This document shows positions 1-64,000 of a DNA stretch of 64,000 nucleotides, one piece after another. The DNA is from Escherichia coli. Lineage in GTDB: Bacteria > Pseudomonadota > Gammaproteobacteria > Enterobacterales > Enterobacteriaceae. The stretch lies in NCBI RefSeq assembly GCF_965641715.1, contig NZ_OZ282453.1. The stretch is one strand, 5' to 3'. Positions within the stretch are counted from its first letter, which is position 1, and the number at the start of each line of letters is the position of its first letter. The notes under the pieces were generated by a model. It worked only from the letters and a program-made list of their open reading frames with translations, made no database searches and was not told where the DNA came from. Position numbers and translations under genes: made by a program.

Positions 1-270
1 TACGCCTCACCAAAGTTGCGATTACCCGAAGCAATAACGCCGCGCAGCAATGCCCGGTTATGCTCGTCGTTTAAAAAGCGAATTACCTGTCGTGGCACCG
101 CGCCAGCCGTACCGCCGCCGCCGTAAGAGGGCACGATCAGGATGTAAGGCTCGTCTACCTGAATCCGTTCCCGCTCATTGAGCGGGATGCGCACCGCGGG
201 CAGACCTAAACGTTCGATAAAACGCTGCGTGTTTTCGGAGCTGCTGGAGAAGTAGACGAGCTGGCTCATG
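1..270 (-). CDS. nrdI: NrdI ribonucleotide reductase stimulatory flavoprotein, 5' portion only (gene runs off the window start)
   Basis: Reverse-strand translation from the ATG at 270-268 reads [34 protein letters not shown]...; start overlaps nrdH stop (ATGA); absent from the ORF track because it is truncated by the window edge. Confidence 0.85.
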
Positions 271-511
271 CACTGGCCGCGTGTGGCGCTGGATGCAGAC
301 GGTTAATCATGTCCGGACGGAAACCAGACCAGCTAAGATCGCCAGCAATCACTACCGGCAACTGACGAAAGCCCTGAGCACGCAACGCTTCTGCCGCTTC
401 AGGAACGCGATCGACATTAATCATTTCAAAATCAAAGCCCCGGTTTTCCATCGCCCGTTTGGTGGCGTGGCACTGAACGCAATCGTTACGAGTGTAAATA
501 GTAATGCGCAT
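266..511 (-). CDS. nrdH: NrdH glutaredoxin-like protein
   Basis: 81 aa [37 protein letters not shown]... with CVQC redox motif; immediately upstream of nrdI. Confidence 0.95.
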
Positions 512-695
512 GATTCGTATTTCCGTTTAAAATGAAGATACGGCGCGATGATACGCGTCGGGTTGTCTCTCTGTTGATACAGAGATACTAGATGTAGTTG
601 AAAAAAGATTCAACCACACAATATATAGCAAATAGTGGTCGAAATTACCCTGGATATGAGCGTGACGGGGTAGGGGGATTTTTGTGATTCACCAG

Positions 696-728
696 GTAAA
701 AAGAAACCCCGAAGACAGGCTTCGGGGT
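696..728 (-). terminator. Rho-independent terminator downstream of ygaM
   Basis: GC hairpin CCCCGAAG-ACAG-GCTTCGGGG at 707-727 followed on the minus strand by a T-rich run. Confidence 0.6.
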
Positions 729-758
729 CAAAGACGCGTATTTATTATCATTTTTGCA

Positions 759-1088
759 CTACGATTTGCGCATGCTTAACAGTGCACCGATAAAAATACC
801 CACCGCAGCTGCTGTACCCACGCTACACCAGGGTCTTTCACGAACAAAAGAATCCGCGCAGCCAACGGCATCGCGTGCGGCTTGCTGGACGCGAGTACGA
901 CCATGCATTCGCGCCCTGGTTTCTTTCAGCAATGCCTGAGCTTTACTGCGTGCGGCTTCAGCTTCCCCTTTGGCGTCGCTGCCCCAGGACTTCAATACAG
1001 ATTCGAGGCTGTCAGCTAATTGATTGACATCATTCTGGATATCCTGCACGCCATCATCAACGTCGTTGCGGTTCGGTCGGTTAAACAT
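759..1088 (-). CDS. ygaM: YgaM (ElaB/DUF883 family, C-terminal membrane anchor)
   Basis: ORF 759-1100; likely start MFNRPNRNDVDDGVQDIQNDV...; C-terminal hydrophobic tail AAAVGIFIGALL. Confidence 0.85.
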   Translation of the reverse strand: MFNRPNRNDVDDGVQDIQNDVNQLADSLESVLKSWGSDAKGEAEAARSKAQALLKETRARMHGRTRVQQAARDAVGCADSFVRERPWCSVGTAAAVGIFIGALLSMRKS

Positions 1089-1239
1089 ATGATCCCCCAT
1101 TAGAATTCGATGTAATTTTCAGTGTAGACCATAATTTTCTTAACTGAGGTTCATCGCGGCTTTATGGACTTTTCTGAAAGCGTTGTGAATGCGCAATCAG
1201 GTAAGGTAGGCCCGCGGTTGATAATAACGAGGATCAAAT

Positions 1240-1584
1240 ATGTATTTACGACCAGACGAGGTGGCGCGCGTACTTGAAAAAGTCGGTTTTACTGTCGATG
1301 TGGTAACCCAGAAAGCGTATGGTTACCGCCGTGGGGAAAATTATGTCTATGTTAATCGCGAAGCGCGAATGGGACGTACCGCACTGGTAATTCATCCAAC
1401 ATTAAAAGAACGTAGTTCGACACTGGCTGAACCCGCTTCCGATATTAAAACTTGCGATCATTATCAACAATTTCCGCTCTATTTAGCAGGCGAGCGACAC
1501 GAGCATTACGGTATCCCGCATGGCTTTAGTTCGCGTGTTGCACTTGAACGTTATTTGAATGGTTTATTTGGCGAAGCCAGTTAA
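1240..1584 (+). CDS. ygaC: YgaC (DUF2002 family protein)
   Basis: 114 aa [50 protein letters not shown]...; conserved synteny between ygaM and alaE. Confidence 0.85.
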
Positions 1585-1588
1585 AGAC

Positions 1589-1609
1589 GCGACTGGCGAT
1601 GCCAGTCGC
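1589..1609. terminator. Hairpin between convergent ygaC and alaE (probable bidirectional terminator)
   Basis: Inverted repeat GCGACTGGC-GAT-GCCAGTCGC immediately after the ygaC stop. Confidence 0.45.
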
Positions 1610-1620
1610 GAAAAGAAGGG

Positions 1621-2070
1621 TCAGGCTTTTACCTGCTGGTAACGGCTGACTTTAAACAGTCGGCGGCAATAATCGAGGAAGTAGCCATAAACCGCCCCCA
1701 TCAACATCGAAACAACGATGTTTGAACTGACCGCCGCCATAATCTGATGCCAGTCTGCGCCCACCACTAACAAGATCGCCACATACACCGGTGACTGGAA
1801 CGTCACATAAGCCAGGATATCCGCCAGATTTTTTATCCAGCCCGACGGGCTAACTTTGCGTGCCGCGCGCATAAACAGATCACGGTACATACCGTATGGC
1901 CATGCAATTAAGATGTTCACCGGAATCGCTACCAATCTGGAATAAAAAGACTGTTCGAAGCTCATTCCGGAGAGGAAAACTTCAATACACATGTTCACGA
2001 CAGAACAGTAAACAACCATCGCGAACGTATCTGCAACTGCATGACGCAAGCGTGACTGCGGTGAGAACAT
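1621..2070 (-). CDS. alaE: AlaE L-alanine exporter
   Basis: 149 aa hydrophobic [67 protein letters not shown]... Confidence 0.9.
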
Positions 2071-2738
2071 GCTAATGCTCCTTAATAAAAGCGTAATGGG
2101 ATGTTAATGGAGATGAAAGCAGTGGATCTCATTGCCATCTGCATTTTCGCATAGCGTATATCGCTGGCTATGACTAATCAATTAGTGAAAAATTTTTATT
2201 TGGTCAGTTTTTGTAGATAAAATATTCCGTAACGGCTCGTTTTTTGTACATTGTGGATTTTTACATGCCGATATGATTTATTTTCAATTAAATCAATTAG
2301 ATATGACCTTGCCTTTAATTTCACTAATGAAAGTTTGGGGGTGAGGTAACGCTATAAGCGTAGAGAATTCGGTGTATGTCGTGACCGGGTCATTTACAGC
2401 ATTTTTTATGCCAGAAAATATACATTAACAGCAGAAAGCACCAGTGAGGGGTGTTTTCTTTTTATTCTGTTATATTGCATTTTTATTCACTTCGGTTTTG
2501 TCAGGCTTGCGGAATTAGCGAGCAGAGAGCGCCACTCTGTTCACCAATAACCTAAATTACTCATCAAAATGGCTAATATATAATCTTGAAATTATTCTGA
2601 GAGTTTCAGAAAATAACAGCTGAAATAATCTCGCGCAGGACTGTAAATAGATTAAATTTTGTGGAAATATAATAAGTGATCGCTTACACTACGCGACGAA
2701 ATACTTTTTTGTTTTGGCGTTAAAAGGTTTTCTTTATT

Positions 2739-3143
2739 ATGTCCGTAATGTTACAAAGTTTAAATAACATTCGCACCCTCCGTGCGATGGCTCGCGAATT
2801 CTCCATTGACGTTCTTGAAGAAATGCTCGAAAAATTCAGGGTTGTCACTAAAGAAAGACGTGAAGAAGAAGAACAGCAGCAGCGTGAACTGGCAGAGCGC
2901 CAGGAAAAAATTAGCACCTGGCTGGAGCTGATGAAAGCTGACGGAATTAACCCGGAAGAGTTATTGGGTAATAGCTCTGCTGCTGCACCACGTGCTGGTA
3001 AAAAACGCCAGCCGCGTCCGGCGAAATATAAATTCACCGATGTTAACGGTGAAACTAAAACCTGGACCGGTCAGGGCCGTACACCGAAGCCAATCGCTCA
3101 GGCGCTGGCAGAAGGTAAATCTCTCGACGATTTCCTGATCTAA
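2739..3143 (+). CDS. stpA: StpA, H-NS paralog nucleoid protein / RNA chaperone
   Basis: 134 aa [39 protein letters not shown]...[16 protein letters not shown]; preceded by a long AT-rich leader (2071-2738) typical of H-NS/StpA-regulated promoters. Confidence 0.95.
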
Positions 3144-3195
3144 TTACTGAGGCCGGATGTTGCTGATATGGCGCGTCCGGCGTCGCTTCTCAAGC

Positions 3196-3714
3196 TCATT
3201 GGTTCCACGGCATCTTATCTAACAACCTTGCCATCCCACAAAAACCGCTAATTCCTGCAAACAGTAACCCGGCACCAACAAAGCCGCTTAATAAGAAGAA
3301 ACCGCTATTTACGGTATAACCCAGTATAACGCCGATTAATATTAAACCACCCGCAGCGATCTGCACCTGGCGCATTAACGGCAAGGGTTGAGATTTATTT
3401 ACCGCTACTGGCAATCCTGCTTTTTTCCAGCCATCAATCCCATCTTCGAGTAAAAAGATTTCTGCGGGGGCGGCAATCGCTGCTAATTTATCGGCGTTAT
3501 TACTGGTGCGTTTACCTGCCTGGCAGTGGAATATAATTTGCTCGTGACGTAATTTAGCCGGAAGACCTGACTGTTCCAGCACGGATAATGGAGCCAGATC
3601 TGCTTCAGGAATATGTTCACGAAGATATTCATCAGCATCACGAATATCGATTAACTTTGCGCCGCGTGCGATTAATTCTTGTGCATCATGCGGCGAAATG
3701 GTTGTCAAAGCCAT
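3196..3714 (-). CDS. ygaP: YgaP membrane-anchored rhodanese (thiosulfate sulfurtransferase)
   Basis: 172 aa ORF with rhodanese active-site region [12 protein letters not shown] and two C-terminal TM helices. Confidence 0.9.
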
Positions 3715-3723
3715 AGTGACTCC

Positions 3724-4023
3724 TTACGGACAATAGACATTTTTCAGGGTGGCGATAATGGCATTTACCGCCTCATTTTTAATGGAATATAGAATGCGTT
3801 GGGCATCCCGTTGGCTGTCGATAAGCCCTTCGTCCCGCATACGAGCGAGATGCTGTGATGTCGCAGAGGCACTCAGTCCGGTAATGCGCGTCAGCTCTCC
3901 CGCGCTGGTGCCGGGGGAACCGCTAAGCATGCACAGAATCAGCAATCGTTTAGGGTGGCTCATTGCTTTCAATAAGGCCGCTGCCTGTTCAGCACTGGCC
4001 TGTAATTGCGTGAGTTCGGTCAT
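3724..4023 (-). CDS. ygaV: YgaV ArsR/SmtB-family HTH transcriptional regulator
   Basis: 99 aa ORF MTELTQLQASAEQAAALLKAMSHPKRLLILCMLSGSPGTSAGELTRITGLSASATSQHLARMRDEGLI...; forms an operon with ygaP. Confidence 0.9.
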   Translation of the reverse strand: MTELTQLQASAEQAAALLKAMSHPKRLLILCMLSGSPGTSAGELTRITGLSASATSQHLARMRDEGLIDSQRDAQRILYSIKNEAVNAIIATLKNVYCP

Positions 4024-4205
4024 AGTTATTTAAGTATTTTCTAAATTAAGTAAACTCTAAACTAAAAATGCAACATATACCAGCCTCAGCAGCGTAAATG
4101 AGAGTAAAAGCGTAAGCTGAAACTGGCAGCCTCCGCTAAAATTACTACGCTTAAGAGATAAAATCTCTTTTTAAACAATGAGTAATTTTCTTATAGGGAG
4201 TACAT

Positions 4206-4364
4206 ATGGGTTTCTGGAGAATCGTCATCACCATCATTCTGCCGCCGCTCGGCGTGCTGCTCGGTAAAGGGTTCGGTTGGGCGTTCATTATTAATATTCT
4301 GCTGACACTGCTTGGGTATATCCCCGGTTTGATTCACGCGTTCTGGGTGCAAACCCGCGATTAA
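4206..4364 (+). CDS. yqaE: YqaE small membrane protein (Pmp3/UPF0057 family)
   Basis: 52-codon ORF found by manual translation (below the ORF-track size cut-off): MGFWRIVITIILPPLGVLLGKGFGWAFIINILLTLLGYIPGLIHAFWVQTRD; GGAG RBS upstream. Confidence 0.85.
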   Translation: MGFWRIVITIILPPLGVLLGKGFGWAFIINILLTLLGYIPGLIHAFWVQTRD

Positions 4365-4447
4365 ACCTGTGTTCCCCCCCGCGGCGTTAACGCGCCGCGT
4401 TCCTCTGCTACACTTTCTGAGTGTTTCCGTTAACGAATGAGGTAGCT

Positions 4448-4897
4448 ATGGGTCTGTTCAATTTTGTGAAAGATGCCGGAGAAAAACTCTGGGACGCGGT
4501 TACAGGTCAGCACGATAAAGACGATCAGGCGAAGAAGGTGCAGGAGCATCTGAACAAAACCGGTATACCTGATGCCGATAAAGTGAACATTCAAATTGCC
4601 GACGGCAAAGCGACGGTCACTGGTGACGGCCTGAGTCAGGAGGCGAAGGAGAAAATCCTTGTTGCGGTGGGGAATATTTCCGGTATTGCCAGTGTTGATG
4701 ATCAGGTGAAAACGGCGACACCAGCCACTGCCAGCCAGTTTTATACCGTTAAGTCTGGCGATACTCTGAGTGCCATTTCCAAACAGGTCTACGGTAACGC
4801 CAATCTGTACAATAAAATCTTCGAAGCGAATAAACCGATGCTAAAAAGCCCGGATAAAATTTACCCGGGGCAAGTGTTGCGTATTCCTGAAGAGTAG
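4448..4897 (+). CDS. kbp: Kbp (YgaU) potassium-binding protein with BON and LysM domains
   Basis: ORF 4421-4897; likely start [20 protein letters not shown]...; C-terminal LysM-like [50 protein letters not shown]. Confidence 0.9.
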
Positions 4898-5560
4898 TTA
4901 ATTGCCAGCCATCGCCTGCTGGATAATGGGAATTGGCGTCAGTAAATGCTGGCGCATTAACTCACTGGCGCGCGCGGTATCTCGCGCCAGTACCGCCGCA
5001 GTCAGGGTCTGGTGCTGATCGTGTTTATCCTCCAGCATTTCCACCGAAAGCACCGTTCGCCGCAGCCAGATAAATCGATAACGCGCCGCCAGATCAAACA
5101 ACCGTTCACGCATTTGCAGCAAATAGTGAGAACCACAGCCCGCCACAATTGCAGTATGAAACGCCTGATGACGCAGATCCCACTCATCAAGCATTTTCTC
5201 GCTAGCGTCACAGGCCTCAAGCTTACTCAGCAGATGCGCTTTTGCGAGAACGTCTGCCTCCCACTCATCGTCACCGCGGGCAATCGCCAGACTCACTAAC
5301 ATCGCTTCCATATTGGCGCGGGCGTCGAAAATATCGAGCAGCTCCTGCTCTGACATAGACGCCACCCGATACCCTTTTTGATTCACCACCGTGACCAGCC
5401 GTTCCGCCACCAGTTGCGAAAGAGCTTCCCGTAACGGCCCAACGCCAAGTGCATAACGCGATGTCAGCAAATTCATTCGTAATTTTTCATCCGGTTGAAA
5501 ATTACCGCGAATAATATCGTTCTTCAGCCAGCGATAGCCATCCAGAGACGTAATGGTCAT
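4898..5560 (-). CDS. csiR: CsiR GntR-family repressor of the csiD-lhgO-gabDTP operon
   Basis: ORF 4898-5578; likely start MTITSLDGYRWLKNDIIRGNF...; GntR/FadR-type architecture; directly downstream of gabP. Confidence 0.9.
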   Translation of the reverse strand: MTITSLDGYRWLKNDIIRGNFQPDEKLRMNLLTSRYALGVGPLREALSQLVAERLVTVVNQKGYRVASMSEQELLDIFDARANMEAMLVSLAIARGDDEWEADVLAKAHLLSKLEACDASEKMLDEWDLRHQAFHTAIVAGCGSHYLLQMRERLFDLAARYRFIWLRRTVLSVEMLEDKHDQHQTLTAAVLARDTARASELMRQHLLTPIPIIQQAMAGN

Positions 5561-5580
5561 GGTGTGACTCCTGATCATTA

Positions 5581-6981
5581 TCAGCGCGTATTATGAACGG
5601 GTGTTTTTTGCCACAATACCAGCTTTTTCCAGCGAGCCATAATTGGCACGGTACAGATAATCCCTATCGCTAATAAGCCAGTGGAGATCACTTCTAACTG
5701 TTGCGCCGGGCGGAATAGCATCACCACCAACACAAAGGTAATAAAGCCTATTACCAGCCAGGTGAGCCACGGGTAAAGCCACATGCGCAAGCGAATTTCG
5801 CTTCCTTCTGCTCGCAGAATTTTACGCATCCGCAACTGTGAAACGGCGATGACTAAATAAACCAGCAGGGCGATAGCACCGGAGCTGTCTATCAGGAATT
5901 TAAACACTTTCGCAGGTGCGTAATAGTTCACCACCACCGTTAAAAATGCCGCTCCGGTGGAGAGTAACACCGCCACATACGGGGTTTTACTGCGGTTGAT
6001 TTTGCCCATTACCGCGGGCGCATCACCGCGACGGCTTAAGGAGTAGAGCATCCTTGACGCGGTATACAGCGCCGAGTTCAGACAGCTGGTTACGGAAAGT
6101 AATATCACGCAGTCCATGATTAATTTCGCATGGGGAATATTGAGCAATTCCAGAACCGAGCGATAAGAACCAACGGCTTTCAGCCCCGGCATATTCCACG
6201 GTATTAACGCCACTACGACAAAAATAGAGCACAAATAGAAGATAGAAATACGCCAGATAACCGAGTTGGTAGCGCGGACAATATGTTTTTCCGGCGTGTC
6301 GGATTCCGCGGCGGCAATGGTGACAATTTCTGCGCCCATAAACGAGAACATGGTGATCAACATCGCGCTTAATACCGCGCCGAAGCCGTTGGGCATAAAA
6401 CCGCCGCTATCCCATAATCTTGAGATCCCGCTCACGTCGGCATACGGGTAAAAACCGCTAATTGCCACTGCACCGAGGAAAATAAACGCCAGGATGGCAA
6501 TCACTTTGCATAGCGCCAGCCAGAACTCAAATTCGCCGTAGTTTTTAACGCTTAATAAATTACTGCCGGTTAAAGCGAGAGTAATGACGAGGGAAAATAA
6601 CCAGATGGGAATACCGGGAACCCACGAGTGCAGGATCATGGCGGCGATGTTGGCTTCCAGCGGGATAACCAGTACCCAAAACCACCAGTACAACCAGCCG
6701 ATGGTATAACCCGCCCAGCGACCAATGGCTTTATCGGCATAGGTGGAAAACGAACCGGTATCGGGCGTGGCAACCGCCATTTCCGCCAACATCCGCATAA
6801 TCATAACCACCAGTAATCCGGCGAACAGATAGGCCAGTAATACCGCCGGGCCCGCTTCGGCGATGGCGACGCTGGAACCGACAAACAGACTTGCGCCGAT
6901 AACACCGGCAATAGACAACATGGTGACGTGGCGTGACTTCAGCCCGCCGCCTAACTCATGTGGTTGCGATGATTGCCCCAT
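5581..6981 (-). CDS. gabP: GabP gamma-aminobutyrate permease (APC family)
   Basis: ORF 5581-7044; likely start MGQSSQPHELGGGLKSRHVTMLSIAGVIGASLFVGSS..., 12-TM amino-acid permease. Confidence 0.93.
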   Translation of the reverse strand: MGQSSQPHELGGGLKSRHVTMLSIAGVIGASLFVGSSVAIAEAGPAVLLAYLFAGLLVVMIMRMLAEMAVATPDTGSFSTYADKAIGRWAGYTIGWLYWWFWVLVIPLEANIAAMILHSWVPGIPIWLFSLVITLALTGSNLLSVKNYGEFEFWLALCKVIAILAFIFLGAVAISGFYPYADVSGISRLWDSGGFMPNGFGAVLSAMLITMFSFMGAEIVTIAAAESDTPEKHIVRATNSVIWRISIFYLCSIFVVVALIPWNMPGLKAVGSYRSVLELLNIPHAKLIMDCVILLSVTSCLNSALYTASRMLYSLSRRGDAPAVMGKINRSKTPYVAVLLSTGAAFLTVVVNYYAPAKVFKFLIDSSGAIALLVYLVIAVSQLRMRKILRAEGSEIRLRMWLYPWLTWLVIGFITFVLVVMLFRPAQQLEVISTGLLAIGIICTVPIMARWKKLVLWQKTPVHNTR

Positions 6982-7130
6982 CCTGAATCCTCTCGAAAGT
7001 GTGTCACTTGGGAGAGCGCCCCGACATTTCCCGCGTCGGGTCACGCGTTTAATTGTTATTGATTCTTTTTGCCGGAGAGCGGCTCCGCCTTACCCGGCCA
7101 ACATAGATTTATTCCTGTTCACGTACAGAT

Positions 7131-7480
7131 TGTCGGATGCGGCGTAAACGCCTTATCCGACCTGGATCCCCGTAGGCCGGACAAGACGCAAAGCGTCGCC
7201 TCCGGCATGGATGCGCCGAATGTCGGATGCGGCGTAAACGCCTTATCCGATCTACATTTCCGTAGGCCGGACAAGACGCGTAAGCGTCGCCTCCGGCATG
7301 GTGCGCCGAATGTCGGATGCGGCGTAAACGCCTTATCCGACCTGAATCCCCGTAGGCCGGACAAGACGCGTAAGCGTCGCCTCCGGCATGGTGCGCCGAT
7401 TGTCGGATGCGGCGTTAACGCCTTATCCGACCTACACTCTCGTAGGCCGGACAAGACGCGCAGCGTCGCCTCCGGCATGG
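7131..7480. repeat. REP/BIME array: four tandem pairs of repetitive extragenic palindromes in alternating orientation
   Basis: Units TGTCGGATGCGGCGTAAACGCCTTATCCGACC and CGTAGGCCGGACAAGACGC...AGCGTCGCCTCCGGCATGG each recur four times with about 95-nt periodicity between gabP and gabT. Confidence 0.9.
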
Positions 7481-7488
7481 GGGCGGTG

Positions 7489-8769
7489 CTACTGCTTCGC
7501 CTCAGCAAAACACTGGCCGATGATCTCCAGACCCTGACGAATCTGAGCATCTTCAATTGTGAGCGGTACAAGGATGCGCAGCACGTTGTAATACGGGCCG
7601 CAGGAGAGAAGAATCAGGCCCTTATCGCGGGCGCGCGCCACGATCTCGGCGGTGAGTTTGGCGTTCGGTTTACTGTGATCGCCGTCTTCAAACAGCTCGA
7701 TGGCGATCATCGCCCCCAGCCCGCGTACGTCGCCGATCTCGGTGTGTTTTTCGGCGATCGCCAGCAATCCGTCTTTCAACTTCTGCCCCAGATCGTTGGC
7801 TTTTTGCAGCAGATTTTCCTGCTCAAACACCTTCAACACTTCCAGCGCAGCCACGCAGGCAATCGGGTTACCCGCATAGGTGCCGCCCAGCCCGCCTGGA
7901 GCGACGGCATCCATCACTTCGGCGCGCCCGGTGACGCCCGCCAGCGGGAAACCGCCTGCGATCGATTTCGCAAAGGTGGTGAGATCCGGTGCCACGCCCA
8001 TTTGCTCCATCGCAAACAGCGTGCCGGTACGCCCCGCGCCGCTCTGCACTTCATCGGCAATCAGCATGATCCCGTGCTCGTCACACAGCGCGCGTAAACG
8101 CTGCATAAACGCAGGCGTCGCGGCGTAGAAACCGCCTTCGCCCTGAACCGGCTCAATCACGATGGCGGCGATATCTTCCGGCGCGGCGTCATTTTTGAAG
8201 ATCCGGTGGATGCTGGCGATAGCGTCATCTTCACTGATGCCGTGCAGCGGGCAAGGATAAAGCGCGCGATAAACGTGCCCTGGCATCAGGCCCATGCCCG
8301 CAGAGTACGGATTCACCTTGCCGGTCAGCGCCAGCGTGTAGTGCGTGCGCCCGTGATACGCGCCGCTAAAAGCGATGGTGCCGCTACGTTTGGTGGCAGC
8401 GCGGGCGATTTTCACCGCGTTTTCCACCGCTTCGGAACCCGTGGTGACCAGCAGCGTTTTCTTGGCAAAATCGCCCGGCACCTTCTGATTCATAATCTCG
8501 CACAGCTCCAGATACGGCTCGTAAGCCAGCACTTGGAAGCAGGTGTGCGACAATTTTTTCAACTGCGCTTCCACCGCCGCAACCACTTTCGGATGCAGGT
8601 GCCCGGTATTGAGCACCGCAATGCCGCCCGCGAAATCAAGATACTCACGGCCTTCAACGTCCCACACCCGGCAGTTTTCCGCGCGATCAGCGAAAATGGG
8701 GTGAATTTGCCCAACGCCACGAGGAACTGCCTGACTGCGGCGCTGCATTAACTCTTTATTGCTGCTCAT
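7489..8769 (-). CDS. gabT: GabT 4-aminobutyrate aminotransferase (PLP-dependent)
   Basis: 426 aa ORF MSSNKELMQRRSQAVPRGVGQIHPIFADRAENCRVWDVEGREYLDFAGGIAVLNTGHLHPKVVAAVEAQL... Confidence 0.97.
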   Translation of the reverse strand: MSSNKELMQRRSQAVPRGVGQIHPIFADRAENCRVWDVEGREYLDFAGGIAVLNTGHLHPKVVAAVEAQLKKLSHTCFQVLAYEPYLELCEIMNQKVPGDFAKKTLLVTTGSEAVENAVKIARAATKRSGTIAFSGAYHGRTHYTLALTGKVNPYSAGMGLMPGHVYRALYPCPLHGISEDDAIASIHRIFKNDAAPEDIAAIVIEPVQGEGGFYAATPAFMQRLRALCDEHGIMLIADEVQSGAGRTGTLFAMEQMGVAPDLTTFAKSIAGGFPLAGVTGRAEVMDAVAPGGLGGTYAGNPIACVAALEVLKVFEQENLLQKANDLGQKLKDGLLAIAEKHTEIGDVRGLGAMIAIELFEDGDHSKPNAKLTAEIVARARDKGLILLSCGPYYNVLRILVPLTIEDAQIRQGLEIIGQCFAEAKQ

Positions 8770-8782
8770 TCGCGTTCTCCAG

Positions 8783-10231
8783 TTAAAGACCGATGCACAT
8801 ATATTTGATTTCTAAGTAATCTTCGATGCCATACTTCGAACCTTCACGACCCAGACCCGAGGCTTTAATGCCGCCGAACGGGGCCACTTCATTGGAAATA
8901 ATCCCGGTATTGATGCCGACGATGCCGTACTCCAGCGCCTCGCCCACGCGGAAGACGCGACTTAAATCACGGGCGTAGAAATAGGCGGCAAGGCCAAACT
9001 CGGTGTCATTGGCCTGCGCGATCACATCGGCTTCATCTTTAAAACGGAACAGCGGGGCGAGGGGGCCGAACGTCTCTTCTTTCGACACTTTGGCGTTGGC
9101 TGGAACGTCCACCAGAATGGTCGGCTGGAAGAAGTTACCGCCGCGTTCGTGTGCTTTACCACCGCAAACTACGCGCGCGCCTTTTTCCAGCGCATCGGCA
9201 ATATGCTCTTCCACTTTTGCTACCGCTTTTTCATCGATCAGCGGCCCGATGGTGACGCCTTTATCCAGCCCGTCGCCGATATGCAGTTTGCTCACCGCCT
9301 GCTGCAATTTTTCGGCAAAGCGGTCATACACGCCGTCCTGCACGTATAAACGGTTGGCGCAGACGCAGGTTTGCCCGGCGTTGCGGAATTTCGAGGCCAG
9401 TGCGCCTTCCACGGCTTTATCGAGATCGGCATCGTCAAAGACGATAAACGGCGCGTTGCCGCCCAGCTCCAGCGACACTTTTTTGATGTCTTTCGCGCAC
9501 TGTTCCATTAACTGGCGGCCAATTTCGGTCGAACCGGTAAACGACAGTTTGCGTACCAGCGGGTTGCTGGTCAGTTCGTCACCCACCGCGCCCGCCGAAC
9601 CGGTGACCACGTTAAACACGCCAGCCGGAATGCCCGCGCGGATCGCCAGCTCCGCCAGCGCCAGCGCAGAGAACGGCGTCTGACTGGCGGGCTTCAGTAC
9701 CATGGTGCAGCCTGCCGCCAGCGCCGGGCCGGCTTTACGGGTAATCATCGCCGCCGGGAAGTTCCACGGCGTGATAGCCGCGGTAACGCCAATCGGCTGC
9801 TTGATCACAATCAGGCGCTTATCGGCCTGATGACCGGGAATGGTGTCGCCATAAATGCGTTTGCCTTCTTCGGCAAACCACTCAATAAAAGAGGCGGCGT
9901 AGCTGATTTCGCCTTTGGCTTCAGCCAGCGGTTTACCCTGTTCGAGGGTCATCAGGCGCGCTAAATCGTCCTGATGCTCCATCATCAAATTGAACCAGTT
10001 GCGCAGAATGTTGGCGCGTTCTTTGGCGGTGAGCGCGCGCCATGCGGGCAGGGCGCGGTTGGCGGCGTCGATAGCGGCGCGGGTTTCATCTGCGCCCATT
10101 TTCGGCACGCTACCCAGCTTGTCGCCGTTCGCCGGATTGGTGACGTCGATGACTTCACCATTGTTGGCGTCCAGCCATTCCCCGTTAATCAACGCCTGTT
10201 GGCGGAATAAGTTGCTGTCGTTCAGTTTCAT
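8783..10231 (-). CDS. gabD: GabD NADP-dependent succinate-semialdehyde dehydrogenase
   Basis: 482 aa ORF MKLNDSNLFRQQALINGEWLDANNGEVIDVTNPANGDKLG... with aldehyde-dehydrogenase catalytic region. Confidence 0.97.
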   Translation of the reverse strand: MKLNDSNLFRQQALINGEWLDANNGEVIDVTNPANGDKLGSVPKMGADETRAAIDAANRALPAWRALTAKERANILRNWFNLMMEHQDDLARLMTLEQGKPLAEAKGEISYAASFIEWFAEEGKRIYGDTIPGHQADKRLIVIKQPIGVTAAITPWNFPAAMITRKAGPALAAGCTMVLKPASQTPFSALALAELAIRAGIPAGVFNVVTGSAGAVGDELTSNPLVRKLSFTGSTEIGRQLMEQCAKDIKKVSLELGGNAPFIVFDDADLDKAVEGALASKFRNAGQTCVCANRLYVQDGVYDRFAEKLQQAVSKLHIGDGLDKGVTIGPLIDEKAVAKVEEHIADALEKGARVVCGGKAHERGGNFFQPTILVDVPANAKVSKEETFGPLAPLFRFKDEADVIAQANDTEFGLAAYFYARDLSRVFRVGEALEYGIVGINTGIISNEVAPFGGIKASGLGREGSKYGIEDYLEIKYMCIGL

Positions 10232-10253
10232 CGCTACATCCTGTTTTCAAAGG

Positions 10254-21700: not shown

Positions 21701-23378
21701 CGTCTACGCAGGTACGCTGGCGGATGCATCGGTCAGTGGCGCGACAGGAAGCCTGTCGTTAATGACGCCACGGGATAATGTTACGCCAGTTAAACTCGAA
21801 GGGGCGATCCGGATTACCGATAGCGCGACATTAACTATCGGCAATGGCGTTGATACGACGCTTGCCGACCTGACGGCTGCCAGCCGGGGCAGTGTCTGGC
21901 TTAACAGCAATAATTCCTGTGCAGGCACCAGCAACTGCGAGTATAGAGTAAACAGTTTGCTACTTAACGACGGTGATGTTTATTTATCAGCACAAACAGC
22001 AGCGCCAGCCACAACTAACGGTATATACAATACGCTGACAACCAATGAACTTTCCGGTAGCGGTAATTTCTACCTGCATACCAACGTTGCAGGCTCCCGG
22101 GGCGATCAACTGGTCGTCAACAACAACGCCACTGGTAATTTTAAAATCTTTGTTCAGGATACCGGCGTCAGCCCACAGTCTGACGACGCGATGACGCTGG
22201 TGAAAACAGGGGGAGGGGATGCTTCGTTTACGCTGGGCAATACCGGCGGTTTCGTTGATCTTGGGACCTATGAGTATGTCCTGAAAAGTGACGGCAACAG
22301 CAACTGGAACCTGACCAATGATGTCAAACCCAACCCGGACCCCAACCCAAATCCCAACCCAAATCCCAACCCAAATCCGAAGCCAGATCCAAAACCAGAC
22401 CCAAAACCGGATCCGAAACCAGACCCGACTCCCGAGCCAACGCCGACACCCGTTCCGGAGAAACGCATCACGCCTTCTACCGCAGCCGTACTCAATATGG
22501 CAGCAACATTACCGTTGGTATTTGATGCTGAGCTAAACAGTATTCGCGAGCGGTTGAACATAATGAAAGCGAGTCCACGCAACAATAATGTCTGGGGGGC
22601 GACGTATAACACCCGTAATAATGTCACCACCGATGCGGGGGCCGGGTTTGAGCAGACGCTGACCGGAATGACAGTGGGGATCGACAGCCGTAATGATATT
22701 CCTGAGGGGATTGCGACGCTGGGCGCTTTTATGGGTTATTCCCATTCACATATCGGTTTTGATCGCGGAGGATATGGCAGTGTGGGCAGTTATTCTCTGG
22801 GCGGCTATGCCAGTTGGGAACATGAAAGTGGTTTCTATCTGGACGGTGTCGTGAAGCTGAACCGTTTTGAAAGTAACGTAGCCGGTAAAATGAGCAGCGG
22901 TGGAGCCGCCAATGGCAGTTACCACAGCAACGGGCTGGGCGGTCACATTGAAACCGGGATGCGATTTACCGATGGTAACTGGAACCTGACGCCGTATGCA
23001 TCGTTAACGGGGTTCACCGCTGATAACCCCGAATATCATTTATCCAATGGCATGAAATCGAAATCAGTCGATACCCGCAGTATATATCGTGAACTGGGCG
23101 CAACGCTGAGTTACAACATGCGTCTGGGAAACGGTATGGAAATTGAGCCGTGGCTGAAGGCGGCTGTGCGCAAAGAATTTGTCGATGATAACCGGGTGAA
23201 GGTGAATAATGACGGTAATTTCGTCAATGATTTGTCGGGCAGACGTGGAATATACCAGGCAGGTATTAAAGCCTCATTCAGCAGTACGTTAAGCGGGCAT
23301 CTCGGGGTGGGGTATAGCAACGGTGCCGGTGTGGAATCCCCGTGGAACGCGGTGGCTGGTGTGAACTGGTCGTTCTGA
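18771..23378 (+). CDS. ypjA: YpjA-like AIDA-I-type autotransporter adhesin (about 1535 aa): signal peptide, repeat-rich passenger, Pro-rich linker, C-terminal beta-barrel
   Basis: ORF 18651-23378; probable start MKFMNRTSPYYCRRSVLSLLISALIYAPPGMA (signal peptide) with RBS; passenger built of degenerate ~19-residue repeats; PNPDPNPNPNPNPNPKPDPKPDPKPDPKPDPTPEPTPTP linker; terminal ...GVGYSNGAGVESPWNAVAGVNWSF. Confidence 0.88.
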   Translation: MKFMNRTSPYYCRRSVLSLLISALIYAPPGMAAFTPDVIGVVNDETVDGSQRVDERGTTNSTHIINHGQQNVYGGVSNGSLIESGGYQDVGRHNNYVGQSNNTTINGGRQSIHDGGISTGTTIESGNQDVYKGGISNDTTIKGGNSHISGGTANGTIIDGGSQRVTTQGHVDSTTINKSGSQDITQGSLATNTTINGGRQYVEQSTVETTTIKNGGEQRVYESRALDTTIEGGTQSLNSKSTAKNTQIYSGGTQIVDNTSTSDVIEVYSGGVLDVSGGTATNVTQHDGAILKTNTNGTTVNGTNSEGAFSIHNHVADNVLLENGGHLDINAYGSANKTIIKDKGTMSVLTNAKADATRIDNGGVMDVAGNATNTIINGGTQNINNYGIATGTNINSGTQNIKSGGKADTTIISSGSRQVVEKDGTAIGSNISAGGSLIVYTGGIAHGVNQETGSALVANTGAGTDIEGYNKLSHFTITGGEANYVVLENTGELTVVAKTSAKNTTIDAGGKLIAQKEAKTDSTRLNNGGVLEVQDGGEAKHVEQQSGGALIASTTSGTLIEGTNSYGDAFYIRNSEAKNVVLENAGSLTVVTGSRAVDTIINANGKMDVYGKDVGTVLNSAGTQTIYASATSDKANIKGGKQTVYGLATEANIESGEQIVDGGSTEKTHINGGTQTVQNYGKAINTDIVSGLQQIMANGTAEGSIINGGSQVVNEGGLAENSVLNDGGTLDVREKGSATGIQQSSQGALVATTRATRVTGTRADGVAFSIEQGAANNILLANGGVLTVESDTSSDKTQVNTGGREIVKTKATATGTTLTGGEQIVEGVANETTINDGGIQTVSANGEAIKTTINEGGTLTVNDNGKATDIVQNSGAALQTSTANGIEISGTHQYGTFSISGNLATNMLLENGGNLLVLAGTEARDSTVGKGGAMQNQGQDSATKVNSGGQYTLGRSKDEFQALARAEDLQVAGGTAIVYAGTLADASVSGATGSLSLMTPRDNVTPVKLEGAIRITDSATLTIGNGVDTTLADLTAASRGSVWLNSNNSCAGTSNCEYRVNSLLLNDGDVYLSAQTAAPATTNGIYNTLTTNELSGSGNFYLHTNVAGSRGDQLVVNNNATGNFKIFVQDTGVSPQSDDAMTLVKTGGGDASFTLGNTGGFVDLGTYEYVLKSDGNSNWNLTNDVKPNPDPNPNPNPNPNPNPKPDPKPDPKPDPKPDPTPEPTPTPVPEKRITPSTAAVLNMAATLPLVFDAELNSIRERLNIMKASPRNNNVWGATYNTRNNVTTDAGAGFEQTLTGMTVGIDSRNDIPEGIATLGAFMGYSHSHIGFDRGGYGSVGSYSLGGYASWEHESGFYLDGVVKLNRFESNVAGKMSSGGAANGSYHSNGLGGHIETGMRFTDGNWNLTPYASLTGFTADNPEYHLSNGMKSKSVDTRSIYRELGATLSYNMRLGNGMEIEPWLKAAVRKEFVDDNRVKVNNDGNFVNDLSGRRGIYQAGIKASFSSTLSGHLGVGYSNGAGVESPWNAVAGVNWSF

Positions 23379-23388
23379 CCATCAACGA

Positions 23389-23412
23389 AAAAGCCCACAT
23401 CTGTGGGCTTTC
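23389..23412. terminator. Hairpin after ypjA (possible terminator)
   Basis: Inverted repeat AAAGCCCACA-TCTG-TGGGCTTT directly after the ypjA stop. Confidence 0.5.
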
Positions 23413-23538
23413 ATGTCACCAGGAGCCGCGGCTCCTTTGCGTATCCTTTTATGTCTCCTCACCGTCTGGTCGGTGTCCTGCTGAGACTTCTAACTTCCTG
23501 TTTTTGTTGGTGTTGTTTTTACACCGTCCAATCATGAT

Positions 23539-23901
23539 TGGTGGAGCTGGCGGGAGTTGAACCCGCGTCCGAAATTCCTACATCCTCGGTACTACATGCT
23601 TAGTCAGTCTTTACATTCGCTTGCCAGCTGCGGACGGACACGCCACTAACAAACTAGCCTGATTAAGTTTTAACGCTTCAACCCCAGGCAGGGCTTCCAC
23701 GCGATCTCTTTTGGGTTTGACCTCTCTTGATCCCCGTCCTAAGAGCGGAGGCTAGGGAGAGAGGGCTCTAAGCAGGTTATTAAGCTGCTAAAGCGTAGTT
23801 TTCGTCGTTTGCGACTATTTTTTGCGGCTTTTTACGAGGCCAACCGCCCCTCGGCATGCACCTTGGGTTTCGCAAATCCCGTCGAATCCAGAATCAGCCC
23901 C
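23539..23901 (-). ncRNA. ssrA: tmRNA (SsrA), 363 nt
   Basis: Reverse complement matches the recalled E. coli tmRNA from 5' GGGGCUGAUUCUGGAUUCGACGGG... through the tag-encoding region to the 3' ...GGUUCAACUCCCGCCAGCUCCACCA. Confidence 0.97.
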
Positions 23902-24115
23902 AATGTGTAAAGGTAAGTATACCAGATTTATGAGCGCCATGACCAGCCTCAATGGCGTTATCGTTAAAGATTTAGCACCCATGTAGCCTGATTTTTATTC
24001 GATTAAGCAATGGGATGGCAACATCTTCGTCGGATGTGATAGCCAATAAGATGTTCATTCGCGCCGCCGGAGAGGGAGGCGCGGTGAGGAACTGGTCAAT
24101 AATTGGAGTGCAGGT

Positions 24116-24598
24116 TTAACGGTGGGCGTTTTTCATTATACGCGCTTTATCCACCTGCCATTCGCGTTCTTTGATATCTGAACGTTTATCGTGCTGTTTC
24201 TTACCTTTGGCGACGCCGATTTTCACTTTGCACCAGGCATTTTTCCAGTACAGGGAGAGCGCCACTACGGTATAGCCTTCTCGATTGACGCGACCGTACA
24301 ATGAGTCCAGTTCGCGCTGGTTGAGAAGTAACTTGCGGGTACGGGTAGGATCGCACACCACATGCGTGGAGGCCACGGCCATTGGCGTGATGTTAGCGCC
24401 AAACAGAAATGCCTCTCCGTCACGCAGAAGGACGTAGCTGTCGCTGATATTGGCTTTTCCTGCGCGCAGGGATTTAACTTCCCAGCCTTGCAGGGCAAGT
24501 CCCGCTTCGAACTCTTCTTCGATAAAGTATTCGTGACGGGCGCGCTTGTTAAGCGCGATGGTCGCTGAACCAGGTTTATGTGCTTTTTTCTTCGTCAT
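24116..24598 (-). CDS. smpB: SmpB SsrA-binding protein
   Basis: 160 aa [59 protein letters not shown]... Confidence 0.97.
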
Positions 24599-24729
24599 AA
24601 GCGTCGTGAATCATCGGTAATCTGAAATCGAAAACACCCCATATCAATCCTGCGGGGGACAAGGCTCTATCTTAGCATGAACCCGATGTTACCCAGCGCC
24701 GGGATAGCGTTTTTTTTACAGCAGGATAA

Positions 24730-25206
24730 ATGATATTATTTGTTGGATTTTTGTTGATGGAAATTGTTATGCCTCAGATTAGCCGGACCGCACTGGTACC
24801 CTACAGCGCGGAGCAAATGTATCAGTTAGTGAATGACGTTCAGTCTTATCCTCAGTTTTTGCCGGGTTGTACCGGAAGTCGGATTCTGGAGTCCACTCCT
24901 GGGCAGATGACTGCGGCGGTAGATGTATCTAAGGCTGGGATCAGCAAAACGTTTACTACCCGCAACCAGTTGACCAGTAACCAAAGTATTCTTATGAATC
25001 TGGTGGATGGGCCGTTCAAGAAATTGATTGGTGGATGGAAGTTTACGCCGCTGAGCCAGGAGGCGTGTCGTATCGAGTTTCATCTCGACTTTGAGTTTAC
25101 CAATAAGTTGATTGAACTCGCCTTTGGTCGCGTGTTTAAAGAGCTGGCGGCTAATATGGTCCAGGCTTTTACGGTTCGTGCGAAAGAGGTTTACAGTGCC
25201 AGGTAA
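24730..25206 (+). CDS. ratA: RatA (YfjG) ribosome association toxin, SRPBCC family
   Basis: ORF 24730-25206 (alternative start [30 protein letters not shown]... at 24769). Confidence 0.9.
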
Positions 25207-25486
25207 AATTGCCGTTGAGGTGGCTTATGCGCTACCTGAGAAGCAGTACCTGCAGCGAGTGACGCTGCAGGAGGGCGCGACGGTTGAAGAAGCTATTCGC
25301 GCCAGTGGCTTGCTGGAATTGCGTACCGATATCGATTTAACTAAAAACAAAGTCGGCATTTACAGCCGTCCGGCAAAACTAAGTGATAGTGTGCATGATG
25401 GCGATCGGGTGGAGATTTATCGCCCTCTCATTGCCGATCCGAAAGAGCTTCGCAGGCAACGAGCAGAAAAATCAGCGAATAAATAA
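25196..25486 (+). CDS. ratB: RatB (YfjF) UPF0125 protein
   Basis: GTG start overlapping the end of ratA; translation (M)[63 protein letters not shown]... Confidence 0.8.
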
Positions 25487-25493
25487 CAGACAG

Positions 25494-25524
25494 AAAAAAG
25501 GTGCTCATTGAGCACCTTTTTTAA
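25494..25524. terminator. Bidirectional rho-independent terminator between ratB and bamE
   Basis: AAAAAAGGTGCTCA-TTG-AGCACCTTTTTT perfect hairpin flanked by A-run and T-run. Confidence 0.8.
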
Positions 25525-25547
25525 CGTCTTTGAGAGCAACTTTATTA

Positions 25548-25889
25548 TTAGTTACCACTCAGCGCAGGTTTGTTATCAATATTGGTCAACACACCGCTAC
25601 TGTTAAAGGTCAGCGTCAGCGTTTGCTGCGTTACACCTTCATGACCTGGTTGCTGGCGGAAGACATAGAACCAGGTATTCGTACCAAATGGATCGGACAT
25701 CAGCGGTGTACCCAATGCGTACGCAACTTGTTGTTGCGTCATGCCAACACGTATTTTGGATACGTCGTTAGCGGTCAGATAGTTCCCCTGGTTGATGTCA
25801 GGACGGTAAACCACTCGCTCCAGAGTGGAACAGCCTGCGGTCAACATCAATAGTACTGCTGCTGCAGCAGTCAGCGTTTTACAGCGCAT
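25548..25889 (-). CDS. bamE: BamE (SmpA) outer-membrane lipoprotein of the BAM complex
   Basis: 113 aa [58 protein letters not shown]... with lipobox LTAGC. Confidence 0.95.
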
Positions 25890-26037
25890 AGTGATTTGAT
25901 TCCTTTTCGGGCCCGAGCAGTACGTGGCTCATCTGTAATATGCCGATGATAATAGACCTTTCATCACTTTAAAACCTTTTGCTTTCCAGTCTTACGACGT
26001 TTTGCTGTTTACTCTGACCGTGAAGCAGGAAAAAAGT

Positions 26038-27699
26038 TTACGCCGCAAGCAGTTCTTTCGCATTCGCCAGTGTGTTACGTGTGACTTCACTGCCACCAAG
26101 CAGGCGCGCCAGCTCTTGTAACCGCGCTTTTTTATCCAGAGATTGCATATGCGTTTCTGTCATCGCACCATCGGTTTCTTTGCTGACAAAATAGTGTTGA
26201 TGACCACATCCCGCGACTTGTGGCAGGTGGGTAACACACATCACCTGAGTTGATTCGCCGAGTTGACGCAGCAGTTTGCCGACAACTGCCGCTGTTGGAC
26301 CGCTAATCCCTACATCCACTTCATCAAAAATCAGTGCCGGGGTTTCCATTTTACGCGCGGTAATGACCTGGATTGCCAGTGCGATGCGGGACAATTCACC
26401 ACCGGATGCGACTTTGGCAATAGGCTGCATTGGCTGACCTGGGTTGGTGGTTACCCGAAACTCAATACGATCGGCGCCGTCAGCGCCCAGGTGATGCTCG
26501 TCAAATTTGACATCAATCGTAAACTGCCCATGCGGCATTGAGAGCGCATGCATGCTGTCGGTGATCAGCTGTGCAAGTTCTTCTGCATAATGCTGGCGTT
26601 GCTGGTGTAATGCGCGCGCCGTTTCCAGTGCCTGCTGATGATGTTTCGTTACCGCCAGCGCGAGCGTTTCTTGTGAGTCGGCCTGATCGTCCAGTTGCTG
26701 CTGTTCTTCCAGTAGCGACTGGTAATACTGTGGCAATGTCTCAGGGCTGACGTGATGTTTACGTGCCAGCGAAATCTGTTTTGAGATGCGCTGTTCAAGT
26801 TCAAACAGTCGGTTGGGATCGAGATCCAGACGATCGCAGTAGTGGCGCAGTTCGTCGCTGGCTTCAACAATCTGGATGGTAGCTTCTTCCAGCATATCAA
26901 GTACGCCGGACAGTTTGCTGTCCATGCCAATCAATTCGCTCACCAGTTGTTTAGCCGTGTAAAGCTGACTTTGCAGGTTTGCGTCTTCACCGTCGGCCAT
27001 TAATGCCAATGCATTCTGGCTGGTGGTCAGCAATTGACCGCTGTTCGCCAGACGTTTGTACTCTTCGTCGATTTGCTCAAACTCTCCGGGCTGCGGATTA
27101 AATTCGTTAAGTTCTTTTAATTGGTATTGCAGCAGTTCCGCACGGGCAGCACGTTCCTGACTTAACTGTTGATGATGCGCGAGGTCACGGCAGCTTTGAT
27201 GCCACAACTGATAACGTGCGGTCATTTCCTGGAGTAGAGAGGTTTCATTGGCATAGCCATCAAGCAGGAACTTTTGGTGCTCGGGTTTGGTGAGTAACTG
27301 ATGAGCGTGCTGACCATGGATCTGAATCAGCAACTGACCCAGTTCGCGCAGTTGTGACAGAGGAACAGCTGTACCGTTGATGAAACCACGGGAGCGACCA
27401 TCGCTGCTGATCACGCGACGAAGCAAACATTCATGCCCGTCTTCAAGCTGGTTTTCTTCCAGCCAGCGCAGAGCCGCTGGCGTATCTTTCAGAGAAAAAC
27501 GAGCGCACAGGTCAGCGCGAGCAGCGCCGGTACGCACCATGTCGGCTTCAGCGCGACCACCGAGACAAAGACCGAGGGCATCTATTGCAATAGATTTACC
27601 CGCGCCGGTCTCGCCAGTTATTACGGTCATGCCGCTATGAAAATCAATCTCAAGCTCACGAACGATAGCAAAGTTGCTGATGGTCAGTTGTGCCAACAT
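26038..27699 (-). CDS. recN: RecN DNA repair protein (SMC-like ATPase)
   Basis: 553 aa [59 protein letters not shown]... Walker A GETGAGKS. Confidence 0.97.
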
Positions 27700-27725
27700 A
27701 GTCGTTTTCCTGTATGAAAAACCAT

Positions 27726-27767
27726 TACTGTTATTGTGTACAGTATAAACTGGTTTTATATACAGTA
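27726..27767. promoter_or_regulatory. Two LexA operators (SOS boxes) in the recN promoter
   Basis: TACTGTTATTGTGTACAGTA (27726-27745) and ACTGGTTTTATATACAGTA (27749-27767) fit CTG-N10-CAG immediately upstream of recN. Confidence 0.85.
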
Positions 27768-27784
27768 AAGAGGCTGGCGTAAAA

Positions 27785-28663
27785 TTAGAATAATTTTTTT
27801 GACCAGCCGAGCTTGGTGCTTAATGTATTGAAATAACTGTAATCTTTCGGATGAATCAGATTCAGATGGTAATCACAGCGACGAATCAGGACATCTTCAC
27901 CTTCCTGAATCGGCAGTGCTATCTGGCTGTCGCAACTGATTTCCAGGTCGTTACGGCGATGCGAAAAACGCAGACGGATCGTGCTGCTGCTGTTTATGAC
28001 CAGTGGTCGTGCTGACAACGTATGCGGGAACATGGGCACCAGGGTAATCGCATCCAGAGAGGGGGTCAGAATAGGACCGCCCGCAGAGAGGGAATAGGCG
28101 GTGGAGCCTGTTGGCGTCGAAATAATTAGCCCATCAGATCGCTGAGAAAACGCAAAGATCTCGTCGATATACACTTCGAACTCTATCATATGCGCCACTT
28201 TGCCTGGATGAAGTACCACTTCATTTATCGCGGTGCTGATGCGCTTTTGGCAATCTTGCTGACAGACTTGCGCTTCCAGCAAAAAACGTTTCTCGCTGAT
28301 GTAGTGACCTTCCAGCACATCGGCTAATTGTTGCTGGGCGTTATCGGGGTCAAGGTCAGTCAGGAAACCCAGGTTGCCACGGTTGATTCCAATAACTTTA
28401 ATATCGTAGCGGGCGAGCGTGCGCGCCGCGCCCAGCATATTACCGTCGCCACCAACGACTACCGCGAGATCAGCCAGTTGCCCAATCTCCGCGAGCGTGC
28501 CAGTTTTCACATTCTTCAGTTGCAATTCGTGAGCGATTTGTTGCTCAACGATGACCTCGTAACCTTTTGTGCACAGCCAGCGGTAGAGCATTTCATGTGT
28601 TGTCAGTGCAGTAGGGTGCCGTGGGTGTCCCACAATGCCAATACACTTGAAATGATTATTCAT
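27785..28663 (-). CDS. nadK: NadK NAD kinase
   Basis: 292 aa [50 protein letters not shown]... with GGDGN motif. Confidence 0.97.
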
Positions 28664-28752
28664 TTTTCCGAGGTCCTTGTTGCGAAGATTGATGACAATG
28701 TGAGTGCTTCCCTTGAAACCCTGAAACTGATCCCCATAATAAGCGAAGTTAG

Positions 28753-29379
<627 letters not shown>

Positions 29380-29402
29380 TTTCTGTTTTCGTAATAATTC
29401 AC

Positions 29403-29432
29403 GGCCCTGCATGCGAATGCAGGGCCGTTTTC
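29403..29432. terminator. Bidirectional terminator between grpE and yfjD
   Basis: GGCCCTGCAT-GCGA-ATGCAGGGCC hairpin followed by GTTTTCG. Confidence 0.8.
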
Positions 29433-29433
29433 G

Positions 29434-30696
29434 TTACTCCGCCACACTCTCGCGCAGCGGTTTCACAGGAAAAACTTTTACCTGCTTAATCATATTGTCC
29501 TGTACGTCGAGAATATCGATATCGTACTCGCCAATACGCACGCGGGTGCCTGCGACAGGGATCTCTTCCAGTGCCTCAAGAATGACGCCATTAACCGTGC
29601 GGGCATCATCTTCCGGTAGATGCCAGTTAAAGGCTTTGTTGATTTCCCGCACGTTGGCAGTGCCATCAATAATCACCGAACCGTCGTTTTGCGGCGTGAC
29701 CTCTTCGGCAAGTGTTGGCGACATCGACGTGGTGAAATCACCAACTATCTCTTCCAGAATATCTTCAACCGTCACCAGCCCCTGAATGTCTCCATACTCG
29801 TTGACGACCAGGCCGACTTTCTTTTTGTTGCGCTGAAACTTAACCAACTGCGTGCTGAGGGGCGTACCTTCCGGCACAAAATAGATCTCGTCCGCGGCGC
29901 GCAGCATGGTTTCTTTGGTGAACTCTTTTTTCTCCGACATCAACCGCCAGGCTTCACGTACTCGCAGCATACTGATGGCGTCGTCCAGCGAATCACGGTA
30001 GAGCACGATGCGCCCGTGAGGTGAGTGGGAGAGTTGGCGCAGAATAGATTTCCAGTCATCGTTGATATCAATACCGATAATTTCACTGCGCGGCACCATG
30101 ATGTCATCAACGGTCATTTTTTCCAGATCGAGCACCGACAGCAGCATATCCTGATTGCGACGGGAAATTTGTGAGCGCGATTCGTGCACGATAGTGCGCA
30201 ACTCTTCTTTGCTCAAAGAGCCGCTGACCACGATATCGGTTTTGATGCCCATAATGCGCATTAACATGCGGGTGATAGCGTTCAGCAACCAGACCAGCGG
30301 CATCATCAAAATTTGCAGCGGTGCTAACAGAATACTACTCGGATAAGCGACTTTTTCCGGGTATAGCGCAGCGATAGTTTTCGGCAACACTTCGGCAAAA
30401 ACCAGCACCACAAAGGTCAGCACACCAGTCGCAATTGCCACGCCCGCATCGCCGTACAAACGCATCCCAACAATAGTGCCGAGCGCGGAGGCAAGAATAT
30501 TGACCAGGTTATTGCCGATTAACACCAGGCTTATCAGCCGGTCTGGCTTACGCAGCAATTTTTCGACGCGTTTGGCCGAGCGATTACCCTGTTTCGCCAT
30601 ATGTCGCAGACGATAGCGGTTGAGGGTCATCATTCCGGTTTCGGACCCGGAGAAATAGGCTGAAATGACCACCATGATGATCAGAATAATGATCAA
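29434..30696 (-). CDS. yfjD: YfjD (CorC/HlyC-family, DUF21-CBS-CorC domains) putative ion transporter
   Basis: 420 aa ORF with N-terminal TM domain and CBS pair; MIIILIIMVVISAYFSGSETGMMTLNRYRLRHMAKQG... Confidence 0.9.
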   Translation of the reverse strand: MIIILIIMVVISAYFSGSETGMMTLNRYRLRHMAKQGNRSAKRVEKLLRKPDRLISLVLIGNNLVNILASALGTIVGMRLYGDAGVAIATGVLTFVVLVFAEVLPKTIAALYPEKVAYPSSILLAPLQILMMPLVWLLNAITRMLMRIMGIKTDIVVSGSLSKEELRTIVHESRSQISRRNQDMLLSVLDLEKMTVDDIMVPRSEIIGIDINDDWKSILRQLSHSPHGRIVLYRDSLDDAISMLRVREAWRLMSEKKEFTKETMLRAADEIYFVPEGTPLSTQLVKFQRNKKKVGLVVNEYGDIQGLVTVEDILEEIVGDFTTSMSPTLAEEVTPQNDGSVIIDGTANVREINKAFNWHLPEDDARTVNGVILEALEEIPVAGTRVRIGEYDIDILDVQDNMIKQVKVFPVKPLRESVAE

Positions 30697-30740
30697 CGTA
30701 GTAGTAGAAATGTGTTCCAGGGGAAACTCCTTTTCTGGGT

Positions 30741-31532
30741 TTAGCTGATTAACTGCTGGACAATTCGGCTGCCGAAGTAGGCCAGTGTCAGAATGACTGC
30801 ACCCGCAACGTTAAACCAGACGACGCGGCGTCCACGCCATCCTTCATGATAATGTCCCCACAGCAGCACAATATAGACAAACCACGCCACGATAGAGAGC
30901 ACAGCCTTGTCGATATTTTCCATGCTAAATAAGTTGTGCATGTAGAACAGGCCAGTGCAAAGCGTGAGCGTTAGCAGCACCACGCCAATCTGCGTGATGT
31001 GGAACATTTTACGCTCGATACTCATCAATGGCGGCATTTCCTGGTTAAACGCCAGCTTCTTGTTCTTCAGTTGGTAATCAATCCACGCCAGTTGCAGCGC
31101 GTACAGGGCGGCGATAATTAGCGTGGCATAGGAAAAGAGCGATAAGCCAATGTGCACCAGCATCCCAGGCGTAGCTTCCAGATGGGTGATGTATTCATTG
31201 GGCATGAAGGTTGCCAGCGCCAGGTTGATAAGCGCAAAGGCATAGACAATGGGTAGCAGCAACCAGCCACGATTGCGAGAAGCCACAATGGTCATTACCG
31301 TACAGATCATCAAACTGACCAATGAACCAACGTTCAGCAGGCTGAGGTTTTGTCCGCTATCACCGTCGGGCAGGATGCGGGCTTCCAGAGCGATTGCGTG
31401 GCAGACCAGCGCAATGACCGCAGAAATAATAGCCATGCGCCGCCAGCCGCCGTTTTTTTGCAGCAGACCGGGAACAATCAGCGCAAGACTGACGGAGTAG
31501 GCGACAAGCGCGAGCAGAGCAAAAACGGGCAT
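30741..31532 (-). CDS. ypjD: YpjD inner-membrane protein (cytochrome c assembly CcsA-like family)
   Basis: ORF 30741-31607; probable start MPVFALLALVAYSVSLALIVPGLLQKNGGW...; polytopic membrane protein. Confidence 0.85.
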   Translation of the reverse strand: MPVFALLALVAYSVSLALIVPGLLQKNGGWRRMAIISAVIALVCHAIALEARILPDGDSGQNLSLLNVGSLVSLMICTVMTIVASRNRGWLLLPIVYAFALINLALATFMPNEYITHLEATPGMLVHIGLSLFSYATLIIAALYALQLAWIDYQLKNKKLAFNQEMPPLMSIERKMFHITQIGVVLLTLTLCTGLFYMHNLFSMENIDKAVLSIVAWFVYIVLLWGHYHEGWRGRRVVWFNVAGAVILTLAYFGSRIVQQLIS

Positions 31533-31698
31533 AGTAATGTCGACAGTTTGAGCAATAAGAAAGAGAAGCAGTATAGCGTCAGGTGAACGCTGCTCCAACC
31601 GTTGCATAACAACAAAGACGCCTTCATGTTATACTGCGGCAAAATACTGATGATGTGTCGCGATTGCGGCCAACCGTTTCCACCCCAGGCGAGAGACA

Positions 31699-33060
31699 AT
31701 GTTTGATAATTTAACCGATCGTTTGTCGCGCACGCTGCGCAATATCAGTGGCCGTGGACGCCTCACTGAAGACAACGTAAAAGATACGCTGCGCGAAGTG
31801 CGCATGGCGCTGCTGGAGGCGGACGTCGCTCTGCCGGTAGTGCGTGAGTTTATCAATCGCGTAAAAGAGAAAGCGGTTGGTCATGAAGTTAATAAGAGCC
31901 TGACGCCGGGGCAGGAGTTCGTCAAAATCGTCCGTAACGAACTGGTTGCGGCGATGGGCGAAGAGAACCAGACCCTGAACCTGGCTGCGCAACCGCCTGC
32001 GGTCGTACTGATGGCGGGCCTGCAAGGTGCCGGTAAAACAACCAGCGTTGGTAAACTCGGTAAGTTCCTGCGCGAGAAGCACAAGAAGAAAGTGCTGGTG
32101 GTTTCTGCCGACGTTTATCGCCCGGCGGCAATCAAACAGCTTGAGACGCTGGCAGAGCAGGTGGGCGTTGATTTCTTCCCTTCTGATGTTGGTCAGAAGC
32201 CGGTAGATATCGTTAACGCGGCGCTGAAAGAAGCCAAACTGAAATTCTACGACGTGCTGCTGGTGGATACCGCTGGTCGTCTGCACGTTGACGAAGCGAT
32301 GATGGACGAGATCAAACAAGTCCATGCGTCGATTAACCCGGTTGAAACCCTGTTTGTGGTTGACGCCATGACCGGTCAGGATGCGGCCAATACGGCAAAA
32401 GCATTCAATGAAGCGTTACCGCTTACCGGCGTAGTGTTGACCAAAGTGGACGGCGATGCCCGCGGCGGTGCGGCGCTCTCTATTCGTCACATCACTGGCA
32501 AACCGATCAAGTTCCTCGGTGTTGGCGAGAAAACTGAGGCGCTGGAGCCGTTCCATCCGGACCGCATCGCGTCGCGTATTCTCGGCATGGGCGACGTACT
32601 GTCGCTGATCGAAGATATCGAAAGCAAAGTTGACCGCGCGCAGGCAGAGAAATTAGCCAGCAAGCTGAAAAAAGGTGACGGCTTCGATCTCAACGACTTT
32701 CTTGAGCAGCTGCGCCAGATGAAAAATATGGGCGGCATGGCTAGCCTGATGGGCAAGCTGCCGGGCATGGGGCAGATCCCGGATAACGTCAAGTCACAGA
32801 TGGACGATAAAGTGCTGGTGCGTATGGAAGCCATCATCAACTCGATGACGATGAAAGAGCGCGCTAAGCCAGAAATCATCAAAGGTTCGCGTAAACGCCG
32901 TATTGCTGCCGGTTGCGGTATGCAGGTGCAGGACGTTAACCGTCTTCTGAAACAGTTCGACGACATGCAGCGCATGATGAAGAAAATGAAGAAGGGCGGA
33001 ATGGCGAAGATGATGAGAAGCATGAAGGGGATGATGCCGCCGGGATTTCCTGGTCGCTAA
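31699..33060 (+). CDS. ffh: Ffh signal recognition particle protein (SRP54 homolog)
   Basis: 453 aa ORF MFDNLTDRLSRTLRNISGRGRLTEDNVKDTLREVRMALLEADVALPVVREF... with GTPase motifs and Met-rich C-terminal M domain. Confidence 0.98.
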   Translation: MFDNLTDRLSRTLRNISGRGRLTEDNVKDTLREVRMALLEADVALPVVREFINRVKEKAVGHEVNKSLTPGQEFVKIVRNELVAAMGEENQTLNLAAQPPAVVLMAGLQGAGKTTSVGKLGKFLREKHKKKVLVVSADVYRPAAIKQLETLAEQVGVDFFPSDVGQKPVDIVNAALKEAKLKFYDVLLVDTAGRLHVDEAMMDEIKQVHASINPVETLFVVDAMTGQDAANTAKAFNEALPLTGVVLTKVDGDARGGAALSIRHITGKPIKFLGVGEKTEALEPFHPDRIASRILGMGDVLSLIEDIESKVDRAQAEKLASKLKKGDGFDLNDFLEQLRQMKNMGGMASLMGKLPGMGQIPDNVKSQMDDKVLVRMEAIINSMTMKERAKPEIIKGSRKRRIAAGCGMQVQDVNRLLKQFDDMQRMMKKMKKGGMAKMMRSMKGMMPPGFPGR

Positions 33061-33118
33061 ATGACCTTATGCGACAGAGTTATTAACTGCTGATTGCATT
33101 TTCTCCAGAAATCAGTAA

Positions 33119-33445
<327 letters not shown>

Positions 33446-33463
33446 TCTGTCACGGTGGTCATG

Positions 33464-34012
33464 ATGAGCAAACAACTCACCGCGCAAGCACCTGTTGATC
33501 CCATCGTTTTGGGAAAAATGGGTTCGTCTTACGGTATTCGTGGGTGGCTCAGAGTGTTTTCTTCCACCGAAGACGCCGAAAGCATTTTTGACTATCAGCC
33601 CTGGTTTATCCAGAAGGCGGGTCAGTGGCAGCAAGTCCAGCTGGAAAGCTGGAAGCACCACAATCAGGACATGATCATCAAGCTGAAAGGCGTTGACGAT
33701 CGTGATGCGGCGAACCTGCTGACGAATTGTGAAATTGTCGTGGATTCATCGCAGCTGCCTCAGCTTGAAGAGGGGGACTACTACTGGAAAGACCTTATGG
33801 GCTGCCAGGTAGTAACCACTGAAGGCTACGATCTCGGTAAAGTCGTCGATATGATGGAAACCGGATCCAATGACGTTCTCGTCATTAAGGCAAACCTGAA
33901 AGATGCGTTTGGTATCAAGGAACGTCTCGTACCGTTCCTCGATGGGCAGGTTATCAAGAAAGTCGATCTCACTACTCGTTCAATCGAAGTAGATTGGGAT
34001 CCTGGTTTTTAA
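33464..34012 (+). CDS. rimM: RimM 16S rRNA processing protein
   Basis: ORF 33455-34012; likely start [42 protein letters not shown]... Confidence 0.95.
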
Positions 34013-34042
34013 ACCACCGGATAAACGGTAAAAGACGGCGCT

Positions 34043-34810
34043 ATGTGGATTGGCATAATTAGCCTGTTTCCTGAAATGTTCCGCGCAATTACCGATTACG
34101 GGGTAACTGGCCGGGCAGTTAAAAATGGCCTGCTGAGCATCCAGAGCTGGAGTCCTCGCGACTTCACGCATGACCGGCACCGTACCGTGGACGATCGTCC
34201 TTACGGCGGCGGACCGGGGATGTTAATGATGGTGCAACCCTTGCGGGACGCCATTCATGCAGCAAAAGCCGCGGCGGGTGAAGGCGCAAAGGTGATTTAT
34301 CTGTCACCACAGGGACGCAAGCTTGATCAAGCGGGCGTCAGCGAGCTAGCAACGAATCAAAAATTGATTCTGGTGTGCGGTCGCTACGAAGGTATAGATG
34401 AGCGCGTGATCCAAACCGAAATTGACGAAGAATGGTCAATCGGCGATTACGTTCTCAGTGGTGGTGAGTTACCAGCAATGACGCTGATTGACTCCGTTTC
34501 CCGGTTTATTCCGGGAGTACTGGGACATGAAGCCTCGGCAACGGAAGATTCCTTTGCTGAAGGATTGCTGGATTGCCCGCACTATACGCGGCCTGAGGTG
34601 TTAGAAGGGATGGAAGTTCCGCCAGTGTTACTGTCGGGCAACCATGCCGAGATACGTCGCTGGCGTTTGAAACAGTCGCTGGGCCGTACCTGGCTTAGAA
34701 GACCTGAACTTCTGGAAAACCTGGCTCTGACTGAAGAGCAAGCAAGGTTGCTGGCGGAGTTCAAAACGGAACACGCACAACAGCAACATAAACATGATGG
34801 GATGGCGTAA
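34043..34810 (+). CDS. trmD: TrmD tRNA (guanine37-N1)-methyltransferase
   Basis: 255 aa [66 protein letters not shown]... Confidence 0.98.
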
Positions 34811-34848
34811 GCCCCCGAGATATCAGTTTACCCAGGATAAGAGATTAA

Positions 34849-35199
<351 letters not shown>

Positions 35200-35226
35200 G
35201 ATTTCGCTTAAGCGACATCCTGTTAA

Positions 35227-35257
35227 GAAGGGCTGGCCAATTGGCTGGCCCTTTTTT
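35227..35257 (+). terminator. Rho-independent terminator of the rpsP-rimM-trmD-rplS operon
   Basis: Hairpin AGGGCTGGCCAATTGGCTGGCCCT (11-bp stem allowing two G-U pairs) followed by TTTTTTT. Confidence 0.8.
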
Positions 35258-35275
35258 TATCTGTTTGCTCGTGTT

Positions 35276-35758
35276 TTAAGGGGTAGTAATCACCACTGCG
35301 ACGCGGCGGTTCTCGGCGCGGCCCTGGGCGGTCTTGTTACTGGCTATGGGATATTTTTTTCCTAAACCCTGTGCGGTGAGATTGCTGCGCGGAATTTGTC
35401 CACCCTTAGCCCATGCATCGGCCACGACATTCGCCCGTTTCAATGATAAGCCTTCGTTGTAACTGTCTTCACCATAGTTATCGGTGTGTCCATCCATACG
35501 GGCATGTGTTAGCCCTGTCGAGGCCAATTTGGCTGCCATGGTTTGGATCTGTTGCTGGCTTTCCGGGAGCAATTTGTAGTCATTTTTTGCGAACAGAATG
35601 GCATCTGATAAGCCCAGCGACCAGTCGCCGGCGGATTCAGTAAATCCATAAGATTGCATAGCGGCGACTTGCTCAGGAGTAAACTTTCCCTGAGGGGACT
35701 GGCAGCCAGTCAGTATTAGTGAGGTGAAAATCAGGGGTGCTACCAGGTGCTTTATCAT
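35276..35758 (-). CDS. yfiB: YfiB OmpA-family outer-membrane lipoprotein (activator of YfiN via YfiR sequestration)
   Basis: 160 aa ORF MIKHLVAPLIFTSLILTGCQSPQGKF... lipobox LTGC and C-terminal OmpA-like peptidoglycan-binding region. Confidence 0.93.
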   Translation of the reverse strand: MIKHLVAPLIFTSLILTGCQSPQGKFTPEQVAAMQSYGFTESAGDWSLGLSDAILFAKNDYKLLPESQQQIQTMAAKLASTGLTHARMDGHTDNYGEDSYNEGLSLKRANVVADAWAKGGQIPRSNLTAQGLGKKYPIASNKTAQGRAENRRVAVVITTP

Positions 35759-35773
35759 ATCGATATATCCTTG

Positions 35774-37000
35774 TTATCTCACCAGCTTTTCGGCACGCTG
35801 GTGTTTGGCCTGATACATATTGTGATCGGCAAGCTCTTGTAATTTTTCCGCAGAGGCGTGCTCAATGGTCATCGCGTAACCAATGCTTAATGTCATGGTG
35901 GTCTGATGGCCATTATTAAGATCAAACGGGAGATTAAAGATTTGTGTCAGTGCTGAGCATATCTGCTGCACTTCAGATTCCGACTGTACATCATAGAGCA
36001 CCATAGCGAATTCATCGCCGCCCAGGCGGTATGCTTTATGTCGCAGCCCGCCAAATTCAGCTAACCGTTTTGCGATTTCAATCAAGACTCTATCGCCCGT
36101 CGCATGACCCCAGGTATCATTGATATATTTGAAATTATCGCCATCAAGAAATAGTAACGCCGACGTTTTTCGGGCATCGGAATTGTTCATCAACGTATTG
36201 ATGCCGCTACGAAACGCTGCGCGGTTAGCCAGCCCGGTTAATGGGTCATGTAGCGCGGTACGCAGAAGCTGCGCATTTTTGGCCTGTAAACGAAGCTGCC
36301 ACTCTTCCATTTCATCCAGCAGACTGTTGAAGTCGAGAGCGAAGCGGTGAAACTCAGCGATACGTTCTTCCGAAACTCGTCGGGAAAAATTGCGGTTGGA
36401 ACGCACATCATGTACGACATCGGTGATATTTTTCAGTGCTTCCACCAGGCCATTGTGCAAATGGCGGGTGAGGGTAATTGCGATTCCTGATGCCAGCAGA
36501 ATACAACCGGTCAGTACGGCGAGCGAAAACCAGATAAAATGGCTGATTGAACTGTCGCGAGCGGTTAAGCGTACTTCGCCAATGGTTTCACCATTGTGAC
36601 GAATCGGCTGAATGATGGGGGCAGGGAAGAGCCAGTGGCTTATGAAATTGCTGAAAGTATCGCCTGGATCCTTACGGGTGTAATGCCAGGATGCCAGAAT
36701 ATTTTGCTGCTTATCACGTACTTCTGCAGTTGAAAATTGCCCTTGCTGGCCCAGCGCTGCCAGTGTTTCAGTTGCTGCAGGGCCATCGGCAAAAACGACA
36801 GCTGCTTCCAGACTGTAAGTCATTGTTGCTGCTGTCAGTGCCAGGTTTTTTTGCGCGTACTGTTTCAGGGTCAGCACCGAGGTCACGGAAAGCAGCAACC
36901 AGATCAGCATCATAGTGATAAATATGCTGGTCATACTGATGTTGCGTAATGCTCTTTTAAACGTGGGGCGCTTATTAAGAGAATTATCGTTATCCATCAT
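35774..37000 (-). CDS. dgcN: DgcN (YfiN) membrane diguanylate cyclase with HAMP and GGDEF domains
   Basis: 408 aa ORF; GGDEF active site RLGGDEF present. Confidence 0.95.
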
Positions 37001-37508
37001 TTTTCTTCCGTGCGAGCATTAAGACATCCGGGTTGACCTTTACACCGCTACGCGATAAGGCATCCAGGTTTACGGCAAATCTGACGTCATTATTGTGGAT
37101 GATTAGACAAAAGGCGCTACCAATAATGCACTCGGTATTTTGTTCGGCAATTAATAATAACGCCTTTGACGGATATTGTTCGGTTAATTCCATCTGGAAT
37201 GTCGGTGACTCGTTGCCAAAATAAAAACCATTGCAGCCTGAAATCATCGCCTCTTGTTGAGTGTGAATGATGACAGGCAGATAAGGCAAAGATGTCGCGG
37301 CATTCTCTTGTAGGGCGGTACTAAAACGTGAAGATGAAAAGATACATAACTTTGGTGGCCCTGATAGCGCAGGCCAGCGGGTGTAACTGACAATACCGGA
37401 AACCATCATACGCACGTTTTTCGCAACGTCAGAAGGCTCCTGAGCGAGTATTGGTGCTCCCGTCAGCAGGAGAATCAGAAGTAAGAACAGTCGGTGAGAA
37501 AAACGCAT
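36990..37508 (-). CDS. yfiR: YfiR periplasmic repressor of DgcN
   Basis: 172 aa [49 protein letters not shown]... with signal peptide; overlaps start of dgcN. Confidence 0.93.
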
Positions 37509-37657
37509 TCAGGGATCCCCACCATCTTCGCTCGAAATGCATCGATATTTTTTCAGAATGCTCATTAAAATATCATTATTTCATGCGGTCGTCATCATTG
37601 TGAGAAATAAAACATAATGAGTAAAATCTTATGTTTAATTTATTTGTGGGGTTTTAA

Positions 37658-38023
37658 TTAATTTAATCGTATTGCGCTGGCATTTTCATCAGCCCCTTTT
37701 TGCCATACTTCATGCAGTTGGCTGGCATTTTCAACATTGTTGCAGCTGGCAGGAAAGCTTTTACCGGAAAGTCCTCGGGCATAAGTAAAATCGGTCTGGC
37801 AAGTTTTCTTTTGTCCTTCGGCATATCCTTTAAGGTATAGACCGCGATCCGCCTGTGAATCGCTAAATGCATCGTCATCTTTTATGGCGCTGCCCGATAT
37901 CGCATCTTCCATACCAACATCATACCAGTCGGTGCTGGTCAAGGTTGGCGCGTGAGTATAAGGATCAATCTGGCATCCGCTAACCAGTAAAGCCAACAAG
38001 GGGGCGATAAACTTTTTCATCAT
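37658..38023 (-). CDS. yfiL: YfiL lipoprotein (DUF2799)
   Basis: ORF 37658-38062; probable start MMKKFIAPLLALLVSGCQIDPYTHAPTL... with lipobox LVSGC. Confidence 0.85.
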   Translation of the reverse strand: MMKKFIAPLLALLVSGCQIDPYTHAPTLTSTDWYDVGMEDAISGSAIKDDDAFSDSQADRGLYLKGYAEGQKKTCQTDFTYARGLSGKSFPASCNNVENASQLHEVWQKGADENASAIRLN

Positions 38024-38120
38024 TTCTTTCTCCTTTTTCAAAGCATAGCGGATTGTTTTCAAAGGTGGTGTAAATTTATCTATACAGAATCAAGGATTGA
38101 AAGCGCGAATAAATTGCTTA

Positions 38121-38161
38121 TGTAAAGAAAAATGTACGAAATATGGATTGAAAACTTTACT
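38121..38161. promoter_or_regulatory. Candidate TyrR boxes in the aroF promoter
   Basis: TGTAAAGAAAAATGTACG (38121-38138) and TGGATTGAAAACTTTACT (38144-38161) approximate the TGTAAA-N6-TTTACA TyrR consensus upstream of aroF. Confidence 0.6.
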
Positions 38162-38232
38162 TTATGTGTTATCGTTACGTCATCCTCGCTGAGGATCAAC
38201 TATCGCAAACGAGCATAAACAGGATCGCCATC

Positions 38233-39303
38233 ATGCAAAAAGACGCGCTGAATAACGTACATATTACCGACGAACAGGTTTTAATGACTCCGGCACAACT
38301 GAAGGCCGCTTTTCCATTAAGCCTGCAACAAGAAGCCCAGATTGCTGACTCGCGTAAAACCATTTCAGATATTATCGCCGGGCGCGATCCTCGTCTGCTG
38401 GTAGTATGTGGTCCTTGTTCCATTCATGATCCGGAAACTGCTCTGGAATATGCTCGTCGATTTAAAGCCCTTGCCGCAGAGGTCAGCGATAGCCTCTATC
38501 TGGTAATGCGCGTCTATTTTGAAAAACCCCGTACCACTGTCGGCTGGAAAGGGTTAATTAACGATCCCCATATGGATGGCTCTTTTGATGTAGAAGCCGG
38601 GCTGCAGATCGCGCGTAAATTGCTGCTTGAGCTGGTGAATATGGGACTGCCACTGGCGACGGAAGCGTTAGATCCGAATAGCCCGCAATACCTGGGCGAT
38701 CTGTTTAGCTGGTCAGCCATTGGTGCTCGTACAACGGAATCGCAAACTCACCGTGAAATGGCCTCCGGGCTTTCCATGCCGGTTGGTTTTAAAAACGGCA
38801 CCGACGGCAGTCTGGCAACAGCAATTAACGCTATGCGCGCCGCCGCCCAGCCGCACCGTTTTGTTGGCATTAACCAGGCAGGGCAGGTTGCGTTGCTACA
38901 AACTCAGGGGAATCCGGACGGGCATGTCATCCTGCGCGGTGGTAAAGCGCCGAACTATAGCCCTGCGGATGTTGCGCAATGTGAAAAAGAGATGGAACAG
39001 GCGGGACTGCGCCCGTCTCTGATGGTAGATTGCAGCCACGGTAATTCCAATAAAGATTATCGCCGTCAGCCTGCGGTGGCAGAATCCGTGGTTGCTCAAA
39101 TCAAAGATGGCAATCGCTCAATTATTGGTCTGATGATCGAAAGTAATATCCACGAGGGCAATCAGTCTTCCGAGCAACCGCGCAGTGAAATGAAATACGG
39201 TGTATCCGTAACCGATGCCTGCATTAGCTGGGAAATGACCGATGCCTTGCTGCGTGAAATTCATCAGGATCTGAACGGGCAGCTGACGGCTCGCGTGGCT
39301 TAA
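38233..39303 (+). CDS. aroF: AroF tyrosine-sensitive DAHP synthase
   Basis: ORF 38164-39303; likely start [66 protein letters not shown]... Confidence 0.96.
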
Positions 39304-39313
39304 GAGGTTTATT

Positions 39314-40435
39314 ATGGTTGCTGAATTGACCGCATTACGCGATCAAATTGATGAAGTCGATAAAGCGCTGCTGAATTTATTAGCGAAGCGTCTGGAACTG
39401 GTTGCTGAAGTGGGAGAGGTGAAAAGCCGCTTTGGACTGCCTATTTATGTTCCGGAGCGAGAGGCATCTATGTTGGCCTCGCGTCGTGCAGAGGCGGAAG
39501 CTCTGGGTGTACCGCCAGATCTGATTGAGGATGTTTTGCGTCGGGTGATGCGTGAATCTTACTCCAGTGAAAACGACAAAGGATTTAAAACACTTTGTCC
39601 GTCACTGCGTCCGGTGGTTATCGTCGGCGGTGGCGGTCAGATGGGACGCCTGTTCGAGAAGATGCTGACACTATCGGGTTATCAGGTGCGGATTCTGGAG
39701 CAACATGACTGGGATCGAGCGGCTGATATTGTTGCCGATGCCGGAATGGTGATTGTTAGTGTGCCAATCCACGTTACTGAGCAAGTTATTGGCAAATTAC
39801 CGCCTTTACCGAAAGATTGTATTCTGGTTGATCTGGCATCAGTGAAAAATGGACCATTACAGGCCATGCTGGCGGCGCACGATGGCCCGGTACTGGGGTT
39901 ACACCCAATGTTCGGTCCGGACAGCGGTAGCCTGGCAAAGCAAGTTGTGGTCTGGTGTGATGGACGTAAACCGGAAGCATACCAATGGTTTCTGGAGCAA
40001 ATTCAGGTCTGGGGCGCTCGGTTGCATCGTATTAGCGCCGTCGAGCACGATCAGAATATGGCGTTTATTCAGGCACTGCGCCACTTTGCTACTTTTGCTT
40101 ACGGGCTGCACCTGGCAGAAGAAAATGTTCAGCTTGAGCAACTTCTGTCGCTCTCTTCGCCGATTTACCGCCTTGAGCTGGCGATGGTCGGGCGACTGTT
40201 CGCTCAGGATCCGCAGCTTTATGCCGACATTATTATGTCGTCAGAGCGTAATCTGGCGTTAATCAAACGTTACTATAAGCGTTTCGGCGAGGCGATTGAG
40301 TTGCTGGAGCAGGGCGATAAGCAGGCGTTTATTGACAGTTTCCGCAAGGTGGAGCACTGGTTCGGCGATTACGCACAGCGTTTTCAGAGTGAAAGCCGCG
40401 TGTTATTGCGTCAGGCGAATGACAATCGCCAGTAA
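39314..40435 (+). CDS. tyrA: TyrA chorismate mutase / prephenate dehydrogenase
   Basis: 373 aa [57 protein letters not shown]... Confidence 0.97.
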
Positions 40436-40442
40436 TAATCCA

Positions 40443-40475
40443 GTGCCGGATGATTCACATCATCCGGCACCTTTT
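40443..40475. terminator. Bidirectional terminator between convergent tyrA and pheA
   Basis: GTGCCGGATGAT-TCACATC-ATCATCCGGCAC perfect hairpin followed by CTTTT. Confidence 0.85.
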
Positions 40476-40477
40476 CA

Positions 40478-41638
40478 TCAGGTTGGATCAACAGGCACTA
40501 CGTTCTCACTTGGGTAACAGCCCAATACCTTCATTGAACGGGTGATTTCCCCTAACTCTTTCAATGCTTTTTGCATTTCCGCTGATTCAAGATTGGCCTG
40601 AATATCCAGATAAAACATCTCTTCCCATGGATTACCGTGAATCGGGCGTGATTCCAGACGGGTCATAATCAGATTGTGGTTGCGCAGTACCAGCAACGCT
40701 TCAACCAGCGCACCGGCTTGTTGCCCGGTCGCCATTAACAACGTCGTTTTCGCCGGAACCTGATCAGACACGTTAATGGCTTTACGCGCCAACACCACAA
40801 ATCGGGTGAAGTTTTGTCGCTGATTCGCTTCAATCCGCTCCAGTACCTGCAAACCGTACAAAGTGCCGCCAGCTTCGCTTCCCAACGCAGCAACATGCGG
40901 TGATTTTGCCTGTGCAACCTTTTCCATTGCCGCAGACGTACTTTCGGTATATTCAATCTTCCAGTGCGGATAACGATTAAGGAATTTGCTGCATTGCTGG
41001 AATGGCTGCGGATGGCTGTAGACCGTATTGATGGTGGATAAATCAGTAGTGCCGGAGACCAACAAACAATGGTCGATAGTTAACGTCATCTCGCCAACAA
41101 TCGACAAGCTGGTATGTTGCAGCAGATCGTAAACGTCATTTATGGCACCGGAGCTGGTATTTTCAATCGGTACGACGGCATAGTCGGCCTGGCCGGTTTC
41201 CACCTGATTAAAAATATCGGCAAATTTGGCGCAGCCACTTTCAATGAATTGCTCAAAGTGACGGGCAGCATACTGGCGCGCCGCAAGATGGGAATAAGAA
41301 CCTTTGGGGCCGAGAAAAGCGATGCGTGCTGAGTGCGGATTAATTTTATTGAGATGTTGTTGGAGCAAAGCCTGCTGAGTTAATACGGAATCTTCAATGA
41401 TGAGCTGGAACAGGCGAGTAATGTAATGGGCGTCCAGATGGTGCGCTTTACCGAGCGTAATTAATCTTTCCAGTAAATCGCGTTCACGATCAATATCACG
41501 TACCGGGCGATGCGAGAGCAGTTTGGCTTTTCCCACCTCGACGGCCAGTTCGCGCCGCTCTGCGAGTAATGCTAATAATTTTTCATCCAGCGCGCTGATT
41601 TTCTCTCGCAGCGCCAGTAACGGGTTTTCCGATGTCAT
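40478..41638 (-). CDS. pheA: PheA chorismate mutase / prephenate dehydratase
   Basis: 386 aa [63 protein letters not shown]... Confidence 0.97.
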
Positions 41639-41661
41639 AGTGTTGCCTTTTTGTTATCAAT

Positions 41662-41688
41662 AAAAAAGGCCCCCCGATTTGGGAGGCC
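41662..41688 (-). terminator. pheA attenuator terminator
   Basis: Minus-strand hairpin GGCCTCCC-AAATC-GGGGGGCC followed by TTTTTT, between pheL and pheA. Confidence 0.85.
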
Positions 41689-41736
41689 TTATTGTTCGTC
41701 TTCGCATTCTGTTTCATACGACGAAACGCCTCCCAT

Positions 41737-41784
41737 TCAGGGGAAGGTAAAAAAGAATGCGAAGAAAAACGGTGTGTGTTTCAT
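41737..41784 (-). CDS. pheL: pheA leader peptide (Phe-rich), 15 aa
   Basis: Manual translation of the minus strand gives MKHTPFFFAFFFTFP-stop with seven Phe codons, classic attenuation leader. Confidence 0.9.
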   Translation of the reverse strand: MKHTPFFFAFFFTFP

Positions 41785-41840
41785 GTTTGTTTCCTTAAGT
41801 GACTTTAGTACAGTACCCGTACTGTTTTCACGCTGTCAAC

Positions 41841-41862
41841 AAAAAACGCGCCCGAAGGTGCG
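41841..41862 (-). terminator. Terminator-like hairpin immediately upstream of the pheA promoter (host side of the prophage junction)
   Basis: Minus-strand CGCACCTTCGGGCGCG hairpin followed by TTTTTT, abutting a TTGACA -35-like hexamer (plus 41834-41839). Confidence 0.5.
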
Positions 41863-41951
41863 TTGTAAAACCCACTGAATTCAATGTTTTCCCTTTGTTT
41901 TCAGTGGGTTTTGTTATTGGTGGGGGGTACTGATTACCCTATAAAACCCAC

Positions 41952-42974
41952 TTATGTGGATGAAATGTGGATGCCTCCTTTTAACGGATTAAGTGAAATT
42001 GCATCCTGGAGGAAATCAGGAGCGAGGTGCGCATAGGTCATAGTTTGCTGGATCGTGGCGTGCCCCATAATTCGCTGGAGCGTAAGTATATTTCCTCCAT
42101 TAATCATAAAGTGAGCTGCAAAGGTATGGCGTAGAACATGTACTGCCTGCCCTTTTGGTAGATCAGGTTTAACACTGCGAAGCACCTTGCGATATTCCTC
42201 ATAATTGACGTCAAACAAAAGGCCGGATTTCTTTGTTTTGATCTCGCTAACAACTTCATCAGAGACAGGAATAATTCGAACTTTTCCGTTTTTAGTTTTG
42301 TTAAACGTCACGCGGTTATTGATGATGTGTTCCGCGCGCAGATTTTTCGCTTCTCCCCATCTCGCACCAGTACTGAGACAAAGTAGCGTAATCCGCCGGG
42401 CATCACCGCTTACTGCATCCAGTAATTTGGCAATTTCTTCCGTGGTGAGATACGTCATTTCGGGTGATTTTCGTTTCAAAGAGGGGAGGGCGCGGAGCGG
42501 ATTTTCTCCGTGAAATTCCCCGGCATTTGCCAGGAGTGTAAACATTCCTCCGAGATCCGACTCATCACGCCGAACAGTAGACTCTTTTACTCCCAAAGAT
42601 AAACGGGAGCTTCGATAAGCGGCCATGAAACGAGCATTAATCTGGCTAACCCTTGGATCATTCATTTCTTTGATGATTTTTTTCAACCTGGTTAGAACGC
42701 CGTTAGCATATGGCTTATTGCGTCCACCCAATTCCCACCATAACGGAAGCAGATCTGAGAGATGACGTTGCTCTGTTGGCTTTTCAAGCCATTCCTTATC
42801 GTGCATGTGGCTGAGAACATAACGCTCAAAGGCCACTGCATCTGCCTTTTTCTTAAAAATCCGCTGAATCCGACGTCCACTTCGGCCACGCGGTCTAACA
42901 TCCACTTTATACCGTCCACCATCGAGTGCTTTAATTGCCATTGGCAAGCCCTCCGGTGAAACGAGGAAAGACAT
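41952..42974 (-). CDS. int: P2-type tyrosine integrase
   Basis: 340 aa ORF; ...RLKAEHIINNRVTFNKTKNGKVRIIPVSDEV...HVLRHTFAAHFMINGGNILTLQRIMGHATIQQTMTYAHLAPDFLQDAISLNPL closely resembles P2 Int as recalled (catalytic R...HxxR...Y). Confidence 0.93.
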   Translation of the reverse strand: MSFLVSPEGLPMAIKALDGGRYKVDVRPRGRSGRRIQRIFKKKADAVAFERYVLSHMHDKEWLEKPTEQRHLSDLLPLWWELGGRNKPYANGVLTRLKKIIKEMNDPRVSQINARFMAAYRSSRLSLGVKESTVRRDESDLGGMFTLLANAGEFHGENPLRALPSLKRKSPEMTYLTTEEIAKLLDAVSGDARRITLLCLSTGARWGEAKNLRAEHIINNRVTFNKTKNGKVRIIPVSDEVVSEIKTKKSGLLFDVNYEEYRKVLRSVKPDLPKGQAVHVLRHTFAAHFMINGGNILTLQRIMGHATIQQTMTYAHLAPDFLQDAISLNPLKGGIHISST

Positions 42975-43007
42975 TTCCAGTTTGTAAAACGTAAGAATAA
43001 TAAAGGG

Positions 43008-43310
43008 TTAACCAATTTTCCTTTCGGATGGGGGTAAATCCGTTGGTTCTTGCCCATAGTGTGCGAGAGCCGGAGCTATCTGCCCGGATTCAGGCGCAAT
43101 TTTTCCAGTCATAAACCACAACGCATATTTCTCAAATCTGGGGTTGTTTAGTATTTGCTCAATTACTTCAGCATTAGGGATAGTTTTACCGCTTTCATAT
43201 CTCCACAGAGCATCACGGTTTAAACCAAGCATTTTTGCTGTATCCGGGAGGCTAGTAAGTCTCTCGCTTTCACGCATGATTTTTATGCGCTCTCCAATAG
43301 TCATACGCAT
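43008..43310 (-). CDS. P2 C-type immunity repressor
   Basis: ORF 43008-43325 (start ambiguous among three in-frame ATGs); ...YALWFMTGKIAPESGQIAPALAHYGQEPT... matches the recalled P2 C repressor C-terminal region. Confidence 0.85.
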   Translation of the reverse strand: MRMTIGERIKIMRESERLTSLPDTAKMLGLNRDALWRYESGKTIPNAEVIEQILNNPRFEKYALWFMTGKIAPESGQIAPALAHYGQEPTDLPPSERKIG

Positions 43311-43405
43311 GTTGCAATTCTCCAACGTCTGTATTAATGTTTATACAAATGAGTTTGATTTGGGGCATCCGTCGCAAGAAATACCCCAAACAGGGAGATT
43401 ATCAC

Positions 43406-43732
43406 ATGAATGAAGAACTATTGAGGGCATTGTTTAAGATCCCAGACCCCATCACCGTCGATGAGTTTTCCCGCCGCACAGGTAAGACCGAATCAGCCGT
43501 AAGAAAGTTGGTAGAGCGTCGACTCATCCCTCTAACTACTGAGCGCGAGGTTTTAGGCGAGGAAGGGAGTTCGCGCCGTCTTCTCATCCTTTGGAATGAG
43601 TGGCTCGAAATGGTCTATGACGCAACGAAACAGCTTCCTCCTGAGCGTAAAGATTGGCGCAATCACTGGCTGAAGAAAGCCAAGAAGCTGGCGGAAGATT
43701 TGGGATTAGGTTTTCTTAATTTTGCTGCATGA
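43406..43732 (+). CDS. cox: Cox-like excisionase / transcriptional switch protein
   Basis: Divergent from the repressor gene; GGGAG RBS; HTH-like segment DEFSRRTGKTESAVRKLVERRLIPL resembles P2 Cox. Confidence 0.7.
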   Translation: MNEELLRALFKIPDPITVDEFSRRTGKTESAVRKLVERRLIPLTTEREVLGEEGSSRRLLILWNEWLEMVYDATKQLPPERKDWRNHWLKKAKKLAEDLGLGFLNFAA

Positions 43733-43750
43733 GATGCAGGGAGTTTTGAT

Positions 43751-44092
43751 ATGAAACAGCAACGTAATTCACGCTTTCGTAATGGCGCTGAACGCCACGC
43801 TAACCGTTTCGCTACCAGCGCATCACGCAGCAACATCCGCTACAGCCTGAGTGATACACACGCAACGCCGGATGGCTACCCAGTAAAACAAATCGGCGAG
43901 CATGCCTGGCTGATTGAAAAAGCTGGAATCGTGGTCCACAAATGCCCACGCAATCCGTTTACCGGAAACCGCATTTTTGCATTGAGCTGCGGCGACAATC
44001 AGTTCGGGCAGGATTTCACATTGTACGAAGCGCTACGCACGGTTGATCGTCTGCTCCGCGGACAAAGTTTTATTAAACAGGCTGATTTATAA
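43751..44092 (+). CDS. Hypothetical prophage early protein (113 aa)
   Basis: ORF with GGGAG RBS in the early operon; no recognisable motif. Confidence 0.55.
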   Translation: MKQQRNSRFRNGAERHANRFATSASRSNIRYSLSDTHATPDGYPVKQIGEHAWLIEKAGIVVHKCPRNPFTGNRIFALSCGDNQFGQDFTLYEALRTVDRLLRGQSFIKQADL

Positions 44093-44102
44093 CAGGTGCT
44101 TT

Positions 44103-44390
44103 ATGACCAAAGACCATGCACAAGGTGTATTTATCCGTTTTATTGATTTTCGCGGTGAACTGTTATTACGCGCATCCGCTATTGATGGAGTGGCTCCGGC
44201 GGGTAAAAACGGAGCCGACGAAGCCACTTACGTTTATCTGAACGGCACGCGACTGCTTGTGGAACTTCCGTACCAGACCGTACGAGAAATCATTAGCAAA
44301 GCTGAAAAAGCGCGCCAGGCTAATGGCAATGAACCCTATATCGAAATTATTTGCATGGATTCAGAAGCTGAAATCCAGAAAGCAGATTAA
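44103..44390 (+). CDS. Hypothetical prophage early protein (95 aa)
   Basis: ORF 44043-44390 with internal start MTKDHAQGVFIRFIDFRGELLLRASAIDG...; co-directional early operon. Confidence 0.5.
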   Translation: MTKDHAQGVFIRFIDFRGELLLRASAIDGVAPAGKNGADEATYVYLNGTRLLVELPYQTVREIISKAEKARQANGNEPYIEIICMDSEAEIQKAD

Positions 44391-44401
44391 AGGGCGTTGC
44401 G

Positions 44402-44644
44402 ATGGGCAAAGAATATAAAACTCTCATTAACAAAGCACTTGAGCGTTTCTATTTTCGCTTAAGTGCATCAGGCGCTCATGCTGAACGTGCTGCCCGTGAC
44501 TCATTGACCAGGGCAATCCGGAGTCTGTATGACGTGGCTTTTTACGCTGATGATCTGGATGCACCTAACGAACTTTCCGAGCTGATCTGTGCCGCAGAAT
44601 GCGGGGAACATATTGAACCGTATAAGCTGGGGAATATCGCATGA
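44402..44644 (+). CDS. Hypothetical prophage early protein (80 aa)
   Basis: ORF in early operon, tightly packed with neighbours. Confidence 0.5.
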   Translation: MGKEYKTLINKALERFYFRLSASGAHAERAARDSLTRAIRSLYDVAFYADDLDAPNELSELICAAECGEHIEPYKLGNIA

Positions 44645-44754
44645 GTATATTTATCTCATGGCTTGTTCTGATTATTTCGGTGGTCTGCGCCATTGGGATT
44701 ATGCGAATTATTAATTCAGTGAAAAAGATCGAGCGTTTTTTCTCTGATGAATAA
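44641..44754 (+). CDS. Possible small hydrophobic protein (37 aa)
   Basis: Manual translation MSIFISWLVLIISVVCAIGIMRIINSVKKIERFFSDE; ATG overlaps the previous stop; single predicted TM helix; below ORF-track cut-off. Confidence 0.35.
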   Translation: MSIFISWLVLIISVVCAIGIMRIINSVKKIERFFSDE

Positions 44755-44846
44755 CGATACAAATAAAACATCAAATTAAATAAGAAAACGTGAAAACCAT
44801 CCGTATTAACGGAGGTATTCGCACACGTAAATAATGGAGATATAAA

Positions 44847-45263
44847 ATGAACGCAAAAGAAGAAGGCATTATCGACACATTAAAAAAAATATCAGAAGCG
44901 GAAGATGAAATGGCTAAAGATGACGTGAAGCGTAGCCAACATATGGCAGCACTTCACGCACTGACCATCGCAAAAATCACCGCTGACGCAGCCAAAATTA
45001 TTGAGGAACAGGGCAAAGAAATCGACACTCTTAAAACACAGTCAACAGTTGCAGCCATGAATCCGTCCAGCATTGGACGCCGCATTTACATTCTTGGTTC
45101 GGCAATAATGACGCAATACACCATTATTGCCGAACTGCACGGCAAATACCTGATAACGCCTTACCACACAAAAGAGTCAGAGCTTCTGACAAATCTCCGC
45201 CTGATAGAACGCTCTCAAGCTGTATTCATTGATGACGCGCAACGTGCCGTATTTAACGCATAG
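44847..45263 (+). CDS. Hypothetical prophage early protein (138 aa)
   Basis: ORF with RBS; no recognisable motif. Confidence 0.55.
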   Translation: MNAKEEGIIDTLKKISEAEDEMAKDDVKRSQHMAALHALTIAKITADAAKIIEEQGKEIDTLKTQSTVAAMNPSSIGRRIYILGSAIMTQYTIIAELHGKYLITPYHTKESELLTNLRLIERSQAVFIDDAQRAVFNA

Positions 45264-45286
45264 GGTTACTGGACAAAGGGGGCGCA

Positions 45287-45490
45287 ATGGCAATTAAGCA
45301 TTTTCCCGTCGTTCGCTTTACCTCCAGAGGGCGCGAATACGAGGTCGACGAACGCCTGATTACCACTATCGACAAACATCGTTCGGAAAAGGATGCACAC
45401 CACATCTACCTCACTGACGGCACTTACTTCTGCGCCACCAACGTGGCGCGGGTGAATCTTATCCGACAGGTACAGGAGCCACACAGATGA
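45287..45490 (+). CDS. Hypothetical prophage early protein (67 aa)
   Basis: ORF with AAGGGGG RBS; stop overlaps next start (ATGA). Confidence 0.5.
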   Translation: MAIKHFPVVRFTSRGREYEVDERLITTIDKHRSEKDAHHIYLTDGTYFCATNVARVNLIRQVQEPHR

Positions 45491-45753
45491 CCATTCTGGA
45501 CTACATCGCTACTCATCCGGGGTGTAGCGGCGGAGAGATCGCCGCAGCACTGAATACTCCAACCACAGCCATTAATGCTGAGTTACGCCAACTTTGGCGC
45601 GGCGGCTTAGTCATCAGAACAAACCGCAGCACAGGTGGTCGCGCTCGCAAAACTGGAGGCCAGGCTTCTTACCACGTAAACCCGATGCCGTTCGGGTGTA
45701 GCAATCCACTTACTCACATGTTTAACCAGCTACTGAAGGAAGCCAGAGCATGA
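45487..45753 (+). CDS. Small winged-helix-like DNA-binding protein (88 aa)
   Basis: MTILDYIATHPGCSGGEIAAALNTPTTAINAELRQLWRGGLVIRT... resembles a winged-helix recognition unit; translationally coupled to neighbours. Confidence 0.55.
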   Translation: MTILDYIATHPGCSGGEIAAALNTPTTAINAELRQLWRGGLVIRTNRSTGGRARKTGGQASYHVNPMPFGCSNPLTHMFNQLLKEARA

Positions 45754-46049
45754 GCACCATCAACCACCAGAAGCTACGCGAACTGGCATTTGCCCTGCAA
45801 CGAATGGCAACGCCTCAAAAATTACTGGCATTTCGCGCAATGCTCTCGCCGTCTGCTGTGCTGGCATTGCTGGATGAGCTGGAGCACGCCAGAACCACGG
45901 CTCCTGCCATTCGCCTGACGCTCCATCATGAAATCGCTGATTTCTGCGCGACATTGGAGGCGCCAGGCGAACCGGAAACGCCGGAAGCAATACAGCAAGA
46001 GCCGCTGCAACGCATTGACAAGGTTTTTGATTTTTTTCTGAACCAGTAA
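45750..46049 (+). CDS. Hypothetical prophage early protein (99 aa)
   Basis: ORF translationally coupled to upstream gene. Confidence 0.5.
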   Translation: MSTINHQKLRELAFALQRMATPQKLLAFRAMLSPSAVLALLDELEHARTTAPAIRLTLHHEIADFCATLEAPGEPETPEAIQQEPLQRIDKVFDFFLNQ

Positions 46050-46371
46050 GAAACCAGAGCATGCACACACAAAAAAACCGCTTGCCATGCCGCAATCAGT
46101 CAGGTTACATTTTCGCTGCACCTCATAAAACGGGTGCCGGGTTTCGCAGCCTGCTGACAACCAAAGCGCACAACCGCGCCAGCGGTTTTTTTGTGCGTAC
46201 TGTATTGCCACGTTTTTTTCGCGTCAGAATTATGGCGGGGCGTACGGGGCCGACTTCGGTCGGGCCGGGTTCTTTGGTTGCCGGTACTGCGAACCCCGTA
46301 CGTCTCGCCACCCACAGTTTCGCAGCTCTGGATGGTGAGTTTTCAAAACTTACAACCAAAGAGGCCACACC

Positions 46372-46602
46372 ATGGCAAACCGCAAACAGCACCGCGCTAT
46401 CGCGGAGCGTCGTCACATCCAGACTGAAATCAACCGCAGACTTTCCCGCGCATTCCGCGTCGCTAAAATCATGCACATCAATATGCTGCATGAGCGTAGC
46501 TGCGAACTTTCAAACCTCTACTCATCCGCTGTTTTCAGCTATCTGGCGGATGATCTGCGCGAGCTTCAACAGCTCATCCAGCAGCAAAACAAACTCCATT
46601 AA
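46372..46602 (+). CDS. Hypothetical prophage early protein (76 aa)
   Basis: ORF with AGAGG RBS; protein-like composition, unlike the overlapping 205-aa ORF in another frame. Confidence 0.5.
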   Translation: MANRKQHRAIAERRHIQTEINRRLSRAFRVAKIMHINMLHERSCELSNLYSSAVFSYLADDLRELQQLIQQQNKLH

Positions 46603-46674
46603 TTCCTGTTCCGGGCCTTTCCTGCACCTTGCGGCGGGAGGCCTTCGCACATCTGTAACAAGAGGATTGCCGCA

Positions 46675-47040
46675 ATGATTCTCGCCAACGACTTTCTTGA
46701 ATACCTGCTCAACACAGAGCGTGATCTTGCCGCTCGCGTACGTGATCGTTATGACATGTATCTGAAATCCCTGCCTGTACCGCAGCTCGCTGACGGAAAG
46801 ATTGTTATTGATGGTCGCTACATGATTGACAGCCACGAGGGAAATTACAGGCTTTACCGCATTGAAGGTGGCACCCCGTCCGTTATTGGCATTTACCAGC
46901 GCCCATCCTCTGCAATCGTCGATGTGATTGCCGACAGCATCCGCATCACACATCGCCATGCCGACACAGAAGACACCGTGCTGGAAATTCAGCGGCTGGC
47001 TGCCGTCTGCCGCGACACCCTGAATGGCATGACGAAGTAA
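46675..47040 (+). CDS. Hypothetical prophage early protein (121 aa), immediately upstream of replication gene A
   Basis: ORF with GAGGA RBS; occupies the position of P2 early/replication accessory genes. Confidence 0.55.
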   Translation: MILANDFLEYLLNTERDLAARVRDRYDMYLKSLPVPQLADGKIVIDGRYMIDSHEGNYRLYRIEGGTPSVIGIYQRPSSAIVDVIADSIRITHRHADTEDTVLEIQRLAAVCRDTLNGMTK

Positions 47041-47046
47041 ATCACT

Positions 47047-49869
47047 ATGACGGCAGAGTACATCAGGGACTGGCAACAACCGCGCCACGCAGTGGGACGT
47101 GAAGGAACGGGGATCCCCGTTCCTGAATCCGCGCTTTCCTCCTGGCTGGATGCCTACCGGGCAGAGAACGAGCGCCGCCAGGAAATGGCTGATGCGGCGT
47201 TCTCCGCCACGCCGCTGGGCAACCTGATTAATAAAAGCCTGGATGCACAGGAAAAACAGGACAAAACCATCACACTGGCAGGAGACGCCAGAAAACAGGT
47301 ACGCGGTGCGGTGGATGAAGCCATGGCCTCGCTGCGCCTGCTGCCGTCCTATCTGCGCGATCCGCTTATTCGCCACCTCTCCTTCCTGCGCAAAAAACAG
47401 GAAGCCGATCGCCGGAAAGGCAAAAAGAGCTGGCAGGCTGAACGCTACGCGCGCGGAACCCTGCGCAAAATATTCGAACGTCTGGACCGCACCGACCACC
47501 GCTGGCTGACACCGGGTTATCGCTCCCTTGCCGGACGCGAACGCCTGGATGATTTGCTTTACCTGCCGCAGCTCAACAAGCACCAGATACAGACGCTGGC
47601 CACCATGACGGCGGCGATGTTCAGCAGCACCTTCGAAAAACTCTGCGATGGCTTTGGCGCGACTGATGGCGAGCTGACCATGGATGTAACGCTGAAGGCG
47701 TATCAGATGCTGGCCCGCATGGCGTTACACCTGCACGCCATGCCTCCGCATTATGATGCACTGACAACAGACAAAGACCGGAGGAACGAACCGGACACGG
47801 AGCTGCTGCCGGGCGCAATCCTTCGCCTGACCTGTGCGGAATGGTGGAAACGCAAACTGTGGCTGTTACGTTGCGAGTGGCGGGAAGAACAACTCCGCGC
47901 CGCCTGTCTGGTTTCCAGAAAAACATCGCCCTATCTGAGCCAGGACGCGTTAAGCGAGTTTCGCGCACAGCGCGAGAAAACACGCGATTTCCTGAAAAGT
48001 TTCATGCTGGAAAACGAAGACGGGTTCACGATTGATCTCGAGACGGTGTATTACGCGGGAGTAAGTAACCCGGTTCATCGTAAGGCAGAAATGATGGCCA
48101 CCATGAAGGGGCTGGAACTTCTGGCCGAAGCCCGTGGCGACAAAGCGGTGTTTCTGACTGTCACCTGCCCGTCAAAATACCACGCCACAACAGAGAACGG
48201 TCATCCGAATCCCAAATGGAACGGGGCCACCATGCGCGACTCCAGCGATTACCTGGTTAACACGTTTTTTGCGGCGGTCCGCAAGAAACTGAACCGCGAC
48301 GGCCTGCGCTGGTATGGCATCCGCACGGTGGAGCCTCACCATGACGGCACCGTGCACTGGCATATGATGGTCTTTGCTCATCCGGAAGAAATCGACACCA
48401 TTGTGTCCCACACCCGCGATATTGCCATTCAGGAAGATCGTCACGAGCTGGGTGATGATATTACCCCACGCTTTAAGGCGGAGTACGTCGACGGCTCAAA
48501 AGGCACACCGACCAGCTACATCGCCACCTACATCGGGAAAAACCTGGACAGCCGTGCCGTGGATGGCATCGACCCGAAAACGGGCAAGCCACGCGTTGAC
48601 CACGAAACCGGAAAATCAATGGCCGAGAGCGTGGAACGCGCCATCGGCTGGGCGCGCCTTCATCGGGTCCGCCAGTTCCAGTTCTTTGGCATCCCCTCCC
48701 GTCAGGTGTGGCGTGAACTGCGCCGCCTTGCCAGCCAGATGGCTCGCAACCCGGAAGGACCGCAACGGCTGAAGGATGACGCAATGGACGCGGTTCTTGC
48801 TGCCGCTGATGCCGGATGTTTTGCCACCTACATAGAGAAACAGGGCGGCGTACTTGTTCCACGCAAGGACTACCTGATTCGCACCGCCTACGACCTCGCA
48901 GATGAGCTGAACGATTACGGTGAACAGAGCGTACAGATTTACGGGATCTGGTCACCGCTCATCGGGGAGTCTTCCCGCGTATGCACGCATCCGGACAACT
49001 GGAAGCTGGTAAGACGCAAACCGGAAGCGGAAGACAGCGCCCGCGAAAATGGTTTTGACCTTCAGGGCGGCCCTGCCGCCCCTTGGACTCGTGGCAATAA
49101 CTGTCCCCGTGTACAGGAAACAGGCAACAGCGGGACAGAACAGTCGAAAGAACGGCCAGCACCGTGGCCGCAGCTTCCTGACGGCGTTGACGTGAACGAA
49201 TGGATGCGCTCACTGAAACGGCACGAACGCCGGGCGCTGATGCGTTCGCTTCGTGACAAACAGGCAAAAAACAGCAGTGATGAAATGCAGAGCTGGACAC
49301 AGAGCCGCAAACAGCCACGGCCTTTGCCTGATAACCACGAATTACTCGCTAAAGAATGGCGGGAGTCTGCTGAATCTCTCGGCCTGCATATCGGTGAACA
49401 ACAGATGCAGCACCTGTTACGGGGCGGCAGTCTGTACGTTGACGGCAGCATCATTGCACCGCAGGGATTTGAAATTGTACGCAAACCGGATACCCGCCCG
49501 GACAGCCGAATCACGCAGCTCTGGCAGCGCCTGAGCCGTAATCATGGCGTAAGCAGCACGGAGATCCGCCATAACCCGGTCGCCAGCTATCTGGCACAGC
49601 TGGGGGCATCAGACCCTGAAGCCGCCGCACGCCTGGCATCCACACTTCAGCAGGACCAGAACACCATGAAAACACCCGTTACCGTGCTTTCTGACATGCT
49701 GCGCGCCATCCGCGACGCAGAGCACGCACAGAGAATCAGTGAAACCACTGAACGCGCCAGCCGCAAAGCAGACCTGCTGCGGGGTGGCCTGACCAGTGGA
49801 AACAAAAAACAGACAGAAACGGGATTCACAAATCCCATAAATGAGCAAAAAACGTGCCGCGATATATGA
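47047..49869 (+). CDS. P2 gpA-like rolling-circle replication initiator endonuclease (940 aa)
   Basis: HUH-type motif region ...GIRTVEPHHDGTVHWHMMVFAHPEE...; position after the early ORFs matches P2 gene A; unusually long C-terminal region. Confidence 0.85.
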   Translation: MTAEYIRDWQQPRHAVGREGTGIPVPESALSSWLDAYRAENERRQEMADAAFSATPLGNLINKSLDAQEKQDKTITLAGDARKQVRGAVDEAMASLRLLPSYLRDPLIRHLSFLRKKQEADRRKGKKSWQAERYARGTLRKIFERLDRTDHRWLTPGYRSLAGRERLDDLLYLPQLNKHQIQTLATMTAAMFSSTFEKLCDGFGATDGELTMDVTLKAYQMLARMALHLHAMPPHYDALTTDKDRRNEPDTELLPGAILRLTCAEWWKRKLWLLRCEWREEQLRAACLVSRKTSPYLSQDALSEFRAQREKTRDFLKSFMLENEDGFTIDLETVYYAGVSNPVHRKAEMMATMKGLELLAEARGDKAVFLTVTCPSKYHATTENGHPNPKWNGATMRDSSDYLVNTFFAAVRKKLNRDGLRWYGIRTVEPHHDGTVHWHMMVFAHPEEIDTIVSHTRDIAIQEDRHELGDDITPRFKAEYVDGSKGTPTSYIATYIGKNLDSRAVDGIDPKTGKPRVDHETGKSMAESVERAIGWARLHRVRQFQFFGIPSRQVWRELRRLASQMARNPEGPQRLKDDAMDAVLAAADAGCFATYIEKQGGVLVPRKDYLIRTAYDLADELNDYGEQSVQIYGIWSPLIGESSRVCTHPDNWKLVRRKPEAEDSARENGFDLQGGPAAPWTRGNNCPRVQETGNSGTEQSKERPAPWPQLPDGVDVNEWMRSLKRHERRALMRSLRDKQAKNSSDEMQSWTQSRKQPRPLPDNHELLAKEWRESAESLGLHIGEQQMQHLLRGGSLYVDGSIIAPQGFEIVRKPDTRPDSRITQLWQRLSRNHGVSSTEIRHNPVASYLAQLGASDPEAAARLASTLQQDQNTMKTPVTVLSDMLRAIRDAEHAQRISETTERASRKADLLRGGLTSGNKKQTETGFTNPINEQKTCRDI

Positions 49870-49945
49870 AGCGCGCACAAAACAGGCAAAAGCGGGATTT
49901 AAAAATCCTGTAAACGATTAATTAATCAACATAAGGAAAAGCGAC

Positions 49946-50905
49946 ATGAAAATTTGTATCGACGACGGCTCCACCAACATCAAGCTGGCATGGACTGAGA
50001 ACGGCGAACGCCGCAACGCCATCAGCCCGAACAGCTTCAAGTCGGAATGGTCTGCGCCGTTCGGTGGCTCGCAGCCCGCGAACTACATGCTTGATGGCGT
50101 GCGCTATGGTTTTGATCCGGTCAGCGATCGCTTTGTCCAGACGACCGACACGCAATACCAGTACAGCGATGTGAATGTCATTGCCATTCATCACGCGCTG
50201 GTCAAATCAGGCATCACGCCACAGGAGGTGGATGTGGTTGTCACCCTGCCATTGAGCGAGTATTTCGACACAAACGCACAGCCGGACATGGCCAACATCA
50301 GCCGCAAAAAAGCGAACGTTATGCGCCCGGTGGAGTACCAGAACGGCGAAACATTCACTATCCGTAACGTACGGGTTATGCCTGAATCCATTCCGGCTGG
50401 CTTTAAAGCACTGGCTGACATGAGTCCGCTTGAATCCCTGCTGATTGTGGATTTGGGCGGAACCACACTGGATGTGGCAAAGGTTCAGGGGCAACTGGCA
50501 GGTATCAGCCAGGTGTTTTGCGATCCACACGTAGGCGTTTCCCTGATGGCCGATGCCGTACTGTCGGTGATGGCCACTAACGGTATGCGTATCAGTCACC
50601 ACATCGCCAATACCATTATCGAACATCGCCATGATGAAGCCTGGTTGCGCCAGCACATCCACAATGACGCGCATTACGCCAGCCTGATGGCGGTTATTCG
50701 TGAAAAGGAAGAAACACTGAAACAACGCGTGATCCGCGCGCTGGCGGTTTTTTCGGGTTACGGGCGGGTGATGGTTGTCGGTGGCGGGGCGGAGATTGTG
50801 GCACCCGCTATCCGCGAAGCCTGCGGAGTTAATGCGACTTTCATCGCGGACGGGGTGCCACAGTTTGCTCTGGTTAATGGGCTGTACGCAATGGACAAGG
50901 AGTAA
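49946..50905 (+). CDS. ParM/StbA-like actin-fold ATPase (319 aa)
   Basis: N-terminus MKICIDDGSTNIKLAWTE...ISPNSFKSEW...YQYSDVNVIAIHHALVKSGI...LIVDLGGTTLDVA... matches the recalled plasmid R1 ParM phosphate-1/connect/phosphate-2 motifs; strong RBS. Confidence 0.8.
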   Translation: MKICIDDGSTNIKLAWTENGERRNAISPNSFKSEWSAPFGGSQPANYMLDGVRYGFDPVSDRFVQTTDTQYQYSDVNVIAIHHALVKSGITPQEVDVVVTLPLSEYFDTNAQPDMANISRKKANVMRPVEYQNGETFTIRNVRVMPESIPAGFKALADMSPLESLLIVDLGGTTLDVAKVQGQLAGISQVFCDPHVGVSLMADAVLSVMATNGMRISHHIANTIIEHRHDEAWLRQHIHNDAHYASLMAVIREKEETLKQRVIRALAVFSGYGRVMVVGGGAEIVAPAIREACGVNATFIADGVPQFALVNGLYAMDKE

Positions 50906-50909
50906 ACCA

Positions 50910-51221
50910 ATGACGACTCCAACCAGACGGATAAGTTTCTATCTGAAGCCCGCCGCCGTCAAGAACGAAGGTGAAGCATGCGCCTGGCTGGACAGCCTTA
51001 CACCAGAAGCGCGCAAAAGCGGCCAACGCGTGGCTTTTCTGGCCGGGCTGGCACTTCTGAAAATGAATCCGGCAGAGGCTTACCGACTGGCTGCATGGGC
51101 TGATGATGAAGCGTTATCAGTGACACAAACCAGGACAGAACGCCCCGCGTCACAGCCAGTATCAACCGCACAGATAACCAGTCAGATGGCCGGAAATATC
51201 CGGGCGTTATTTCCCGAATAA
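50910..51221 (+). CDS. ParR-like small DNA-binding protein (103 aa), partner of the ParM-like ATPase
   Basis: ORF 50775-51221 with probable start MTTPTRRISFYLKPAAV...; RRISFYLKP...RVAFLAGLALLKMNP...NIRALFPE parallels recalled R1 ParR (RRTIAFKLNP...RAALTAGLALYRQDP...ILRSLFPKE); 4-nt gap after parM-like gene. Confidence 0.7.
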   Translation: MTTPTRRISFYLKPAAVKNEGEACAWLDSLTPEARKSGQRVAFLAGLALLKMNPAEAYRLAAWADDEALSVTQTRTERPASQPVSTAQITSQMAGNIRALFPE

Positions 51222-51284
51222 CACAACATCAGGGCGCATCCGCCCTGATGACTTTAACCCGGGAACATAAACAAGGGGGACACA

Positions 51285-51620
51285 ATGCAACGCATTGACA
51301 GAGAAAAAGCGCAGCGACTGATTGAGCGGATGGAAGCGCTGGCGAAAGAAGAAAATGTCAACATCCAAAAAATAGCTGAATGTGGCCAGATAGTTCTTCG
51401 TCGTGAAAAAGACCTCAAACAACTGATGTCTGGCGAAACCAGCAAAACATGGACTTCAGGTGAGGAGACGATTTATTGCAGCTTCTGCAATAAATCCCAG
51501 TACGAAGTCACAAAGGTGATTGCCGGACCGTCTGTTTACATCTGCAATGAGTGCGTTGATTTGTGCAATGAAGTTATCAGGAGAGAAGTGACAGACCATG
51601 AAGAAAAAACGCATGAATGA
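51285..51620 (+). CDS. Small protein with C-terminal ClpX-type C4 zinc-binding domain (111 aa)
   Basis: [40 protein letters not shown] is near-identical in pattern to the ClpX N-terminal ZBD ([39 protein letters not shown] as recalled); N-terminal 60 aa predicted helical; own AAGGGGGA RBS. Confidence 0.8.
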
Positions 51621-51786
51621 CGAATTTGACGGCTTTTAATTTTATCGGGGCGCACTGTCGCCCTGCATGGAGAAAAACAATAAAAAAGATGAATAACTGC
51701 TCATGTCAGACGCGCTGCGGGCAAGTCTGGCACCCTGCCCTGTCTCCGCAAAGGCTGTTGTCTTAACACGACAGAGTATGCCAGCA

Positions 51787-52194
51787 TTAAATATAATCTT
51801 CTTCGTAGTCGCTGATTAATTCATTGCCATAATCAGACAGCAATTTCAAAGCAAAGGTAACTTCCTCAAGGGTAGCTATCCCCATTGCTGAAAACACCGT
51901 TAATTTAACCAGCAGCAGGGAGTTTGAAAGTTCGGAAGAGTTCATCATTAAAAATATTGATGCAGCCTGAAAAGCTGTGCGTTTATTCCCATCATGAAAG
52001 GCATGAGCCTTGGCTATACCAATCAAATACATAGCAGCCAGAGCATGAATATCATCAACCCCTTCATAGTAGTGTAGTGTCCTGACGCGATTTAAAGCAC
52101 CTTCAAGTAGCCCGTCATTGGCATTTCCGCTCTGGGGTAAAGTTTCAGCATGGATACGTTCTACTTGTTCTTTTGACAAAAACACTATGTCCAT
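51787..52194 (-). CDS. Doc-like (Fic/Doc family) toxin
   Basis: 135 aa ORF with Doc-type Fic motif HAFHDGNKRTA (HxFx[D/N]GNKR); start overlaps stop of upstream antitoxin-like gene. Confidence 0.8.
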   Translation of the reverse strand: MDIVFLSKEQVERIHAETLPQSGNANDGLLEGALNRVRTLHYYEGVDDIHALAAMYLIGIAKAHAFHDGNKRTAFQAASIFLMMNSSELSNSLLLVKLTVFSAMGIATLEEVTFALKLLSDYGNELISDYEEDYI

Positions 52195-52550
52195 CAGTTA
52201 TCCTCAAGCTTTTTAATGATATCCGCATGTTTTTCTCTTGTACGCTTCATTGCATCTTCAAAAGACAATCCTTTTTTTCTCTGTGCGACAAGAGCTGGAT
52301 GACGTTTTTCCAGATCTCTCACTGCATTTATTAAGAGTGGTTGCTTCATTTTGTTTATTTGATCCCGCAGTTTTTTGGTTTTGCCAAGGACAGCCCGTAT
52401 TTCAGGACTAAGATCAGAACCAGCAAGAACAACATCCTTCCCTCCCTGCGCCGTGATAACGACACTGCCACCGGAAGAAAGGTAATCCAGAATTTCACTC
52501 AGGTTCTCACGAAATTCATCATCAGTTACAGTTTTCATATTCATTTCCAT
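52194..52550 (-). CDS. Phd/YefM-like antitoxin with extended C-terminal region (118 aa; start ambiguous among three ATGs)
   Basis: N-terminal MKTVTDDEFRENLSEILDYLSSGGSVVITAQGGKDVVLAGSDL resembles the Phd/YefM fold; basic C-terminal 60 aa; overlaps doc-like gene (ATGA arrangement). Confidence 0.7.
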   Translation of the reverse strand: MEMNMKTVTDDEFRENLSEILDYLSSGGSVVITAQGGKDVVLAGSDLSPEIRAVLGKTKKLRDQINKMKQPLLINAVRDLEKRHPALVAQRKKGLSFEDAMKRTREKHADIIKKLEDN

Positions 52551-52617
52551 TATGCACGCCCATAACGTAAGTATAACGGCTTGTTGGGCAGTAATAACAC
52601 CGCCATATTTTCATTTT

Positions 52618-52652
52618 ATACACCGCACAATAGTGCACAAATTTGCACAATT
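52618..52652 (-). promoter_or_regulatory. Candidate promoter/operator of the phd/doc-like operon with three iterated GCACAA sites at 10-bp spacing
   Basis: Plus strand CGCACAATAGTGCACAAATTTGCACAAT; minus strand reads TTGTGCAAATTTGTGCACTATTGTGCG followed by TATAAAAT -10-like element, then the antitoxin start. Confidence 0.5.
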
Positions 52653-53074
52653 TTTTTGAACAACTTTTTACCCTTCCGGCCCGCGTGGCGACTGGATCCG
52701 TCAAGGATCCGTGCGTGCACAAAAAAACGCGTTTTTTCTGCGCGCAGGTGACGGGGGAACAGCCCGCGTTTCAGGGGGTAAATAGCATTCCCTGAACGAT
52801 GTCGCAGCGACACAACAGAATGGCTGTATTTCTCACACTGAGCGTGAAAAAGGCGTGAGGGCTTTTGATTTGATGGGGTGACAGATAAGGCCGTCAAAAT
52901 CGCACTGAGGCGGCAAGAACATGCAGTCAACGCGGTGGGATTGCGTAAGAGCCTGACCGTCGATGATGGCGATAAGCTGGAAGACGTCGTGAAATTATCT
53001 GATTGATACAGGAGCTGGAGAGTCGGGGCATAAATTTTTTATGCCCCGGCGAAGCAGCAGACAAGCGAAGCGCG

Positions 53075-54121
53075 TCAGGATGTGGGCTGGGTGTCCAGCA
53101 GTGCGTAAGGGTTAAAGCGGATCACCTCTTCGCCAAGCCAGTCATTGATATGCTTCATGGCCTCCATGACGGGCATCAGCTCGTTAATTGCGTAAACCCG
53201 CGCTGCCTTCTCCACATCACCAAACGCACTTTTTTCGCCCGGCATCGCCCCCATCAGTTGCGGCGGAACGCGGTGCGCAGCCAGCACATCATCACGGGAT
53301 GCCGCCTTAACATTCATGAACTCATCCTTTGCGGTGATCTGCTGGAACGGCAAAATTTGCACACCTTCTTTGCCCCCGTTGGGCGCGTGAATGAGCACGT
53401 TTTTAAATGCACCACCACCACGCGCACCCTGTAGCGTTTCCTTCAGGGAGTCCATGCTTTCGCGGTTTACCTGCGCTGCACCGATGTAGATGATGCACCC
53501 GGCGTGGGATCCATTGTCGTAGTACAGTTTTCTGAACATGTCCGCCGAATGAGACAGGCTGGCCGAGAGTAATGCGCCAAGATATTCCGGCATGCCGTAA
53601 ATTTCCTGGTTAATGTCCGGATTCATCAGGTGGCACACTTTGCCAGGGCGAAACTGAAACGCGTCCTTGCCATCCTGCACATACCACCATGATTCAAGAT
53701 CGCTTCCGCGTCGCATGTATTTCGCCAGTGCGTGCCGTAATTTAAGTGGTTCGCCGAGCATATTGCTCCGAAGCTCAAGGAATGCGTTACCGAACACAAA
53801 CCAGTCCAGCGCCAGCGCCGAGAAATCCTGCCGGGAAAGCAGCGGGTGCGGGATGTAGCAACCGAGCAATACATTGCGCTTAAAGTAAAGCGCAGACTGA
53901 TGCCAGGACGTTTGCCGGGCGGCTCTTGCCAGACCGTACCAGTCCACCGGGGTTTCATACCACCGCCCGTTATCAGCACAGTACATATTGTCCAGCAGGT
54001 CATGCCCGGTCAGGCGGTAAGGACCATCAAATGTGAATGCACTGAGCGACGATTCTTTCCTGAGCGCATCAGCGAGATCAATGCGTGAACTCATGCGCAC
54101 TTTTTTATTTTTTCTGCTCAT
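53075..54121 (-). CDS. Portal protein (P2 gpQ-like)
   Basis: 348 aa ORF in the conserved position and orientation of P2 Q; start overlaps the stop of the terminase gene. Confidence 0.9.
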   Translation of the reverse strand: MSRKNKKVRMSSRIDLADALRKESSLSAFTFDGPYRLTGHDLLDNMYCADNGRWYETPVDWYGLARAARQTSWHQSALYFKRNVLLGCYIPHPLLSRQDFSALALDWFVFGNAFLELRSNMLGEPLKLRHALAKYMRRGSDLESWWYVQDGKDAFQFRPGKVCHLMNPDINQEIYGMPEYLGALLSASLSHSADMFRKLYYDNGSHAGCIIYIGAAQVNRESMDSLKETLQGARGGGAFKNVLIHAPNGGKEGVQILPFQQITAKDEFMNVKAASRDDVLAAHRVPPQLMGAMPGEKSAFGDVEKAARVYAINELMPVMEAMKHINDWLGEEVIRFNPYALLDTQPTS

Positions 54122-55872
54122 CAGAACTCCATAACCGTGAAACGCTCGTTTTCTCCTTCGCCGCCAATTGGTTCGTTAATGACAGCAAGCATGGTTGCCC
54201 ACGCAAGGTCGCCGTGGCTGATCCCCCTCGCGCGGTCCGTTTCGTAAGTGATAAAGCCGCCCGGTGTTTTCACCTTACGCACGGCGTTAAAGGCCGCGAC
54301 CAGCTCGCGTTCGGCGCGATCGTATTCCCACCGCCCGGCACGCATTATTTGCAGCATTTTCAGTACCAGCGACCGTTTTGATGACAGCGTGAAGGTGTAC
54401 GGAATAGCGGCAGGGAAAAACCGTTTCACTATCTGATAAACAGCCTCCCCGTTCCCGCCCGTCACATCAATGCCGATGTGTTCCACGTTGTAGCGACACG
54501 TGAACTCTTCAATGACTCTGGCCTGTTCTTCAAACTCCAGCCCCTGAACGCGTCGCGTCTCCACCGTTCGAAAACGGCCACCAGGAACAGCCGGAGGAAC
54601 CACCACGGACACCGCGCCACTGTCGCCGTTTCCACTGCTGCCGTTTGCGTCATACCCAATCCATACCGGACGATTCCCCATCGGGCGGGGAGCAAAAGGT
54701 TTCCAGTCTTTCCAGTCGTCGTATCCGTCAACACCGCAGCCAATCAGGATATTCAGGTTAAATGCCGATTCCCCTTCGCGGACAAACTCACACATATAGA
54801 GATTGCGGAACTCGTCTTCGGTGTTTTCATCACGAATTTCATCAATATCGGTGTGTTTCCAGCCGTGATTAACCACATCTTCCAGCGTGACAATTTGCCG
54901 CCACGTCCGGTCGGGGCAGATAAGCCCGTTATGCAGCGTTTTCCAGTCCACAGAAAAACGCTGGCGTTTATGCGCGGCCTTTTTCTCGTTCCAGCGGTCG
55001 CCGTTCCAGTAGACGTATGCCTCGTGCGTTTCGGTTGATGGCGTGGAGAAGTAGGTGCGTCGCAGCCCGCTGAGGGTTGCCATAGCGCCAGCCACCTTGC
55101 GCAGTTCAGCAAAGCGACTGACCCAGAAAAATTCATCAAAATAAAAATTGCCTGTGTAGGACTGTGCCGTCGCAGCAGAAGTGCCGAGAAAATGCAGCTC
55201 TGCGCCGTTGGAGAGGATGATTTTATCGCCCCCTTTCAGCTCCACATCAACTTCAGATGCAGCCTTCTGAATAATGCTTTTAAACTGGAACGCCTGACGA
55301 CGCGACGCAGACAAAAAAATCTGGTTACGCTGGTAAGGTTGCGCCACATCGTCACGCAGCGCCATCAGCAGTGCTTCCTGTGCAAAATACCAGGTCGCCC
55401 CAATCTGTCGGGATTTCAGGATCATCCTGTTACGTATCCCGGCTTCCCTGCAAAGGGTCAGGGAGTCAAACCAGCCCCGCTGATGCCACTCCAGCCTGCT
55501 GATGATTTTTTCCCGCAGTGCGGCAATCTGTTCCGGCGTGAAATGATTTTTAAGCTTTTTCGCCCGGCCTTTCTTTCCTGTGGCCGTCGCATCCGGCTGG
55601 CCATCATGCAGTTTTTTAAGCTGCCGGGTCAGCAGGTCTATTTCCTTAAAGTCACCGCCTGTTTTATTCTGTTTTTCAGTAAGCTGGATGAGGCGCGCAT
55701 CGATGGACTGCGTGACACGCTGCACGGGTGGCGTTTCATCCCACTGGTCGCGTTTTTTCCACGCATAAATCGTGTTCGGGTTTATTCCCATCAGACGTGA
55801 TATTTCAGCGGGCGGATAACCCTGCCAGTAAAGTTGTCGCGCACGCTGGCGCACAAAAGCGTCCTGAATCAT
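54121..55872 (-). CDS. Terminase large subunit, ATPase (P2 gpP-like)
   Basis: 583 aa ORF MIQDAFVRQRARQLYWQGYPPAEISRLMGINPNTIYAWKKRDQWDE... with N-terminal HTH and ATPase/nuclease regions. Confidence 0.92.
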   Translation of the reverse strand: MIQDAFVRQRARQLYWQGYPPAEISRLMGINPNTIYAWKKRDQWDETPPVQRVTQSIDARLIQLTEKQNKTGGDFKEIDLLTRQLKKLHDGQPDATATGKKGRAKKLKNHFTPEQIAALREKIISRLEWHQRGWFDSLTLCREAGIRNRMILKSRQIGATWYFAQEALLMALRDDVAQPYQRNQIFLSASRRQAFQFKSIIQKAASEVDVELKGGDKIILSNGAELHFLGTSAATAQSYTGNFYFDEFFWVSRFAELRKVAGAMATLSGLRRTYFSTPSTETHEAYVYWNGDRWNEKKAAHKRQRFSVDWKTLHNGLICPDRTWRQIVTLEDVVNHGWKHTDIDEIRDENTEDEFRNLYMCEFVREGESAFNLNILIGCGVDGYDDWKDWKPFAPRPMGNRPVWIGYDANGSSGNGDSGAVSVVVPPAVPGGRFRTVETRRVQGLEFEEQARVIEEFTCRYNVEHIGIDVTGGNGEAVYQIVKRFFPAAIPYTFTLSSKRSLVLKMLQIMRAGRWEYDRAERELVAAFNAVRKVKTPGGFITYETDRARGISHGDLAWATMLAVINEPIGGEGENERFTVMEF

Positions 55873-56026
55873 TGCTCCCCCTGAGTAATTACAGGAAGAT
55901 TACCCGCGCGCGAAACCGTTCTCCTTAACCCCCTGTTCTGGCCATTTTCTTACAACAAAAGCCCTTTGTATCAGCCTGTTACGCTTTGCCATCATGACTG
56001 AAGAACCAGTCAGAGGGGCAAAAACT

Positions 56027-56863
56027 ATGGCTAATGAAAAAAAGACATCACGCAAAAAGTTTCGCGTGGCTGTCTCCGGATCAACTGTTGATGGCCGCGA
56101 AATCAGTCCGGTGCATCTGCGTGAAGCTGCTGAGAACTTCGACCCGGATGTTTACGCTGCCCGCGTGAACGTTGAGCACTATCTCTCGCCATGCCCGTCA
56201 AGCGAATTTTCCGCAATGGGCGATGTCACCGCACTGAGTACGGAAGACATTACGGAAGGTCCGCTGGCCGGGCGTACTGCGCTGTATGCAGAAATCGAAC
56301 CGACCGAGCGCATGAAGAAGCTTGTCGCTGACGGCAAGAAAATTTATTCCAGTATCGAACTGCACCCGCAGTTCTCCGTTAACGGGCGCGCCTATCTGGT
56401 CGGGCTGGCGATGACCGACACCCCGGCAAGCCTGGGCACTGAACGTCTGAAATTCACGGCACAGCAACGTCAGGCAGTGATGAAATTCAACAGTGTCCAG
56501 GGTGAGGCTCCGCTTATCTCCGAAGCCATCGAGTCTGAAATCATCGAAATGGCAGAACAACGCCAGGAAGAAGGCACCCAGTGGTTTAACCGCGTAATGG
56601 GAATTATTGGCCGTGGCCGCAAAGCGGATGACGCCAGTTTTTCCCGTATTCAGGAAGCGGTGGAAGGCGTCGCAACGTCACAGGCCGACATTATCGACCG
56701 TTTTAATGCACTGGAAGCCCGCCATAAGCAGGACCGTCAGAAAATCACGTCACTGACCACAGAGCTGACAGCACTGAAGGAAAAACTGCGCACGCAGGAC
56801 GGCGATCCGCAGAACCGGTTCACCGCAACGGGCGCAGCCTCCGACCAACTGGCTGACTTCTGA
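56027..56863 (+). CDS. Capsid scaffolding protein (P2 gpO-like)
   Basis: ORF 55994-56863, likely start MANEKKTSRKKFRVAVSGSTVDGREISPVHLREAAENFDPDVYAARVNVEHY...; resembles P2 O N-terminal region. Confidence 0.88.
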   Translation: MANEKKTSRKKFRVAVSGSTVDGREISPVHLREAAENFDPDVYAARVNVEHYLSPCPSSEFSAMGDVTALSTEDITEGPLAGRTALYAEIEPTERMKKLVADGKKIYSSIELHPQFSVNGRAYLVGLAMTDTPASLGTERLKFTAQQRQAVMKFNSVQGEAPLISEAIESEIIEMAEQRQEEGTQWFNRVMGIIGRGRKADDASFSRIQEAVEGVATSQADIIDRFNALEARHKQDRQKITSLTTELTALKEKLRTQDGDPQNRFTATGAASDQLADF

Positions 56864-56886
56864 TAAGACAAAGGAGCAAAATTTTT

Positions 56887-57939
56887 ATGAATCTGGTGAT
56901 GTCAGATAATGCCCGTAACAAGCTGGGCTGCTACATGACGCAGCAGGCGTCGCTTAACAATATCCCGGTTTCTGCGCTGGTATCGCGATTTACCGTCAAT
57001 CCATCGGTACAACAGCGTTTTGAAAACGCTTCAAAGGAAAGTACCGAATTTACGAAAAGAATTAACGTAATCGGTGTAACTGACCAGAAAGGCGAAAAAG
57101 TTCTCCTGGACACCACCGGGCCGATTGCGCGCACGAATACCAGTTATGACGGCACAGATCGCCGTAATCCGATTAACGCTGTCGATATGAAGGCTCGTCA
57201 GTACCAGTGTGAACAGGTGAACTACGACACCTTTATTTCGTATCCGAAGCTTGATGCCTGGGCGGCTCACAGCGATTTTCAGTCGCGCATCAGCACACAG
57301 ATTGCCCGGCAGGTGGCGCTTGACCGCATCATGATCGGCTTTAACGGCACATCACACGCGGAAAAATCCAATTTCAGCACCAACAAGCTGCTTCAGGACG
57401 TTAACGTGGGCTGGCTGGAGCACATCAGAACCGATGCCAGTGAACGCGTAATGAATGACGTGACGCTGACTTCCCGCAACATGGACAACACCGTGGCGCA
57501 CGCGGGTAAGTATGCGAACGCTGATGCACTCGTACAGGACGCGCGCTCATCCCTGCTGGATGAATGGCACAAGGAAGCAGACGACCTCGTGGTGATTATG
57601 GGGCGCAACCTGTTTAACTCGCTGCGTCTGCCCGTTCTGAACAGCATCAGCGGCCAGAATCCCAATGCGGAATTACTCGCCGGACAGCTCATCCTGTCAT
57701 CGCGCACCATTGGCGGGCTGGATGTATTCCTTGCGCCGTTCTTCCCGGATGCAACGATGCTGATTACCTCATTCAACAACCTGTCAATTTACTGGCAGAG
57801 AGGCTCAATGCGTCGCCTGATGAAAGACGAGCCGGAATACAACCGCATCGCCACTTACCAGTCCATCAATGACGCTTATGTCGTTGAAGACTATGGCAAG
57901 TGCGCGATGGTCACTGGCCTGAAGTTCGCCGACAGCTAA
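56887..57939 (+). CDS. Major capsid protein (P2 gpN-like)
   Basis: 350 aa ORF; ...IMIGFNGTSHAEKSNFSTNKLLQDVNVGWLEHIRTDA...LITSFNNLSIYWQRGSMRR... parallels P2 N. Confidence 0.92.
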   Translation: MNLVMSDNARNKLGCYMTQQASLNNIPVSALVSRFTVNPSVQQRFENASKESTEFTKRINVIGVTDQKGEKVLLDTTGPIARTNTSYDGTDRRNPINAVDMKARQYQCEQVNYDTFISYPKLDAWAAHSDFQSRISTQIARQVALDRIMIGFNGTSHAEKSNFSTNKLLQDVNVGWLEHIRTDASERVMNDVTLTSRNMDNTVAHAGKYANADALVQDARSSLLDEWHKEADDLVVIMGRNLFNSLRLPVLNSISGQNPNAELLAGQLILSSRTIGGLDVFLAPFFPDATMLITSFNNLSIYWQRGSMRRLMKDEPEYNRIATYQSINDAYVVEDYGKCAMVTGLKFADS

Positions 57940-57984
57940 TCAACTCACGGCGGGCATCATGCCCGCCTGTAACGGAGAGAAAGA

Positions 57985-58785
57985 ATGATTACCCCTGCAC
58001 AGCAACACTGGCAGAACGTGATGGCGCAGCGCGCAGGCCGGGCGAATGAAGGCGTGGATCACGCCGCACGTACCGCGCATGAAGAGGTGCTGTATCGTCT
58101 GCGTCTGGCACAGGCCCGACTTAAGGGCGTACAGGCCAGAAGCGCCAAAGCCGCCATCAAAAAAGAGTTGTTACCGGACTTTTCTGGCTGGATTGAAGGA
58201 ACGCTGGAGGCTGACGGCGGGCAGCAGGATGAGGTGATTGCCACGCTGATGGTGTGGGCGATTGACTGTGGCGATCTTCCGCTGGCATTGCGTATTGGTG
58301 CGTATGTGGTCCGTCACAACCTCATCATGCCGGATAACTTTGGCCGTACTGCTGCCACAGTGCTGACCGAAGAAATCTGCAACCCGGTACTGACGCAGGC
58401 CGGGACGGATGCCGACGCGGATTTGTCCGCCTTTATCGAACCACTGGACACCCTCCGGGAGATTGTCACCGACCAGGATATGCCGGACGAAGTACGCGCC
58501 AAATTATGCAAGGCGTGCGCCTTTGCCCGCCGTGGCCTGAGCGATGCGGACAGCATGGCCCTGTCACTGAAGCTGCTGCGCGAAGCGATGCACCTGAACC
58601 CGAACGCAGGTGTGAAACGCGAGATTGCAACCCTTTCCCGCGCCCTGAAAAAAGCCGATTCCGCAGCCGCCCCAGATGACGCCAGCGCACAGCAGGCGCA
58701 GGACGAAAGCAGCAAAAGTAAAAAGACAACGCGGAAGCCTGCAACACGAAAAACCACCGCGACGCAGAAGGCGAAGCGCGTTTAA
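57985..58785 (+). CDS. Terminase small subunit / endonuclease (P2 gpM-like)
   Basis: 266 aa ORF; ...DMPDEVRAKLCKACAFARRGL... matches P2 M motif DMPDEVRAKL; basic C-terminal tail. Confidence 0.9.
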   Translation: MITPAQQHWQNVMAQRAGRANEGVDHAARTAHEEVLYRLRLAQARLKGVQARSAKAAIKKELLPDFSGWIEGTLEADGGQQDEVIATLMVWAIDCGDLPLALRIGAYVVRHNLIMPDNFGRTAATVLTEEICNPVLTQAGTDADADLSAFIEPLDTLREIVTDQDMPDEVRAKLCKACAFARRGLSDADSMALSLKLLREAMHLNPNAGVKREIATLSRALKKADSAAAPDDASAQQAQDESSKSKKTTRKPATRKTTATQKAKRV

Positions 58786-58877
58786 CGACTGACCCCGTCA
58801 GCGGGCGGCGTGCACGGTGTTCCGGTTTGACTCCGTGACCGTTTACACCGCGCACCCACCGCCCGATTTTTTCAGGA

Positions 58878-59381
58878 GTGAACCCCATGAGTATGGTTGC
58901 CAGAACCAACCCCGGCCCCGCAGAGGACGACATCACCGATACCGATGATGGTGATACCCGTATTTCAGCGGGCGCATTCTGGCCGGATATTGTGCTGCGT
59001 GAGCTGCGTCTGGCGATACGACTGCCGGGCCGTGTGACCACCTCCCGCCTGCTGCATACCGCCACCGGGGCCGTGGCACACGTTACCCGCGAGCTGGAAG
59101 CGTGGCAGCAGGAACAGCAGGCGGCTGGCCACCAGACGCTGGCCGATGTTCCGGCACCCGTAATTAACGGAGAAAGCGTCAATCTCTGGCACTGGCGCAA
59201 TGCCGTTTATACCGCCACACGCGCCCTGATTCTGGAGCGTTACCGCGATGCGGACACAACGGATAAGGGCGACCGCCGGGCGGACGCACTGGATATACAG
59301 ACATCGGATTTGTGGCGCGATGTGAGCTGGGCCATCTCTGACATTCTGGGACGACCGCGAATCTTTGCGGAGTTGTGCTGA
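58878..59381 (+). CDS. Head completion/stabilisation protein (P2 gpL-like)
   Basis: 167 aa ORF in conserved position between M and X. Confidence 0.85.
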   Translation: MNPMSMVARTNPGPAEDDITDTDDGDTRISAGAFWPDIVLRELRLAIRLPGRVTTSRLLHTATGAVAHVTRELEAWQQEQQAAGHQTLADVPAPVINGESVNLWHWRNAVYTATRALILERYRDADTTDKGDRRADALDIQTSDLWRDVSWAISDILGRPRIFAELC

Positions 59382-59581
59382 TGAAAGTGAAGGCACTGGA
59401 AGGCGACACCGTGGATTCGCTCTGTTTCCGGTACTACGGCACGACGCAGGGCGTCACCGAAAAGGTGCTGGATGCCAACCCCGGACTCTGTCAGCAGGTA
59501 TTTCTGGACCCCGGGCAGGACGTGGAGATGCCGGAGCCGGAGAAGAAGAAACGAGAAATGATTCAGTTGTGGGGGGAGTAG
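59381..59581 (+). CDS. Tail protein X (P2 gpX-like)
   Basis: ATG overlaps L stop (TGATG); MKVKALEGDTVDSLCFRYYGTTQGVTEKVLDANPGL... parallels P2 X (MKTFALQGDTLDAICVRYYGRTEGVVETVLAANPGL). Confidence 0.88.
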   Translation: MKVKALEGDTVDSLCFRYYGTTQGVTEKVLDANPGLCQQVFLDPGQDVEMPEPEKKKREMIQLWGE

Positions 59582-59583
59582 TA

Positions 59584-59907
59584 GTGAGCACTATTCAAAC
59601 AGGGATCACAGAGCAGGTTATTGCGTGGCTCTTTGACCACCTGCCAACGGTGTATGCAGCAGGCGCGGCAGTCAGCATTTCCGCGCTGATGAGTCTTTAT
59701 GACGGACGAACGCTGGTTCAGACCGTAACGGGATCGCTGGCGTGCGGCGTTCTTGCCATGGCCGTGGCCGGGTCGTTGCGCTTCTTCGGAGTTCCTGAAG
59801 ATGCCGTGACGTTTTTCGGCGCATCTATCGGTTTTATGGGCGCAGAAAAAGCACGCGACAAGATCATTGCCGCCTTTAACCGCATAACCCAAAAGGGAGA
59901 TGAATAA
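59584..59907 (+). CDS. Holin (P2 gpY-like)
   Basis: GTG start after GGGGGGAG RBS; hydrophobic product with predicted TM helices (…AAGAAVSISALMSLYDG…LACGVLAMAVAGSLRFFGV…). Confidence 0.75.
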   Translation: MSTIQTGITEQVIAWLFDHLPTVYAAGAAVSISALMSLYDGRTLVQTVTGSLACGVLAMAVAGSLRFFGVPEDAVTFFGASIGFMGAEKARDKIIAAFNRITQKGDE

Positions 59908-59961
59908 GTCGCAGGCTTAAAGCCGGTAATCACCATAAAAATCATTCACAGAGGTGACGAA

Positions 59962-60507
59962 ATGAAATCGAAAGACGAAATTTTTGATGTCGTTCTTGGC
60001 AAAGAAGGCGGCTACGTCAATCACCCGGATGACAGAGGCGGTCCGACAAAATGGGGCATCACTGAAAAGGTGGCACGGGCGCACGGATACCGTGGCGATA
60101 TGCGTGATTTAACTCGCGGACAGGCACTGGAAATCCTTGAAGCTGATTACTGGTACGGACCGCGTTTTGATCAGATAGCGAAGCTGTCCCCGGATATTGC
60201 CGCAGAACTGTGTGACACCGGAGTAAATATGGGGCCGTCTGTGGCAACCAGAATGCTTCAGCGCTGGCTGAACGTATTCAATCAGGGCGGGAAACTGTAT
60301 CCCGATATGGACACGGACGGACGCACTGGCCCACGCACGATTAACGCATTGCGTGCATATCTGGAAAAACGCGGTCGGGACGGCGAGATGGTGATGTTGT
60401 CTGCAATGAACTGTACGCAGGGCGAACGCTATCTGGAGCTGGCAGAGAAACGCGAGGCTAACGAGTCGTTTGTCTATGGCTGGATGAAAGAACGTGTAGC
60501 CCTGTAA
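59962..60507 (+). CDS. Endolysin, GH108-type muramidase with C-terminal peptidoglycan-binding region
   Basis: N-terminal EGGYVNHPDDRGGPTKWGIT is the characteristic GH108 signature; occupies the lysozyme (K) position of the P2 lysis cassette. Confidence 0.8.
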   Translation: MKSKDEIFDVVLGKEGGYVNHPDDRGGPTKWGITEKVARAHGYRGDMRDLTRGQALEILEADYWYGPRFDQIAKLSPDIAAELCDTGVNMGPSVATRMLQRWLNVFNQGGKLYPDMDTDGRTGPRTINALRAYLEKRGRDGEMVMLSAMNCTQGERYLELAEKREANESFVYGWMKERVAL

Positions 60508-60547
60508 CCTCATGAACTGCAACAAGTGAATAACGAGGACAACAACC

Positions 60548-61015
60548 ATGCTGAAAACTGATTCCCTGCGTGAAGCCATGACCCGTTCATGCCGATGGTG
60601 TCAGGCCAACCCGGAAAAATTCACCATTTTCGTGGAGAGCGGCAACATTGAAACGACCGGAGAAACGCCCTCGTTTGTTTACCGCTATCAGATGGTGATG
60701 TTTGTCATGGATTACGCCGGAGAGCTGGACGACCTCACGCTGCCGCTGCTGGCGTGGTTATCCGAAAATCAGCCACAGTTGTTGCTTAATCCGGAGTGTA
60801 ATCAGGACATCAAATTTTCCGCCGTTATCAATGACGATGACAGCGCCGATCTCCTGTTTACGCTCCCCCTGCGGGAACGCGTTCGCATCACGCGCAACAG
60901 TCAGGGGACACCGCAGGCAGAACACCTGCCGGAGCCAAAACCCCGCCTGCCCTCCTCCGAAGGCGACTGGTCGCATGTATTCCAGGATGTGACGTGGGGT
61001 GAAAGCGATGGATAA
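60548..61015 (+). CDS. Tail completion protein (P2 gpR-like)
   Basis: 155 aa; MLKTDSLREAMTRSCRWCQANPEKFTIFVESGNIETTGE... parallels P2 R (MLKPDSLRRALTDAV...). Confidence 0.85.
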   Translation: MLKTDSLREAMTRSCRWCQANPEKFTIFVESGNIETTGETPSFVYRYQMVMFVMDYAGELDDLTLPLLAWLSENQPQLLLNPECNQDIKFSAVINDDDSADLLFTLPLRERVRITRNSQGTPQAEHLPEPKPRLPSSEGDWSHVFQDVTWGESDG

Positions 61016-61643
61016 GGCATTCACCCGCGTGGATGAAACCTTTGAGGCCATCCGCGACAGCCTGAATCAGCAGGCCATCAATAACATCGCCAGAAAGCTG
61101 GCACAGGATTTACGCCGCGCCCAGCAGGCGCGCATCCGGTCACAGAAAGCGCCGGACGGGACCGCATGGACACCACGCAGACGCCGCGTAACCCGGATAC
61201 AGGAGCGCATTCGCTTTATCTGGAATAACGAAGCACGCACGCTGAAAAACTGGCATCACGACACGGGGAAATACGGGCGAACCATCACCGGGTGGGATGA
61301 GGATAAAAACAGCATCCGCACGTTTTACCGGGATGACATCGACCGCTTTCTGGAAATACGCACCCGGCGCATCAACCAGGACAGCACCAGGCGCGTCCCC
61401 ATGTTCGTAAAACTGCGCACCGCCCGCTACCTGAAAGCCCGTGCAGATGCTTCCGGTGTGACGGTGGGTTACAGCGGCGTGGCCGCACGTATTGCACGCG
61501 TTCATCAGTTCGGTGAGCGCGATCAGGTTGCGCCGGGCATTTTCACCGATTACCCGGTACGTGAGCTGCTGGGTATCAGCCAGGCAGATGAGCGCCTGAT
61601 TTATAACACGGTGCTGGGCCGGATTGCGGAGGCTGTACGGTGA
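60999..61643 (+). CDS. Virion morphogenesis / tail completion protein (P2 gpS-like)
   Basis: 214 aa ORF overlapping the end of R; conserved position. Confidence 0.75.
   Translation: MKAMDKAFTRVDETFEAIRDSLNQQAINNIARKLAQDLRRAQQARIRSQKAPDGTAWTPRRRRVTRIQERIRFIWNNEARTLKNWHHDTGKYGRTITGWDEDKNSIRTFYRDDIDRFLEIRTRRINQDSTRRVPMFVKLRTARYLKARADASGVTVGYSGVAARIARVHQFGERDQVAPGIFTDYPVRELLGISQADERLIYNTVLGRIAEAVR

Positions 61644-64000: not shown

Follow-up and report, generated by a model that had tools for sequence, protein, structure and literature searches.

The repeat in the gabT-gabP spacer of the window (the whole 64-kb stretch of Escherichia coli DNA that was analysed) is a BIME-2 array of four 90-bp units, at a locus that is polymorphic in copy number; its identity as BIME-2 and the polymorphism of the locus are both practically certain. 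BIMEs have long been present at this locus in Escherichia, with a copy number that apparently shifts by recombination between units, and the array represents one of its rare expanded alleles. Taken as a whole, a BIME-2 present as a rare expanded allele and serving as a polarity element in the gab mRNA is held to be the best explanation, and a probable one. The finding is correct and ordinary, since it concerns a known class of repeat, in a rarely seen expansion, at a site that also holds a BIME in K-12. The literature on REPs and BIMEs goes back 40 years, and it includes reports that the copy number of BIMEs differs from strain to strain.

Structure of the array and its assignment to BIME-2

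Tandem Repeats Finder detected a single tandem array at exactly 7131-7480 (period 90, 3.9 copies, 91% matches, score 579), and a repeat search of the window placed four 90-nt copies in register at 7122-7481. Each 90-bp unit carries two imperfect palindromes of opposite orientation, so that eight REP palindromes, four Y-type and four Z2-type, alternate in orientation through 7131-7480. A motif search of the 64-kb window returned the 26-nt Y-type core CGGATGCGGCGTNAACGCCTTATCCG four times, at 7134, 7224, 7314 and 7404, all within the array, against a chance expectation of 0.00 matches in 100 shuffles. The Z2-type palindrome GTAGGCCGGACAAGACGC...GCGTCGCCTCCGGCA begins at 7172, 7262, 7352 and 7442, as evident from the motif search and blastn-short. 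No further canonical REP was found elsewhere in the 64-kb window by blastn-short with REP consensus sequences, in part derived from the window. These searches, together with the Rfam scan described below, bear out the first-pass annotation, which had read the gabP-gabT spacer as a four-unit REP/BIME array of alternating orientation over about 350 bp. In the mRNA sense (- strand) the array reads as Z2, an S linker of 6 nt, Y and an l linker of 12-13 nt, four times over, and its elements are as follows.

7131..7480, - strand: BIME-2 array of four 90-bp units (Tandem Repeats Finder, repeat search, motif searches, direct reading)
7442..7478, + strand: Z2-type REP a, with the GTAG tag on the + strand; first hairpin past gabT, -20.3 kcal/mol
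7401..7436, - strand: Y-type REP a, GTAGGTCGGATAAGGCG...CCGACA on the - strand; -18.8 kcal/mol
7352..7388, + strand: Z2-type REP b; -21.5 kcal/mol
7311..7346, - strand: Y-type REP b, with TCAG replacing the GTAG tag (motif search and blastn-short)
7262..7298, + strand: Z2-type REP c (motif search and blastn-short)
7221..7256, - strand: Y-type REP c, GTAGATCGG variant; -15.3 kcal/mol
7172..7207, + strand: Z2-type REP d, with a loop 1 nt shorter (blastn-short)
7131..7166, - strand: Y-type REP d, with CCAG replacing the GTAG tag; final hairpin of the array before gabP (motif search and blastn-short)
7073..7101, - strand: ninth, degenerate Y-like REP GTTGGCCGGGTAAGGCGGAGCCGCTCTCCGGCA (sequence reading); hairpin of -15.4 kcal/mol

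The Y units have the form GTAGGTCGGATAAGGCGTTTACGCCGCATCCGACA and the Z2 units GTAGGCCGGACAAGACGCGTAAGCGTCGCCTCCGGCA. The GTAG tag is kept by all four Z2 units and by two of the four Y units, the other two having TCAG or CCAG in its place. Read in the mRNA sense, the spacer runs from the gabT TAG through 12 nt, the array, 28 nt, the ninth Y-like REP and an 85-nt leader to the gabP ATG; the 12 nt are those between the gabT stop codon (7489-7491) and the first paired base (7476). Folding of the (-) strand, as transcribed, gave -201 kcal/mol over 401 nt (z = -7.4 vs shuffles), and the eight hairpins taken singly gave about -15 to -21.5 kcal/mol. The ninth Y-like REP, 28 nt past the array, was found in every BIME-bearing allele.

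BIME-2 elements combine z2 and y REPs through a short S linker, have s, l or r flanks, and are repeated in tandem to an extent that differs between strains, while BIME-1 elements are single copies of z1 and y with a long L linker between them, often with an IHF site (PMC3333891). The two K-12 REP consensus sequences correspond to the Y and Z2 palindromic units of BIME-2 (PMC2817692 Table 1), and the Y and Z2 units of the array match them. REP and inverted REP alternate in the array with a tail-to-tail S linker of 6 nt and a head-to-head linker of 12-13 nt, and the latter aligns with the l region of naRNA4 in the Rfam alignment. Its units share a mean column identity of 92% with those of the REP325 array. 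The 3.9 copies reported by Tandem Repeats Finder, the existence of alleles with 1, about 1.5, 2, 3 and 4 units, and the extragenic position inside the csiD-lhgO-gabDTP transcription unit are likewise those of BIME-2. Judged at the level of sequence, the array is a BIME-2, agreeing with that class in every defining feature and with BIME-1 in none.

The one argument for reading the array as an IHF-binding BIME-1 (RIB/RIP) element is that IHF is known, in general, to be bound by certain BIMEs. Both kinds of element consist of inverted REP pairs in extragenic transcribed DNA. However, the BIME-1 or RIB/RIP element is a single Y-L-Z1 with the IHF site in L, whereas the gab array is tandem, with four copies of its unit; no Z1 unit was found in it by blastn-short, its linkers are short (6 and 12-13 nt) without an L motif, and the motif search found the IHF consensus WATCAANNNNTTR absent from 7000-7500, with four matches elsewhere in the window. 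BIME-1 elements, moreover, occur as single copies (PMC3333891). The BIME-1 identity is thus refuted at the sequence level and is regarded as extremely improbable. The statement of the first-pass annotation that BIMEs can bind IHF or gyrase accordingly stands for gyrase, which applies to BIME-2, and falls for IHF; because the array is a BIME-2, the effects that are relevant to it are those of gyrase, Rho and exonucleases.

Allelic variation of the locus and the reading frames across it

The comparison of copy number between strains, which the first-pass annotation had proposed as a check, was run on 5,426 complete E. coli genomes, and it revealed a polymorphic locus with a rare four-unit allele. 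A BIME-type gabT-gabP spacer is present in 4,058 of the 5,426 genomes (75%), nearly all with one unit, and a BL21-type BIME-less spacer in 1,304 (24%). More than one unit, as evident from a gab-type Y-l-Z2 junction at ≥95% identity, occurs in 79 genomes (1.5%); this count is restricted to the ≥95% class, as the class at ~90% represents a similar BIME-2 at yohD-yohF. Two matches of the ≥95% class were located, and both lie at gab. At the top of the match ranking over the 5,426 genomes, three units are seen in at least 23 genomes and four units in at least 7. The representative alleles are given below.

K-12: 1 unit; spacer of 237 nt
CB6837: about 1.5 units, the last Y fused to the degenerate REP; spacer of 263 nt
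OZ197100: 2 units; spacer of 331 nt
TB06051: 3 units; spacer of 417 nt
Window, GDSC2227PM and XJ34: 4 units; spacer of 507-509 nt
BL21: no BIME, unrelated spacer of 310 nt

The single-unit BIME of K-12 MG1655 resembles that of the window in its locus, its REP variants, the 12-nt distance from the gabT stop, the degenerate ninth REP and the gabP leader. It differs in having one Z2-S-Y unit, with no Y-l-Z2 junction and no naRNA4 match, the window having three units (270 bp) more. The nearest complete genome is TB06051, an isolate from fresh water in the Galapagos, which is 99.8% identical to the window over gabT-lhgO and yet carries three units. Since TB06051 is the only one among the 5,426 genomes to reach ≥99% identity over gabT-lhgO (7489-11522), most falling at 95-98%, the window would represent either a sparsely sampled E. 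coli lineage or a divergent gab haplotype.

The four-unit alleles share the same linker variants in differing order, and this shuffling indicates recombination between units. In E. coli CB6837, where the fusion of the last Y to the degenerate ninth REP leaves a spacer of 263 nt, the arrangement points to a recombination between these two elements. Among relatives of E. coli, the same REP variants occupy the same site in E. albertii (2 units), E. whittamii (1 unit) and Escherichia sp. E1V33 (3 units); as these species carry the BIME at the same site, its insertion is old and its copy number has changed repeatedly. The junction of the yohD-yohF BIME-2 (E. coli N73) is ~90% identical to that of gab and is found in ~3,300 genomes, so REP variants of the gab type occur at more than one locus.

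The BIME-less haplotype, which is a deep one and is seen in BL21, E. coli E69 and Pseudocitrobacter faecalis, has in place of the array ~235 nt of unrelated sequence with GCCCCTCTGGGGAGAGGGTTAGGGTGAGGGG. A core of ~70 nt in this spacer is multicopy, at a median of 3 places per genome, and is possibly the E. coli 'Box C' repeat. Over 4.5 kb, the gabT-gabD-lhgO segment of P. faecalis DSM 27453 shares 94.1% identity with the window, the corresponding value for E. albertii being 94.9%, and in the comparison with window positions 4900-12000 its gabP and csiR are less alike (85-88%). In P. vendiensis, the gabT-gabP spacer apparently contains a single BIME unit of the E. coli type. The identity of the P. 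faecalis segment and the presence of this unit in P. vendiensis together suggest that the gab cluster has moved horizontally between Escherichia and Pseudocitrobacter.

Two long open reading frames run across the array in the window.

7069..8097, + strand: ORF of 342 aa, passing through the array and then antisense through gabT (ORF list)
7119..7571, - strand: ORF of 150 aa, starting out of frame (+1) in the 3' end of gabT and passing through the array (ORF list)

Both were present as the first-pass annotation had listed them, each with reiterated peptides of 30 aa, and its view that they are artefacts is upheld. Their openness follows from the period of 90 nt, which is exactly 30 codons and leaves two of the six frames of the unit free of stops. 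Each unit adds 30 aa to the stop-free length, which is 164 aa for four units and 134 aa for three. Indels of 1 nt interrupt the frame in XJ34 and the two-unit allele, and BL21, having no array, has nothing that corresponds to the ORFs running through it. In the four-unit genomes the PGAP annotation has gabP and gabT only, with no CDS across the array. A real repeat-containing protein gene on either strand would accord with the length of the stop-free frames and with the approach of the 150-aa ORF to the threshold of Pfam 2_5_RNA_ligase2 (25.9 bits against a cut-off of 27). However, no NCBIfam family matched either ORF, the Pfam matches were sub-threshold only (DUF3220, at 15.5 bits, was the other), and the + strand frame is mostly antisense to gabT while that of the - strand starts out of frame inside it; along with the features above, this leaves the probability of such a gene negligible. 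Both Pfam matches lie below cut-off and were dismissed as chance, the 2_5_RNA_ligase2 near-match probably arising because the reiterated PHPTFG mimics the HxT motif of that family. This case illustrates that translations of REPs can almost reach family thresholds. Such arrays should be masked by gene callers and in ORF tracks, as a 90-bp period produces long repeat-peptide ORFs on both strands.

Operon context and comparison with REP325

The genes around the array were identified by NCBIfam equivalog matches, and all lie on the same strand.

4898-5578, - strand: CsiR (NCBIfam equivalog)
5581..6981, - strand: gabP, GABA permease, the downstream gene (NCBIfam NF007566, aligned from residue 22; RefSeq starts)
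7489..8769, - strand: gabT, GABA transaminase, the upstream gene (NCBIfam NF005985, 911.7 bits, full length; RefSeq of homologous loci)
8783-10231, - strand: GabD (NCBIfam equivalog)
10254-11522, - strand: LhgO (NCBIfam equivalog)

The flanking genes are thus gabP and gabT, as first named, with full-length equivalog matches. The ORF list places the gabP start at GTG 7044, 21 codons early; the NCBIfam model and RefSeq put it at the ATG at 6981. A five-gene operon csiD-lhgO-gabDTP has been described (PMC6265302), and in the window it lies on the - strand and is followed by csiR. As the array is situated between gabT and gabP of this operon, in an untranslated spacer of 507 nt, it would be transcribed within the operon mRNA. 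No sigma-70-like promoter was detected in the array by the promoter search, and no intrinsic terminator was found in it on either strand, no hairpin being followed by a T run; a gabP promoter or an intrinsic terminator within the array was hence rejected. The sole terminator-like site, 7032-7047(+), is in the gabP leader and on the non-transcribed strand.

The Rfam scan of the - strand revealed three Y-l-Z2 modules that match naRNA4 (RF02564) above its gathering score of 59.5 bits, with the covariance-model alignment covering the full length of the model (1-77).

7355..7432, - strand: Y-l-Z2 module, naRNA4 (RF02564) match of 77.1 bits
7265..7342, - strand: Y-l-Z2 module, naRNA4 (RF02564) match of 77.1 bits, the alignment showing both hairpins
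7175..7252, - strand: Y-l-Z2 module, naRNA4 (RF02564) match of 60.5 bits

Across the alleles, the number of such matches equals the number of units minus one (0 in K-12 and BL21, then 1, 2, 3 and 3). naRNA4 is one unit of REP325, a six-unit Y-l-Z2 BIME-2 between yjdM and yjdN of K-12 and the source of naRNA1-6 (PMC4550694). The gab array resembles REP325 in being a tandem of Y and Z2 REPs with an l linker, arranged as Y-l-Z2 in the mRNA sense, in lying in an untranslated spacer between two co-transcribed genes, and in the conservation of both hairpins in the three modules that pass the naRNA4 gathering score. The two arrays differ in number and length of the units (six of 100 bp in REP325, four of 90 bp at gab), in the tail-to-tail spacer, which is 17 nt (the 'U' motif) in REP325 and 6 nt at gab, and in the l linker, which is TTCGGCGCACCA in the gab array and ACGGTGCCGAC in REP325. 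The gab array also begins with Z2 and ends with Y, and REP325 the reverse. The stems differ by compensatory variants, namely GTCGGAT/ATCCGAC at gab for GCCGGAT/ATCCGGC in REP325, and GCCGGAGG/TTGTCCGGC at gab for GCCTGATG/TTATCAGGC in REP325. When 12 units from the gab loci and REP325 are aligned, 99.6% pairing is retained over both hairpins, and two base pairs show compensatory change, U-A being replaced by C-G in Y and G-C by U-A in Z2.

The presence of three modules above the naRNA4 gathering score on the transcribed strand, read with the original HU/nucleoid model (PMC4550694), would make the array a source of naRNA4-like nucleoid-associated RNAs, in which processed Y-l-Z2 RNAs bind HU and condense the chromosome. 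This model is contradicted by a 2026 preprint, which has one author in common with the original naRNA4 study: deletion or overexpression of REP325/naRNA4 left the nucleoid volume unchanged, and REP-REP contacts were undetected (bioRxiv 10.64898/2026.03.23.713779). Furthermore, the Rfam match reflects common BIME-2 sequence rather than function, and K-12 is without a Y-l-Z2 module at the gab locus. A nucleoid role for the gab array is hence very improbable and was set aside, REP325 itself having been found without effect on nucleoid compaction.

Proposed effect of the array on the gab mRNA

By analogy with REP325, the array is proposed, with moderate confidence, to be a polarity element that protects the gabD-gabT mRNA and attenuates transcription into gabP. 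The suggestion of the first-pass annotation that the array may modulate gabT versus gabP expression is thus the reading best backed by this analogy. Once transcribed in the operon mRNA, it would form eight stable hairpins, which may block 3'-to-5' exonucleolytic decay and thereby protect the upstream gabD-gabT message. The same hairpins may attenuate transcription into gabP, partly via Rho, and the net outcome would be an expression biased to gabDT over gabP. The four units, with eight hairpins against two, would probably act more strongly than the single unit of K-12, if the effect depends on dose as supposed here. REP hairpins between operon genes, with a proposed stabilisation of the upstream message and lower expression of the downstream gene, are also known from other systems: the intercistronic REP hairpins of malEFG reportedly stabilise the upstream segment, as attributed to Newbury et al. 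in 1987, and attenuating BIMEs are said to have been described by Espeli et al. in 2001. In these systems the effects were measured; for the gab array they are predicted.

The structurally closest case is REP325, which stabilises the upstream mRNA, attenuates the downstream gene 8-10-fold in a partly Rho-dependent manner, and gives rise to a ladder of RNAs that end in hairpins (bioRxiv 10.64898/2026.03.23.713779). According to the same preprint, the effects of REPs are strongly context-dependent. An additional effect on translation may be expected at the 3' end of gabT, as a REP within 15 nt of a stop codon stalls ribosomes (Liang et al. 2015, as quoted in PMC12306157); the first hairpin of the array lies 12 nt past the gabT stop, as it does in K-12, and may stall terminating ribosomes and lower the translation of GabT. 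No paper linking gabT or gabP to REPs was found in the literature search, and the supplements of the RepRanger paper hold no gab entry.

At the DNA level, the four Y units are candidate gyrase cleavage sites. Such sites are over-represented in BIME-2, mostly at y-type REPs (PMC6379681), and a main role of the array as a strong, transcription-independent site of gyrase binding and cleavage, or as a topological insulator in the gab operon, is therefore conceivable. However, gyrase cleaves BIME-2 at some loci only, and gabT and gabP are unmentioned in the portion of the Topo-seq supplements that was covered (PMC6379681). The Y units of the array are, in addition, of the GTCGGAT...ATCCGAC variant. 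A principal role of this kind is considered unlikely.

The variation of the locus has also to be weighed against the polarity element. Natural occurrence of 0 to 4 units, with ~24% of the genomes lacking a BIME, implies that any role of the array is quantitative or modulatory and dispensable. It may even be a repeat of the selfish or junk kind, close to neutral under selection and of no real consequence for gab expression, arisen by REP/BIME proliferation through RAYT/TnpA-REP activity, slippage or unequal crossing-over. The difference of one unit from the nearest relative, the shuffling of unit variants among the four-unit alleles and the ongoing recombination seen in the fusion of the last Y to the degenerate REP are all in keeping with this, as is the view that variation of BIME linkers and copy number is a sign of recombination and amplification (PMC3333891, PMC2817692). 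Terminal REPs are also without a general effect on mRNA half-life (bioRxiv 10.64898/2026.03.23.713779). However, the BIME has been kept at the exact site since before the split of E. coli and E. albertii, the pairing of the hairpins is maintained by compensatory changes, and REP325 alters the expression of its neighbours 3- to 10-fold (bioRxiv 10.64898/2026.03.23.713779). Near-neutrality is hence regarded as rather unlikely, though not as a negligible prospect.

An extension of the polarity element is that the allelic series (0, 1, about 1.5, 2, 3 and 4 units) acts as a heritable dial, turned by recombination, on the gabDT:gabP ratio, with the rare expanded alleles reflecting selection. This is doubtful; if true, each extra Z2-Y unit would bring more attenuation into gabP and more protection of the gabDT mRNA, and the expanded alleles would have been selected, for example, for a low uptake of GABA or 5-aminovalerate relative to its catabolism in particular lineages or habitats. 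The natural series of BIME-less spacers and of 1, 2, 3 and 4 units offers a test bed for the dose dependence of REP function, and the gab locus, as a well-studied stress operon, suits a test of the recent 'dual terminator-stabiliser' model of REPs.

Downstream of the array, the gabP leader (6982-7066, - strand) is nearly invariant over the ~75 nt directly 5' of the gabP ATG. This segment is identical in the window, TB06051, GDSC2227PM, XJ34, OZ197100, E. whittamii, E1V33, P. faecalis and E. coli E69, and differs by 1-2 bases in K-12 and BL21 and by 2 in E. albertii. In the predicted fold of the 85-nt leader (-25.7 kcal/mol, z = -2.7), the Shine-Dalgarno sequence GAGAGGA pairs with CUCUC, and the leader may serve to control the translation of gabP.

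Follow-up and report, generated by a model that had tools for sequence, protein, structure and literature searches.

The ypjA (ehaD) gene in a 64,000-nt stretch of Escherichia coli DNA, referred to here as the window, contains an in-frame tandem repeat of X-Pro codons whose copy number differs between isolates by whole units. We consider it probable that this coding VNTR specifies an unstructured stalk, that its length changes by slippage or exchange of repeat units, and that it serves for the most part as a neutral, length-tolerant spacer. Full-text literature searches found no account of the YpjA linker or of its polymorphism.

An X-Pro tract between the autochaperone domain and the barrel of YpjA

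The repeat lies in frame in an open reading frame (ORF) at 18651..23378 (+). The ATG at 18780 is the probable ypjA start, which gives an intact coding sequence of 1,532 aa plus stop at 18780..23378 (+). The initial annotation had assigned the repeat to YpjA, and comparison with annotated genomes supports this: the ORF is 94 to 98.5% identical to genes in complete E. coli genomes annotated as "adhesin-like autotransporter YpjA/EhaD" (98.5% over 4,728 nt for the best annotated match), the neighbors DUF5507-ypjA-ssrA-smpB are common to the window and the annotated genomes, and 25 kb are collinear with strain A30. Judged by identity and chromosomal neighborhood, the ORF is the ypjA ortholog. YpjA has been associated with biofilm formation (PMC9289746).

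Domain searches and an AlphaFold model of a YpjA fragment gave the order of parts. By inspection, MNRTSPYYCRRSVLSLLISALIYAPPGMAA at the N-terminus looks like a signal peptide. The passenger, at 18870..21947 (+) with approximate edges, matches the Pfam AIDA repeat (PF16168) in 11 stretches (E = 8.6e-145), and NCBIfam Ag43/AIDA-I models match it in part, with scores under their equivalog cutoffs. It is followed at 21948..22316 (+) by a Pertactin-type autochaperone (junction) domain, aa 1057-1179 (PF03212, E = 2.4e-45), which matches the PDB sequences of pertactin (1dab) and Vag8 (7akv) and whose modeled β-strands run to fragment residue 130 (aa 1179). Farther downstream, a predicted α-helix plugging the barrel pore (aa 1232-1262, 22473..22565, +; fragment residues 183-213, pLDDT about 90) aligns with the part of the BrkA translocator (3qq2) that contains its N-terminal helix. 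The outer-membrane β-barrel itself occupies aa 1270-1532, 22587..23375 (+), with an Autotransporter β-domain match (PF03797, E = 1.7e-45, aa 1271-1510), a TIGR01414 score of 336 bits (cutoff, 16), and modeled strands at fragment residues 221-482. The model, helix then barrel, has a mean pLDDT of 83.5 and is consistent with a C-terminal 12-stranded translocator behind a pore helix, while the profile matches point to an AIDA-repeat β-helical passenger with a Pertactin-type autochaperone domain.

The X-Pro tract sits exactly between the autochaperone domain and the pore helix plus barrel, so that the proposal of a linker between passenger and β-barrel was borne out. It spans 22326..22457 (+) and consists of 22 unbroken dipeptides, 44 aa (aa 1183-1226), reading KPNPDP(NP)6(KPDP)4TPEPTPTPVP. 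The initial annotation located it correctly at 22327-22450, slightly short at the 3' end, and gave five NP dipeptides after PNPDP, one fewer than the sequence contains. Across 2,000 shuffles of the protein, the maximum run was 3 consecutive XP dipeptides (mean, 1.6) versus the 22 observed, and 22 of the 38 prolines of YpjA fall within the tract. In the model, no secondary structure is assigned to the tract, and its pLDDT stays below 50 (fragment residues 136-176, aa 1185-1225); such low confidence would fit an extended rod but is no evidence for one.

At the DNA level, units run head to tail well above chance. Tandem Repeats Finder (TRF) reported a period of 12 twice, for an array of 5.6 copies scoring 83 and one of 6.4 copies scoring 70, and self-identity within the tract is 0.75 at a lag of 12 versus 0.59 at a lag of 6. 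The longest perfect period-12 stretch is 38 nt of CCCAACCCAAAT (3.2 copies, 22341-22378), of which three full copies at 22341..22376 (+) encode (PN)6 and form the copy-number-variable core. An imperfect 12-nt array at 22377..22424 (+) encodes (PKPD)x4 with alternating synonymous codons (the 6.4-copy TRF array, 84% matches). The remainder, 22425..22457 (+), is a nonrepetitive Pro-rich tail, PTPEPTPTPVP, which is kept in all ypjA alleles and in the paralog described below, with D/E/A substitutions. Hence the tandem repeat originally described as hexanucleotide type is real, with an effective unit of 12 nt (or 6 nt); the 8-mers CCCAACCC (four occurrences), CCAAATCC (three), and AAACCAGA (two) are only pieces of the 12-nt units. 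Besides the tract, TRF arrays scoring at least 50 occur at only two other places in the window. A 15-nt repeat lies at 17802-17840 (TRF score, 57), and a 90-nt REP-type array lies near 7.1 to 7.5 kb.

Three other interpretations of the region were rejected. A minus-strand ORF at 22268..22630 (120 aa) is not a gene, since it translates into a low-complexity string (G-F/S/L-G) that mirrors the repeat. Matches of the tract to TonB (NF008084, 20 bits against a cutoff of 315) and to Trypan_PARP (PF05887, 40 bits against a cutoff of 100) are compositional only.

Tract length among ypjA alleles

E. coli genomes and metagenome contigs together showed seven tract lengths in ypjA proper, from 28 to 48 aa, in steps that are multiples of 6 nt, and an alignment of 10 alleles likewise showed indels within the tract only in 6-nt multiples. 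The linker thus varies between isolates, as had been predicted, and the observation named in advance as contradicting this, an identical repeat number across diverse strains, was not what we found. A census by anchored DNA pattern covers ypjA proper only, because alleles whose left flank differs, such as the paralog (NNV-NP...), escape it. Over 54 metagenome contigs in this census, the inner length was 80 in 39, 74 in 9, 86 in 5, and 56 in 1, and this set held 18 tract DNA haplotypes; a 36-aa derivative of the K-12 type and the 48-aa class were found beyond it. Allele counts, which rest on sampled rows and identity bands rather than on all genomes, were as follows for records matching at 99% or more: K-12-like, 38 aa, 1,266 of 2,525; 36 aa, 323 of 2,525; O157-like, 40 aa, 267 of 2,525; and O55:H7-like, 44 aa, 10 of 2,525. 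A BLAST query across the IS1203 junction of O157:H7 was split at the IS end, leaving 40 records with at least 80% coverage.

Copy number differs by whole units, and it has done so repeatedly on single backgrounds. Across E. coli ypjA, CCCAACCCAAAT is present in 1, 2, 3, or 4 copies, and PKPD units have been gained or lost in K-12-type alleles. Within the O55:H7/O157:H7 clone, DEC5B has four copies, other O55:H7 strains have three, and O157:H7 has two, although their 367 flanking nt are identical. The K-12-type haplotype occurs with 80 nt and with 56 or 50 nt, with 0 differences in 316 flanking nt, and the allele of strain 027_SK3 is the K-12 type minus 6 nt. Altogether, at least five changes involve whole repeat units alone with no flanking difference. 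The expectation that the array is prone to expansion and contraction therefore holds in that unit-wise changes occur on identical flanks. Among 29 ypjA-proper contigs whose flanks are identical, 28 have a single length, and in its 1- to 4-copy state the array appears lineage stable rather than hypermutable.

Repeats are error prone in long-read or low-coverage assemblies, and one rare allele comes from a contig of about 4x coverage, so sequencing or assembly of a low-complexity region might in principle have produced the variation. We regard this as extremely improbable, as hundreds of independent complete genomes contain identical alleles, the differences are always exact 6-nt multiples made of defined units, and sibling isolates (ETEC6333, 6334, and 1701; ETEC4070 and 4071) share alleles. 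The rare allele itself, L059, could be an assembly error.

Throughout, the register is kept: proline occupies every second codon in all ypjA alleles, in the paralog, and in the closest relatives, with K, N, D, I, T, A, or E at the alternate position. Those relatives, taken from a protein search, include partial proteins named E. albertii. Among about 80 sequences of ypjA alleles and the paralog, none had an out-of-frame tract. Gain and loss of units in a tandem repeat within a surface-protein gene recall phase-variable contingency loci, but the units here are 6 or 12 nt, multiples of 3, and so do not produce on/off frameshifting; we therefore rejected an on/off contingency locus. Unlike such loci, moreover, the window's array is short and lineage stable.

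A paralog with longer arrays between ymgJ and minE

A YpjA-like paralog, of which K-12 keeps a remnant pseudogene, sits between ymgJ and minE. It shares with YpjA the C-terminal architecture, the tail DPTPEPTPTPVP, the position of the tract, and AAC/AAT-CCN units, but its passenger is shorter (about 1124-1150 aa) and the KPDP block is absent. Its tract is (NP)18-38, 48 to 88 aa, with perfect arrays of 86 to 110 nt, and its best 60 records contain 15 length classes. Five pig isolates with 0 differences in 400 flanking nt have five different array lengths. Copy number shifts in two perfect subarrays only, while interspersed variant units stay put. Several of the expanded alleles are pseudogenes.

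The flanks of ypjA and the paralog are 90 to 95% identical, enough for conversion, and both genes are present in some genomes. In addition, tract haplotypes in ypjA covary with flanking SNPs (the K-12 type has PIPN, CCT ACT, and a downstream T variant), so the pattern between strains partly reflects inheritance or exchange of whole alleles. It is nevertheless quite unlikely, in our judgment, that the lengths arose mainly from imported alleles or from gene conversion between the two genes rather than from local slippage. At least five changes comprise whole units only within identical flanks, and the confinement of paralog changes to two perfect subarrays is the mark that local gain and loss of units leaves.

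A probable length-tolerant stalk

In the reading we prefer, 6-nt (X-Pro) and 12-nt (PNPN or PKPD) units would encode an unstructured, probably extended polyproline II (PPII)-like stalk linking the β-helical passenger and autochaperone domain to the helix in the outer-membrane barrel. As it would join the passenger side to the barrel helix, the stalk should lie surface exposed, immediately above the barrel; if extended, 28 to 88 aa would measure roughly 9 to 27 nm. Whole units would occasionally be added or removed when identical units slip during replication or undergo unequal exchange through short homology. Sequence comparison makes slippage a plausible mutational mechanism, although comparative data cannot separate it from short-homology recombination. 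Because the units are 6 or 12 nt, frame and X-Pro register would always be kept, and the protein would therefore stay functional while the stalk shifts in length (28 to 48 aa in ypjA, 48 to 88 aa in the paralog). The longer the perfect array, the higher the rate of change would be: slow at the three copies of the window and fast in the 7- to 12-copy arrays of the paralog.

A PPII rod conformation is suggested by the X-Pro pattern together with the precedent of TonB, whose proline-rich spacer, (EP)n-(KP)n, is thought to be a rigid PPII rod and is dispensable for core function (PMC9022066). That spacer resembles the YpjA tract in its alternating X-Pro sequence with charged X residues, but it is not homologous, is periplasmic rather than surface exposed, and is not known as a VNTR. 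A closer counterpart in position is found in TibA, an AIDA-type autotransporter that groups phylogenetically with YpjA (PMC9289746) and a self-associating protein of ETEC, which has an extra proline-rich domain (residues 627-677) between the junction region and the membrane-embedded domain (PMC3835316). We draw this likeness from the published description of TibA.

In Bordetella pertactin, the repeats form part of the passenger instead of following the autochaperone domain. Those in its regions 1 and 2, GGFGP and PQP, differ in copy number between isolates (PMC3966384). Their likeness to the YpjA tract is that they are repeats of an autotransporter passenger and that the PQP repeat is Pro rich; in addition, the YpjA tract comes immediately after a Pertactin-family domain. 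The pertactin units are 5 aa (GGFGP) and 3 aa (PQP) versus 2 or 4 aa in YpjA. Vaccine-driven selection has been discussed for pertactin; no counterpart is known for the YpjA tract.

Tolerance of both length and loss argues for near neutrality. In a protein-database search, YejO-type homologs that share the Pertactin and barrel architecture of YpjA lacked a Pro-rich tract. This search returned mostly partial proteins and paralogs and, because of its clustering at 90% identity, was unfit for an allele census; we used it only for the presence of the tract in relatives and its absence in the YejO type. The gene itself is often broken: O55:H7 carries a frameshift, an IS interrupts the copy of O157:H7, and that of LR-24 is truncated. 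At least 80% of ypjA is present in only 2,436 of 5,426 genomes. The frequent pseudogenes and the paralogs without a tract indicate weak selection. Since the longest ypjA alleles (O55:H7) lie in frameshifted pseudogenes, as do several expanded paralog alleles in pseudogenes of their own, length also changes without selection on the protein. Given these tract-free homologs and the many pseudogenes, the tract is best read as a tolerant spacer in which slippage is nearly neutral.

Unstructured in the model, the tract directly precedes the pore helix and follows the autochaperone domain, a position that would also suit a role in secretion, with an unfolded segment threading first through the barrel or BAM during hairpin formation and its length irrelevant beyond a minimum. 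We hold this to be very unlikely: the YejO family and other close homologs have the same architecture without a Pro-rich tract, so secretion by this route does not depend on the tract.

The strictly conserved proline register means that the tract is not junk, and its length could also matter. Stalk length might be under diversifying or directional selection, through reach past LPS O-antigen or capsule or as an immunodominant surface repeat of the kind suggested for the pertactin repeat regions. The tract is predicted to be unstructured and outside the barrel, its register stays strict while length spans 28 to 88 aa over ypjA and the paralog, the paralog array varies between closely related pig isolates, and variation in pertactin repeat number is a documented precedent (PMC3966384). 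We nonetheless think such tuning unlikely, considering that the longest ypjA alleles and several expanded paralog alleles are pseudogenes, that homologs without the tract exist, and that the common alleles are stable at the lineage level. Rather unlikely, too, is a bolder version in which the X-Pro arrays of the YpjA family are selected "evolvable rulers," with slippage variants matched to O-antigen or capsule thickness or to antibody escape and the (NP)n paralog generating diversity within clones.

The tract represents an ordinary repeat polymorphism, a known kind of feature in a known gene, and raises no new biological question. Because the length differences are real and not errors, the arrays are a warning for assembly and annotation. 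The ypjA array, and above all the (NP)n array of the ymgJ-minE paralog, are useful markers for strain typing, and the hypervariable generic E. coli MLVA locus CVN016 may correspond to the paralog array. On physical grounds, the length of the stalk might influence "adhesin reach," as initially suggested; if it did affect projection of the adhesin, it would provide a simple, heritable, and reversible means of retuning it without altering the binding domain.

Repeat structure and gene context

Just one long open reading frame (ORF) covers the position of the tract (18651..23378, plus strand), and the tract is in frame with it; translation from the ATG at 18780 gives a 1,532-aa protein with a signal-peptide-like N terminus. 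The X-Pro tract itself (22326-22457, plus strand; aa 1183-1226) reads KPNPDP(NP)6(KPDP)4TPEPTPTPVP, a run of 22 uninterrupted dipeptides that accounts for 22 of the 38 prolines in the protein; the longest X-Pro run in 2,000 shuffles of the protein was 3 dipeptides. The Pro-rich linker repeat described in the initial annotation is therefore present, with the sequence at 22200-22600 as described and the frame kept, but the peptide had been given one NP too few and an end coordinate a few bases early. The repeats had also been called hexanucleotide-type, with 8-mers listed as units; the DNA period is instead 12, as judged from self-identity (0.75 at lag 12, 0.59 at lag 6) and from Tandem Repeats Finder, which returned period-12 arrays with scores of 83 and 70. 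A perfect array of CCCAACCCAAAT x3 without mismatches (38 nt from 22341, plus strand) is followed by four imperfect units of the form CCN-AAR-CCN-GAY.

DNA identity of 94-98.5% to genes that complete E. coli genomes annotate as "adhesin-like autotransporter YpjA/EhaD", together with 25 kb of collinearity with strain A30 (gabDT, lhgO, glaH, an amylase gene, a tRNA, DUF5507, ypjA, ssrA and smpB), bears out the assignment of the gene as YpjA. Pfam places 11 AIDA repeats, a Pertactin domain (aa 1057-1179) and an autotransporter beta-domain (aa 1271-1510) on the protein; the tract occupies the gap between the latter two, so its proposed location between passenger and beta-barrel also stands. NCBIfam agrees on the barrel, and its matches to Ag43 and AIDA-I are partial and below threshold. 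The core-genome stretch 8001-33000 reaches at most 98.7% identity among 5,426 E. coli complete genomes, the best match being the baboon strain A30; the source strain would therefore come from a lineage absent from that set, or from Shigella or a different Escherichia lineage.

Just two further arrays in the 64-kb window reach a score of 50, a REP-type one with a 90-nt period and a weak one with a 15-nt period. The first (7131-7480; 3.9 copies, 91% matches, with Rfam naRNA4 [CssrE] matched three times on the minus strand) is a REP/BIME-type cluster flanked by the amylase-family gene and the tRNA. The second (17802-17840; 2.6 copies, with a score of 57) is at the 3' end of a DUF5507-family ORF (16495..17868). 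ARAGORN calls the tRNA at 15668-15743 tRNA-Met(CAT), and the syntenic A30 gene is annotated tRNA-Ile; it is presumably a lysidine-modified tRNA-Ile2 (ileX/ileY type). The tmRNA gene ssrA (23539-23901, minus strand) lies 160 nt 3' of ypjA with no prophage in the gap; in K-12, prophage CP4-57 is integrated at ssrA. Further along is the Phe leader pheL (41660-41785). Rfam matches to isrK (an Hfq-binding sRNA) and C4 antisense RNA, next to each other at 46118-46315, point to an element of phage origin near 46 kb.

Length variation in ypjA

Alignment of 10 alleles from complete genomes revealed indels solely in multiples of 6 nt, all within the tract. A metagenome census, using an anchored pattern that matched all alleles collected by then, yielded 54 contigs with inner lengths of 80 nt (n=39), 74 nt (n=9), 86 nt (n=5) and 56 nt (n=1). 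Contigs and genome hits together gave seven length classes, with inner lengths of 50, 56, 74, 80, 86, 98 and 110 nt corresponding to X-Pro runs of 28, 30, 36, 38, 40, 44 and 48 aa, and at least 18 DNA haplotypes; repeat number thus varies between isolates, as had been predicted. In allele-specific searches (match at ≥99%), the K-12-like 38-aa allele was found in 1,266 of the 2,525 records with the region, the 36-aa allele resembling that of comparison locus L006 in 323, the O157-like 40-aa allele in 267 and the O55:H7-like 44-aa allele in 10. The 44-aa length of the window's tract is therefore uncommon; among the matches listed, it occurs in O55:H7, in TX 265-1 (labelled O157:H7), in 2013C-4465 and FDAARGOS_946 (no serotype label), and in two pigeon strains and one poultry strain.

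Within the O55:H7/O157:H7 clone, CCCAACCCAAAT is present in four copies in DEC5B, three in other O55:H7 genomes and two in O157:H7, with no differences across 367 flanking nt. K-12-type alleles are shortened by 6 nt in 027_SK3, 24 nt at locus L059 and 30 nt in LR-24 and RM14721, with no flank differences where measured, and the L051 allele carries a 6-nt duplication of CCAAAT. Length changes of this kind are the mark that slippage by whole units, or exchange through short homology, would leave. Twenty-nine metagenome contigs have identical flanks of 800 nt, and 28 of them had the same length; tract length is also uniform in large clones. The ypjA array in the window's state does not appear to be hypermutable.

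A hypervariable paralogue and insertions in the tract

Searching with the K-12 allele turned up one record spanning 126 extra bases, which proved to be a paralogue, annotated "ypjA", between ymgJ and minE (~1124-1150 aa; L073:3991-7437 in ETEC4069 and L074:3991-7365 in AST20). In K-12, a 344-nt pseudogene remnant is all that is left at this site (L083:5985-6328). The paralogue's tract, NNV(NP)n DPTPEPTPTPVP, is encoded by (AATCCG AACCCA)2-9 + (AATCCA)6-12, with perfect stretches of up to 110 nt. Eight genomes had NP counts of 18, 22, 24, 27, 32, 34, 35 and 38, five pig isolates had five different paralogue lengths with 0/400 flank differences, and the best 60 records fell into 15 length classes, each a multiple of 6. 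Change is faster in the longer perfect arrays, matching the prediction for slippage. The paralogue array may be the hypervariable MLVA locus CVN016.

IS1203/IS629 was found within the Pro-rich tract itself, at a position corresponding to window ~22424/22425. In ypjA of O157:H7 H6437 (L065:3762-5073), the element follows ...AAACCAGAC, with a 3-bp duplication of GAC; in the paralogue of O139:H1 W13-16 (L072:~967 onward), it follows ...AATCCAGATC at nearly the same place in the opposite orientation. These insertions at the repeat-block end of two paralogues are two independent hits; a target preference or gene conversion may account for the shared site. In the O55:H7 lineage, ypjA is annotated as frameshifted, at 4,727 nt versus 4,728 nt in the window (L066, CB9615; L001, 2013C-4465; L067, TX 265-1; L084, DEC5B). 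TX 265-1, labelled O157:H7, carries the O55:H7-type three-copy frameshifted allele without the IS, which suggests that the one-unit loss and the IS insertion both came later than the serotype switch.

Predicted structure, constraint and comparison with known systems

An AlphaFold model of aa 1050-1532 (alignment of 38 sequences; mean pLDDT 83.5, pTM 0.77) has beta-strands up to aa 1179, no secondary structure at aa 1185-1225 (pLDDT <50), and a confident helix at aa 1232-1262 followed by the barrel. The regions on either side of the tract have sequence matches to the end of the pertactin passenger and to the translocators of BrkA and Vag8. The pore helix of solved autotransporter translocators has its N terminus toward the cell surface, from which we infer that the tract would form an extracellular stalk joining barrel and beta-helix. 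Fully extended as polyproline II (~0.31 nm per residue), its 44 residues would span roughly 13-14 nm.

The X-Pro register is constrained, because Pro is kept at alternate codons throughout all alleles, the paralogue and the closest protein-search relatives (some named E. albertii), while the X positions vary. As for length, YejO-type homologues have the same Pertactin and barrel architecture without the tract; O55:H7 ypjA, which has the longest alleles, is frameshifted; many O157:H7 have the gene disrupted by IS1203, and other strains have it truncated; and at least 80% of it is present in only 2,436 of 5,426 genomes. Our preferred reading is therefore a spacer that tolerates differences in length and drifts mostly neutrally, over a strong role for exact length. 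The change in adhesin reach proposed in the initial annotation would be a hypothetical physical corollary of stalk length.

The nearest positional analogue is the proline-rich domain of TibA, between its junction region and membrane domain (PMC3835316); TibA and YpjA belong to a common autotransporter group (PMC9289746). Repeat-number polymorphism is shared with pertactin, whose GGFGP and PQP repeats are a well-known case in an autotransporter passenger (PMC3966384), and the X-Pro rod of TonB, PPII-like and non-essential (PMC9022066), is a physical analogue, not a homologue. Our literature search found no description of the ypjA tract polymorphism. Because its units preserve the reading frame, the locus falls outside a strict definition of contingency loci. 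Collectively, these data confirm the feature, the gene call and the predicted variability: the tract is a coding VNTR, of an ordinary kind, in a surface protein already known, where it makes up a Pro-rich linker.

Follow-up and report, generated by a model that had tools for sequence, protein, structure and literature searches.

In phage P2, the attP region as annotated in the GenBank record runs from the ogr terminator through an Int P-arm site, an IHF site, a 27-bp core and a 74-bp Cox-binding region to an Int P'-arm site that overlaps the 3' end of int. The published consensus for arm sites of the P2 type is tgTGGaCa (PMC3448106). The cox boxes at P2 attP face both ways (PMC3936717). Integrases that target tRNA or tmRNA genes, such as those of phage 186 (ileY) and Fels-2/SopEΦ (ssrA), follow a comparable logic: the host element is structured and dyad-symmetric, the phage brings its own version of the 3' part, and integration regenerates the element. 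A further described relative is Klebsiella phage 3LV2017 (Reginaelenavirus), whose core is a GC hairpin followed by a T-run, that is, a terminator (AAACCCGGAGCACTCCGGGTT).

Here we describe a member of the P2 family at another host target. In the 64-kb stretch of Escherichia coli DNA analysed (the window), we assign positions 41839–41975 to attL of a P2-family (Peduoviridae) prophage that has probably integrated at the terminator of raiA, a reading to which we give a probability of about 0.9. The piece at 41785–41951, judged from its alignment with other genomes, is the attL junction of this prophage beside the pheL/pheA promoter. As in 186, Fels-2 and SopEΦ, the phage would bring a copy of a structured, dyad-symmetric host element that is regenerated on integration. 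In contrast to these phages, the target is the terminator of a protein gene instead of an RNA gene, and the arm-type sites are of the P2 type and not of the 186 type. The features are collected in Table 1.

Table 1. Features of the host flank, the attL junction and the adjoining prophage (positions in the window).
Feature	Position	Strand	Basis or remark
pheA (host)	40478–41638	-	386-aa ORF; named pheA in collinear genomes
Phe leader/attenuator including pheL	41660–41785	-	Rfam RF01859 (Phe_leader), 128.6 bits
pheL	41737–41784	-	from the sequence itself and by mapping the RefSeq annotation of the collinear locus L002
TTGACA hexamer of the pheL/pheA promoter	41834–41839 (tgtcaa)	-	sequence; shares 1 bp with the att core
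att core, attL copy, ACAAAAAACGCGCCCGAAGGTGCGTTG	41839–41865		27 bp; also at the K-12 empty site, both ends of the DSM 103246 prophage and attP
Terminator hairpin	stem 41845–41852/41857–41864; loop 41853–41856; T-run 41839–41846	-	
GAAGG, inferred strand-exchange (overlap) region	41854–41858		secondary-site insertions and a second phage
Phage-allele T	41859		C in attB and attR; gives an A·C mismatch in the terminator stem at attL
P' arm spacer of attL (phage DNA)	41866–41953		in attP, absent from empty sites; position of the P2 Cox-binding interval
Inverted repeat AAAACCCACTGA/TCAGTGGGTTTT	41867–41912		perfect 12-bp arms 41867–41878/41901–41912, 22-bp spacer
Third TAAAACCCACT copy	41942–41952	+	direct repeat of 41866–41876; abuts the arm-type sites
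Two putative arm-type Int-binding repeats, ATGTGGATG	41954–41973	+	11 bp apart; overlap the int 3' end
int, P2-type tyrosine integrase, 329 aa	41952–42941	-	PHROG 1, E = 4e-70; WP_000974887.1 at the same position in L002
P2 C-type immunity repressor	43008–43310	-	PHROG 147, E = 9e-32; 52% identical to P2 C
Cox-like protein, candidate recombination directionality factor	43406–43732	+	PHROG 11919; weak PHROG 272 (Cox-like excisionase), E = 2e-4; cox position as in P2
Remaining prophage in the window (gpA endonuclease, cargo, portal, terminase, capsid, tail)	43733–64000		continues beyond the window

The assignment is carried by the comparison of empty and occupied sites, which confirms that a P2-type prophage junction adjoins the pheL/pheA promoter, as the preliminary description had proposed. 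A 421-nt probe spanning the junction was searched against 5,426 complete E. coli genomes and matched in 5,425. In about 5,300 genomes without the prophage, the match ends at query position 226, corresponding to position 41865 of the window, and only 124 genomes are matched across the junction. Host homology thus reaches 41865, slightly past the limit of about 41862 given in the preliminary description. In K-12, the core occurs once, in the order pheL, 27-bp core, raiA, with ACAAAAAACGCGCCCGAAGGCGCGTTG following the TTGACA hexamer and with C, not T, at the position equivalent to 41859; the raiA stop codon lies ~22–23 bp beyond the core. E. coli DSM 103246 has the same junction (99.8% identity), and there the 27-mer bounds a 35-kb P2-type prophage at both ends, so that the direct repeat expected at attR is found in this genome. 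The empty site, together with the two copies flanking the DSM 103246 prophage, defines the att core as 41839–41865.

No raiA sequence is present anywhere in the 64-kb window (blastn), in line with the earlier statement that the gene is missing on this side. The window ends before attR, and the source genome is absent from the complete-genome set, where the best match has a coverage of 92–95% and an identity of 95–97%; the integrity of the far junction is therefore read from relatives and not from the source genome. In DSM 103246, intact raiA, bamD and rluD follow the far copy of the core. On this evidence raiA is displaced to the far end of the prophage, being intact there in all comparable genomes examined, and in the source genome it would lie ~35 kb away, at attR.

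The host elements named in the preliminary description, namely the pheA attenuator, pheL, the TTGACA hexamer and a terminator-like hairpin, were each found at the positions given for them. The hexamer is presumably the -35 element of the pheA promoter, as established for K-12. The hairpin had been regarded as part of the host flank. It is indeed there, but it is more than flanking sequence, since it belongs to the att core itself: by its predicted fold, the core is the rho-independent terminator of raiA, with a stem-loop followed by a T-run. Read on the minus strand, which is the sense strand of raiA, the host 27-mer is CAACGCGCC-UUCG-GGCGCGUUUUUUGU; it starts 22 nt past the raiA stop codon and forms a GC-rich stem of 8 bp with a UUCG loop and a U6 run (-14.4 kcal/mol as RNA). 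As the phage core covers both the stem-loop and the T-run, the terminator is rebuilt at both junctions.

The two rebuilt copies are not equivalent. An unintegrated attP, present in the IMG/VR contig L009, has T at the position of 41859, and this identifies T41859 as the phage allele. The order in this attP is DNA methylase, terminator, ATGTGGACAGTTTGTGGATG, 37 bp, ACAAAAAACGCGCCCGAAGGTGCGTTG and TAAAACCCACTGAATTC…. The sequence from T41859 onward is accordingly assigned to the phage by comparison, while the promoter-proximal sequence at attL is the same as in the host up to 41858. With its single mismatch, the attL copy of the terminator folds at -9.0 kcal/mol, compared with -14.4 kcal/mol for the host copy, and it is not among the terminators called by a simple scan. 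At attR the copy is of the host type over its whole length, T-run included, which leaves raiA with a perfect terminator.

The presence of T in attL and C in attR indicates that strands were exchanged left of 41859, and natural insertions elsewhere narrow it further. In the plasmid pCREC455-3, a secondary-site insertion has an attL that reads …ctccaaGAAGGtgcgttgtaaaaccc and an attR that reads …cgcgcccGAAGGagcattgac, and only GAAGG is common to both. Another junction outside raiA, in the IMG/VR contig L063, is broken at the same point. A third indication comes from the lambdoid prophage of strain 1604D011, whose core is AAAGCACC-CGAA-GGTGCTTT and shares only CCCGAAGG(T) with the host. These observations suggest an overlap region at about 41851–41858, in and beside the loop of the hairpin. 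The position of the crossover is thus obtained from natural secondary-site insertions, without experiment. The plasmid itself (NZ_CP183151.1) is a 129-kb P1-like phage-plasmid with pacase, lytic replication protein, Icd-like and cin-type recombinase genes; it carries a complete copy of the P2-family phage inside a tail-fibre gene, so that one phage is integrated into another.

In the mechanism that we propose, a heterobivalent tyrosine integrase would recombine the 27-bp phage core with the identical host sequence (the C/T position aside). The inverted stem arms of the terminator would act as two core-type Int sites, as suggested by the general core architecture of tyrosine recombinases, and strands would be exchanged in the GAAGG loop region. 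The N-terminal domain of Int would bind the arm-type repeats, namely the two copies of ATGTGGATG on one side and the P-arm pair on the other.

The integrase supports the P2-type assignment. Its stop codon (41952–41954) lies 86 bp past the core, in accordance with the earlier remark that the 3' end of a P2-type integrase gene begins within 90 bp of the junction. Int is 54% identical to P2 Int over its full length, with the ARWGE, HxLRH and Y motifs conserved, and is 100% identical (tblastn) to the int product of 28 IMG/VR contigs. A nucleotide search with 41860–43400 gave no match in the sequenced-phage collection, where no isolated phage has this int/attP at an identity of at least 85%. The closest integrase of that collection is that of 3LV2017, with 64% identity overall and 80% in the N-terminal domain.

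The organization of the att region follows that of P2 attP/locI: a terminator, P-arm repeats, a spacer, the 27-bp core, a second spacer, and P'-arm repeats over the 3' end of int, followed by int, C and cox. Even the distances are similar, with 37 bp here and 35 bp in P2 from the P-arm repeats to the core, and 88 and 87 bp, respectively, from the core to the P'-arm repeats. The C proteins are related to a similar degree as the integrases (Table 1), and the arm repeats are of the tgTGGaCa type. Both copies of ATGTGGATG fit this consensus (PMC3448106), and a matching pair, ATGTGGACAGTTTGTGGATG, is found in the P arm. The two systems differ in the core and in the target, which is the raiA terminator here and locI in P2, in the weak relationship of the Cox-like protein, and in the variant of the arm repeat, GGATG here and GGACA in P2. 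This variant tracks the similarity of the Int N-terminal domain, which has 73–80% identity to the group with GGATG and 58–65% to the group with GGACA, supporting a role of the repeats as arm-type sites. 3LV2017 and related IMG/VR prophages share the GGATG repeats and also have an inverted repeat next to the core, whereas 3LV2017 targets a different terminator and its P' arm has a different sequence. We considered a hybrid integrase with a core-binding domain taken from the other lineages that target raiA, and found no sign of it, as residues 56–170 are about equally diverged from all of them (31–55%).

The P' spacer is a further point of difference from P2, in that it contains a perfect 12-bp inverted repeat and no recognisable TTAAAG/CNCA cox boxes. 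The repeat is found exactly where the preliminary description had placed it. On the int-sense strand it folds as RNA at -20.4 kcal/mol (z = -6.2), and none of 200 shuffled sequences is as stable. Over the whole 64 kb, AAAACCCACT has three exact copies, all of which fall within the 86-bp interval between core and int, and the exact occurrences of TAAAACCCACT in the same 64 kb are likewise only the three in the P' arm. The poly-G run at 41922–41927 is variable, with G6 here, G7 in DSM 103246, and G5 followed by T in both the plasmid copy and attP.

We consider the inverted repeat and the third TAAAACCCACT copy most likely to be P'-arm elements that would serve as sites for accessory proteins (the Cox-like factor, or Int or IHF architecture). 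The more specific reading, in which the three TAAAACCCACT copies are bound by the Cox-like directionality factor, or provide additional architectural sites for Int or IHF, and shape the intasome or excisome in the manner of the P2 cox boxes, is held tentatively, at slightly below even odds. It is favoured by the location of the copies in the interval that corresponds to the annotated Cox footprint of P2, by the confinement of three exact copies to 86 bp, by their arrangement in both directions, as in the cox boxes of P2 attP (PMC3936717), and by the resemblance of the motif to core half-sites; in addition, the repeat spacers of L008 (the 1604D011 phage) and L076 (Citrobacter sp. R56) contain a perfect IHF consensus. 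The motifs themselves are not cox-box-like, though they lie within the Cox-equivalent interval. A P2-style Cox would also bind in the C–cox intergenic switch, but no copy of TAAAACCCACT was found in that region. Moreover, relatives with Cox-like proteins of 67–72% identity have repeats of unrelated sequence, and the spacing of the copies (36, 40 and 76 bp) shows no simple phasing of 10–11 bp. AACCCACTGA recurs ~35 bp from the core in the IMG/VR contig L074, whose Cox-like protein is only 24% identical. A scan of the P' arm for the IHF consensus revealed no site with at most one mismatch, and the best candidate by eye is ATTCAATGTTTTC, with two mismatches. In the Citrobacter phage the inverted repeat of the P' arm flanks the perfect IHF consensus AATCAATATGTTA.

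A less probable alternative is that the repeat acts mainly at the RNA level, as an intrinsic terminator or stabilising 3' hairpin of the C–int transcript that would insulate pheL/pheA together with the hybrid raiA terminator. The repeat is located just downstream of the int stop codon and folds strongly on the int-sense strand, and a repeat capable of forming a hairpin, although of different sequence, occurs at the same place in every relative examined. In agreement with this, the only natural variant (L034) changes an A-U pair to G·U on the int-sense strand. Inverted repeats of unrelated sequence were found in this interval in P2, 3LV2017, L060, L066–68, L074, the 1604D011 phage and Citrobacter sp. 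R56. Against an RNA function, a 22-nt loop without a clean U-tract after the stem is atypical, and the terminator scan does not call the structure. The antisense folds are equally or more stable in most relatives; comparison of sense and antisense folding of the P' arms of nine phages showed no asymmetry. An RNA hairpin also leaves the third, unpaired copy of the motif at 41942–41952 unexplained. For these reasons we regard a predominantly RNA-level role as doubtful, while the repeat, as a P'-arm element, may in addition form a hairpin at the 3' end of the int mRNA. Retroregulation of int of the lambda sib type was considered separately and rejected, since the repeat lies between int and the core and is not separated from int in either attP or attL.

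It is very unlikely that we are dealing with the scar of a rearrangement or with what is left of a decayed prophage, as opposed to one end of a phage that is functional and was integrated site-specifically. In favour of a remnant, no more than 22 kb of the element can be seen, and its cargo regions differ from those of the nearest relatives. On the other hand, the int, C and cox-like genes are all intact, and what can be seen of the element is collinear with complete prophages of 35 kb that have direct repeats at their ends. In addition, the attP form is present in a metagenome, and the insertions are spread over diverse strains and secondary sites. Of the two origins that the preliminary description had offered for the inverted repeat, that of a part of attL stands, whereas a displaced host terminator (of raiA or another host gene), despite a stable, intergenic hairpin with A/T runs at the base of the stem, is rejected as having practically no chance, because the empty raiA–pheL site lacks the repeat, because unintegrated attP and the plasmid copy at a secondary site both have it, and because it lies next to a core that is the true raiA terminator.

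The int gene is transcribed toward pheL. The C–int transcript passes the phage hairpin and runs into the one-mismatch copy of the terminator with its U-run, located immediately ahead of the TTGACA hexamer; the pheL/pheA promoter itself is unchanged. This order of int, hairpin, terminator and pheL mimics the native order of raiA, terminator and pheL with a weaker terminator, and read-through from int into pheL is possible. In any case, pheA would still be gated by its own attenuator. No outward-facing promoter-like site was found in 41866–41951.

The site is occupied in a small proportion of E. coli. The raiA–pheL interval is uninterrupted in 5,273 of the 5,426 complete genomes and split in 152. 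Both the attL and attR junctions of the P2-type insertion were found in 124 genomes, and another 28 genomes have an attR-side identity in the band of 90–95%, the two numbers adding up to the 152 split sites. As this band is what a junction of the lambdoid type would give, about 28 complete genomes appear to be of the 1604D011 type. The prophage of 1604D011 (NZ_CP149553.1) has a length of ~49 kb and is lambdoid, with a Q antiterminator, an HK97-type head, a lambda-type tail, Lom and IS elements. It resembles the present prophage in having attB beside pheL, a crossover in CCCGAAGG, the T allele in the core and a P2-type int–C–cox module; it differs in its Int (58% identical), in its core arms AAAGCACC/GGTGCTTT and in the lambdoid nature of the rest of the phage.

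Altogether, three other P2-type Int lineages, with 57–59% identity to the present one, were found at the same terminator beside pheL: those of 1604D011, Citrobacter sp. R56 and L074, and the four lineages are 57–65% identical to one another. Among GTDB species representatives, the hybrid-core pattern is present in two Citrobacter genomes. The one examined, Citrobacter sp. R56, has the order tyrA–pheA–pheL–core–int and an Int with 58% identity. In L074, from another genus, the same core lies by a divergent pheL leader, and Int is 59% identical. Sister integrases (3LV2017, L060 and L066–68) are located ~90 nt from other terminators consisting of a GC hairpin and a T-run, all in the orientation that would terminate int; the att sites are annotated for 3LV2017, and the cores of L060 and L066–68 are inferred from position only. 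The occurrence of four lineages at the raiA terminator, across E. coli, Citrobacter and another genus, together with this sister group on other terminators, raises the possibility that intrinsic terminator hairpins are the regular attB of P2-type integrases in this clade, with the stem arms as inverted core-type sites, the loop as overlap and the phage core as the terminator of the phage's own int transcript. We put this forward as a conjecture that may well prove too broad.

We found no description of a raiA/yfiA–pheL attachment site for P2-type phages in the searchable open literature, and the 2011 survey of P2 integrases does not name the raiA site in its text. A 2026 preprint reports 30 genomic spots of P2/P4 in E. 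coli, with the att pairs placed in its supplement, and the spot at the raiA terminator has probably already been catalogued there in bulk. The biology is ordinary, a case of textbook site-specific integration at a well-defined but unremarkable site. Beyond annotation it matters little: the att site is now defined to the base pair and is occupied in ~2.8% of complete E. coli genomes, and the insertion neither inactivates raiA nor alters the pheL/pheA promoter. It does provide a clean example of a terminator as an integration target.

On the host side, the window also contains ssrA (23539–23901) and a tRNA with a CAT anticodon (15668–15743), which is probably ileY, where phage 186 has its att site. 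No island is apparent at either gene, to judge by how the genes are named in the best matches to positions 1–24000 of the window. These matches are only 97.7–98.4% identical, and the host backbone may be somewhat diverged from the sequenced complete genomes.

The visible prophage is collinear with that of DSM 103246 at 90–99% identity. The gpA-type replication endonuclease matches PHROG 91, and portal, terminase, P2-family capsid and tail genes are present in the collinear locus L002. In the early region, an ORF at 46061–46678, named 'ash family protein' in the RefSeq homologue, contains or adjoins Rfam matches to isrK (46118–46192) and C4 antisense RNA (46228–46315) on the plus strand, that is, an antisense immunity module of the P1/P7 type within a P2-type prophage. 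Between gpA and portal lies a cargo hotspot (49946–52550) with a ParM-like partition gene (49946–50905, PHROG 691) and, on the minus strand, a Doc/Phd-like toxin–antitoxin pair (51787–52550), in place of which DSM 103246 has a YafO toxin.

Follow-up and report, generated by a model that had tools for sequence, protein, structure and literature searches.

RNA-gated antirepressor switches are already known from P1, P4 and Gifsy-1, and the P88-like locus described here probably adds another. The P4 order runs PLE, seqA leader, CI RNA, seqC, epsilon, orf151/orf106 and alpha, and its promoter, TTGCCT-18-TATAGT, lies 7 nt before the isrK-like match. The small P4 ORFs kil and eta sit between CI and epsilon. 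In the immI region of P1 and P7 (c4 - icd - ant), the a' and b' elements of the C4 RNA are complementary to a1/b1 and to a2/b2, at the ribosome-binding site before the antirepressor gene; c4 blocks ant translation, and its variants set heteroimmunity (PMC12197685). Gifsy-1 carries isrK - orf45(STnc1160) - anrP, with an IsrK-family leader under its own promoter, a leaky terminator, a processed complementary downstream RNA and an antirepressor that induces the prophage. There, titration by IsrK, activation of AnrP and prophage induction are experimental results, and IsrK is structurally homologous to P4 seqA (PMC4825925). The early operons of P2 (orf78, B, orf80-83) and 186 (cII, fil, dhr, CP79-84) consist of small co-directional genes between cox/apl and A, with a DUF5405-type gene immediately upstream of A.

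The window, the whole 64,000-nucleotide stretch analysed, holds a P88-like (Xuanwuvirus, P2-family) E. coli prophage of a very common kind, in which ten plus-strand ORFs of 37-138 aa lie between cox and A (Table 1), as the initial annotation proposed. Homologues of these ORFs are annotated in P88-like phages. The annotation's placement of an early P2-family operon where P2 has B and orf78-83 is also upheld, and the region is likely the Pe-driven early operon of this prophage. The genes were described as tightly packed or overlapping, which is true of most and fails at two gaps, 92 nt before ORF5 and 322 nt between ORF8 and ORF9 (46050-46371). The latter spacer, passed over as empty, contains two RNA genes, for an IsrK/seqA-like leader and for an antisense RNA of the C4/CI type. 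The operon probably combines a lineage-specific core (ORF1-4, ORF6, the MarR-type ORF7 and, in most relatives, also ORF8), an optional ORF5, a portable RNA-gated antirepressor cassette of ~600 bp, and an Orf83-like ORF10 followed by A. It shares the cox-to-A position, the small co-directional genes and the DUF5405-type gene with P2 and 186, yet has no homologues of B, Orf78, Orf80 (DUF2732), Orf81, Orf82 (DksA-like), cII, fil or dhr. Searches of P2 and 186 with the C4 and isrK models return no matches.

Table 1. Features of the early operon and its flanks, in window coordinates.
Feature	Position	Strand	Remarks
C repressor gene	43008-43325	-	divergent from cox; product 52% identical to P2 C
cox	43406-43732	+	first early-operon gene; Pfam Phage_Cox E = 1.3e-5, 25.3 bits (cut-off 27.5)
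ORF1, DUF4761 protein, 113 aa	43751-44092	+	codon-position substitutions 10/6/41
ORF2, 95 aa from ATG (115 aa from upstream TTG)	44103-44390	+	phrog_3800, E = 1.2e-60
ORF3, DUF4754 protein, 80 aa	44402-44644	+	Pfam DUF4754 177.9 bits
ORF4, hydrophobic peptide, 37 aa	44641-44754	+	start overlaps ORF3 stop (ATGA); codon-position substitutions 15/10/33
ORF5, optional AT-rich accessory gene, 138 aa	44847-45263	+	promoter-like site upstream, 44806-44835
ORF6, 67 aa	45287-45490	+	phrog_3459, E = 3.7e-45; stop overlaps ORF7 start
ORF7, predicted MarR-type winged-helix DNA-binding protein, 88 aa	45487-45753	+	Pfam MarR_2 PF12802 29.1 bits (cut-off 27)
ORF8, 99 aa	45750-46049	+	phrog_4144, E = 2.5e-61
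Proposed self-contained RNA-gated antirepressor cassette	46066-46667	+	promoter, leader, C4 RNA, targets, ORF9, terminal hairpin
Promoter-like site TTGCCA-18-TACATT	46082-46111	+	7 nt ahead of the leader start; from a consensus scan only
IsrK/seqA-like leader RNA, 75 nt	46118-46192	+	Rfam RF01394 65.9 bits (gathering score 50)
Leader elements	a1 46143-46149; b1 46158-46166		a1 in hairpin loop
Predicted intrinsic terminator of leader	46172-46187 plus U7 run	+	
C4/CI-type antisense RNA	46228-46315	+	Rfam RF01695 87.1 bits (gathering score 45), full length, model positions 1-87
C4 elements	b' 46269-46280; a' 46287-46293		b', loop of hairpin 2; a', junction strand
Downstream target	a2 46319-46325; b2 46353-46363	+	b2 overlaps ORF9 Shine-Dalgarno AAGAGG (46359-46364)
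ORF9, P4 epsilon-family 'Derepression' protein, putative antirepressor, 76 aa	46372-46602	+	Pfam PF25738 29.5 bits (cut-off 27)
Conserved hairpin without U-tract	46613-46644	+	cassette right edge
ORF10, 121 aa	46675-47040	+	immediately upstream of A, as Orf83 in P2
A, rolling-circle replication initiator	47047-49869	+	end of operon segment; Pfam Phage_GPA 438 bits; 31-35% identical to P2 and 186 A

The cassette is a conserved block with sharp edges, whose left neighbour (cargo) and right neighbour gene vary among relatives. Both of its RNAs belong to known Rfam families, and the -10 element of the promoter-like site before the leader is invariant in 49 sequences; the Rfam c4-a1b1 model scores just 19.6 bits, against 46.7. 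The C4 RNA has a long closing stem around two hairpins, and its minimum-free-energy fold (-49.8 kcal/mol) equals the consensus. Read from the sequence, b' pairs with b2 over 11 bp, covering five of the six Shine-Dalgarno bases of ORF9, and a' pairs with a2 over 7 bp, with duplex energies of -14.2 and -10.5 kcal/mol, respectively. In 94 of 98 relatives, the distance from the C4 hairpin to the start of ORF9 is constant, at +123 nt. The right-edge hairpin is near-invariant even where a different gene follows, and the predicted fold of 46600-46680 reaches -24 kcal/mol. RefSeq annotation in the cassette area consists of an 'ash family protein' pseudogene only. A 205-aa ORF across 46061-46678 was considered as coding and rejected, with codon-position substitutions of 56/73/62 and no position-3 bias. 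A 31-codon ORF at 46332-46427 is a candidate, and there is no established icd-like coupling ORF.

Structurally, the block resembles P4, with promoter, isrK-like leader and terminator, C4-family RNA, epsilon-family gene, small ORFs and replication gene in the same order and spacing, and the same promoter geometry. Several distinctions are evident: the downstream target lies directly on the Shine-Dalgarno of the epsilon-like gene, ORF9 has 76 aa against 95 in epsilon, and the a' and b' sequences differ. Moreover, the cassette resides in a complete P2-family phage, equipped with int, C, cox and A, and not in a satellite. Within the operon as examined (41000-51000), there is no homologue of alpha, sid, psu or delta, and in related loci tblastn with P4 alpha gives no match adjacent to the cassette. 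A P4-like satellite identity was therefore set aside: the operon lacks the alpha primase, sid/psu and delta, and its flanks are the P2-type int, C, cox and A. The P1/P7 arrangement of a' and b' facing two target sets recurs here, whereas the antirepressor is of the epsilon family, unrelated to Ant, and specificity types are far more numerous, at ~14. The Gifsy-1 layout is matched by prediction from sequence; in that lambdoid prophage, AnrP is translated by coupling to orf45, whereas ORF9 has its own Shine-Dalgarno inside b2.

Covariation analysis ties the antisense RNA to both target sets. Across 48 distinct sequences, pairing at all 27 stem pairs of C4 is 100%, and two of these pairs show compensatory changes. 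Of the a/b elements, a'/a1 is 99.7% paired (five of seven pairs altered on both sides), b'/b1 99.3% (seven of nine), a'/a2 98.5% (four of seven) and b'/b2 97.7% (six of 11); overall, formal pair counts give 96-99% of cells paired and 12-13 pairs altered on both sides. In 500 shuffles, neither the percentage of paired cells nor the covariation score ever rose to the observed value, and slid controls are ~40% paired. In 98 relatives, cognate pairing is 7/7 for a'/a1 in 96 relatives and for a'/a2 in 97, 9/9 for b'/b1 in 96, and at least 8/9 for b'/b2 in 97, against mostly 2-7 pairs in non-cognate a/b combinations. The 98 relatives comprise ~14 specificity types, drawn from four a' and eight b' variants, and the antisense, the leader sites and the downstream targets all change together. 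Since a' and b' occur in many matched variants, the RNA would also set a second, sequence-coded immunity specificity.

Genome searches show that the cassette is common. At a coverage of at least 80%, it occurs in 1153 of 5426 complete E. coli genomes (~21%), yet the two RNA elements in 46050-46371 have no RefSeq annotation. The RNAs and ORF9 are present together in four related loci (L001, L002, L005 and L006) and jointly absent from three (L007-L009). The P88-like phages 520873, 503458 and Chuche lack the cassette, which is dispensable, and the same cassette stands upstream of Rha-type antirepressors in lambdoid prophages.

Taken as a whole, the cassette is best explained, with a good measure of confidence, as an RNA-gated antirepressor switch that also confers RNA-coded immunity. 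Transcription from the internal promoter-like site would yield the 75-nt leader, ending at its own terminator. Read-through transcripts would carry the C4/CI-type RNA, which RNase P presumably releases, by analogy with P1 and P4; the b' loop and a' strand of this RNA would base-pair with the mRNA at b2 and a2. Because b2 covers the ORF9 Shine-Dalgarno, the epsilon-like antirepressor would not be translated, and Rho-dependent polarity on ORF10 and A may ensue. Carrying the decoys a1 and b1, the leader could in turn titrate C4 and so switch ORF9 on. Once made, ORF9 would bind the P2-type C repressor in the way that P4 epsilon does P2 C, and Pe would be derepressed. By analogy, published results from P1/P7 and Gifsy-1 back each step of this scheme (PMC12197685, PMC4825925).

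The polarity step might instead be the principal one. As in P4, C4 would act mainly through Rho-dependent premature termination into ORF9, keeping A off in lysogens and superinfecting genomes, with control of ORF9 secondary; this is possible, though rather unlikely as the main mode. P4 CI RNA acts in this way on the alpha operon (PMC4825925), and internal terminators lie ahead of the replication genes in 186. Here, ORF10 and A follow the cassette in the same operon, and the composition of ORF9 is rut-like, rich in C and poor in G (31-33 C against 17-22 G per 100 nt). However, the cassette closes with a conserved hairpin and is followed by another gene in some relatives, P88-like phages without it retain A, and in lambdoid prophages it stands before antirepressor genes alone. 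The position of b2 exactly on the ORF9 Shine-Dalgarno also speaks against it. The two modes are compatible.

ORF9 is an epsilon homologue, with 32% identity to P4 epsilon over 50 aa (BLASTP E = 2e-8), and it is barely above the Pfam cut-off on a family model that gives P4 epsilon itself 167.9 bits. Binding and inactivation of the prophage's own C repressor is a putative role, by analogy with P2, in which C requires T67 and I70 for P4 E binding; the C repressor here keeps L63, W64, T67 and I70. Alternatively, ORF9 could inactivate the C repressors of other P2-family prophages, competing or co-resident, in the manner of P4 epsilon and its helper. P4 epsilon does act on a heterologous phage, and ORF9 evolves fast, with an excess of nonsynonymous codon differences (48 against 25 synonymous). 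Near-identical ORF9 types occur with heteroimmune C repressors 28-48% identical to one another; with the same ORF9 type accompanying C repressors under 50% identical to each other, no cognate ORF9-C match is apparent. Against a heterologous target, which is unlikely, the residues required for E binding in P2 C are retained in the prophage's own C repressor, and in P1 and Gifsy-1 the antirepressors under homologous cassettes target the phage that encodes them (PMC12197685, PMC4825925).

Profile searches, as the initial annotation recommended, identify PHROG or Pfam families for most of the small ORFs, while the structure side returned no informative folds among them. The ORFs are not mere chance reading frames: PHROG families match nine of the ten (E = 1e-37 to 1e-80), and comparison with relatives shows an excess of substitutions at codon position 3, as in ORF1, ORF3 (8/14/55) and ORF6 (20/28/89). 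This test had no usable comparison for ORF5 (no ungapped homologue) or ORF7 (a single one with zero substitutions), so ORF5 rests on its PHROG match and ORF7 on PHROG and Pfam together. ORF2 has only 19 representatives among 1.84 billion proteins, and a search for a PDB relative found none. ORF4, whose counterpart in P88 is labelled 'membrane protein', keeps 84-92% amino-acid identity in six P88-like phage loci, with partial matches only (51-69%) in a seventh (L008). ORF6 also matches part of phrog_19053, a profile that extends over ORF7, and the N-terminus of ORF8 is weakly Ead/Ea22-like (Pfam Ead_Ea22 22.7 bits, under the cut-off of 27).

The winged-helix-like feature noticed in ORF7 is confirmed by Pfam and by phrog_1687, 'MarR family regulator' (E = 7e-32). 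It is not the only recognisable one, as had been supposed: ORF9 belongs to the Derepression family, ORF1 to DUF4761 and ORF3 to DUF4754. ORF10 is probably a divergent homologue of P2 Orf83 (DUF5405) with an N-terminal extension of ~40 aa. Its match to Pfam DUF5405 (PF17399; E = 0.086) and that of a 68%-identical variant (E = 0.0028) are both under the cut-off, a relative (P0016) has a precomputed PF17399 match, and hhalign against P2 Orf83 and its 186 homologue gives a probability of 46% (E = 2e-4, 75 columns, Orf83 residues 4-87). The homology to P2 early proteins (B, orf80-83) that would counter the initial annotation's reading therefore exists in part, for this one ORF. None of the ten has BLAST-level similarity to P2 or 186 early proteins (tblastn against both early regions), or a Pfam match to DUF2732 or a DksA-type zinc finger.

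The suggestion that these genes are host-takeover or anti-defence effectors, a speculative one for the orphan ORFs, fits their early position, small size and restriction to the lineage, and ORF5, with a promoter-like site of its own, has the look of an optional accessory gene. It nevertheless appears doubtful: PADLOC defence models give nothing significant for the ten ORFs, the sole match being a marginal one to the ORF7 winged helix (E = 0.0073), structure offers no help, and ORF7, ORF9 and ORF10 have other likely roles. Finally, a decayed, functionless remnant of recombination with a P4-like or lambdoid element, which would suit the lone RefSeq pseudogene, is extremely improbable and effectively refuted by covariation, since both RNAs score far above their gathering thresholds with stems 100% paired, the antisense elements and both target sets co-change over ~14 types, and the translated frame has no coding signature.

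Beyond the single locus, the antirepressor switch may be part of something broader. Speculatively, the cassette could represent a combinatorial RNA 'immunity code', with at least four a' and eight b' variants freely shuffling, common to P2-family helper-type phages, P4-like satellites and lambdoid prophages. If so, a resident C4 could silence the antirepressor, and perhaps the replication, of an incoming element with the same code, while an incoming leader RNA could sponge the resident C4 and cause induction. This would amount to RNA-level cross-talk or warfare among co-resident mobile elements, including helper and satellite, and P88-like phages would then likely be the evolutionary source of, or a sibling to, the P4 immunity-epsilon module.

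Between cox and the replication gene A, this prophage carries ten small plus-strand genes (ORF1 to ORF10) and a pair of regulatory RNAs set in front of ORF9, a member of the P4 epsilon family. The window, a stretch of Escherichia chromosome, includes the tmRNA gene and pheA with its Phe leader, and the prophage starts directly past the pheA leader. Because the integrase gene begins about 170 nt beyond that leader, the attachment site should lie within this short interval. Three tandem naRNA4 (REP-type) matches also lie upstream of the prophage. Megablast matches 43300-47100 to P88-like phages (genus Xuanwuvirus, family Peduoviridae) at 88-93% identity, and the segment 43740-47045 is matched in 1554 of 5426 complete E. 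coli genomes, so the prophage is very common. Directly downstream of A, genes for a ParM/StbA actin-like ATPase and then a Plasmid_stab_B protein form a plasmid-type partition pair within a P2-family prophage. The A protein itself (940 aa) has a Phage_GPA domain spanning residues 179-503 only; its alignment to the A proteins of P2 and 186 stops near residues 706-739, and the long C-terminal extension beyond has been assigned no domain.

All ten ORFs are found where the initial annotation placed them. Nine have PHROG family matches (E = 1e-37 to 1e-80), and the tenth, ORF4 (37 aa), is kept in relatives and annotated in P88 as 'membrane protein'. Substitutions against relatives are biased to the third codon position (positions 1/2/3: ORF1 10/6/41, ORF3 8/14/55, ORF6 20/28/89, ORF10 27/20/62); ORF5 and ORF7, which lacked a usable comparison for this test, are supported by their family matches. 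The tight packing described initially holds in the ATGA start/stop overlaps at ORF3/4, ORF6/7 and ORF7/8, but not in a 322-nt spacer, which the two RNAs occupy. Opposite ORF9, ORF10 and A, the reverse strand has a 353-aa ORF; most likely it is a side effect of the GC-rich coding sequence that it faces.

The initial annotation recognized a feature in only one of these proteins, which proves too few: ORF9 passes the Pfam Derepression cut-off, and ORF1 and ORF3 belong to DUF4761 and DUF4754, respectively. ORF7 is of the MarR winged-helix type (29.1 bits, cut-off 27), and the N-terminus of ORF8 is Ead/Ea22-like, below threshold. At the BLAST level none of the ten resembles an early protein of P2 or 186: tblastn with all ten on the early regions of both phages gave no match apart from A. 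ORF10 is regarded as a probable divergent Orf83 homologue. Its DUF5405 signal is weak (E = 0.086; E = 0.0028 for a 68%-identical variant; one relative with a precomputed match), a profile-profile alignment covers the whole of P2 Orf83 (probability 46%, E = 2e-4), and its position directly upstream of A is that of Orf83.

Other searches were less informative. PDB sequence searches with ORF1, 2, 3, 5, 6, 9 and 10 gave chance-level matches only, NCBIfam and PADLOC scans yielded nothing useful, and nothing relevant was found in the literature on DUF4761, DUF4754 or DUF5405. The families of ORF1, ORF2, ORF5 and ORF10 are restricted to Enterobacterales, judged by an exhaustive HMMER search for ORF2 and word-indexed searches for the other three, and these breadth searches produced no functional names. 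AT-rich and preceded by a promoter-like site, ORF5 occurs in 39 of 98 related loci; it is optional and behaves like an independently expressed accessory gene. It lies in an AT-rich insertion of about 440 bp between ORF4 and ORF6 (GC 0.41-0.42) and falls into two allelic groups that share about 55% identity.

Both spacer RNAs, an isrK-type leader and a C4 antisense RNA, score above their Rfam gathering scores. The promoter-like site before the leader was identified by consensus scan and conservation. The C4 RNA is predicted to fold into its family shape, a 17-bp closing stem with two hairpins (-49.8 kcal/mol), and contains two antisense elements: b' in the loop of hairpin 2 (GUUCUUUGGUUG) and a' in the junction strand (CUGCGAA). 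Each has one complementary site in the leader (a1, b1) and another near the ORF9 start (a2, b2). A third a-site, TTCGCAC, was discarded, as it does not change where a' does, and a second promoter-like site was dropped because its -35 element is not conserved. A 31-codon ORF out of frame with ORF9 begins 7 nt past a2, so that a2 occupies its would-be ribosome-binding site; it has no evident Shine-Dalgarno sequence and might be a translationally coupled counterpart of P1 icd or Gifsy-1 orf45.

Features of the prophage and its surroundings, in window coordinates
Feature	Position	Strand	Detail
naRNA4 matches	7175-7432	-	
tmRNA gene	23539-23901	-	
Phe leader	41660-41785	-	
Integrase	41952-42974	-	
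P2-type C repressor	43008-43325	-	52% identical to P2 C
cox	43406-43732		
Spacer before ORF5	44755-44846		
Promoter-like site, ORF5	44806-44835		
ORF5	44847-45263	+	
Spacer with two RNAs	46050-46371		
ORF8/cassette junction	46050-46065		
205-aa ORF	46061-46678	+	
Promoter-like site, leader	46082-46111		TTGCCA-18-TACATT; 7 nt before leader
isrK (RF01394)	46118-46192		65.9 bits; gathering 50
a1	46143-46149		leader hairpin loop; complementary to a'
b1	46158-46166		leader; complementary to b'
Leader intrinsic terminator	46172-46187		followed by U7
Second promoter-like site	46205-46233		rejected
C4 antisense RNA (RF01695)	46228-46315		87.1 bits; gathering 45
a2	46319-46325		complementary to a'
31-codon ORF	46332-46427	+	
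b2	46353-46363		complementary to b'; overlaps ORF9 Shine-Dalgarno AAGAGG
ORF9 (46372-46602), ATG	46372	+	
353-aa ORF	46522-47583	-	
Hairpin 3' of ORF9	46613-46644	+	
Third a-site	46645-46651		rejected
Phage_GPA replication gene A	47047-49869	+	
ParM/StbA ATPase	49946-50905	+	
Plasmid_stab_B protein	50910-51221	+	

Comparison with relatives shows that antisense elements and targets vary together. In five phage sequences all three pairing partners change in concert. Searching IMG/VR with the first hairpin of C4, which is invariant, returned more than 120 loci; 98 have an ORF9-like gene downstream, its start at a constant +123 nt in 94 of them, and A usually comes next. The 98 aligned cassettes hold about 14 combinations drawn from four a' and eight b' variants, one additional code belonging to a lambdoid sequence that entered the set. 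Cognate pairing is 9/9 for b'/b1 in 96 sequences, at least 8/9 for b'/b2 in 97, and 7/7 for a'/a1 and a'/a2 in 96 and 97, respectively; non-cognate combinations mostly give 2-7 pairs, and the P88 C4 code, TGTAGTTG/GTGGAAA, is a natural non-cognate type. Formal pair counting over 48 distinct sequences gave 96-99% paired cells, with two-sided changes at 6 of 11 b'/b2 pairs, 4 of 7 a'/a2, 7 of 9 b'/b1 and 5 of 7 a'/a1. None of 500 shuffles matched the observed paired-cell percentage or covariation score, and slid controls were about 40% paired. These naturally matched antisense/target sets, some 14 in number, are a ready panel of potentially orthogonal RNA regulators.

ORF9 scores 29.5 bits against the Pfam 'Derepression' cut-off of 27 (PF25738, the P4 epsilon family; P4 epsilon itself scores 168) and is 32% identical to P4 epsilon over 50 residues (E = 2e-8). 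T67 and I70, both required in P2 C for binding by epsilon (E), are kept in the prophage's own C repressor. The C repressors of P88-like phages form at least ten clusters less than 50% identical to each other, while the epsilon-like proteins form only five, common to several C types. Co-variation between ORF9 and C was rejected: their types show no one-to-one relation, and heteroimmune C repressors occur with the same ORF9 types. A C-terminal GQ(I/V)xP(A/P)L motif is retained in all C repressors of P88-like phages.

By analogy with homologous systems, C4 would occlude the ORF9 Shine-Dalgarno sequence, the leader sites a1/b1 could serve as a decoy able to relieve this block, and ORF9 would inactivate the C repressor as P4 E does P2 C. 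With its C-rich, G-poor sequence, ORF9 makes Rho-dependent polarity on ORF10 and A plausible; such polarity is not required, since cassette-free relatives keep A.

Conservation sets in sharply near 46066 and ends near 46667, past the conserved hairpin, and relatives differ in the gene that follows this cassette on the right as well as in the sequence on its left. The RNAs and ORF9 are jointly present in P88, Entero_P88(23), phiSM and P884B11 and jointly absent from 520873, 503458 and Chuche. At 80% coverage or more, the cassette occurs in 1153 of 5426 complete E. coli genomes, about a fifth. In lambdoid and Stx prophages this RNA pair is found ahead of Rha-type antirepressor genes: the lambdoid loci L015, L057 and L087 and about 23 other IMG/VR loci have an identical C4 first hairpin, other a'/b' codes, and a Rha-type antirepressor in place of the epsilon-like gene. 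The RNA module is thus exchanged between phage families and joined to different antirepressors.

Two further observations concern the cassette's edges. The hairpin 3' of ORF9 is strong and nearly invariant, lacks a U-tract, and is kept even beside a different next gene; candidate roles are an RNA 3' end, a stability element or a processing element. The ORF8/cassette junction is a variable cargo site among relatives, empty in 48 loci and holding 150-1300 bp in 34 (for example L001:3884-4914 and L005:3767-4318). Cargo types are a Band_7/SPFH lipoprotein with a 67-aa membrane protein, a 184-aa HTH protein and a 161-aa reverse-strand ORF, and PADLOC gave no confident match for any of these genes.

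Across the RNAs, RefSeq and GenBank list an 'ash family protein' pseudogene or 'transcriptional regulator', and no ncRNA; for the cassette as a whole, reference annotation has only that pseudogene and a hypothetical protein. The 205-aa ORF overlying both RNAs and, in a different frame, part of ORF9 bears one or other of these two names in relatives and reaches 30 bits against Phage_ASH (cut-off 26). It was rejected as coding because its substitutions (56/73/62) show no codon-position bias and it overlies two RNAs. The old P4 'cI' ORF, which overlies the CI RNA, likewise exceeds the cut-off, so Phage_ASH recognizes translated RNA genes both here and in P4. Annotation as an 'ash family protein' pseudogene and a hypothetical protein thus means that two widespread regulatory RNAs were missed or mis-translated.

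P1 immI, P4 immunity and Gifsy-1 isrK are known systems of this kind, and both RNAs are found by Rfam. The c4 RNA of P1/P7 base-pairs about the ribosome-binding site that lies upstream of ant; it blocks antirepressor synthesis and sets heteroimmunity (PMC12197685). In P4, processing of the PLE transcript yields the CI RNA, whose pairing with seqA and seqC leads to premature termination (PMC4825925). Gifsy-1 makes a short IsrK RNA, structurally homologous to seqA, that switches on translation of the read-through transcript; this gives the antirepressor AnrP and prophage induction, and deletion of the isrK promoter abolishes spontaneous induction (PMC4825925). P4 shares the layout of the cassette on its minus strand, with a promoter-like site, an isrK-like leader with terminator (8692-8615), the CI RNA (a C4 match at 8507-8420) and epsilon, followed by orf151, orf106 and alpha. 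According to a survey of P4-like satellites, clear homology of P4 to P2-like phages is confined to delta/ogr (PMC8628076).

Literature searches for a 'derepression protein' or 'C4 antisense RNA' in P2-like phages found no description. Through the cassette, satellite P4's immunity/derepression module is connected with the phage family that P4 parasitizes. P2-type C repressors are not known to be cleaved by RecA, and P2 is not known to be inducible, so the exit from lysogeny of P2-family C-type prophages is poorly understood. As a concrete route out of lysogeny, the proposal is an epsilon-type antirepressor that is built into the prophage and gated by a C4/IsrK RNA pair.

Follow-up and report, generated by a model that had tools for sequence, protein, structure and literature searches.

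A c4/IsrK-type antisense-RNA immunity cassette predicted in the early operon of a P88-like Escherichia coli prophage

The gap at positions 46050–46371 of the window (the whole 64,000-nt stretch of Escherichia coli contig NZ_OZ282453.1, assembly GCF_965641715.1, that was analysed) is almost certainly a c4/IsrK antisense-RNA immunity cassette of the P1 c4 and P4 CI type. The best explanation of the locus is that this antisense-RNA immunity cassette lies in the early operon of a P88-like prophage (Xuanwuvirus, P2 family), a reading in which we place high confidence. It combines an IsrK-type leader RNA, a c4-type antisense RNA and two sets of matching sites, with an epsilon-like gene directly downstream (Table 1).

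The window is enterobacterial chromosome, with a tmRNA at 23539–23901 and the Phe leader at 41660–41785, and a P2-family prophage adjoins pheL. According to the ORF map, plus-strand genes of the prophage abut from 43337 to 49869, and the ORF list gives 46050–46371 as the sole gap of more than 100 nt in this early operon. As the remaining gaps are of 92 nt (44755–44846) and 72 nt (46603–46674), it is unique as a sizable gap, and the first-pass annotation was right to call it the only one in a tightly packed operon. No tRNA or tmRNA was found inside it, and the RefSeq and GenBank records examined either leave it blank or note it as ‘similar to ash family protein’. Among isolated phages, P88-like Xuanwuvirus come closest, with 94–96% identity over 951 bp. 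Of 5426 complete E. coli genomes, 1399, about a quarter, have a match to this 951-bp stretch (45750–46700), and in 955 of the 1399 at least 80% of its length is covered. NCBIfam held no family for the 76-aa, 121-aa, 99-aa or 205-aa products, and P4 ORF151 showed no similarity to the 121-aa ORF that lies ahead of the replication gene.

Table 1. Positions of the cassette elements and of the surrounding prophage genes in the window.
Feature	Position	Strand	Basis or description
Integrase	41952–42974	minus	Prophage gene
HTH repressor (C repressor)	43008–43325	minus	Prophage gene
Cox-family protein	43337–43732		Followed by small early genes, then the gap 46050–46371
Eta-like ‘Ash’ frame, 205 aa	46061–46678	plus	Pfam PF10554 Phage_ASH
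Predicted internal sigma-70 promoter	46082–46111	plus	−35 TTGCCA (46082–46087), 18-nt spacer, −10 TACATT (46106–46111)
IsrK/seqA-type leader RNA	46118–46192	plus	Rfam RF01394 isrK; two hairpins, single-stranded linker, intrinsic terminator
a1	46143–46149	plus	TTCGCAG, exact complement of a'
b1	46158–46166	plus	CAACCAAAG, exact complement of b'
Intrinsic terminator of leader RNA	46172–46192	plus	Stem AACCGC/GCGGTT, loop GCCA, seven T
c4/CI-type antisense RNA gene	46228–46315	plus	Rfam RF01695 C4
b' recognition loop	46271–46280	plus	TCTTTGGTTG; loop of second c4 hairpin
a' recognition segment of c4	46287–46293	plus	CTGCGAA; single-stranded, adjoining the b' hairpin
a2 target site	46319–46325	plus	TTCGCAG, exact complement of a'; in mRNA just 3' of c4
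b2 target site	46353–46362	plus	CAACCAAAGA, exact complement of b'
P4 epsilon homologue, 76 aa (helper derepression/anti-repressor)	46372–46602	plus	Pfam PF25738, pairwise alignment
121-aa ORF	46675–47040	plus	ORF list; function unassigned
Replication endonuclease gene A, 940 aa, P2 gpA-type	47047–49869	plus	Pfam Phage_GPA, 438 bits

We ran the Rfam covariance models on the gap, repeated the run on the whole window, and took the curated gathering scores as cut-offs. The isrK model (RF01394) matched over its full length (model positions 1–77, at 46118–46192) with 65.9 bits against a gathering cut-off of 50 and an E-value of 1.3e-12. The promoter-like site returned by a promoter scan at 46082–46111 agrees with the consensus at 9 of 12 positions and ends 7 nt upstream of the first base of the isrK model; across 43 unique relatives both of its hexamers stay unchanged, whereas the spacer varies. 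We infer that transcription starts at about 46118. At the far end of the leader, a terminator scan found a hairpin with a 6-bp stem (46172–46177 pairing with 46182–46187) and seven T at 46186–46192, with ACCGCGCCAGCGGTTTTTTTG read at 46173–46193; the relatives show no change in its stem, and the terminator portion of the isrK model aligns with it. The first-pass annotation had reported a hairpin with a T7 run and offered an internal terminator as one reading; the hairpin is present, at 46172–46192, and it is the terminator of the IsrK/seqA-type leader RNA. The leader folds no better than shuffled sequence (z = −0.65). Two candidates were rejected in this region. The Rfam c4-a1b1 model, tried as a model of the leader, stayed below threshold (19.6 bits against 46.7) owing to an isrK-type first hairpin, and the isrK model fits the leader better. 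A further promoter-like site at 46205–46233 has a −35 element that varies among relatives (27 T and 16 C at 46206) and a −10 element that is the conserved AAUUAU leader of c4.

The C4 model (RF01695) matched at 46228–46315 (model positions 1–87) with 87.1 bits against a gathering cut-off of 45 and an E-value of 1.5e-16. The minimum-energy fold of this segment is the C4 family fold, a long closing stem around two hairpins, with an energy of −49.8 kcal/mol (z = −3.9). Its stems (helices 4–6) are 100% paired, and four of the pairs are compensatory among close relatives. The AAUUAU leader and the GCCACC 3' end of the window c4 align with the annotated ends of P1 c4, and the mature RNA is predicted to span about 46234–46312, roughly 79 nt. 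The hairpin CCGAC-TTCG-GTCGG, CCGACTTCGGTCGG, which had been listed earlier as a second GC hairpin, is present at 46250–46263 as the first internal hairpin of c4. The suggestion of a small RNA was likewise well founded, with both the c4/CI-type antisense RNA and the IsrK-type leader matching Rfam above cut-off; the hairpins had thus been seen correctly, but not that they belong to one known cassette with paired sites and with the downstream gene as its likely target.

The sole repeats found in the gap are a1/a2 and b1/b2, and these mirror the two recognition elements of c4, the complementarity being exact over 9–10 nt between b' and b1/b2 and over 7 nt between a' and a1/a2. The b2 site overlaps the Shine-Dalgarno sequence AAGAGG (46359–46364) of the 76-aa epsilon-like gene. 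Loop–target duplex energies, calculated for the window sequence alone, were only marginally better than those of shuffled loops (36–66 of 1000 shuffles). For the leader and the loop–target duplexes, thermodynamics by itself is weak, and covariation is the decisive evidence.

For the covariation analysis, we used 80 viral contigs, each coding for a protein that matches the 76-aa product at 88% identity or more. The gap is kept at 87–100% identity in all 80 contigs, and among the 43 unique sequences substitutions concentrate in exactly six places, namely a1, b1, b', a', a2 and b2. Allele counts agree from site to site: positions 46145 and 46321 each show C29/G10/T4, and position 46291 shows G29/C10/A4. 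The 81 related loci compared carry about five a types and about 12 b types, combined in 18 ways; in every one, with G-U pairs allowed, a1 equals both a2 and the reverse complement of a', and b1 equals both b2 and the reverse complement of b'. Other natural site types include CTACACAAG and TTGGAAC.

Between leader and c4, the a1–a' and b1–b' positions were paired in 608 of 608 cells, against 27–52% in slid controls (alignment A1). Eleven of these 16 pairs change on both sides (compensatory changes fall in 4 of 7 a1–a' pairs and 7 of 9 b1–b' pairs), with up to five pair types at a position, and the a1/b1 covariation score of 0.667, compared with 0.123 in shuffles, was reached by none of 500 shuffles. 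The downstream sites behave similarly: pairing is 100% in a'–a2 (helix 8), where 4 of the 7 pairs are compensatory, and 96.6% in b'–b2 (helix 7), where 6 of the 10 are. When the c4 stems, the leader hairpins, a'–a2 and b'–b2 are taken together, 96.9% of cells are paired and 160 show double changes, against 44 in shuffles; covariation of the RNA fold, which the first-pass annotation had proposed to check across homologous prophages, is present in these relatives. A looser search for c4 patterns gave mostly chance matches, from which 16 true and more distant c4 loci were retained, most of them P4-like with kil-like ORFs downstream, and the same complementarity rule holds in these. In evolutionary terms, the covariation argues strongly for pairing of c4 with both sets of sites and for the sites as carriers of specificity. 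Matching sites likewise set specificity in P1 versus P7 (heteroimmunity, through a'/b') and in P4 versus phiR73.

The epsilon-like gene is the one whose ribosome-binding site c4 is predicted to cover. Its 76-aa product matches the Pfam Derepression family (PF25738) with 29.5 bits against a cut-off of 27, where P4 epsilon itself scores 170 bits, and aligns pairwise with P4 epsilon at 29% identity over 66 aa (E = 1e-8); RefSeq names it ‘derepression protein’. We predict that it is an anti-repressor, a weak assignment at 29% identity and with a Pfam score just above the cut-off. The 121-aa ORF and gene A may also fall under the control of the cassette by polarity, a suggestion that we draw from the order of cassette, anti-repressor and replication gene in P4, P1 and mEp460.

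A 205-aa frame starts upstream of the internal promoter, spans the whole RNA cassette and, out of frame, the epsilon-like gene, and ends with a stop codon that shares bases with the start codon of the following gene (ATGA, 46675–46678). Residues 16–107 match Pfam Phage_ASH (PF10554) with 30 bits against a cut-off of 26, and the corresponding P4 frame scores 82 bits. The frame is open in 40 of the 43 unique relatives, and an in-frame ATG, lying 21 or 24 nt before the −35 element, is kept at the left edge of the cassette across five different upstream junctions. The hypervariable sites put no stop into this frame, except in one frameshifted sequence, and give seven to eight kinds of stop in each other frame. 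Openness across the epsilon-like gene (46372–46678) was set aside as uninformative because, on inspection of the sequence, few codon contexts there could yield a stop. P4, mEp460 and Shae_phiSM likewise keep the frame open across the cassette, but in P1 it is closed. The window frame lacks a Shine-Dalgarno sequence, as the first-pass annotation had remarked, and its composition is odd. The accompanying judgement that the gap holds no convincing ORF stands insofar as the frame is unconventional, but sits poorly with a Phage_ASH match above cut-off and a frame kept open in nearly all relatives. These features, seen in relatives that are close and whose three copies of each site depend on one another, are suggestive of selection keeping the eta-like frame open, and likewise suggest that the act of translating it matters rather than the protein; the 205-aa product is probably irrelevant.

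The Phage_ASH match in P4 is a 214-aa ORF (8168–8812) that lies across the leader and the CI RNA, not across epsilon. Judged from these positions, the Phage_ASH family is best read as the translation of the RNA cassette, which in P4 maps onto isrK and C4. BLASTP gave no similarity between the 205-aa frame and the annotated 138-aa part of the P4 ‘cI’ ORF (8168–8584), and the profile similarity therefore follows the conserved RNA. The P4 214-aa ORF has MMM at residues 16–18 (products of 197–199 aa) and a further methionine, M150 (65 aa), which we take to be the starts of eta and of the nested kil, respectively. Translation of eta from the upstream PLL promoter is said, in work by Forti et al. 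from 1999, to prevent immunity-dependent premature termination. The 205-aa frame appears to correspond to P4 eta.

We propose the following mechanism, which in its full form we consider likely. The internal promoter would fire independently of the repressed early promoter, and most of its transcripts would end at the T7 terminator, giving a short leader RNA. Transcripts that read through would be processed, probably by RNase P, to the c4 RNA of roughly 79 nt, which would pair via b' and a' with b2 and a2 and so block ribosome binding to the epsilon-like anti-repressor gene; by polarity, the block would probably silence the 121-aa ORF and replication gene A as well. The a1/b1 sites would serve as a second site for c4, either aiding termination, as for seqA in P4, or titrating c4 as a decoy, as for IsrK in Gifsy-1. 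RNAs that start at the early promoter further upstream would include the eta-like start codon, and ribosomes crossing the cassette would make them insensitive to c4, as is said of P4 eta. The hypervariable a and b sites would set immunity specificity.

Part of this evidence would also suit P4-style termination as the main output, in which c4 pairing with a1/b1 and a2/b2 on the nascent RNA stops transcription before it reaches the epsilon-like gene, the 121-aa ORF and gene A, and the block of epsilon translation is secondary. The architecture is closest to that of P4 (the isrK-type leader scores 65.9 bits in the window, 60.8 in P4 and 35.1 in P1), an epsilon homologue and a replication gene lie downstream, and the eta-like frame begins upstream of the internal promoter. 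However, b2 lies right over the Shine-Dalgarno sequence of the gene that comes first after c4, which is the translational-repression arrangement of P1, the cassette has no kil-like nested gene, and no Rho-dependent site was recognisable; termination as the main output is possible, though we lean against it. Termination and a translational block are compatible, since a translational block causes polarity. Another proposal makes the short IsrK-like leader the key regulator, acting in trans as an activator as in Gifsy-1: it would open a silent read-through mRNA, switch on the anti-repressor and thereby lead to induction. It draws on the full-length isrK match with its promoter and terminator, on a1/b1 being perfect mimics of a2/b2 as a decoy requires, and on the more than 100-fold activation of the anti-repressor by Gifsy-1 IsrK (PMC4825925), but alone it leaves the overlap of b2 with the ribosome-binding site unexplained, and we think it doubtful. 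Activation by the leader is compatible with a c4 repressor that the leader titrates, and so would refine our main explanation, not replace it.

Could the conserved element instead be a protein-coding ‘Ash’/Eta gene of 205 aa, with the RNA matches incidental? The Phage_ASH score, the open frame in 40 of 43 relatives and the conserved ATG are what such a gene would predict, but protein constraint does not explain the three-way covariation (a1 = reverse complement of a' = a2, and b1 = reverse complement of b' = b2). Moreover, the encoded residues differ radically at the variable codons, the frame lacks a Shine-Dalgarno sequence and covers the entire epsilon-like gene in a different register, BLASTP found no similarity to the annotated P4 ORF part, and immunity in P4 is carried by RNA; we therefore judge a protein gene very improbable. 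Least credible to us, to the point of near-dismissal, is a plain spacer in which a GC hairpin happens to accompany an unrelated intrinsic terminator or attenuator, or else a site for replication or packaging. A terminator-like hairpin is indeed present and the gap does lie upstream of the replication gene, yet two covariance models match at E-values of 1e-12 to 1e-16 and the covariation is extensive. No origin or packaging feature was noted on reading the gap, and the earlier thought of a replication or packaging signal found nothing in its support.

The cassette is explained by a known phage RNA switch rather than by a new one, and it is common in E. coli. All of its components belong to families already described (Weinberg et al. 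2010, PMC2864571), in P1/P4 genetics and for Gifsy-1 IsrK. Our literature search turned up no account of c4, IsrK or epsilon in P88-like phages, nor any paper on the cassette in these or other phages of the P2 family. As an annotation result, the analysis assigns to a known RNA switch a ‘non-coding’ gap that is otherwise left blank or translated as ‘Ash’, ‘Rha’ or ‘transcriptional regulator’. For P88-like prophages, the analysis provides a regulatory model that is absent from the P88 paper, in which the epsilon-like anti-repressor, and possibly the replication gene, would be held down by an antisense RNA of defined specificity. The three-way covariation is a good natural data set for RNA–RNA specificity and heteroimmunity, and studies that use Phage_ASH as an epsilon protein marker in satellite detection are affected by its link to the RNA gene.

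A broader, joint reading would combine a second RNA immunity layer, a translated overlap and cross-talk between helper and satellite; as a whole, we regard it as rather unlikely and offer it tentatively. In P2-family helper phages, the cassette may form a second, RNA-based layer of immunity, whose two-site ‘barcode’ may be under diversifying selection and reshuffled by recombination, and the eta-like frame may let early-promoter transcripts pass the RNA block to the replication gene. Because helpers and P4-like satellites have the module of leader, c4/CI and epsilon in common, elements of matching type could silence or derepress each other. The exact a'/b' type of the window occurs in 19 viral contigs; the context was read for three contigs that had not come up before and for one control, and all four are P88-like, while most of the others had been fetched earlier as P88-like loci. 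Among the 16 distant c4 loci, a small sample, no full a+b type was common to P4-like and P88-like contexts, and cross-regulation between helper and satellite is therefore speculation.

Of the known systems, the experimentally annotated immI region of P1 has the same order of elements (promoter, a1, b1, c4, a2, b2, icd) at nearly the same spacings; in P1/P7 immI the promoters are the P51 promoters, and ant1/2 follow icd. In the coordinates of the P1 locus (L084), P1c4 lies at 3196–3224, a1 at 3256, b1 at 3270, the 77-nt c4 at 3344–3420, a2 at 3424, b2 at 3453 and icd at 3471. The distances in the window and in P1, respectively, are 15 and 14 nt from a1 to b1, 75 and 74 nt from b1 to c4, and 19 and 18 nt from b2 to the ATG, and in both the −10 element of the promoter ends 7 nt before the first hairpin. 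P1 also resembles the window in having a terminator hairpin between b1 and c4, the AAUUAU leader ahead of the mature 5' end of c4, the same c4 fold, and a b2 site that lies over the ribosome-binding site of the next gene. It differs in its downstream genes, icd and ant, with no epsilon homologue, and in its leader, which at 35.1 bits is below the isrK cut-off. No frame is open across the P1 cassette, owing to a stop in the b' loop and the lack of an upstream start, and the P1 operon, with no operon upstream of it, stands free under operator Oc4 and is not embedded in a longer one.

Satellite P4 carries, on its minus strand, an isrK-type leader (8692–8615, 60.8 bits), the C4 match that is the CI RNA (8507–8420, 74.9 bits) and epsilon (8175–7888), and its immunity determinant is an RNA (PMC4825925). 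The P4 immunity region consists of PLE, seqA, the cI RNA with seqB, seqC, kil/eta and epsilon, with alpha behind it. As in the window, an internal promoter, an isrK-type leader, a C4 RNA, a second target, an epsilon-family gene and a replication gene follow one another in this order on one strand, and a long frame runs from upstream of the promoter across the RNA gene and matches Phage_ASH. P4 has kil, whereas the window cassette lacks it, so that in the window the epsilon homologue itself is the first gene after c4, and the eta-like frame is out of frame with this gene. The a and b specificities also differ from those of the window, being GTGAGAA and TTCACAGG in P4. While P4 is a satellite with an alpha primase, the window element is a full helper-type prophage of the P2 family with gpA rolling-circle replication; the window cassette would thus work like P4 immunity, but in an element that is not a P4-like satellite.

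The cassette also extends to lambdoid phages. In the SfV-like phage mEp460, it belongs to the early right operon and is flanked by cro and the replication gene, with isrK at 67 bits, C4 at 83.6 bits and the same frame open; it differs in that a Rha-type anti-repressor is nested in frame within the long ORF, the whole being annotated as one 383-aa protein. Stx phages, lambdoid like mEp460, have the cassette ahead of Rha/Ant, and Citrobacter phage Shae_phiSM has the isrK and C4 pair ahead of an epsilon-like gene. From its published experimental dissection, the isrK-orf45(STnc1160)-anrP locus of the Salmonella prophage Gifsy-1 resembles the window in its IsrK-family leader, transcribed from a promoter of its own and bounded by a leaky terminator, followed by a processed stable RNA and then an anti-repressor gene, but Gifsy-1 is a lambdoid prophage and its anti-repressor is of another family. 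In the Gifsy-1 model, the c4 equivalent is a translated 45-codon ORF and IsrK is the activator (Hershko-Shalev et al. 2016, PMC4825925); IsrK raises the downstream anti-repressor more than 100-fold and is required for spontaneous induction, and the authors had already noted the resemblance of the locus to P4 seqA and CI (PMC4825925). In P1, P4, mEp460 and Shae_phiSM, the order of cassette, anti-repressor and replication gene recurs.

Conceptual translation of the isrK/seqA and c4/CI RNA cassette, in the eta frame of satellite phage P4, gives the Pfam family PF10554, named Phage_ASH. The matching frame lies on the minus strand in P4, and its counterpart in the window is the 205-aa frame listed in the table below. 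The epsilon protein belongs to a different Pfam family, PF25738. PF10554 served as the 'epsilon' marker in a survey of P4-like satellites (PMC8628076); as this family is the translated cassette and not epsilon, the marker therefore picks up the RNA cassette.

Coordinates of the cassette translation, of RNA genes within an annotated Rha CDS, and of neighbouring prophage and chromosomal features
Feature	Element	Position	Strand	Remark
Frame matching Phage_ASH	Window	46061-46678		205 aa
Frame matching Phage_ASH	P4	8168-8812	minus	
Annotated Rha CDS	mEp460	1141-2292		383 aa
isrK	mEp460	1501-1577		within annotated Rha CDS
C4	mEp460	1602-1689		within annotated Rha CDS
Epsilon-like gene	Window	46372-46602		
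C repressor gene	Window	43008-43325	minus	
ParM-type/partition genes	Window	49946-50905 and following		
ParM-type/partition genes	OkiPb01715 (L001)	9196-10471		RefSeq names
Integrase gene	Window	41952-42974	minus	
pheL/Phe leader	Window	41660-41785		
naRNA4 (CssrE)	Window	7175-7432	minus	three tandem copies

The cassette is also hidden beneath protein annotations in other phages. In the lambdoid phage mEp460, the N-terminal extension of the CDS annotated as 'regulatory protein Rha' is the entire isrK and C4 cassette, and Rha likely starts at the ATG at 1747, nested in frame directly after site b2 and a Shine-Dalgarno sequence. Records of Stx phages carry an 'antirepressor', 'peptidase' or 'transcriptional regulator' across the same cassette, and the frame in the window is likewise matched by PHROG 'transcriptional regulator' families.

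At its left edge, the cassette meets a mosaic junction (46050-46068), with the homology of relatives ending just upstream of 46061-46068. Among the relatives compared, five or more distinct gene modules on the upstream side, one of them a variant with a hairpin and T-run just 5' of the cassette, adjoin it at its ATG; the cassette and the epsilon-like gene therefore move as a unit.

Following the closing stem of c4, C-CCA (46311-46314) resembles the discriminator-plus-CCA 3' end of a tRNA. Judged from its sequence, this end would fit recognition by RNase P, but position 46314 is an A in only 25 of the 43 unique relatives. Certain a types in different elements are mutual reverse complements: for example, some of the P88-like cassettes (L083-type) have GTGGAAA as a', versus TTTCCAC in mEp460 and, among the loci compared, the P4-like cassettes L152, L170, L159 and L140. 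The a type TTCTCAAC is common to one P88-like and one kil-like context.

Across the window, OkiPb01715 and three further loci (L002, L093 and L105), the epsilon-like protein has conserved ends and a variable central third. Its variation tracks C-repressor type in a three-locus comparison, where an identical C repressor accompanies epsilon-like proteins that are 98.7% identical, and C repressors at 39% identity accompany epsilon-like proteins at 89% identity. The pattern is a hint that the phage's own repressor is the protein's target, a reading for which three loci are far too few.

Approximately 170 bp separate the prophage integrase gene from pheL, and this junction recurs in E. coli OkiPb01715, which suggests a preferred integration site adjoining pheL. 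Elsewhere in the chromosomal part of the window, the Rfam naRNA4 copies (60.5-77.1 bits) are REP-derived nucleoid-associated RNAs. An unusual cargo for an integrated P2-family phage lies immediately downstream of gene A, where the P2-like prophage carries genes for a ParM-type plasmid segregation protein and for a partition/stability protein.

Follow-up and report, generated by a model that had tools for sequence, protein, structure and literature searches.

Paired palindromic repeats upstream of parMR in a P88-like prophage of Escherichia coli as a candidate compact ParR-binding site

The centromere of plasmid pSK41 consists of four 20-bp repeats, and that of pB171 of many short repeats arranged in two sites. 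The parC of plasmid R1 has ten iterons, five on either side of a 39-bp promoter core, and binds approximately one ParR dimer per iteron (PMC2241845). In the AlpA/AlpC/alpS system of the prophage CGP3 from Corynebacterium glutamicum, the repeats bound by the adaptor lie beside the operon that encodes it; the substrate of the system is excised circular phage DNA, and replication is supported (PMC4446434). Phage P88 has been suggested to have both an episomal and an integrated state (PMC7969092). Here we describe a parMR cassette and the two repeats preceding it in a 64-kb stretch of E. coli DNA (the window), and compare the locus with these systems.

The host element of the cassette is an integrated P88-like prophage of the P2 family. 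Its integrase gene is located at 41952-42974, with chromosomal genes on the left, and one circular record of 34,461 bp is a whole phage genome. The prophage occurs in 1371 of the 5426 complete E. coli genomes (about a quarter), including records of O157:H7, O104:H4, ST131, and UTI89, and a blastn search for the same DNA in plasmids returned P88-like elements only. The parM gene (49946-50905, plus strand; ribosome-binding site AAGGA at 49933-49937) encodes an actin-like segregation ATPase of 319 aa, the full length of which is covered by the Pfam domains StbA_N (4e-82) and ParM C-terminal (3.5e-68); its match to the structure of R1 ParM (1mwk) has an E value of 7.5e-94. Directly 3' of parM, as is typical of type II systems, is parR (50910-51221, plus strand), which encodes a small ribbon-helix-helix adaptor of 103 aa with the conserved N-terminus TRRISFYLKP and the C-terminal NIRALFPE. 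A C-terminal helix is predicted for residues 86-100, and the motif NIxxLFP at N96 is common to the plasmid ParRs. These sequence matches identify the two proteins as genuine homologues of ParM from plasmid R1 and of ParR. A type II system would also be expected on a low-copy extrachromosomal replicon, whereas this element occupies 1530 chromosomal places in the complete E. coli genomes versus 2 on plasmid records. Upstream of the cassette is gene A (47047-49869, plus strand), which encodes a P2-type rolling-circle replication endonuclease (Pfam Phage_GPA, 2.3e-131).

The first-pass annotation had described two direct repeats of approximately 25 bp with internal palindromes, about 70 bp apart, one inside the 3' end of gene A and the other in the leader of parM. 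A repeat search of the window recovered both and found them to be longer, 42 nt each, with 79% identity and a start-to-start distance of 73 bp. Copy 1 (49803-49844) lies within the 3' tail of the gene A open reading frame, and copy 2 (49876-49917) lies in the 76-bp gap between the stop codon of gene A (49867-49869) and the ATG of parM (49946), in agreement with the placement first given. In copy 1, an A-rich left flank is followed by palindrome 1 (49819-49838; ACGGGATT-CACA-AATCCCAT), in which seven of the eight arm pairs are complementary, and its hexamers GGGATT and AATCCC are inverted with their centres 10 bp apart. Copy 2 contains palindrome 2 (49892-49911; GCGGGATT-TAAA-AATCCTGT), with six of eight pairs complementary in the window; it is the better conserved of the two putative ParR sites. 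Between them is a 53-bp core (49839-49891, plus strand), which contains the gene A stop codon. The direct repeat has a 17-nt A-rich extension on one side only, for which a symmetric protein site gives no explanation. The A-tracts appear by eye to be in helical phase, an observation to which we give no weight.

The core sequence common to both copies, CGGGATTNANAAATCCNNTAAA, occurs at exactly two sites in the 64 kb, 49820 and 49893, and the count remained two when three mismatches were tolerated. Shuffling gave an expectation of 0.06, and none of 100 shuffles reached two matches. A palindrome with 6-bp arms would not be significant by itself: GGATTN4AATCC with at most one mismatch gave 4 matches in the window versus 2.3 expected. 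The significance comes from the presence of two neighbouring copies of one sequence and not from the palindrome per se.

The strongest evidence on the affiliation of the repeats comes from a natural swap. Prophages of the E. coli strains SA31-1 and Ec-U9-2 share gene A with the window, but an AAA ATPase and an S8 peptidase replace parMR in them. Their homology to the window stops at 49757, 46 bp before the repeats, which places the left edge of the parMR cassette at 49758-49802 (plus strand), and GGGATT-N4-AATCCC is absent from both prophages even with two mismatches allowed. The repeats are thus part of the parMR cassette and not of gene A, the last approximately 37 codons of which extend into the cassette; the C-terminal tail of gene A differs in the prophages of SA31-1 and Ec-U9-2 and in the relative from Hafnia.

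Considering that ParM and ParR are homologous to the plasmid proteins, that the repeats are co-inherited with parMR at a single position, and that the palindrome geometry is plausible, a cognate ParR site is the best explanation, as had been tentatively proposed in the first-pass annotation. We lean, with modest confidence, towards the interpretation that the palindromes form a minimal ParR-binding centromere, possibly also an operator, with two ParR dimers per palindrome. Two ribbon-helix-helix dimers could plausibly be accommodated on a 20-bp palindrome whose half-sites are centred 10 bp apart. The inverted subsites GGGATT/AATCCC of each palindrome would fall in adjacent major grooves along a single face of the helix, so that two ParR dimers could sit side by side. 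The resulting tetramers would flank the 53-bp core in the manner of the two iteron blocks of a plasmid parC and, since 73 bp corresponds to approximately seven helical turns, would share one face of the DNA. Once bound to DNA, ParR may capture the ends of ParM filaments with its conserved C-terminal helix, and ParMR might position or segregate the phage genome while this is circular and extrachromosomal, following infection or excision. ParR bound at the repeats may also damp the expression of parMR.

The comparison with related prophages, which had been suggested as a check, covered approximately 90 related loci, including one whole 34-kb phage genome. Both copies are conserved upstream of parM at the same two positions in these loci, Hafnia included, and nowhere else; no further copies of the motif were found in the window or in the whole phage genome. 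The relatives yield one and the same consensus for the two copies, a perfect 8+4+8 palindrome (ACGGGATT-N4-AATCCCGT); with the centres included, it reads ACGGGATT-CACA/CACG-AATCCCGT in copy 1 and ACGGGATT-TCAG/TAAA-AATCCCGT in copy 2. Most of this conservation is uninformative, because the close relatives are 96-98% identical. Among the close relatives, the nucleotide diversity of the arms (0.06-0.08) does not fall below that of synonymous sites (0.06-0.10), so selection on the arms is visible only through Hafnia and through the contrast with the spacer. Relatives of intermediate distance were absent from the phage, plasmid, and species-representative genome collections: ParM identities fall from at least 92% to at most 53%, and those of the gene A C-terminus from at least 92% to at most 42%, which leaves no outgroup. 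ParR alleles with identities down to 50-57% retain the N-terminal TRRISFYLKPAAV and the C-terminal NIxALFPE, and the palindromes are unchanged across them; the DNA-reading N-terminus of ParR is invariant within the lineage (alleles down to 50% identity).

The high identity of the close relatives and the near-synonymous diversity of the arms would also fit a functionless relic, namely a partial 73-bp duplication with a chance palindrome that persists only on account of the young age of the lineage. A degenerate copy 1 is found in many relatives, with the left arm of palindrome 1 reading GGGACT (mismatched) in approximately 38% of the distinct ones, and variants with a clean 73-bp repeat-to-repeat deletion occur. 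However, of the two single-copy variants seen, one is in a prophage in which parMR itself has been deleted to a stub. In addition, the most diverged relative, from Hafnia (ParM identity of 92-94%, ParR identity of 74%), retains both GGGATT-N4-AATCCC cores and the exact 73-bp spacing, although the flanks, the 20 bp between the two cores, and the tail of gene A have diverged. The least conserved stretch of the inter-palindrome core is its centre, 49857-49876. Variation within the palindromes is concentrated in the 4-bp centres (diversity of 0.14-0.26) and spares the arms; those of palindrome 2 are nearly invariant, whereas its spacer varies strongly at positions 49901 and 49903. Conserved arms around a hypervariable centre are what would be expected from recognition of the arms alone by a protein. 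We consider a relic unlikely.

It is quite unlikely that the palindromes act as intrinsic terminators on the minus strand, or form the 3' ends of antisense RNAs, and would thereby halt leftward transcription before gene A. A terminator scan did flag palindrome 1 on the minus strand, where the one-sided A-rich extension, unexplained by a symmetric protein site, reads as a U-rich tail. In the relatives, the minus-strand hairpins reach about -10 kcal/mol, with UUUCUGUCUGUUUUUUG or UUUUCGCCUGUUUUG after them; those of the window have energies of -8.4 and -4.3 kcal/mol with U-rich tails. However, the weaker of the two, with a z score of only -0.96, belongs to copy 2, which has the better U-tail, and the common variants of copy 2 place a C opposite an A when read on the minus strand, in 39% and 23% of the distinct sequences. 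Neither promoter scan found a minus-strand promoter-like site downstream, and there are no minus-strand genes between the locus and 51787. A stronger GC-rich hairpin (51227-51250) is placed between the leftward Phd/Doc genes and parR, so that leftward transcripts would reach it first. Compensatory changes were found in 0 of 16 stem pairs, the covariation score was equal to that of shuffles, and no Rfam family matched at E values up to 1.

A third explanation, that the palindromes are sites for another protein of the host or the phage that lie within the parMR cassette by chance, is decidedly unlikely. The palindrome shape suits helix-turn-helix dimers as well, and the link between ParR and this DNA is indirect. 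However, the sites are gained and lost together with parMR and not with gene A or the remainder of the phage, and the motif has no other copies in the window or the phage genome. ParM and ParR are the only proteins of the cassette, and ParR has the only DNA-binding fold. A role of the sites as a replication origin for protein A is unlikely because the parMR-less prophages with the same gene A do not have them; it is mainly on this ground that a P2 replication origin was rejected. A P2 nick-site sequence was also absent from the window, which is a weak result. Plus-strand stem-loops in the mRNA between gene A and parM, acting in processing, stability, or translational coupling of the early transcript, are very improbable: although the RNA folds at -7.1 and -8.8 kcal/mol (z of -3.5 and -2.6) and the copy 2 variants of the window still form G-U pairs on this strand, in 20 of 56 distinct sequences a pair is lost to the common variant of copy 1, the stems have no compensatory changes and score as shuffles do, and there is neither a U-tail nor an Rfam match.

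Returning to the ParR-binding interpretation, two features of a classical parC, which consists of arrays of 10-11-bp direct iterons surrounding a clear promoter, were sought at the locus. An R1-style iteron array was rejected: the autocorrelation at 10-11 bp had z scores of at most 1.2, versus 2.3-4.3 in five parC positive controls (R1-type, IncL/M, IncF, IncI/K, and phage D6). In its architecture the locus thus differs from all of the characterised relatives that were compared. A likeness of AATCCCGTAAA to the R1 iteron AAACCCAAAAA was dismissed, as both are A-rich and only one arm per palindrome matches. A consensus scan and a second, scored scan found no convincing sigma-70 promoter on either strand. 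The sole promoter-like combination is weak, TGAGCA at 49842 with either TATATG at 49863 (15-bp spacer) or TATGAA at 49865 (17-bp spacer), and the best promoter score at the locus was 3/6 plus 4/6; at the same place in Hafnia, TGAACA-16-TATAAG can be seen by eye. Expression of parMR by read-through from the early operon is as possible as expression from a weak promoter of its own. Autoregulation by ParR is unsupported, since neither strand has a convincing promoter. Of the parC-like site or operator first proposed, the cognate ParR site is thus favoured by the homologous ParM and ParR and by co-inheritance, but R1-like periodicity is lacking and there are only four putative subsites, and the operator half is especially uncertain.

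If ParR binds the palindromes, we know of no smaller natural type II centromere; this one would be built from inverted subsite pairs and not from a direct-iteron array, and would be a simple substrate for counting the ParR dimers needed to cap a ParM filament. Binding would also define the cis element of the segregation cassette of a prophage carried by about a quarter of complete E. coli genomes, and would make the suggested episomal and integrated states of P88 directly testable. If it does not bind, the repeats would be an ordinary leftover or a weak terminator of little interest. A further-reaching proposal, which we rate as rather unlikely, is that the four subsites are a fully functional minimal centromere by which, together with ParMR, the P2-family phage persists or partitions as a circular episome. 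In that case, a very common E. coli prophage would be a facultative phage-plasmid, and a centromere far smaller than that of the 10-iteron R1 model would suffice for an actin-type segregation machine.

Compared with the known systems, the prophage locus has the same order as R1 parMRC (parA/stb), with the cis site followed by parM and parR. The two ParRs belong to the same Pfam family, with 34% identity over the DNA-binding N-terminus, and share the conserved C-terminal motif. Both loci have two separated blocks flanking a core; those of R1 are bound by ParR (PMC2241845) and those of the prophage putatively so. However, R1 has ten 11-bp direct iterons, whereas the prophage has two 20-bp palindromes, that is, four putative subsites in inverted pairs. 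The R1 core contains a clear promoter, and the prophage core contains the stop codon of the upstream gene instead. R1 is a low-copy plasmid, whereas the prophage element integrates. The centromeres associated with pB171 ParR (PDB 2JD3) and in the pSK41 ParR-centromere structure (PDB 2Q2K) also differ from the prophage site in being multi-copy direct-repeat centromeres.

The closest ParM homologues are found in IncL/M and IncF plasmids, with identities of approximately 52% and the parM-parR operon in common. The N-terminus of their ParRs, RKCSFYIYP, resembles the RRISFYLKP of the prophage, although these proteins are longer (140-147 aa versus 103 aa). Unlike the prophage, these plasmids have tandem 10-bp direct iterons, CTGTATTTTTC, around a recognisable TTTACA/TAATAAT promoter. 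In the closest plasmid relative, of the IncL/M group (ParM identity of 52.6%), the iteron blocks are 73 bp apart, as in the prophage. AlpA/AlpC/alpS differs more: its proteins are of lineages unrelated to ParM and ParR, its gene order is reversed with the adaptor first, and alpS has 24 short repeats (TTAAnnG) versus two palindromes. Nevertheless, it likewise pairs an actin-like filament protein with a DNA-binding adaptor in an integrated prophage.

The two sequences that the first-pass annotation had quoted as direct repeats with internal palindromes were found in the window where it had placed them, and the pair about 70 bp apart stands, but each copy is 42 nt long rather than approximately 25 bp. 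The copies (49803-49844 and 49876-49917) share 79% identity, with a start-to-start distance of 73 bp. As had been described, copy 1 lies in the 3' end of gene A, within the final codons of its 940-aa ORF (stop at 49867-49869), and copy 2 in the intergenic leader, within the 76-bp gap preceding the parM ATG at 49946. Their common 22-nt core, CGGGATTNANAAATCCNNTAAA, occurs at only these two sites in the 64-kb window when up to three mismatches are allowed (shuffle expectation 0.06; two matches in 0 of 100 shuffles). The repeats are real and confined to a single spot. They contain palindrome 1 (ACGGGATT-CACA-AATCCCAT, 49819-49838) and palindrome 2 (GCGGGATT-TAAA-AATCCTGT, 49892-49911); one such short palindrome by itself is unremarkable (4 loose matches versus 2.3 expected), and the signal is the pairing.

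The most telling result of the analysis is a natural swap. Prophages of E. coli SA31-1 and Ec-U9-2 share the window's gene A, but in these two genomes genes for an AAA ATPase and an S8 peptidase take the place of the entire parMR cassette. Homology between them and the window stops at 49757, 46 bp short of copy 1, and GGGATT-N4-AATCCC is absent from both prophages even at two mismatches. The repeats are therefore linked to the parMR cassette and belong to it, the cassette starting at about 49758. In a third prophage (L102), parM and parR are reduced to a 165-bp stub with a single fused palindrome. The final ~37 codons of gene A (49758-49869) fall in the cassette and are wholly different with other cargo and in Hafnia; judged from these sequences, this tail is probably incidental read-through into the cassette and not a functional part of protein A.

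Gene A (47047-49869, plus strand) encodes a P2-type replication endonuclease (Pfam Phage_GPA, 2.3e-131). It is followed on the same strand by parM (49946-50905), whose product has both ParM Pfam domains at full length and matches the R1 ParM structure at 7.5e-94, and by the gene of a 103-aa ParR/StbB-family protein (50910-51221; PF10784, 1.6e-24). A ParR-homologue profile matched the solved pB171 ParR (2jd3) at 4.6e-12, the identity to R1 ParR is 34% over the N-terminal 56 residues, and the AlphaFold model has pLDDT >90 for residues 11-60. ParM and ParR belong to the type II partition family, and in public records the two already bear the annotations ParM and partition protein. The literature that could be searched mentions the P88-type partition genes and describes no centromere for them.

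The host element shares 96-98% identity with phage P88 (Xuanwuvirus, Peduoviridae), in which integrase, C repressor, and Cox, in that order, precede a rightward early operon that continues through gene A into parM-parR. Since the integrase lies in the window at 41952-42974 with further ORFs to its left, the window copy is an integrated prophage. Among 5426 complete E. coli genomes, 1371 contain the same DNA; it occupies 1530 chromosomal sites, as against 2 on plasmid records, and is 100% identical to the window in strain RM10740. For one E. coli isolate from a cat, the deposited circular "plasmid" of 34,461 bp (NZ_CP148288.1, 1-34461) is a whole P88-like genome that includes the integrase, parMR, and the full set of virion genes; this circle may be an episomal state or merely an excised copy caught in assembly.

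We compared 80 IMG/VR loci, several loci selected for ParR divergence, and further loci from Cronobacter, Citrobacter, E. albertii, and Hafnia. The repeats are conserved in related prophages as two copies at the same positions upstream of parM, except in L023, where they are fused, and no additional palindrome copies were found in the 4-6 kb fetched per relative or in a complete genome of 34 kb. Both copies have as their consensus the perfect palindrome ACGGGATT-N4-AATCCCGT, of which the window versions are slightly degenerate. Variation is concentrated in the central 4 bp (CACA or CACG for copy 1; TAAA, TCAG, TGAA, or CCAG for copy 2), where nucleotide diversity is 0.14-0.26 versus 0.06-0.08 for the arms. 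However, the arms vary no less than synonymous sites of the genes on either side (0.06-0.10), and the close relatives are therefore only weakly informative. GGGACT replaces the arm motif in copy 1 of ~38% of distinct sequences, and copy 2 is better kept. The Hafnia comparison (ParM 92-94%, ParR 74% identity) is more informative: its gene A has an unrelated tail with a stop inside the centre of palindrome 1, and the sequence has diverged over the 20 bp halfway between the copies, whereas the 73-bp spacing and both GGGATT-N4-AATCCC cores are intact. Clean 73-bp deletions that fuse the copies into a single palindrome in L023 (~2420-2500) and L102 (2900-2960) evidently arose by recombination between the direct repeats.

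Alternatively, the palindromes might be minus-strand terminators, as on that strand a U-rich tail comes directly after each hairpin, which would also explain why the repeat has an A-rich extension on one side only. However, no minus-strand feature feeds in, the minus-strand fold of window copy 2 reaches just −4.3 kcal/mol, and a stronger hairpin (51227-51250) stands between parR and the leftward Phd/Doc genes. Common variants also disrupt the copy 2 stem on the minus strand and the copy 1 stem on the plus strand, compensatory changes occur in 0 of 16 pairs, covariation is the same as in shuffles, and the repeat region has no Rfam match. The operator role also proposed for the repeats is unsupported, because no sigma-70-like promoter passed a consensus scan on either strand and parMR transcription may equally come by read-through from the early operon; the sole outcome of a lenient scan was TGAGCA at 49842 with TATATG (15-bp spacer) or TATGAA (17-bp spacer) downstream, and TGAACA-16-TATAAG was seen by eye at the same place in the Hafnia alignment. 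That the repeats are part of gene A or its origin is ruled out by the prophages with the same gene A and no repeats.

The hairpin at 51227-51250 is GC-rich, has 10 pairs (CATCAGGGCG-CATC-CGCCCTGATG), lies 6 bp past the parR stop, and is a candidate for both the parMR transcript end and a barrier to leftward Phd/Doc transcription. The region to the right of parR (51285-52550) is a cargo hot spot, occupied in the window by a ClpX-zinc-finger-only ORF (51285-51620) and, on the minus strand, by a Phd/Doc toxin-antitoxin pair (51787-52550), and in relatives by a 167-aa ORF, a 351-aa ORF with an ASCH protein, HTH with PIN, or HTH with Peptidase_M78. In three otherwise near-identical prophages (L082, L084, L086), ParR has 50-57% identity to the window protein and the neighboring ParM 97-98%. 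The ParR alleles do not differ in their first ~20 and last 8 residues but have a hypervariable linker, which suggests recombination or diversifying selection in the middle part.

The centres of the palindrome arms are 10 bp apart, and ribbon-helix-helix dimers occupy successive major grooves at a 10-bp register. We lean slightly towards the palindromes being ParR sites. Two ParR dimers would bind per palindrome, and a distance of 73 bp, about seven turns, would place both complexes on the same helix face, with the conserved C-terminal helix of ParR linking the DNA with ParM filament ends. The target would be phage DNA in its circular extrachromosomal form, following infection or excision, for which AlpAC/alpS of prophage CGP3, supporting excised-phage replication (PMC4446434), is a precedent.

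The suggestion of a parC-like centromere is supported by the linkage to the cassette and by two putative binding blocks flanking a core, but the region has no iteron array. In all five parM upstream regions used for comparison (phage D6 and plasmids of R1 type, IncL/M, IncF, and IncI/K), direct iterons stand in tandem and autocorrelation at 10 or 11 bp is significant (z 2.3-4.3), whereas the P88-type region shows no such periodicity (z ≤1.2) and is therefore not a canonical parC. In R1 parC, a 39-bp promoter core lies between two sets of five 11-bp iterons, with approximately one ParR dimer per iteron (PMC2241845). Compared with these ten direct iterons, the P88-type site has four putative subsites in two inverted pairs, although its putative binding blocks are likewise two and flank a core. 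Although it lacks an iteron array, it probably functions like parC. The IncL/M plasmid, whose ParM is the closest plasmid ParM (52.6% identity), has two CTGTATTTTTC iteron blocks (L089, 760-880) 73 bp apart, equal to the P88-type palindrome spacing, a match that may be coincidence or conserved geometry.
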